Part shown: in pieces, positions 1-5,846 of the stretch
Numbering within the stretch: position 1 is the first letter of the stretch
How the letters are laid out: each line of letters opens with the position of its first letter
From: a virus
Taxonomy: Duplodnaviria; Heunggongvirae; Uroviricota; Caudoviricetes
IMG/VR virus record: IMGVR_UViG_2695420744_000016
Span: 1-5,846 of that record
Length of the DNA: 5,846 nt
Reading direction: 5' to 3' (one strand)
Made by a program: the position numbers and the translations under genes
Notes under the pieces: generated by a model
Told to the model about the DNA's origin: nothing
Database searches by the model: none
Seen by the model: the letters and a program-made list of their open reading frames with translations, nothing else

Positions 1-29
1 GAATCATTTTTCAGATGGTGGAAAGAACC

Positions 30-1973
30 ATGGCATTTAAACACTATGATGTTGTCAGGGCGGCGTCGCCGTCAGATCTTGCGGAAAAGCTGACACATAA
101 ACTGAAAGAGGGCTGGCAGCCGTTTGGCAGTCCTGTGGCTATCACGCCTTATACACTGATGCAGGCCATTGCCGCAGAGGGTGATGTGACCACGCCTGTG
201 GTTGTGCCCGACACAGGGGCTGGTGGCTCTCCGGGAGTGGCTACCACTGAACCGGAGTATTACTACGTTATTCCCCTGGCCGGGCAGTCGAACGGTATGG
301 CCTATGGTGAGGGGCTTCCTCTGCCGGAGACCTATGATCGCCCTGACTCCCGTATTAAGCAGCTGGCCCGTCGCAGCACTGTGACGCCGGGTGGTGATAC
401 CTGTGCATACAATGACGTTATTCCGGCAGACCACTGTCTGCATGATGTTCAGGACATGAGCGCACTTAACCATCCTCATGCAGACCTGAGTAAGGGCCAG
501 TACGGGACTGTCGGTCAGGGGCTGCATATTGCCAAAAAACTGCTGCCTTATATCCCGCAGAATGCCGGGATTCTTCTGGTGCCCTGTTGCCGTGGCGGGT
601 CTGGTTTAACCGTGGGTAATGACGGCACGTTCAGCGAAACGTCTGGTGCATCGGCAAATTCAGCCCGCTGGGGAGTGGGTAAACCGCTGTATCAGGATTT
701 TCTCTTCCGTACAAAAGCGGCGCTGTCGAAGAACCCGAAAAACAGGCTTCTGGCCGTGGTATGGATGCAGGGGGAAAATGATCTTGCGGACGGCAGTCAG
801 CAGCACAGCGGCCTGTTTACCACTATGGTGCAGCAGTTCAGGGCTGATATGGCTGCATATTCTGCACAGTGTGTTGGCGGAAGTGCTGGCTCGGTGCCGT
901 GGATTTGTGGTGACACCACGTATTACTGGAAGAATCTTAACGCCGATAAATATGAGGCGGTATATGGCGGTTACAAGGGCAGGGAAGCACAGAATATTTT
1001 CTTTGTACCGTTCCTGACGGATGAGAATGGACAGAGCACGCCAACGAATGCTCCGGCGGAAGACCCGGATATTGTGGCTGTCGGGTATTACGGTGCAGCA
1101 TCCCGAACCCAGGGCAGTTTTGTTTCGACACAGCGTGACAGCCATTTCAGCTCATGGGCACGCAGGGGCGTCATTTCAGACCGTCTGGCCTCAGCTATTA
1201 TGCTCCATGCAGGGCGCACGGCTGAATTGATGCGCGGGCAGACCGTGACACCACCGGATGAGAAGCCGTCACCTGATACACCATCAAAACCGTCCACGCC
1301 ACCCGCAGACACCACGACGATGAGTACGCTATTTGCTTACCGGGCATCTGAGTCTGAAGGACGGTTGACACCACAGGGTTGGGCTGCTGGAGGTGGCAAG
1401 GCTCAAATCGTGGATGATGCCGGAGCCAGCGGGGGTAAGGCAATGAAACTGACCAAGGAAACAGGAAGAGCCCCCTGGTACCTTGAGCATGATGCTGGTA
1501 ATGGTGCGGACCTGCTGGGTAAAGGTGGTCTTGTCAGTTGTCGTTTTAAACTCGATGGCGCGCTTACGGCTAATCAGTACGCACTGGCGCTGTACTGGCC
1601 GGTTTCTTCATTGCCTCAGGGTGTCACACTGGAAGGTAATGCCGGTAACAATCTGCTGGCGTCGTTTTACGTACAGAGCGATGCCACAGACCTCAACGTG
1701 ATGTACCACAAGGGTAACGCTGACCAGAACACGAAGCTGGGGTCATTCGGCGCATTTGACAACGAATGGCATACGCTGGGTTTCCGTTTTGCCGGTAATA
1801 ACAGCATTCAGGTGACGCCGGTGATTGATGGTCAGGATGGTGCACCGTTCATGCTGTCGCAGTCTCCGGTAGGTTCTTTTGCGGCAGACAAATTACGTGT
1901 AACGGATATCACAAAAGCGGCGACGTATACGGTGCTGATTGAAAGTATAACAGTGGAAGTGAATAACCCGTAA
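30..1973 (+). CDS. nanS-p: Prophage sialate O-acetylesterase, NanS-p-like (SGNH/SASA hydrolase with N-terminal DUF1737-like segment and C-terminal lectin-like domain)
   Basis: Longest ORF in window. ATG 30 has an SD-like GGTGGA at 17-22 with a 7-nt spacer; the in-frame ATG at 15 has no SD, so 645 aa from 30 is preferred. GQSN catalytic motif in IPLAGQSNGMAYGEG, Pro/Ser/Thr linker PPDEKPSPDTPSKPSTPPADTTT, then a beta-rich C-terminal domain. Matches from memory the ~645-aa esterases encoded downstream of stx/Q in EHEC lambdoid prophages. Confidence 0.85.
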   Translation: MAFKHYDVVRAASPSDLAEKLTHKLKEGWQPFGSPVAITPYTLMQAIAAEGDVTTPVVVPDTGAGGSPGVATTEPEYYYVIPLAGQSNGMAYGEGLPLPETYDRPDSRIKQLARRSTVTPGGDTCAYNDVIPADHCLHDVQDMSALNHPHADLSKGQYGTVGQGLHIAKKLLPYIPQNAGILLVPCCRGGSGLTVGNDGTFSETSGASANSARWGVGKPLYQDFLFRTKAALSKNPKNRLLAVVWMQGENDLADGSQQHSGLFTTMVQQFRADMAAYSAQCVGGSAGSVPWICGDTTYYWKNLNADKYEAVYGGYKGREAQNIFFVPFLTDENGQSTPTNAPAEDPDIVAVGYYGAASRTQGSFVSTQRDSHFSSWARRGVISDRLASAIMLHAGRTAELMRGQTVTPPDEKPSPDTPSKPSTPPADTTTMSTLFAYRASESEGRLTPQGWAAGGGKAQIVDDAGASGGKAMKLTKETGRAPWYLEHDAGNGADLLGKGGLVSCRFKLDGALTANQYALALYWPVSSLPQGVTLEGNAGNNLLASFYVQSDATDLNVMYHKGNADQNTKLGSFGAFDNEWHTLGFRFAGNNSIQVTPVIDGQDGAPFMLSQSPVGSFAADKLRVTDITKAATYTVLIESITVEVNNP

Positions 1974-2121
1974 GCAGGAAAAAAAGACCGCCGTGGCAGG
2001 GAAAACAAGGAGCCAGAACCGGCGGCAGAAGTCGCTACATCCTTAGCAAAAATATGCTGAGCAAAAAATGCAGGAGTTTTTTACTGGCAGGCATTGACCA
2101 TGTCAATAATGGAGATGAATA

Positions 2122-2304
2122 ATGACATTTTTACAGCTGATTATGTTGTATTTCTGTACAGCAGTTTGTGTGCTGTATCTTCTTTCTGGTGGGTACAGAG
2201 TCGTGAGAGATTTCTGGCGCAGACAGATTGACAAAAGGGCCGCTGAGAAAATCAGTGCCAGTCAGTCAGCCGGAACAAAACCCGAAGAGCCTCTCATTCC
2301 GTAG
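2122..2304 (+). CDS. Hypothetical small membrane protein (60 aa, one predicted TM helix followed by a basic segment)
   Basis: ATG 2122 preceded by GGAG at 2111-2114 with a 7-nt spacer. Hydrophobic stretch FLQLIMLYFCTAVCVLYLLSGG followed by RVVRDFWRRQIDKR. No family recognised. Confidence 0.4.
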   Translation: MTFLQLIMLYFCTAVCVLYLLSGGYRVVRDFWRRQIDKRAAEKISASQSAGTKPEEPLIP

Positions 2305-2341
2305 CAACTTTCTTAACAACACCTTTCAACGAGAAAATACC

Positions 2342-2611
2342 ATGTCAGAAATAAAATCGCTGGTCACTGCTGAAGCAGTGAAGGAAGTCCTGCGCTCTGA
2401 AGAAGTCAGAAGCGCACTGAAACAGCAACTTCGGCAGAACCTTGAGGCGCGTCTTGATGCAGAAGTGGATGCCATTCTGGATGAACTGCTGGGCGCACCG
2501 ACTGTTCCGGAGCCGGAAGGCATTGCGGATGACAGTGCTGTTTCAGATGGCGTCGGGTCTCAGCCTGATGGTAGCAGTGAGCCTCAGCCTGACGGCGAAA
2601 TGATGATGTAA
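2342..2611 (+). CDS. Hypothetical acidic protein (90 aa), helical N-terminus and D/E/P/S-rich tail
   Basis: The ORF track gives 2228-2611, but 2228 is a TTG codon and overlaps the 2122-2304 ORF. The first in-frame ATG is 2342, with a weak GAGA SD-like sequence about 7 nt upstream. About 20 acidic versus 7 basic residues. Tail contains an imperfect repeat SQPDG...EPQPDG (DNA 2558-2571 and 2582-2595). Confidence 0.5.
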   Translation: MSEIKSLVTAEAVKEVLRSEEVRSALKQQLRQNLEARLDAEVDAILDELLGAPTVPEPEGIADDSAVSDGVGSQPDGSSEPQPDGEMMM

Positions 2612-2686
2612 CCATGCGCAGGGGCTGTCGGTGTGAGCTGATGCCCCTCTTGTTGTTGTGAGCTTCCGGATTGCGGGAGACGGGGT

Positions 2687-2902
2687 ATGTACCAGATGGA
2701 AAAAATCACAACAGGTGTGTCATACACCACGTCAGCGGTGGGGACGGGCTACTGGTTCCTGCAGCTGCTGGACAGGGTTTCCCCGTCTCAGTGGGCGGCA
2801 ATAGGCGTACTGGGAAGTCTGCTGTTTGGGCTGCTGACATATCTGACTAACCTGTATTTCAAAATCAGAGAGGACCGTCGTAAGGCGGCGCGGGGAGAGT
2901 AA
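2687..2902 (+). CDS. S: Class II holin, phage-21 S21-like pinholin (71 aa) with dual-start motif
   Basis: GGGAG at 2675-2679, 7 nt before ATG 2687. Met1 and Met4 (MYQMEK) form a dual start as in the S21 71/68 antiholin/holin pair. Two TMDs: Gly/Ser/Thr-rich TMD1 ([21 protein letters not shown]) and TMD2 ([23 protein letters not shown]), with a basic C-terminus [13 protein letters not shown] that matches S21 as I recall it. Confidence 0.9.
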
Positions 2903-2906
2903 AGCG

Positions 2907-3251
2907 ATGAAGAAAAAATACGAACTGGTTGTTAAAGGGATAAATAATTACCCGAATAAGATTACTGTTACTGTGGCACTGGAAATTGGTGGGTATCCGT
3001 CACTGTTGTTGCCAGATGTGGCGATTAGTCTTGACCGTACTGAAGATGCCACGCTGGAGTTTTACGAAGCTGAGGCGAAAAAGCAGGCGAAGCAGTTTTT
3101 CATGGATGTTGCTGCCGGGTTATGTGAAGGGGATGGTCCGTTGCCGGAAAAGCGCCCCGTAATTTTAGAGGCGCAGGATGTGTTGATAACCTACAGAGGA
3201 AAACTACCGGGAATAATTACTGGTTCTCTGAAGACTCCACCGCTGGCCTGA
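2907..3251 (+). CDS. Hypothetical cytoplasmic protein (114 aa) between holin and endolysin; YdfR-like (DUF1327-type) by position and recollection
   Basis: ATG 2907 lies 4 nt after the holin stop (2900-2902) with GGAG at 2894-2897 as SD. No signal peptide or TM segment. The same holin - small unknown gene - lysozyme arrangement exists in E. coli K-12 Qin prophage (essQ-ydfR-rrrQ), recalled from memory. Confidence 0.7.
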   Translation: MKKKYELVVKGINNYPNKITVTVALEIGGYPSLLLPDVAISLDRTEDATLEFYEAEAKKQAKQFFMDVAAGLCEGDGPLPEKRPVILEAQDVLITYRGKLPGIITGSLKTPPLA

Positions 3252-3265
3252 AGACTTAACATATC

Positions 3266-3291
3266 CAGGGATTTGAAATCGATAAACCCTG
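3266..3291 (+). promoter_or_regulatory. Imperfect hairpin immediately upstream of the endolysin start codon
   Basis: CAGGG (3266-3270) pairs with CCCTG (3287-3291) plus two further A-T pairs after one mismatch. The endolysin ATG at 3302 has no recognisable SD in 3285-3301. Confidence 0.3.
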
Positions 3292-3301
3292 ATAAATATC
3301 C

Positions 3302-3835
3302 ATGAACACCAAAATCAAATACGGCCTGTCGGCTGCCGTTCTGGCGCTGATTGCCGCAGGTGCGCCTGCGCCTGAAATCCTCGACCAGTTTCTGGATGAA
3401 AAGGAAGGTAACCACACCACGGCATACCGTGATGGCGCGGGTATCTGGACCATCTGCCGCGGTGCCATCATGGTGGATAGTAAACCTGTCGTTCCGGGCA
3501 TGAAGTTGTCGAAGGAAAAATGCGACCAGGTTAACGCCATTGAGCGTGATAAAGCGCTGGCGTGGGTGGAGAAAAACATCAGAGTGCCGCTGACCGAACC
3601 CCAGAAAGCGGGGATCGCGTCATTCTGTCCGTACAACATTGGTCCCGGTAAGTGTTTCCCGTCGACGTTTTACAGACGAATTAATGCAGGTGATCGAAAA
3701 GGTGCCTGCGAAGCGATTCGCTGGTGGATTAAGGACGGTGGCAGAGACTGCCGTATTCGCTCAAATAACTGTTACGGTCAGGTATCCCGTCGTGACCAGG
3801 AGAGCGCGCTGGCGTGCTGGGGTATCGACAGATAA
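3302..3835 (+). CDS. R: SAR endolysin (signal-anchor-release lysozyme, T4-lysozyme-like GH24 muramidase), R21-type
   Basis: 177 aa. N-terminal Ala/Gly-rich weakly hydrophobic SAR segment GLSAAVLALIAAGAPAP. Catalytic E-x8-D-x5-T triad at E35/D44/T50 (EGNHTTAYRDGAGIWT). No Cys in the SAR segment, arguing against P1 Lyz-type disulfide caging. Confidence 0.92.
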   Translation: MNTKIKYGLSAAVLALIAAGAPAPEILDQFLDEKEGNHTTAYRDGAGIWTICRGAIMVDSKPVVPGMKLSKEKCDQVNAIERDKALAWVEKNIRVPLTEPQKAGIASFCPYNIGPGKCFPSTFYRRINAGDRKGACEAIRWWIKDGGRDCRIRSNNCYGQVSRRDQESALACWGIDR

Positions 3836-3924
3836 GCAGAATATTTTGCTGAAAAATGCGGTTTGCTCACACGGACGGATAACATGAAATCCTGCGAACT
3901 GGCGAAACGTAAGTGAATAAAAGT

Positions 3925-3964
3925 AAAAACCCCGTTTGTTGGCACCAAGCGGGGTTTTGTGTTT
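3925..3964 (+). terminator. Rho-independent terminator-like hairpin with flanking A- and T-tracts
   Basis: A-tract 3925-3929; stem 3930-3938 (CCCCGTTTG) pairs with 3946-3954 (CAAGCGGGG) as 9 bp including one G-U; 7-nt loop; followed by TTTTGTGTTT. The flanking A/T tracts make it potentially bidirectional. Confidence 0.6.
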
Positions 3965-4033
3965 CCTGACTCCGGAAAAGTCAAAGGAGAAAGTGTGTTT
4001 GATTTTAGCAAACTGATTCGGGAGATTCGAGTG

Positions 4034-4132
4034 ATGGCTGAAAAATTATCCACCTGGAAGTTCATTCTTATCTGGCTGGTGTTTGTGATTATGGCCTCCG
4101 GTTATTTCATCGGTCAGATACGCTGGTGGTGA
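4034..4132 (+). CDS. Candidate small single-pass membrane peptide (32 aa from ATG 4034; 46 aa if GTG 3995 is used), translationally coupled to Rz
   Basis: Below the 60-aa cutoff of the ORF track. GGGAG at 4020-4024, 9 nt before ATG 4034; alternatively AAGGAG at 3984-3989, 5 nt before GTG 3995. Translation [32 protein letters not shown]. Stop TGA 4130-4132 is 1 nt before the Rz ATG at 4134. Confidence 0.3.
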
Positions 4133-4133
4133 A

Positions 4134-4601
4134 ATGAACCGCGTACTGTGCGTGGTCATCATTGCTCTGCTGGTGGCCTGTGGTGCGCTTAGTCTGGGGC
4201 TGAATCATTACCGCGATAACGCCATCACTTACAAAGCGCAGCGCGATAAAAAAGCCAGAGAGCTGGAGCTGGCAAACGCAACCATTACTGATATGCAGGT
4301 GCGCCAGCGTGATGTTGCTGCGCTCGATGCAAAATACTCGAGGGAATTAGCCGATGCGAGAGCTGAAAATGAAACTCTTCGCGCTGACGTTGCCGCTGGT
4401 CGTAAGCGCCTGCGTATCAACGCCACCTGTCCAGGTCCCGTGCGTGAAGCCACCGGCACCGCCCGCGTGGATAATGCAACCGGCCCCCGACTGGCAGACA
4501 CCGCTGAACGGGATTATTTCACCCTCAGAGAGCGGCTGATGACGATGCACAAGCAACTGGAAGGGGCGCAGGAATATATCCGTACTCAGTGCCTGAAATA
4601 A
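4134..4601 (+). CDS. Rz: Rz inner-membrane spanin (i-spanin), lambda-type
   Basis: 155 aa with an N-terminal TM helix ([20 protein letters not shown]) and a periplasmic coiled-coil domain. Long near-identical stretches to lambda Rz as I recall it ([46 protein letters not shown]). Confidence 0.92.
4354..4539 (+). CDS. Rz1: Rz1 outer-membrane lipoprotein spanin (o-spanin), embedded in the +1 frame of Rz
   Basis: 61-aa ORF wholly inside Rz. Lipobox VSAC with Cys20. Pro-rich mature part whose C-terminus [32 protein letters not shown] is near-identical to lambda Rz1 as recalled. SD-like GGGA at 4342-4345. Confidence 0.88.
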
Positions 4602-4951
4602 GTTTTGTTGATGCGCCGTATCGTCGCTGTATTCCCTCATTAACAGAGACCGCAGCCCGACAGGGAGACTCCTCTGCGCGAGTGTGCGGGGATAATCAAA
4701 AACGATACACACCGGGGTTTACCGCGTTAACGGAGCGCGGCGTTGTCCCCTCATAGTCGCCTGTCCGGTGCGATGGTGGAAGAAACCGGATGTTTATCAC
4801 TATTAATTGATGACACAGAAATGGATTCATTGAATTTCAGCACGTTTTTGTATTCGTGTTATTGAACATCTGTTTATTTTACTTTTAACATATTGATAAT
4901 AAAAAGAGCTGTAAATCTTTAGATGAGTCGATTTTGTCCGGGGAAGTTCAA

Positions 4952-5092
4952 ATGGATTTTATGCTGACGGTTTCTGGTGTGGTTATCCTGTCCATTGCTT
5001 ATACTGCAGATAAATATGGCTGCCATTTGTTATCACGTATTGGCGCTTATTGTTCGTTGATGCTGATTTTCTCGTCGCTTTTTTTTGAGTAA
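4952..5092 (+). CDS. Candidate small hydrophobic protein (46 aa), hypothetical
   Basis: ATG 4952 preceded by GGGGAAG at 4940-4946. Translation MDFMLTVSGVVILSIAYTADKYGCHLLSRIGAYCSLMLIFSSLFFE. Lies in an AT-rich segment; no family recognised. May correspond positionally to the small ORF annotated a few hundred bp before the right end of lambda, which I cannot confirm. Confidence 0.2.
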   Translation: MDFMLTVSGVVILSIAYTADKYGCHLLSRIGAYCSLMLIFSSLFFE

Positions 5093-5224
5093 GTTATATT
5101 AATTATAACAAATAATTTTCTGTGTTATTTTTTCAGGCTATCCCGTCAGAGGGGAAGCCTGTACTGCCGGGGAGCGAATGGAAAACTGATGTGTCCGGTA
5201 ACTGCGTGTTCTGTGAACACCATG

Positions 5225-5410
5225 TTACTTAATTATGTAATTCATACCCGAACTCTCTGTTGACAGCCTTCTTCTGCAGGCTTCAATAACCCACGCTGAA
5301 AAGTTTCCTGAACCTTTCAGATCAAGAGCGATGTTAATTTGTTCAATCATCTGGTTTGGAAATCGGATGTTGCGGGTTGTTGTTCTGCGGGTTCTGTTCT
5401 TTGATGACAT
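5225..5410 (-). CDS. Arc/Mnt-like ribbon-helix-helix (RHH) DNA-binding protein, 61 aa, orphan
   Basis: Reverse-strand ORF. Basic N-terminal arm (MSSKNRTRRTTTRN), predicted beta-strand NIRFP, helix A QMIEQINIALDL, G-x-N-x-S turn and helix B NFSAWVIEACRRRL. Aligns by eye with P22 Arc (FNLRWPREVLDLVRKVAEENGRSVNSEIYQRV). A -10-like GATAAT sits on the reverse strand at 5444-5449. Confidence 0.6.
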   Translation of the reverse strand: MSSKNRTRRTTTRNIRFPNQMIEQINIALDLKGSGNFSAWVIEACRRRLSTESSGMNYIIK

Positions 5411-5465
5411 AATGTTTCCCCATATTCAGTGTTGCTGATTTGTATTATCTGAAGTTGCTTTTACG

Positions 5466-5512
5466 TTAATTTGATGCAGATCAATTAATACGATACCTGC
5501 GTCATAATTGAT
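5466..5512. repeat. Cluster of TAATTGAT-type inverted repeats upstream of the RHH gene
   Basis: TAATTTGAT (5467-5475), ATCAATTA (5480-5487) and its exact reverse complement TAATTGAT (5505-5512); also CGTCA (5500-5504) paired with TGACG (5517-5521). Confidence 0.35.
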
Positions 5513-5609
5513 TATTTGACGTGGTTTGATGGCGTAGATGCACGTTGTGACATGTAGATGATAATTATTATCATTTTGCGGGTCCTTTCCGGCGATCCGA
5601 CAGGTTACG

Positions 5610-5621
5610 GGGCGGCGACCT
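5610..5621 (+). other. cosN, lambda-type 12-nt cohesive-end sequence GGGCGGCGACCT
   Basis: Exact lambda cohesive-end 12-mer. Flanked upstream by GGGTCCTTTCCGGCGATCCGACAGGTTACG (lambda right end as recalled, with one T-to-C difference) and downstream by CGCGGGTTTTCGCTATTTATGAAAATTTTCCGG (lambda left end). Confidence 0.85.
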
Positions 5622-5798
5622 CGCGGGTTTTCGCTATTTATGAAAATTTTCCGGTTTAAGGCATTTCCGTTCTTCTTCGTCGTAACTTAATGTTTTTATT
5701 TAAAATACCCCCTGAAAAGAAAGGAAACGACAGGTGCTGAAAACGAGCTTTTGGGCCTCTGTCGTTTCCTTTCTCTGTTTTTGGCCGTGGAATGAACA
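5622..5798 (+). other. cosB terminase-binding region (R3, I1/IHF, R2, R1 elements) of a lambda-type cos
   Basis: Nu1-binding R-element cores present: CATTTCC at 5662-5668 (R3; lambda has CGTTTCC as I recall), GGAAACG at 5723-5729 (R2, inverted), CGTTTCC at 5763-5769 (R1). AT-rich IHF-type segment around 5683-5705. Ends at the Nu1 start. Confidence 0.7.
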
Positions 5799-5846
5799 AT
5801 GGAAGTCAACAAAAAGCAGCTGGCTGACATTTTCGGTGCGAGTATC
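5799..5846 (+). CDS. nu1: Terminase small subunit Nu1 (N-terminal 16 codons; CDS continues beyond the window)
   Basis: Translation MEVNKKQLADIFGASI is identical to the N-terminus of lambda gpNu1 as recalled, at the expected distance (about 190 bp) downstream of cosN. Confidence 0.9.
   Translation, partial: MEVNKKQLADIFGASI

Follow-up and report, generated by a model that had tools for sequence, protein, structure and literature searches.

Soluble proteins that regulate holins can be encoded next to the holin genes, as is the case with LydB of phage P1 and RIII of phage T4. Other phage proteins, such as gp0.7 of T7, Srd of T4 and Dip of phiKZ, target RNase E; Dip is directed at the RNA-binding segments of the C-terminal scaffold of this enzyme. 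The gene discussed in this work belongs to the family of YdfR, a small protein encoded by the Qin prophage of E. coli K-12. In a genomic bacterial two-hybrid screen a fragment of K-12 YdfR, residues 1-72, was recovered; signals with Rne 1-597 were also obtained for full-length YdfR, and Rne 1-598, FLAG-tagged on the chromosome, co-purified with Strep-YdfR (Goepel et al. 2026, PMC13232886). DNase-resistant nucleic acid was also found to co-purify with YdfR (PMC13232886). Because the co-purification was done from lysate without nuclease, the contact between YdfR and Rne may be bridged by RNA. Overexpression of YdfR changed few transcripts, and caused neither toxicity nor slowing of growth (PMC13232886). 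In one overexpression screen ydfR was listed with a threefold rise of the streptomycin MIC.

Gene order in the window

The window, by which we mean the whole stretch of 5,846 nucleotides analysed here (positions 1 to 5,846 of the IMG/VR record IMGVR_UViG_2695420744_000016), was recognized from the Pfam and PHROG annotation of its ORFs as a lambdoid, Stx-phage-like late region. Its features, in the order of the window, are the following.

15-1973: NanS-p-type esterase, the first gene
2122-2304: DUF1378 small ORF, between esterase and holin
2342-2611: DUF826 small ORF, between esterase and holin
2687-2902, plus strand: P21-type class II holin S of the pinholin family (PF04971 "P21 holin S", E=9e-33; phrog_9876/phrog_20 "holin")
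2892-2899, plus strand: Shine-Dalgarno (SD) sequence GGGGAGAG inside the holin gene (GGAG 9 nt before the ATG at 2907)
2907-3251, plus strand: YdfR/DUF1327-family gene, 114 aa (PF07041, E=2.4e-45)
2907-3131, plus strand: conserved acidic core domain, aa 1-75 (AF2 core model, alignment, dN/dS)
3132-3248, plus strand: variable C-terminal tail module, aa 76-114, PEKRPVILEAQDVLITYRGKLPGIITGSLKTPPLA (pLDDT, dS, alternative tails)
3237-3301, plus strand: conserved pre-R leader ending TCCTGATAAATATCC-ATG (alignment, BLASTN junctions)
3302-3835, plus strand: SAR-type lysozyme R, 177 aa (PF00959, E=4.3e-24; phrog_7 endolysin)
4134-4601 and 4354-4539: Rz and Rz1
Last in the order, minus strand: DUF3950 gene

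The holin gene has an M1/M4 dual start, and its TAA stop codon (2900-2902) is separated by four bases (AGCG) from the ATG of the DUF1327 gene. This gene ends with TGA at 3249-3251, and an intergenic segment of 50 nt (3252-3301) precedes the start of the lysozyme, which has a Gly/Ala-rich N-terminus and an E-x8-D-x5-T triad. The initial annotation, made from the sequence alone, had placed a 114-aa ORF with a Shine-Dalgarno sequence 4 nt after the stop of a pinholin gene and 50 nt before a SAR endolysin gene. The coordinates were exact, the SD is the one within the holin gene, and the nature of both flanking genes was borne out by the profile matches, the dual start and the lysozyme N-terminus. 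The protein was correctly described as cytoplasmic-type, it lacks a hydrophobic segment (maximum Kyte-Doolittle 19-residue mean 1.18) and has a pI of 5.5. We could not find a promoter- or terminator-like site of its own flanking the DUF1327 ORF in the window, and a search of Rfam returned only noise at E<=1 in or 3' of the ORF. For its expression the gene presumably depends on the late transcript and on the SD that lies within the holin gene.

Some other features of the region deserve mention. The arrangement of the DUF1378 and DUF826 ORFs between the esterase and the holin is common to other Stx phages, and a DUF1378 gene is also found near the DUF1327 relative of a Cronobacter prophage (L123, 5245-5424). 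A strong two-way terminator-like hairpin of 13 pairs (AAAACCCCGTTTG...CAAGCGGGGTTTT) is located at 3926-3958 between R and Rz, at the site where 933W and BP-4795 have the ant antirepressor gene, which is missing from the window. The small ORF that follows (3959-4132; phrog_6632, unknown function) has a hydrophobic C-terminal stretch and terminates 1 nt upstream of the Rz start codon; at the equivalent place BP-4795 carries ORF50, a small ORF similar to it. The ORF of the window may encode a small membrane protein that has gone unrecognised as part of the lysis cassette.

A common and catalogued prophage gene

The 114-aa protein matched the Pfam family DUF1327 (PF07041) over model positions 1-92 of 93 with a score of 153.1 bits, the gathering cut-off of this family being 25 bits, and phrog_406 with E=4e-64. 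At E<=1 DUF1327 was the only Pfam match, and all PHROG matches carried the label "unknown function". The family membership proposed in the initial annotation was thus confirmed by the profile search. The DNA is identical over all 345 of 345 nt (100%) to the gene of WP_000731267.1, a "YdfR family protein" of a lambdoid prophage of E. coli FDAARGOS_536, and the protein is 97% identical to the products of the equivalently placed genes of H-19B, BP-4795 and many Stx1a/Stx2c phages. The gene is already known and catalogued, it is a common prophage gene of the YdfR/DUF1327 family, and its function is, as the initial annotation had also said, unassigned in annotation.

Two word-indexed searches of 5.8 billion proteins yielded about 270 clusters, all of them from Escherichia or Shigella, and 93 of 1.84 billion cluster representatives were found at E<=1e-3 by HMM search. 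When one genome per species was scanned, the family was encountered only in E. coli, E. ruysiae, E. albertii and two MAGs (L012 and L014). The MAGs are labelled Veillonella parvula and Bacillota, and their contigs contain Qin-like holin-DUF1327-lysozyme cassettes; most likely they represent binning contamination by E. coli prophage DNA. In E. coli the family was present in 3159 of 5426 complete genomes (about 58%), at up to 8 places per genome and at 6,736 places altogether. P0264, used as locus query, found nothing in viral contigs. In a protein of 1666 aa (P0255) eight weak repeats matched positions 15-52 of the DUF1327-core profile (E=2.4e-7), this match may reflect a repeated beta-hairpin or may be spurious.

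Conserved core and exchangeable tail

AF2 predicts a beta-beta-beta-alpha fold for the core, with strands at residues 5-14, 18-27 and 37-43 and a helix at 50-74. The core-only run, made with a more diverse alignment, gave a mean pLDDT of 87.9 and a pTM of 0.77, whereas in the full-length model the core was confident and the tail had pLDDT below 50; the tail is probably disordered. In 22 sequences from five genera Y5, L7, Y53, E54 and A57 are invariant, and M1, E6, V9 and V21 are nearly so. The core was acidic in every member examined (pI 4.3-5.2; 5.0 in the window copy). Between two deep E. coli alleles the dN/dS of the core (codons 1-75) was 0.21-0.25, with a dN of about 0.40 and a saturated dS of 1.6-2.0, values indicating that the core is under clear purifying selection. 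Because of the Pfam and PHROG matches and the dN/dS of the core, the ORF is not a product of chance.

The tail has a different history. In codons 76-112 the dS was only 0.09-0.45 and the dN/dS 0.1-1.1, and the alignments revealed a mosaic C-terminus, which gives rise to forms of 72, 103, 104, 114, 116, 176, 183 and 268 aa. BLASTN alignments of the 114-aa form with the 176-268-aa forms stop at nt 3242, then jump to the conserved segment preceding R. As judged from these comparisons, the tail is a recently shared, recombining module, an exchangeable appendage of the core. The same tail module (EKRPxILEAQxVxITYxGKLPGxITGSLKTPP) is also found at the C-terminus of P0279 (L124, 608-946), a protein with a different, coiled-coil N-terminus, whose gene is placed upstream of a Phage_holin_8 gene. 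By its distribution the tail module behaves as an independently shuffled peptide.

An optional gene in the lysis cassette

In the E. coli loci for which the context was available (93 loci with 67 distinct holin/DUF1327/R triplets) the stop of a P21-type holin gene was always exactly 4 nt upstream of DUF1327, and a gene for a 177-aa lysozyme was downstream. In all E. coli loci checked, R downstream of DUF1327 was 88-99% identical. The same placement is seen in Qin (essQ-ydfR-rrrQ), BP-4795, H-19B, mEp460, 2H10 and Evi. The initial annotation had expected homologs at this position in other lambdoid prophages and selection on the reading frame, both of which were found.

The gene is nevertheless optional. 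Among the 369 phage records that have this S/R cassette, DUF1327 is present in only 101 and missing from about three quarters (approximately 268). In 933W, which has no DUF1327, R itself fills the identical 4-nt slot after the S stop and uses the same SD, GGGGAGAG; the homology between the window and 933W ends at the ATG (nt 2910) and restarts at nt 3329, inside R. The pairing with the holin is loose. Holins that were identical to that of the window over the 68 residues compared are paired with DUF1327 cores that are 43% (L108), 57% (L010) or 100% (window) identical to the core of the window copy, and an identical holin protein occurs with three deep DUF1327 alleles or without DUF1327. We also considered co-evolution of holin and DUF1327 and rejected it, in view of these pairings the correlations reflect linkage only. 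The GC content of the DUF1327 gene is 0.43-0.47, that of its neighbours 0.55-0.58. Presence or absence among collinear phages (BP-4795 vs. 933W) and deviating GC content are features of a moron; the promoter and terminator of its own that a moron should also have were not found in the window. We are highly confident that this is a real YdfR-family accessory gene, which is dispensable for lysis.

The insertion has a possible consequence for the translation of the endolysin gene. In all DUF1327-bearing cassettes the pre-R leader is AU-rich and lacks an SD, whereas R of 933W uses the strong GGGGAGAG inside S. No significant RNA structure was predicted in the leader (fold z-score 0.27). In Qin, ydfR and R share an ATGA, in which stop and start overlap. 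On the basis of these sequence features the DUF1327 insertion may alter endolysin translation, and with it the holin-to-endolysin ratio. In an extreme version of this idea the protein would have no function, and the insert would act solely in cis, by uncoupling R from the SD of the holin. The difference between the R leaders fits this explanation, but the core is under purifying selection (dN/dS about 0.22 at dS 1.6-2.0), a foldable domain is conserved in five genera, and a protein-level interaction has been reported for K-12 YdfR, all of which make the explanation extremely improbable.

Relatives outside Escherichia

The most distant members of the family are core-only proteins of 72-76 aa in Yersinia rohdei, Serratia, Pantoea piersonii and Cronobacter malonaticus. 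They reciprocally match the E. coli genes over their full length, with 31-45% identity. Their genes are mostly located between tail genes, with no holin nearby:

L115: between tail assembly chaperone (TAC) and tape measure (TMP)
L100 and L117-119: at the M|L tail junction
L120-122: at the L|K tail junction
L096-098: at the I|J tail junction
L123 (Cronobacter): after Rz, in a lysis cassette with different holins

Altogether there are about seven insertion classes, of which three are near lysis genes (S|R, after Rz and upstream of a holin_8 gene). The view that the gene is not a random moron, expressed in the initial annotation, is contradicted by this multiplicity of sites together with the low GC content and the facultative presence.

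The initial annotation had concluded from the conserved placement that the gene is involved in lysis timing or in the control of the endolysin or the pinholin. A cytoplasmic regulator of this kind could act, similarly to an antiholin, on the cytoplasmic tail of the pinholin, or could modulate release of the SAR endolysin, and would thereby set the time of lysis. The invariant position in E. coli, the translation together with the lysis genes, the overlap with R in Qin, the Cronobacter copy directly after Rz, the three insertion classes near lysis genes and the precedent of LydB and RIII are all compatible with such a role, and the K-12 ydfR (Keio) deletion was scored as envelope-leaky in a CPRG screen. 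This last result, however, may stem from polarity of the kanamycin cassette on rrrQ, which is plausible because the cassette immediately precedes this SAR lysozyme gene, the start of which is overlapped by the stop of ydfR. Moreover, most phages with the same S and R genes do without DUF1327, holin and DUF1327 do not co-vary, most copies outside the genus are among tail genes so that linkage to a holin is not obligatory, and there is no similarity to any lysis family of Pfam or PHROG. The cassette already encodes an antiholin through the dual start of the holin, and YdfR overexpression produced no growth or lysis phenotype. We regard a lysis regulator as distinctly unlikely. The best-supported explanation of the position in the lysis cassette is that the accessory gene captured a translation slot coupled to the holin, and not that it has a role in lysis.

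A convergent partner gene

In the wider family the DUF1327 core points in the direction of the late operon. Each core gene found outside the genus (L096-L100, L115, L117-L123) has a convergent minus-strand gene of 79-186 aa within 12-49 nt downstream. A similar pair is present between S and R of the E. coli phage Evi, where a 72-aa core is accompanied by a 98-aa minus-strand gene, whose product shares about 60% identity with the partners of L096 and L100. When this partner family (family A, Evi-type) was used as query, all 14 of 14 viral-contig loci had a DUF1327 core next to it in convergent orientation. In E. coli, S|R loci whose gaps measure 233-452 nt contain convergent full-length members of phrog_2572, 2411, 18136, 1853 and 25324. 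There are at least eight partner families (phrog_25324, 10490, 18578, 2572, 2411, 18136, 1853 and a 79-aa orphan), which show no likeness to one another by BLAST or hhalign (best hhalign probability 7%), and which match neither Pfam nor PADLOC, nor any known defence or toxin model. Pairs of a core and a convergent gene occur at about six late-operon junctions in five genera. The loci are:

L003, 2501-3040: convergent pair
L096, 3001-3548: convergent pair
L098, L100, L115 and L117-L123: convergent pairs
L004, 3000-3266: further convergent pair
L008, 3311-3589: further convergent pair
L034/L077, about 3463-3739: further convergent pair
L095, 3817-4131: further convergent pair

A terminator hairpin (AAGCGGC...GCCGCTT followed by a T-run) is located on the minus strand between the two stops (L003, 2719-2738; L096, 3220-3239). 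It is kept in Evi and L096 despite the different insertion sites, which indicates, as far as can be told from the sequences, that the hairpin travels with the module. With this conserved minus-strand terminator the partner is a transcription unit of its own; in Evi and L096 it is only the convergent partner to which a terminator of its own belongs. The window, BP-4795, H-19B, mEp460 and Qin represent the partner-less state, and tblastn of the window and of the long-form tails detected nothing left over from a convergent partner.

These pairs raise the question whether DUF1327 is the constant component of an accessory cassette of two genes, and whether the window copy is one that has been stripped of its partner. 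The 14 of 14 loci found with family A, the closely spaced minus-strand genes outside the genus, the PHROG genes in the E. coli gaps, the mutual dissimilarity of the partner families and the hairpin shared by different insertion sites speak for such a cassette. On the other hand, the window has neither a partner nor its remnant; forms without a partner (114, 103-104 and some 116 aa) abound, and purifying selection still acts on their core. It is also unlikely that one conserved protein binds eight unrelated partners, and none of the partners matches a known defence or toxin model. On balance we find the stripped-cassette explanation unlikely, and the same must be said of two proposals that go with it: that DUF1327 controls or counteracts the partner in lytic growth, for example at the RNA level via antisense late transcription, is rather doubtful, and there is only a small chance that the orphan in the window survives on a secondary function or slowly decays.

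A more far-reaching form of this idea can also be put forward. DUF1327 might be the constant marker of an undescribed mobile two-gene module of the late operons of temperate Enterobacterales phages, which we consider quite improbable. It is just as hard to believe that the late-strand beta3-alpha protein recruits RNase E and thereby silences or unleashes, on the antisense late transcription, a partner expressed from the prophage. We also give little credence to the possibility that the partner-less copy in the window is a derived form, which would have kept only the RNase E-directed activity.

RNase E or RNA as a candidate target

The fragment of K-12 YdfR that binds Rne (residues 1-72) coincides with the conserved core. 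By this analogy, it is possible, although far from assured, that the product of the window gene is a late-expressed accessory protein directed at RNase E or RNA. In such a mechanism DUF1327 would be a late-transcribed, cytoplasmic, moron-type accessory gene in the translational slot directly behind the holin gene, and the acidic beta-beta-beta-alpha core of 75 residues would be its functional part. Similarly to K-12 YdfR, the core would bind the catalytic N-terminal half of RNase E, either directly or through RNA, and by this binding would adjust RNA decay in late lytic growth. Late expression would come from the Q-dependent transcript, RNase E or RNA is the putative target of an allele that shares 47% core identity with K-12 YdfR, and the window gene may in this way influence mRNA stability.

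There are several observations that count against this mechanism. The degree of core identity is modest in view of the analogy drawn, the core is acidic, and few transcripts changed upon YdfR overexpression. Lysines K58, K59 and K62, which resemble the KKxAK motif of dsRBDs, are not conserved across the family; a dsRBD-like or hibernation-factor-like RNA-binding fold would be expected to have conserved basic RNA-contact residues, while the core pI is 4.3-5.2. The window itself holds nothing that would tie the DUF1327 gene to RNA.

Alternatively, the moron, sitting in a late-operon hot spot, could encode a small acidic protein that serves host takeover or anti-defence and is aimed at something else than RNase E; such a protein might, for example, mimic nucleic acid or inhibit an enzyme. 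The acidic core of all members, the small size, facultative presence, low GC content and many insertion sites of the gene, and its very high frequency in E. coli would suit such a protein. PADLOC found no match for DUF1327 or for any convergent partner, but PADLOC models defence systems, so this says little about anti-defence proteins. Foldseek found no structural match in BFVD at E<=0.001, and a search of solved structures for sequence relatives of DUF1327 gave only noise (E>=0.1). RNase E is the only experimental partner that has been reported, and we see little likelihood for a target of a different kind. The RNase E/RNA-directed accessory protein is the reading that we tentatively adopt.

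The family is present in more than half of the complete E. coli genomes, often in several prophages, including Shiga-toxin phages, and the transcript that carries DUF1327 also carries stx and the lysis genes. If DUF1327 tunes RNA decay or lysis, yield and release of the toxin could be affected; if it is a mere hitch-hiking accessory gene, it is negligible in models of Stx-phage lysis. The combination of a conserved core with a hypervariable convergent gene also offers a guilt-by-association handle on at least eight uncharacterised families of small phage proteins.

Comparison with described systems

It is instructive to compare the DUF1327 loci with acr-aca loci, where a conserved marker gene stands beside variable accessory genes of small size within structural operons of temperate phages. 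The two share, as a conceptual analogy, the combination of a conserved small gene with a hypervariable small gene at varied late-operon sites. The DUF1327 pair is, however, convergent and not co-directional, DUF1327 has no helix-turn-helix, and none of its partners is known as an anti-defence protein. With LydB of P1 and RIII of T4 the common feature is a small cytoplasmic protein that is encoded right beside the holin and co-expressed with it. DUF1327 differs from them in having no sequence or profile similarity to them, in not being obligatorily linked to a holin and in being absent from most phages with the same holin. The phage proteins that target RNase E resemble YdfR in that the latter is also a small phage-encoded protein reported to associate with this enzyme. 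In contrast to those proteins, the YdfR family is late and not early, it is the catalytic N-terminal half that YdfR is reported to bind, the effect of its overexpression on the transcriptome is minor, and there is no homology.

K-12 YdfR (b1555, P76160) belongs to the same Pfam family, its gene starts 4 nt after that of a P21-type holin and precedes that of a 177-aa lysozyme, and the beta3-alpha core can be aligned residue for residue over aa 1-74. The differences are that the cores are only 47% identical, YdfR has 103 aa with an unrelated tail (...KIENPANKHERPHHKYL), and its stop overlaps the R start, whereas there is a 50-nt gap in the window. RNase E binding was reported for YdfR itself, and may by analogy extend to the window allele. 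The closest counterparts are ORF47 of BP-4795, the homologues in H-19B and in Stx1a/Stx2c phages, and WP_000731267.1. BP-4795 has ant between R and Rz, which is absent from the window, and otherwise differs in nothing material: all these genes encode 114 aa, have the same flanks, and are separated from them by the same 4 nt and 50 nt.

Follow-up and report, generated by a model that had tools for sequence, protein, structure and literature searches.

A portable small membrane-peptide gene with a conserved terminator hairpin, and a predicted sar-like antisense RNA, between the endolysin and Rz genes of temperate phages

What, if anything, is encoded between the endolysin and spanin genes of lambdoid prophages? 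This R-Rz slot, that of Stx1 and Stx2 phages included, is usually viewed as empty or as holding "hypothetical" ORFs. In the stretch of caudoviricete phage DNA analysed here (IMG/VR record IMGVR_UViG_2695420744_000016, positions 1 to 5,846; all 5,846 nt are referred to as the window), the slot holds a short ORF for a hydrophobic peptide. A sequence-only reading had seen in it either a fourth small membrane component of the lysis cassette, translationally coupled to Rz, or what is left of the C-terminus of a deleted gene, for instance of the Ant-like gene that sits between R and Rz in some Stx phages. The features on which our analysis draws are listed in Table 1.

Table 1. Features in and around the R-Rz slot of the window, in window coordinates, with the basis of each assignment.
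Feature	Positions	Strand	Basis
Holin of the lysis cassette (separate 71-aa class II holin)	2687-2902		
R, SAR-type lysozyme; upstream neighbour of the slot	3302-3835	+	ORF list; RefSeq "lysozyme"
Conserved tail 3' of R, outside the cassette	3836-3925	+	Megablast; Sakai Sp15
Predicted antisense RNA, ~75-80 nt	3917-3996	-	Fold, two-hairpin layout, P22 geometry, sub-threshold Rfam match in a homologue
GC-rich hairpin, A-run before and T-run after; 5' boundary of the cassette	3926-3958	.	Terminator scan; RNAalifold
Conserved leader with SD AAGGAG (3984-3989)	3959-3994	+	Sequence; alignments
45-aa peptide gene	3995-4132	+	GTG start, TGA stop (4130-4132); PHROG 6632, homologues, pS/pN
Predicted extended -10, TGCTAAAAT, inside codons 3-6	4002-4010	-	Entropy, 9-mer counts, sigma70-like scoring
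Possible -35, codons 11-12, 17 nt upstream of the -10	4025-4030	-	Codon usage
Rz (i-spanin), ATG 4134-4136	4134-4601	+	ORF list; RefSeq "lysis protein"
Rz1, embedded in Rz	4354-4539	+	

Because the window holds 81 ORFs of at least 20 aa, this ORF by itself is not beyond chance, and the evidence for a gene is its conservation. Three in-frame starts are available: GTG 3959 (57 aa), GTG 3995 (45 aa), and ATG 4034 (32 aa). The second is the supported start, since the PHROG 6632 profile aligns end to end from that codon (residues 1-45 on positions 1-45 of 45; E 1.2e-29, 102.9 bits) and homologues in other genera use GTG or TTG there after the same SD, which in the window lies 5 nt upstream. The sequence-only reading was right that a separate gene for a small membrane peptide, preceded by a good SD, lies between endolysin and Rz, its stop codon a single nucleotide before the Rz start. 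It gave a length of 32-46 codons, of which the upper figure agrees with 45 aa plus the stop, whereas the 32-aa peptide it quoted is the version from ATG 4034 and not from the supported start. Its description of the gene as unannotated is correct for the 100%-identical RefSeq genome NZ_AP045820.1 but not for other entries, where the product appears as "hypothetical protein" (WP_000459345.1), "putative bacteriophage protein" (CAH23245.1, from CP-1639), or "phage protein" (NCBI entries). We rejected a 95-aa minus-strand ORF at 3778-4065, hypothetical in CP-1639, which spans the hairpin and lies antisense to a gene under purifying selection.

The ORF is unbroken in every copy recovered (192 copies at about 190 loci, encoding 36 distinct peptides of 44-48 aa), a sample that contains many related copies and effectively about 7 independent lineages. 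Homologous peptides are 48-98% identical and occur in Enterobacterales, Pseudomonas, and Azoarcus, with conserved residues D3, S5, K6, E10, R12, M14, W21, F23, and W27. Over codons 19-45 synonymous sites are saturated while the protein is conserved (pS 0.69 vs. pN 0.21). The peptide gene is thus real, conserved, and portable. The idea of a deletion remnant, or of a chance ORF, is so improbable on these data that it can be set aside. As a remnant might suggest, the open frame reaches back to 3917, and lengths of 65-86 aa are given by some gene callers; against this, an HMM search, exhaustive over 1.84 billion representative proteins, returned 41 related clusters, all of 32-86 aa, a tblastn search against phages matched only short independent ORFs, the start codon and SD are conserved in every genus, and the peptide is under purifying selection. 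No longer protein has a C-terminus that aligns to it. The Ant protein in the R-Rz slot of Sakai Sp15 ends in ...LADTGKGKITKAD, unrelated to the peptide, and ant is followed there by a different small membrane ORF.

Several predictions agree on a single-pass membrane peptide. The best 19-residue hydrophobic window covers residues 24-42 (mean Kyte-Doolittle 2.13), K and R residues flanking it number five on the N side and one on the C side, and AlphaFold2 gives one helix at residues 4-44 (pLDDT 86). We infer an N-in topology, in which the peptide would be tail-anchored in the inner membrane by a single helix at about residues 22-42, with the N-terminal ~20 residues amphipathic, charged, and cytoplasmic, and with RWW at the periplasmic face. 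No holin, antiholin, or spanin family in Pfam, PHROGs, or NCBIfam was matched; the sole result from Pfam, NCBIfam, and PADLOC was Epiglycanin_C (E 0.12), a spurious transmembrane match. Neither the peptide nor its accession numbers turned up in a literature search, and a general search on sRNAs and spanins returned irrelevant reviews only. As to function, we rank a membrane-acting accessory of late infection (modulating lysis timing, or excluding superinfecting DNA) above a killer resembling type I toxins.

Comparison of genomic contexts reveals that the gene does not move alone. Alignable homology between contexts runs from the upstream hairpin to the stop codon, and window positions 3926-4132 are one copy of a ~215-bp cassette that moves between temperate-phage late operons. 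It comprises a hairpin that looks like a bidirectional terminator, 36 nt of leader that include a strong SD, and the GTG-initiated 45-codon gene. Between endolysin and i-spanin the cassette occurs with four unrelated endolysins (SAR-GH24, PHROG 315, PHROG 873, and PHROG 181). It also occurs, hairpin and leader included, between baseplate genes in SEN34, Pantoea, Brenneria, and Dryocola. In Pseudomonas phages it separates tail genes K and I, in Sodalis it adjoins a tail fibre gene, and an Azoarcus prophage has it in a group of internal virion protein genes; altogether, phages of Salmonella, Pantoea, Yersinia, Pseudomonas, and Azoarcus carry it in tail, baseplate, or virion-protein operons outside lysis. 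Since the same gene, hairpin, and leader recur in these clusters, the cassette behaves as a portable accessory of late operons.

In Escherichia coli the slot is common and its contents vary. The slot sequence (window 3836-4140, including hairpin and leader) has matches in 2011 of 5426 complete genomes (37%), and the full region with the type A gene is found in 868 (16%). Partial megablast matches, covering query positions 1-129 or 1-157, occur in over 1000 E. coli genomes. The tail 3' of R persists with other cargo in the slot and also precedes ant in Sakai Sp15. Alternative small single-pass peptides, types B, C, and D, fill the E. coli slot, and K-12 Qin has no slot at all, rrrQ and rzpQ overlapping directly. 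The leader also precedes other small transmembrane ORFs (71-81 bits with a model built from the cassette element), and these carry TATACT at the same offset as the candidate -10 described below.

The hairpin looks like a bidirectional intrinsic terminator. RNAalifold, run on both strands, found it to be the only conserved structure, with compensatory changes at 8 of 12 and 7 of 9 pairs, and almost all homologues have it ~35 nt before the start codon, in any genomic context (one homologue, L183, is without it at the usual distance). In the leader, part of the SD can pair with an upstream CTCC, for which other members have CCTTG-N7-CAAGG, and folds of individual sequences give a 5' stem-loop with compensatory variants (CCTTG/CAAGG, CCTG/CAGG, CTCATG/CATGGGG, and CGTTA/TAACG). 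Hairpin and leader belong to the cassette of the peptide gene. In phages without antitermination, the hairpin would hinder sense transcription.

A second element was suggested by constraint within the coding sequence. Among the 36 distinct peptides, third-position entropy is zero at codons 3, 4, and 5, and it averages 0.68 over codons 3-18 vs. 1.60 over codons 19-42 (Mann-Whitney p = 3e-5); pS is likewise 0.36 in the early codons compared to 0.69 in codons 19-45. Nucleotide-level constraint thus overlaps codons 3-18, and it is not explained by conserved plus-strand mRNA structure, none of which was found by RNAalifold in the 5' part of the ORF. The constrained codons include a candidate minus-strand extended -10. 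Its 9-mer is TGCTAAAAT in 58 of 80 unique cassette sequences, TGCTAATAT in 20, and TGCTAAGAT and TGATAAAAT in one each, so that TGnTA(A)(A/T/G)AT is unvarying in all 80. Azoarcus keeps TGATAAAAT despite D->N and S->I replacements, and the Ser5 codon is always AGC, one of six possible. The 4010-4002 site has the top sigma70-like score on either strand in 32 of 36 representatives. TGNTAWDAT occurs twice in the window against one expected match, so a single instance is not significant alone. The possible -35 reads TCGAAT here and TCGCAA in most members, a weak match to TTGACA (3/6); the codons in and beside it are nearly fixed, with CGA for R12 in 35 of 35 Arg occurrences and GAG for E10 in 35 of 36. 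Another minus-strand promoter-like sequence from the consensus scan, CTGACC-18-CATAAT (4117-4088), was not conserved in the homologues examined, and for this reason the 4010-4002 site is preferred. Other causes could contribute to the constraint: AU-rich codons after the start are favoured for translation anyway, and in codons 9-14 an internal SD (GGGAG) could serve the ATG at 4034-4036. Neither the upstream hairpin nor this probable antisense promoter inside the ORF had been noticed in the sequence-only reading.

From this site a minus-strand RNA is predicted that begins near the start codon, is complementary to the SD and leader, and ends at the hairpin and its U-run. It would consist of a 5' stem-loop, an A-rich linker, and the terminator hairpin (-23.2 kcal/mol, z = -3.3), a two-hairpin layout found in at least 20 of 24 homologues. 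No Rfam family reached its gathering threshold, either in the whole window or in a scan restricted to 3890-4030. The sole whole-window match at the locus, rimP (E 0.99), and BTnc005 and ohsC from the restricted scan were rejected, as they score on the terminator alone; the whole-window scan also gave two unrelated weak matches elsewhere. In the homologue L022, the predicted RNA is matched by ctRNA_pGA1 (2917-3000, minus strand).

The closest parallel is sar from the immI region of phage P22, an RNA that limits synthesis of the antirepressor Ant. Like the predicted element, sar is an opposite-strand RNA of ~70 nt whose promoter lies inside the first codons of its target gene; its 5' end is at the start codon, it is fully complementary to the SD and leader, and it has a 5' stem-loop and a terminator hairpin just downstream of the preceding gene. 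This sequence geometry matches that of the cassette, as the P22 annotation (NC_002371.2) makes clear: sar RNA at 15021-15090(-), Psar at 15097-15125(-), the ant ATG at 15091, and the terminator at 15021-15058. The -10 is at +7..+12 in P22 vs. +8..+13 in the cassette, and the terminator loops look alike (GACTGTT..GCA..). The Rfam sar model (RF00262) aligns over its full length (1-68/68) to a homologue at the equivalent position (L016 2927-2997, minus strand) with 28.6 bits, below the gathering threshold of 43. Homology to sar is nevertheless unproven, because the copy in the window misses the sar model (no RF00262 match at E <= 10) and the reverse model (R1) scores only the sar terminator of P22 (best match 15021-15058(-), partial, 17.4 bits, E 0.081). 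The two also differ in target, a 300-aa antirepressor in P22 and a 45-aa membrane peptide here, and, unlike sar, the cassette element travels with its target through the lysis and tail operons of many genera.

Taken as a whole, the cassette may be read as a real, mobile membrane-peptide gene with its terminator and leader, joined by a sar-like antisense RNA that limits synthesis of the peptide, a reading to which we give an even chance of being right. The antisense transcript and its regulatory effect are its predicted parts. Under this scheme, the peptide would be made from the Q-antiterminated late transcript as it reads through the hairpin. The minus-strand extended -10 promoter in codons 3-12 would fire an RNA of ~75 nt from about the start codon, which would cover the SD and stop at the hairpin; by pairing with the RBS, it would silence the peptide in the lysogen, and once the prophage is induced the peptide would be made later or in smaller amounts. 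Ribosomes completing the peptide in lambdoid lysis cassettes would reinitiate at the Rz ATG, 1 nt on, and through this coupling the antisense RNA would also affect part of Rz synthesis. The junction is placed for termination-reinitiation, in line with the coupled translation to which the sequence-only reading had pointed: the stop codon, one nucleotide, and ATG are preserved in 120 of the 120 copies followed by an Rz-type gene. A broader version, which we regard as improbable taken jointly, is that the cassette is an undescribed, widely mobile "antisense-guarded" unit, with a sar-like RNA and terminator forming a portable control element before interchangeable small membrane peptides (types A, B, and D in E. 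coli). The prophage RNA would then silence the resident peptide and also attack late transcripts of superinfecting phages that carry the cassette; the membrane would be where the peptide acts, in late infection. A precedent for such an attack is STnc6030 of BTP1, an RNA able to exclude related superinfecting phages (PMC7067206).

Antisense-oriented RNAs with intrinsic terminators have been described in temperate-phage late operons, namely STnc6030 (PMC7067206) and AgvB/AsxR (PMC4104026), but these differ from the predicted RNA in sequence, position, and size, and no AgvB, AsxR, or STnc family matches the locus in Rfam. No sRNA in an R-Rz slot is listed among the Hfq-CRAC data for EHEC Sakai (Tree et al., 2014, Table S2). 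That dataset is uninformative here, because the five Sakai prophages checked carry ant and a type C peptide, without the cassette. Other reported sRNAs map elsewhere: EcOnc10, EcOnc11, and EcOnc12 (antisense strand, ~5 kb downstream of the AgvB site) lie downstream of Rz, at the 3' end of a minus-strand gene, EcOnc33 is within an esterase gene, and EcOnc52 adjoins an IS element. Among the Pas sRNAs of EPEC (bioRxiv 10.64898/2026.05.13.724894), PasA, PasC, and PasD lie between esterase and holin, and PasB lies in structural operons.

The gene could also be a plain moron-like membrane-protein gene without any antisense RNA, with the hairpin an accompanying terminator or mRNA-stabilising stem-loop and the nucleotide conservation of leader and first codons due to the needs of translation initiation and to recent recombination in a shared linker. 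We consider this possible, although doubtful. It accommodates a peptide gene that is real and portable, and the same hairpin and leader before different ORFs are what a recombination linker would give; early codons rich in A/U are common in genes at large, chance alone predicts one TGNTAWDAT in the window, and, with no Rfam family at threshold, the antisense transcript is a prediction. However, AU-richness leaves the invariant AGC for Ser5 unexplained (AGT, TCT, and TCA are richer in A/U), the Azoarcus 9-mer has been kept after two amino-acid changes, and codons 7-9 and the hairpin have freely diverged in the same lineages, which argues against recent exchange; moreover, the best promoter-like match in those 32 of 36 representatives sits at the Psar offset of P22. 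The resemblance to morons is itself partial. Like them, the cassette places an optional gene for a small inner-membrane protein in tail or lysis regions, between two genes that lie side by side in related phages; the slot is closed in K-12 Qin, where R and Rz overlap, and filled with alternative cargo in other prophages. HK97 gp15, a lambdoid moron product, is reportedly one such small inner-membrane protein, acting in superinfection exclusion. Classical morons, in the sense of Juhala and Hendrix, are expressed in the lysogen and are preceded by a sense promoter and followed by a terminator, whereas in the cassette the terminator precedes the gene, the next gene begins directly after the stop codon, and the only promoter-like element faces the opposite way.

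Two further readings would assign the peptide a more specific task. A type I toxin-antitoxin-like module, with a membrane-depolarising peptide and an antisense RNA antitoxin for prophage maintenance or abortive infection, seems to us quite improbable. As in SymE/SymR, Hok/Sok, and ShoB/OhsC, a small hydrophobic single-helix peptide is carried on mobile DNA, and its translation would be restrained by structure and by a cis-antisense RNA with a terminator hairpin. The peptide is, at 45 aa, below 60 aa and single-pass (TM 24-42), a start codon other than ATG is conserved, part of the SD is sequestered, the predicted antisense RNA overlaps the RBS as SymR does for SymE, and the module is mobile and autonomous. 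Against this, no plus-strand sigma70-like site for a toxin promoter occurs in the cassette, where the top sites are on the minus strand, the gap from terminator to start is only 36 nt, and the gene always shares the orientation of the essential late operon in which it is embedded, an unusual arrangement for a type I system; PADLOC found no match, and the best Rfam antitoxin RNA was ohsC (15 bits, E 4.7). The remaining alternative, which we consider unlikely, is that the peptide is a fourth protein dedicated to lysis, co-translated with Rz and acting as a small membrane regulator of the pinholin/SAR-endolysin/spanin pathway, for example as an antiholin-, releasin-, or spanin-modulating peptide. 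About two thirds of copies (120/192) do have an endolysin gene directly on one side and an i-spanin gene on the other, the junction being conserved and either 1-nt or overlapping, the four unrelated endolysin families share this placement, and other small single-pass peptides (types B, C, and D) can occupy the E. coli slot. Dual-start holin/antiholin genes (lambda S105/S107, S21 68/71) offer a partial parallel, coding for small membrane proteins of lysis cassettes with two starts: the ATG at codon 14 of the peptide gene is invariant and preceded by GGGAG, a possible second in-frame start. Unlike those holins, the peptide has one TM helix, lacks a charged cytoplasmic C-terminal tail (its C-terminal flank is RWW only), and also occurs outside lysis cassettes, and the family searches linked it to no holin, antiholin, or spanin. 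SEN34-like, Pseudomonas, Yersinia, and Azoarcus phages have the cassette well away from their lysis genes, and many lambdoid lysis cassettes do without the peptide gene, K-12 Qin among them. The earlier proposal of a fourth component of the lysis cassette is therefore not supported as stated, given the copies in baseplate, tail, and virion-protein operons. A lysis role for the peptide is possible, with the cassette recurring between four unrelated endolysin families and their spanins, and we infer translational coupling to Rz at this locus.

As a general caution, conserved synonymous sites at the 5' end of a small ORF can point to a hidden antisense promoter. Should the antisense RNA not exist, what the locus provides is a clean family of small phage membrane proteins, open to testing, whose start, topology, and conserved residues are defined. 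If it is real, the 40-year-old P22 sar paradigm would extend from one immunity region to a mobile, multi-genus control element, and sar-like control would reach both lysis and tail operons. Spanin synthesis would also gain an upstream regulator, with a bearing on lysis timing and on Shiga-toxin release.

The small ORF between R, the SAR-type lysozyme (endolysin), and Rz, the i-spanin, is a real, conserved gene (hereafter type A) whose family is already on record as PHROG 6632, of unknown function. As the sequence-only reading had it, the TGA stop (4130–4132) lies 1 nt before the Rz ATG at 4134; the good Shine-Dalgarno (SD) sequence it mentioned is AAGGAG (3984–3989), 5 nt upstream of GTG 3995. 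In-frame starts for this stop codon are GTG 3959, GTG 3995 and ATG 4034. We take GTG 3995 to be the true start because the PHROG 6632 profile (45 positions) aligns over its full length from that codon (E 1.2e-29), and because the same start and SD recur in other genera: 65 of 80 unique homologue sequences begin with GTG and 13 with TTG, with the same SD upstream. The product is 45 aa long. Its single hydrophobic helix, also recognized earlier, has residues 24–42 as the top 19-residue hydrophobic window, flanked by five K/R N-terminally and one C-terminally; AlphaFold2 models a single helix over residues 4–44 (pLDDT 86), and we infer a tail-anchored, N-in membrane peptide. The ORF is indeed unannotated in the identical RefSeq genome, but elsewhere it is recorded as WP_000459345.1 and, in CP-1639, as CAH23245.1.

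The proposal that the ORF is the C-terminal remnant of a deleted gene, such as the Ant-like gene found between R and Rz in some phages, is refuted by the homologues themselves. With tblastn, short independent ORFs were found in Stx1a, Stx2a and Stx2c phages and H-19B (91–98% identity), Salmonella SPN3UB and FSL SP-016 (67%), Salmonella SEN34 (60%), and Pseudomonas phages YMC11/02/R656 and D14H (50%). Further homologues turned up when species genomes and viral contigs were scanned, from Citrobacter, Edwardsiella, Yersinia, Sodalis, Brenneria, Pantoea, Providencia, Trabulsiella, Dryocola, Pseudomonas reactans, and an Azoarcus MAG. Throughout about 190 loci the ORF is intact (44–48 aa, 36 distinct peptides), and an HMM search of all 1.84 billion representative proteins returned 41 clusters, every one of 32–86 aa; the longer members are the same frame over-extended upstream. 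Over codons 19–45 of 24 RWW-type members, pS is 0.69 and pN 0.21, with dN/dS of 0.1–0.25 where computable. In Sakai Sp15, where Ant does lie between R and Rz, its C-terminus is unrelated to the type A peptide, and the 48-aa membrane ORF that comes after Ant is a different one.

The DNA comes from a lambdoid (H-19B/Stx-type) E. coli prophage, of which the window is the late region; its gene order is listed in the table. The stretch between R and Rz (3836–4140, the only part queried) is 100% identical to strains 23CRST047 and 23CRST049; it is matched in 2011 of 5426 complete E. coli genomes, 868 of which carry it completely, including the type A gene. The 90 nt just 3′ of R (3836–3925) are conserved independently, in >1000 E. 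coli genomes and regardless of whether the next element is ant or a cassette of type A, B or D, and contain a 10-codon mini-ORF (ATG 3885–TGA 3917, MKSCELAKRK).

Positions of late-region features in the window and of slot peptides at comparison loci; (-) marks the minus strand
Feature	Position	Remark
SASA esterase	15-1973	
DUF1378	2122-2304	
DUF826	about 2342-2611	
Class II holin	2687-2902	
YdfR-family ORF	2907-3251	
R, SAR-type lysozyme	3302-3835	
Gap R to Rz		298 nt
Rz	4134-4601	
Rz1	4354-4539	embedded in Rz
Slot peptides, L008	1656-1982	
Slot peptides, L009	1657-1985	
Slot peptides, L010	1722-1835	
Slot peptides, L011	1656-2141	
Slot peptides, L199 (Sakai Sp15)	24749-24895 (-)	

The type A ORF belongs to a portable cassette and is not a fixed lysis gene. 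The order endolysin, ORF, i-spanin occurs with four unrelated endolysins: SAR GH24 (E. coli, SPN3UB), PHROG 315 (Edwardsiella), PHROG 873 (Citrobacter braakii), and the GH19-like PHROG 181 (Citrobacter Cu233). The earlier suggestion of a fourth lysis component is thus unproven and also too narrow, since the cassette occurs in baseplate, tail, and virion-protein contexts as well. In SEN34 it lies between a baseplate assembly protein gene and the next baseplate gene (product MRYRRE...), which is the same downstream gene as in Pantoea and Dryocola; in Pseudomonas phages its neighbours are tail genes K and I. In P. reactans it follows a tail assembly protein gene and in Sodalis a tail fibre gene; in the Azoarcus MAG it is flanked by an internal and a lytic virion protein gene, and in Brenneria it lies downstream of a 965-aa ORF near a contig end. 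Similarity across contexts begins at a hairpin about 70 nt 5′ of the start codon and ends at the stop codon. An Rz-type gene comes next in 120 of 192 copies, all 120 with the stop-1 nt-ATG junction, and the MRYRRE-type baseplate gene in 27 further copies, at a gap of 3–15 nt.

The E. coli slot between R and Rz is itself a variable site, where other prophages encode different small single-pass peptides, namely type B (60 aa), type C (43–48 aa), and type D (28–37 aa), the last sharing with type A the ...IRWW*-ATG junction to Rz. An array of four such ORFs in a row is found in an ST131 prophage, and in K-12 Qin the slot is absent. Type D appears to be a truncated type B. Altogether at least four families (A–D) occupy the slot, all “hypothetical” or without annotation.

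The hairpin (3926–3958, AAAACCCCG...CGGGGTTTT) is preceded by an A-run and followed by a T-run, which makes it look like an intrinsic terminator in both directions. In RNAalifold analyses of 15 and 24 diverse members it was the only structure kept, and 8/12 and 7/9 of its pairs, respectively, showed compensatory changes. The conserved leader that follows, TTTCTGCACCTTGAnGAnGGCAAGGGAGAAC, is able to pair part of the SD into a small stem, for which members show compensatory variants. Our own covariance model of the element scores 71–81 bits at type B and D loci, indicating that the same hairpin and leader serve different small ORFs. A 95-aa minus-strand ORF (3778–4065), “hypothetical” EC_CP1639_38 in CP-1639, is very probably a spurious call, as it crosses the terminator hairpin and the R 3′ end and runs antisense to the conserved peptide gene.

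Constraint on the early codons exceeds what the peptide's later codons experience: mean third-position entropy is 0.68 over codons 3–18 vs. 1.60 over codons 19–42 (Mann-Whitney p = 3e-5), and pS over codons 3–18 is 0.36. Entropy is zero at codons 3, 4, and 5 (GAT, TTT/ATT, AGC) and 0.18 at codons 10 (GAG, 35/36) and 12 (CGA, 35/35 Arg codons); no conserved plus-strand mRNA structure over codons 3–18 was found with RNAalifold. On the minus strand, codons 3–6 read TG-n-TAAAAT, a predicted extended -10 promoter (4010–4002). The 80 unique cassette sequences have TGCTAAAAT (58), TGCTAATAT (20), TGCTAAGAT (1), or TGATAAAAT (1) as this 9-mer, and variation is confined to -10 position 4 and the “n”. 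The effective number of independent lineages sampled is small, about seven. Azoarcus keeps the motif despite two amino-acid changes (D->N, S->I), and the Ser5 codon is always AGC out of six possible. In 32 of 36 representatives the equivalent site ranked top with a simple sigma70 scorer, both strands considered; the candidate -35 from codons 11–12 is weak (TCGAAT or TCGCAA, 17-nt spacing), and one TGNTAWDAT match in 5.8 kb is the chance expectation. AU-rich early codons favour translation in any case, and constraint at codons 9–14 could come from an internal start rather than from a promoter. The codon-14 ATG (4034–4036) is invariant in 36/36 distinct peptides, with GGGAG (4020–4024, codons 9–10) about 9 nt upstream; a second start there, giving a 32-aa product, is possible and would be a dual-start motif as in holins. 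The only other pattern match in the window is a perfect extended -10, TGTTATAAT, at 5102–5110 (-), between Rz and a YlcI/YnfO-family gene.

The antisense RNA predicted from the codon 3–6 promoter would run from near the start codon across the SD and the leader to the hairpin, a length of about 75–80 nt. For the window copy, the fold has a 5′ stem-loop, then an A-rich linker, then the terminator (-23.2 kcal/mol, z = -3.3), a layout shared by at least 20 of 24 homologues. In the viral-contig homologue L183, which retains both the ORF and the minus-strand -10 motif, about 45 extra nt separate the start codon from the nearest hairpin (about 80 nt upstream of the ORF), so the predicted RNA would be longer there. 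The Hfq-CRAC catalogue for Sakai has no entry in the R-Rz slot; the Sakai prophages inspected lack the type A cassette.

The same geometry is found in P22 sar/ant. In the P22 annotation (NC_002371.2), sar RNA occupies 15021–15090 (-), its promoter (15097–15125, -) lies within the first codons of ant (ATG at 15091), and its terminator (15021–15058) lies just after arc. The P22 -10, TATACT, is at +7..+12 from the start codon and that of type A at +8..+13, where type B has the same hexamer as P22. The Rfam sar model matches the Edwardsiella homologue over its full length (1–68/68; 28.6 bits, local E 3e-4, below the gathering score) at exactly the predicted RNA position, and ctRNA_pGA1 matches the equivalent place in Azoarcus, also below gathering score. 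The window copy has no match to the sar model, and our own model finds the sar terminator alone in P22 (17 bits). We conclude that the element probably works like sar, with membership of the sar family unproven; what is new here is the cassette architecture together with its probable sar-like antisense RNA. Our model also has a weak full-length match in the P22 oop RNA region (L206 32261–32351, -; 17.3 bits, E 0.086). The comparison points to a generic layout common to short phage antisense RNAs, making weak cross-matches possible.

Other RNAs are known from such late regions. The Hfq-dependent prophage sRNAs PasA and PasC map to the interval separating the sialate esterase gene from the holin-lysozyme operon, and PasD lies just 5′ of the esterase (2026 preprint, 10.64898/2026.05.13.724894). 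The PasA/PasC interval corresponds to about 1974–2687 of the window, where no Rfam family matched; in a Citrobacter prophage, STnc100 does match the equivalent upstream region (L015 1119–1329, 89.6 bits). EcOnc33 (Tree et al., 2014), which is bound by Hfq, is about 71 nt long and has a terminator, maps antisense inside the esterase 3′ end of Sakai Sp6 (L203 1590–1637, -), equivalent to about 1880–1925 (-) of the window, whose late gene order Sp6 shares. EcOnc22, which has the homologues EcOnc23 and EcOnc24, is about 85 nt long and is destabilised without Hfq. In Sakai Sp15 (L199 7715–7775, +) it occupies an antisense position within the 240 nt that separate the tail assembly I gene from J, and adjoins a hairpin (caggcaccctccggggtgcctg); it is another antisense RNA at an insertion site of a tail operon. 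A long near-perfect inverted repeat at 5715–5777 (-), CAGAGAAAGGAAACGACAGAGGCC...GCACCTGTCGTTTCCTTTCTTTT, gave a spurious miRNA-precursor match; it is probably a strong terminator or other structured element upstream of the packaging genes.

Taken as a mechanism, late antiterminated transcription would pass through the hairpin, the peptide would be translated from GTG 3995 and inserted as a tail-anchored helix, and ribosomes terminating at the TGA could reinitiate at Rz, a coupling suggested by the conserved junction. By analogy with sar, antisense RNA from the conserved minus-strand promoter would pair with the ribosome-binding site, keeping the peptide off in lysogens and delaying it after induction. 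Type I toxin-antitoxin systems (SymE/SymR-like) likewise combine a small hydrophobic peptide with an antisense RNA overlapping the ribosome-binding site, but unlike them the cassette has no sense promoter and is always inside late operons; its promoter/terminator arrangement is also opposite to that of classical morons. We rank a late membrane-acting accessory, which may serve lysis timing or exclusion of incoming DNA, above a toxin as the peptide's candidate role.

Follow-up and report, generated by a model that had tools for sequence, protein, structure and literature searches.

A YlcI/YnfO (DUF3950) family gene next to cos in a lambda-like prophage probably encodes an Arc-like ribbon-helix-helix protein

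The DNA analyzed here (the window, 5,846 nucleotides) carries, on the reverse strand next to cos, a 61-aa open reading frame (ORF) that an earlier note had read as an orphan Arc-like ribbon-helix-helix (RHH) repressor gene with inverted-repeat operators upstream. The locus raises the question of whether this ORF is a gene, what kind of protein it encodes, and whether the repeats serve its regulation. The window comprises the right end of a lambda-like prophage, linked via cos to the left end, and is 99.9% identical to the corresponding DNA of Escherichia coli 23CRST047 (NZ_AP045820.1). Its gene order runs from a SASA-type esterase gene through small lysis-region genes, a holin gene, an endolysin gene, and Rz/Rz1 to a short accessory region, followed by cosQ, cosN, and the start of a Nu1-type gene (Table 1). 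Both the list of ORFs and the source-genome annotation confirmed that the gene opposes the late operon and adjoins cos. The earlier note had also seen no toxin partner, and this was correct for the window, where the neighbors are a convergent 46-aa ORF on one side and the divergent cos/Nu1 region on the other. The 46-aa ORF (4952 to 5092, plus strand; hypothetical protein WP_000347013.1) is hydrophobic and occupies the position of lambda bor/ybcV/ybcW, and a 36-aa ORF (5122 to 5232, plus strand) overlaps the 3' end of the reverse-strand gene by 8 nt. To the left of cosQ, a plus-strand sigma-70-like site (5547 to 5574, GTGACA-16 nt-TATCAT, 10/12 matching positions) is directed into cos and Nu1 and overlaps a ATGATAAT/ATTATCAT palindrome at 5558 to 5574. 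An Rfam scan of window positions 4600 to 5846 returned only sub-threshold noise.

The reverse-strand ORF was present as described, from ATG to stop and with the quoted protein sequence. To characterize selection on it, we used 84 related loci, in which the first 150 nt occurred in 18 distinct forms. Among these 18 cores, 9, 4, and 30 sites varied at codon positions 1, 2, and 3, respectively, and the claimed frame had a pN/pS (summed Nei-Gojobori) of 0.098, compared with 0.37 for one of the reverse frames and values greater than 1.5 for the remaining four. The reading frame is thus conserved with the synonymous bias to which the earlier note had looked for confirmation. Proteins with 35 to 60% identity are encoded in Serratia, Pectobacterium, Xenorhabdus, Proteus, Tatumella, Pantoea, Salmonella arizonae, and Pasteurella, where the flanking DNA is unrelated. 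The ORF is a real gene under purifying selection. Comparison of 40 distinct lambda-type sequences revealed a conserved block that ends in mosaic joints on both sides (about 5276 and about 5651), and DNA homology to lambda-type phages detected by BLAST likewise starts at about 5276. Because the left joint falls within the 3' end of the gene, the C-terminal tails of the homologues are unrelated to each other and differ in length, giving totals of 61, 64, 66, 74, or 77 aa. For K-12, a convergent overlap of ybcW and ylcI, the K-12 homologue, has been listed in a published RNA-seq survey (PMC12288877), which counts as indirect evidence of expression.

Table 1. Positions of the YlcI-like gene, its upstream boxes, and the packaging-site features in the window, and of palindromic boxes in three satellite-type islands (positions within loci L161, L135, and L126)
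Feature	Position	Strand	Basis or remark
CDS, 61 aa, YlcI/YnfO family (DUF3950)	5225..5410	-	ATG at 5410, stop at 5225-5227; WP_001329960.1
Conserved core, residues 1-50	5261..5410	-	Family alignment, AF2 monomer, hhalign register
Variable C-terminal tail, residues 51-61	5228..5260	-	Tail variants among homologues
Shine-Dalgarno-like GGGGA, 6-10 nt 5' of ATG	5417..5421	-	Sequence; RBS marked equivalently in phage 434
Box 1, TAATTTGAT (TAATTGAT with 1-nt insertion)	5467..5475	+	Unsupported candidate binding site
Box 2, exact TAATTGAT	5480..5487	-	Unsupported candidate binding site
Box 3, exact TAATTGAT	5505..5512	+	Unsupported candidate binding site
Lambda-type conserved block (gene core, upstream DNA, cosQ, cosN)	5276..5650	none	Per-position diversity and BLAST extent
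cosQ	5580..5587 (approx.)	+	Transferred from phage 434 annotation (23-29 nt from 434 right end)
cosN cohesive-end sequence GGGCGGCGACCT	5610..5621	+	Read from sequence
Nu1-type small terminase gene	start at 5799		Source-genome annotation "DNA-packaging protein"
Spaced palindromic boxes, gap between DUF3950 gene and replication operon	L161 3894-3973; L135 3891-3971; L126 3903-3945		

The gene is not an orphan, and it is not new. Its product is a member of the already described YlcI/YnfO (DUF3950) family: it matched Pfam PF13132 (DUF3950) at 67.5 bits (cutoff, 25; E=9.2e-19), NCBIfam NF041551 (YlcI_YnfO_N) at 35.2 (cutoff, 30), and phrog_949, annotated as function unknown, with E=9.1e-32. The source genome labels it "YlcI/YnfO family protein," and the phage 434 record carries a copy annotated as a DUF3950 protein with a ribosome-binding site. 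The family motif FSAWV corresponds to F37-S38-A39-W40-V41; among the aligned family members, F37 and V41 never vary, and W40 shows at least 90% conservation. The K-12 proteins YlcI and YnfO (Qin prophage) share the family and this motif; the window protein differs from them in having 61 rather than 64 or 77 residues and a tail that diverges after about residue 50. K-12 ylcI (b4589, DLP12 prophage) has the same position and orientation as the window gene, lying between the lysis/bor/ybcV/ybcW region, with ybcW adjacent, and the small-terminase gene nohD. Unlike DLP12, the window prophage has no bor, ybcV, or ybcW between Rz and the gene.

Lambda itself encodes a copy. A 64-aa ORF at 48109 to 48303 on its minus strand (2210 to 2404 of our lambda locus L004) is 100% identical to K-12 YlcI (UniProt YLCI_ECOLI). 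The RefSeq record NC_001416 has no CDS past 47944 and leaves this ORF unannotated, while other lambda records do annotate it, so that the earlier suggestion of an unannotated gene in a lambda segment holds for the reference record and fails for these. The note had also placed the gene in the slot where lambda carries bor; since lambda holds both bor and its own YlcI copy, this placement is inaccurate.

The family is widespread in E. coli, where most lambdoid prophages carry this small accessory gene. The 150-nt core was matched in 4,184 of 5,426 complete E. coli genomes (about 77%), in which it is annotated YlcI/YnfO and can reach 12 copies in a single genome, and the identical 61-aa sequence is recorded on about 1,000 contigs. 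Our literature search brought up no work on the function of ylcI, ynfO, or DUF3950 and no experiment on a family member, and ynfO is counted among the uncharacterized y-ome genes (PMC11551758). Dozens of "homologues" with 90% identity, many of them frameshifted, were found on contigs of 3.4 to 3.56 kb or about 48.5 kb that carry the names of unrelated taxa (L087 to L121, L140, and L149; ENA proteins), including Cohnella, Flavobacterium, an Arcanobacterium "plasmid," Streptomyces, and Staphylococcus aureus. These copies look like leftover lambda control DNA in assemblies; the short contigs would be the 3.6-kb lambda right-end fragment used as a nanopore control and the 48.5-kb contigs whole lambda. 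Such copies make the taxonomic range of DUF3950 look wider than it is.

We then asked what kind of protein the family encodes. The predicted core consists of a basic arm (residues 1 to 12), a putative strand (R13-N14-I15-R16-F17-P18), helix A (about 19 to 32), a turn (G33 to S38), and helix B (about 37 to 50). The residues I15, R16, I25, F37, V41, and C45 are invariant in the family alignment, and when aligned by eye, I15 and F17 together with F37/V41/C45/L49 (i/i+4/i+8/i+12) are spaced like the hydrophobic core of an RHH protein. The "G-x-N-x-S turn" of the earlier note was inexact, the actual residues being G33-S34-G35-N36-F37-S38. Its expected Pfam match to an Arc, CopG, or MetJ family was not obtained either: against Pfam and NCBIfam, the query and 32 diverse members matched no curated RHH model, only DUF3950/YlcI_YnfO_N. 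PDB sequence and profile searches gave nothing relevant, and in a profile search of 5.8 billion proteins the best 120 matches listed were all DUF3950, with no bridge to RHH families.

A direct profile-profile comparison pointed to Arc. In a single planned hhalign comparison, a 17-sequence alignment of the family core was set against an 18-sequence Arc-family alignment and matched with P=7.8e-4, at a probability of only 25% and over 26 columns covering only the strand and helix A. The match pairs residues 8 to 33 with Arc residues 5 to 30 without gaps, placing N14/R16/F17/P18 on Arc N11/R13/W14/P15 and G33 on G30. The score of 20.2 was reached by none of 100 column-shuffled controls (9.1 ± 1.9, maximum 14.2), and the reversed alignment scored 6.8; hhalign comparisons with single Arc and CopG sequences were weak. 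Among the 32 diverse members, 10 matched PHROG 497 ("HicB-like," best 8.3e-5), 3 matched phrog_228 ("Arc-like repressor," best 6.8e-4), and two more "Arc-like repressor" PHROGs were matched by one member each. The Arc-register alignment and some Arc-like and HicB-like PHROG matches are in keeping with the RHH signature claimed from the sequence, which no curated RHH model recognized. The AF2 monomer was of low confidence (pLDDT 66.6), with a disordered N terminus, helices at 19 to 32 and 34 to 55, and no strand, a predicted shape that agrees with what would be expected of an RHH chain modeled without its partner. Foldseek returned NikR and Arc (1par) as best matches, with every fold-search score under the usual significance levels, and a BFVD fold search was uninformative. 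Each of these items is weak alone, and all of them point in the same direction. We therefore regard an Arc-like RHH fold as likely, and as the probable, best available reading of the window protein.

Outside its own family, the window protein can be compared with P22 Arc (PF03869, 1par) and with the DNA-binding RHH domains found in type II antitoxins and in regulators of the CopG family (CopA-SO 6iya, Rv0298 8u12, and HicB-like phage proteins). The window protein resembles Arc in size and in the predicted order of strand, helix, turn, and helix; its strand NIRFP aligns in the same register and without gaps with NLRWP of Arc (N-x-R-aromatic-P), and the alignment also takes in helix A and the glycine that precedes the turn. 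It differs from Arc in that identity is about 15%, PF03869 is not matched, and helix B aligns by eye only after a shift of one residue, outside the hhalign match. Further differences are the long basic N-terminal arm and the genetic context, which is the lysis cassette and cos instead of immI (ant, mnt), with candidate operators only.

Taken together, the explanation that we favor, with moderate confidence, is that the window carries a YlcI/YnfO accessory gene for an RHH DNA-binding regulator that is expressed from its own promoter outside the late program. The core of about 50 residues would fold as an RHH dimer, in which the N-terminal strands (R-N-I-R-F-P, compare F-N-L-R-W-P of Arc) would pair into a two-stranded sheet lying in the major groove. 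N14 and R16 on the paired strands would read DNA bases, phosphate contacts would come from the first residues of helix B (N-F-S), and the basic N-terminal arm would contribute non-specific DNA contacts. The protein would then be a small sequence-specific regulator, probably a repressor with its own promoter among its targets. Because the gene is oriented against the late transcript, it needs a promoter of its own, and it would probably be transcribed outside the late program, like other accessory genes between Rz and cos. For the window protein itself, we infer the fold, the DNA binding, and the repressor or other regulatory role.

The genomic contexts of distant homologues bear on this explanation. 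Many of them lie in satellite-type islands of Enterobacterales other than E. coli and of Pasteurella, which carry an integrase gene, a gene for an AlpA/HTH_17 regulator, the DUF3950 gene on the opposite strand, small genes, and a primase-helicase gene. No other gene between alpA and the primase operon of these islands lies on the opposite strand, and the DUF3950 gene diverges from the replication operon over a short intergenic region with two or three palindromic boxes. In Rahnella and Klebsiella islands, TGTGCGCACA occurs three times at spacings of 23 and 47 bp; in Symbiopectobacterium and relatives, GGTGCACATACAC occurs twice at a spacing of 23 bp; and other island lineages have other palindromes upstream of the DUF3950 gene. 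The direct repeats in the islands reached p<=0.01 in shuffles. The island homologues are thereby like the divergent small repressors of mobile elements, in which a lone opposite-strand gene faces an operon over two or three palindromes at helical-repeat spacing; they differ in that binding of the boxes by DUF3950 is only putative, and the window copy differs in having no such clear boxes. The island layout is the classic one of a small repressor with operators and supports a DNA-binding regulatory role for the family while leaving the protein that binds the boxes unnamed. Other homologues stand alone in the chromosome, for example in Tatumella, Pantoea, and Rouxiella.

Across several island DUF3950 genes, a stop-free antisense frame gives rise to ORFs of 220 to 330 aa (L167 4435 to 5109, L138 3604 to 4515, and L158 3451 to 4278, all minus strand), one of which, in Pasteurella phage Pmp7 (L167, OR544138), is annotated "transcriptional repressor." We rejected these as true genes: they have no Pfam match, look unlike proteins by eye, and include the antisense of the DUF3950 core. 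They seem to join a small conserved downstream gene to the DUF3950 antisense and are probably mis-calls.

A bolder extension is that DUF3950 proteins are RHH switch regulators of Gram-negative satellites acting through the two or three boxes, and that the lambdoid copies are paralogues that cross-talk with satellites or act close to cos. If this were true, the copies in lambdoid helper phages (YlcI of lambda and DLP12, and the window gene) could cross-talk by mixed dimers or by operator competition. A search of the literature on phage-inducible chromosomal islands (PICIs) turned up no mention of DUF3950 or of an RHH regulator, and we hold this extension to be a distinctly improbable speculation.

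We next considered the sequence upstream of the window gene, where the earlier note had seen autoregulation: an Arc-like repressor would act through three TAATTGAT boxes lying over its own promoter between 5467 and 5512. The three copies are indeed there, two exact and one with a 1-nt insertion, in an inverted arrangement, and a repeat search delimited an inverted repeat with 13-nt arms (5480 to 5492 and 5500 to 5512) of 85% complementarity; moreover, satellite members of the family do have repeated palindromes upstream. A count of the fixed word TAATTGAT gave 3 in the window against 0.21 expected, a figure that is exaggerated because the word was picked after it had been seen. When we instead shuffled the 150 nt upstream with dinucleotides preserved, the exact 8-nt inverted pair was equalled or beaten in about half of the shuffles, and a comparable trio (two exact copies and a third within one edit) arose in 123 of 1,000 (about 12%). 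The boxes do not vary among the 40 distinct lambda-type sequences, but nearly all of the block from 5276 to 5650 is equally conserved, and their invariance is therefore uninformative. In addition, a promoter scan of the minus strand upstream of the ATG revealed no sigma-70-like promoter, so that the claimed overlap of the boxes with a likely promoter fell away. Lastly, proteins that are 82 to 92% identical, with unchanged strand residues, are encoded opposite the HNH/TerS-type packaging module of other E. coli phages (Stx-type and others), where the upstream DNA is unrelated and the box trio is absent. Given the chance-level trio, the uninformative conservation, the missing promoter, and the boxless HNH/TerS-type phages, a role of the TAATTGAT boxes as autoregulatory operators of the YlcI-like gene is unsupported, and autoregulation through them is possible but unlikely. 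Just beyond box 3, the word CACGTCAA (TTGACGTG on the opposite strand) at about 5514 to 5523 on the minus strand recurs upstream of many satellite homologues, in the operator box closest to the promoter; the common word may reflect chance or a common -35-like element.

A different objection concerns the fold itself, namely, that the protein is a small helical protein that makes contacts with a host or phage protein and does not bind DNA, its RHH likeness being superficial. An AF2 monomer of two helices at moderate confidence, the failure to match curated RHH models, and fold-search scores that were weak throughout are all compatible with such a protein. Against it stand the Arc alignment, which is in the correct register, exceeds the shuffled controls, and rests on conserved DNA-reading N and R residues and the strand-ending P, as well as the members that match PHROG Arc-like and HicB-like profiles, the strongly basic N-terminal arm, and the satellite copies with their divergent-promoter and palindrome architecture. 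We consider a non-DNA-binding protein improbable and retain the RHH regulator as the preferred reading.

The position of the gene also suggests a third possibility, that the protein binds DNA near the packaging site or acts with the small terminase to modulate the use of cos, for example in protecting the prophage cos or interfering with competitors. In both types of E. coli phage, those with lambda cos/Nu1 and those in which the gene faces an HNH endonuclease gene and a Terminase_2 small terminase gene, it directly precedes the packaging module and lies on the opposite strand, although the two module types are unrelated; a single conserved block unites it with cosQ and cosN in the lambda-type phages. 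One satellite homologue (L166 4714 to 5103, P0193) is a 129-aa island protein in which a DUF3950 N terminus is joined to a segment like the N-terminal DNA-binding part of Terminase_2 TerS. However, lambda-type cosN was not found near the distant homologues, save for one match with 1 mismatch located 3.5 kb off at one locus; homologues of lambda lysis or terminase genes were not found near them; and many homologues lie in satellite regulatory regions or at ordinary chromosomal sites where no terminase gene is closer than 4 kb. Lambda cos function is not known to require the YlcI region, which also counts against a packaging role. On balance, we judge such a role to be very improbable.

A further alternative is an orphan RHH antitoxin, or a regulator derived from one, that neutralizes or represses a toxin encoded elsewhere, but the similarity is restricted to the DNA-binding domain, which is generic among RHH proteins. 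No toxin-like gene was adjacent in any context examined, including the HNH/TerS-type phages and the satellites, and the neighbors are convergent or divergent rather than co-operonic, leaving only a slim chance for this explanation. The weakest alternative, a non-functional frame that is open only through the conservation of DNA for cos, could appeal to the single conserved block formed by the ORF core and cos in lambda-type phages, but it is excluded for practical purposes by the heavy synonymous bias of the substitutions and by protein conservation in other genera amid unrelated flanks with no cos.

What the analysis adds is not a new gene: the gene belongs to a named family present in about three-quarters of complete E. 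coli genomes, K-12 included, and a phage specialist would find little surprise here unless satellites and helper phages prove to be truly linked. The lambda reference NC_001416, in turn, omits a 64-codon gene that is under purifying selection and identical to K-12 ylcI in its product. The RHH fold proposed here for DUF3950 is modestly new. It provides an uncharacterized y-ome family with a testable hypothesis, that of an Arc-like RHH binder with N14 and R16 as base readers, and the position of the satellite members behind regularly spaced palindromes suggests a regulatory switch.
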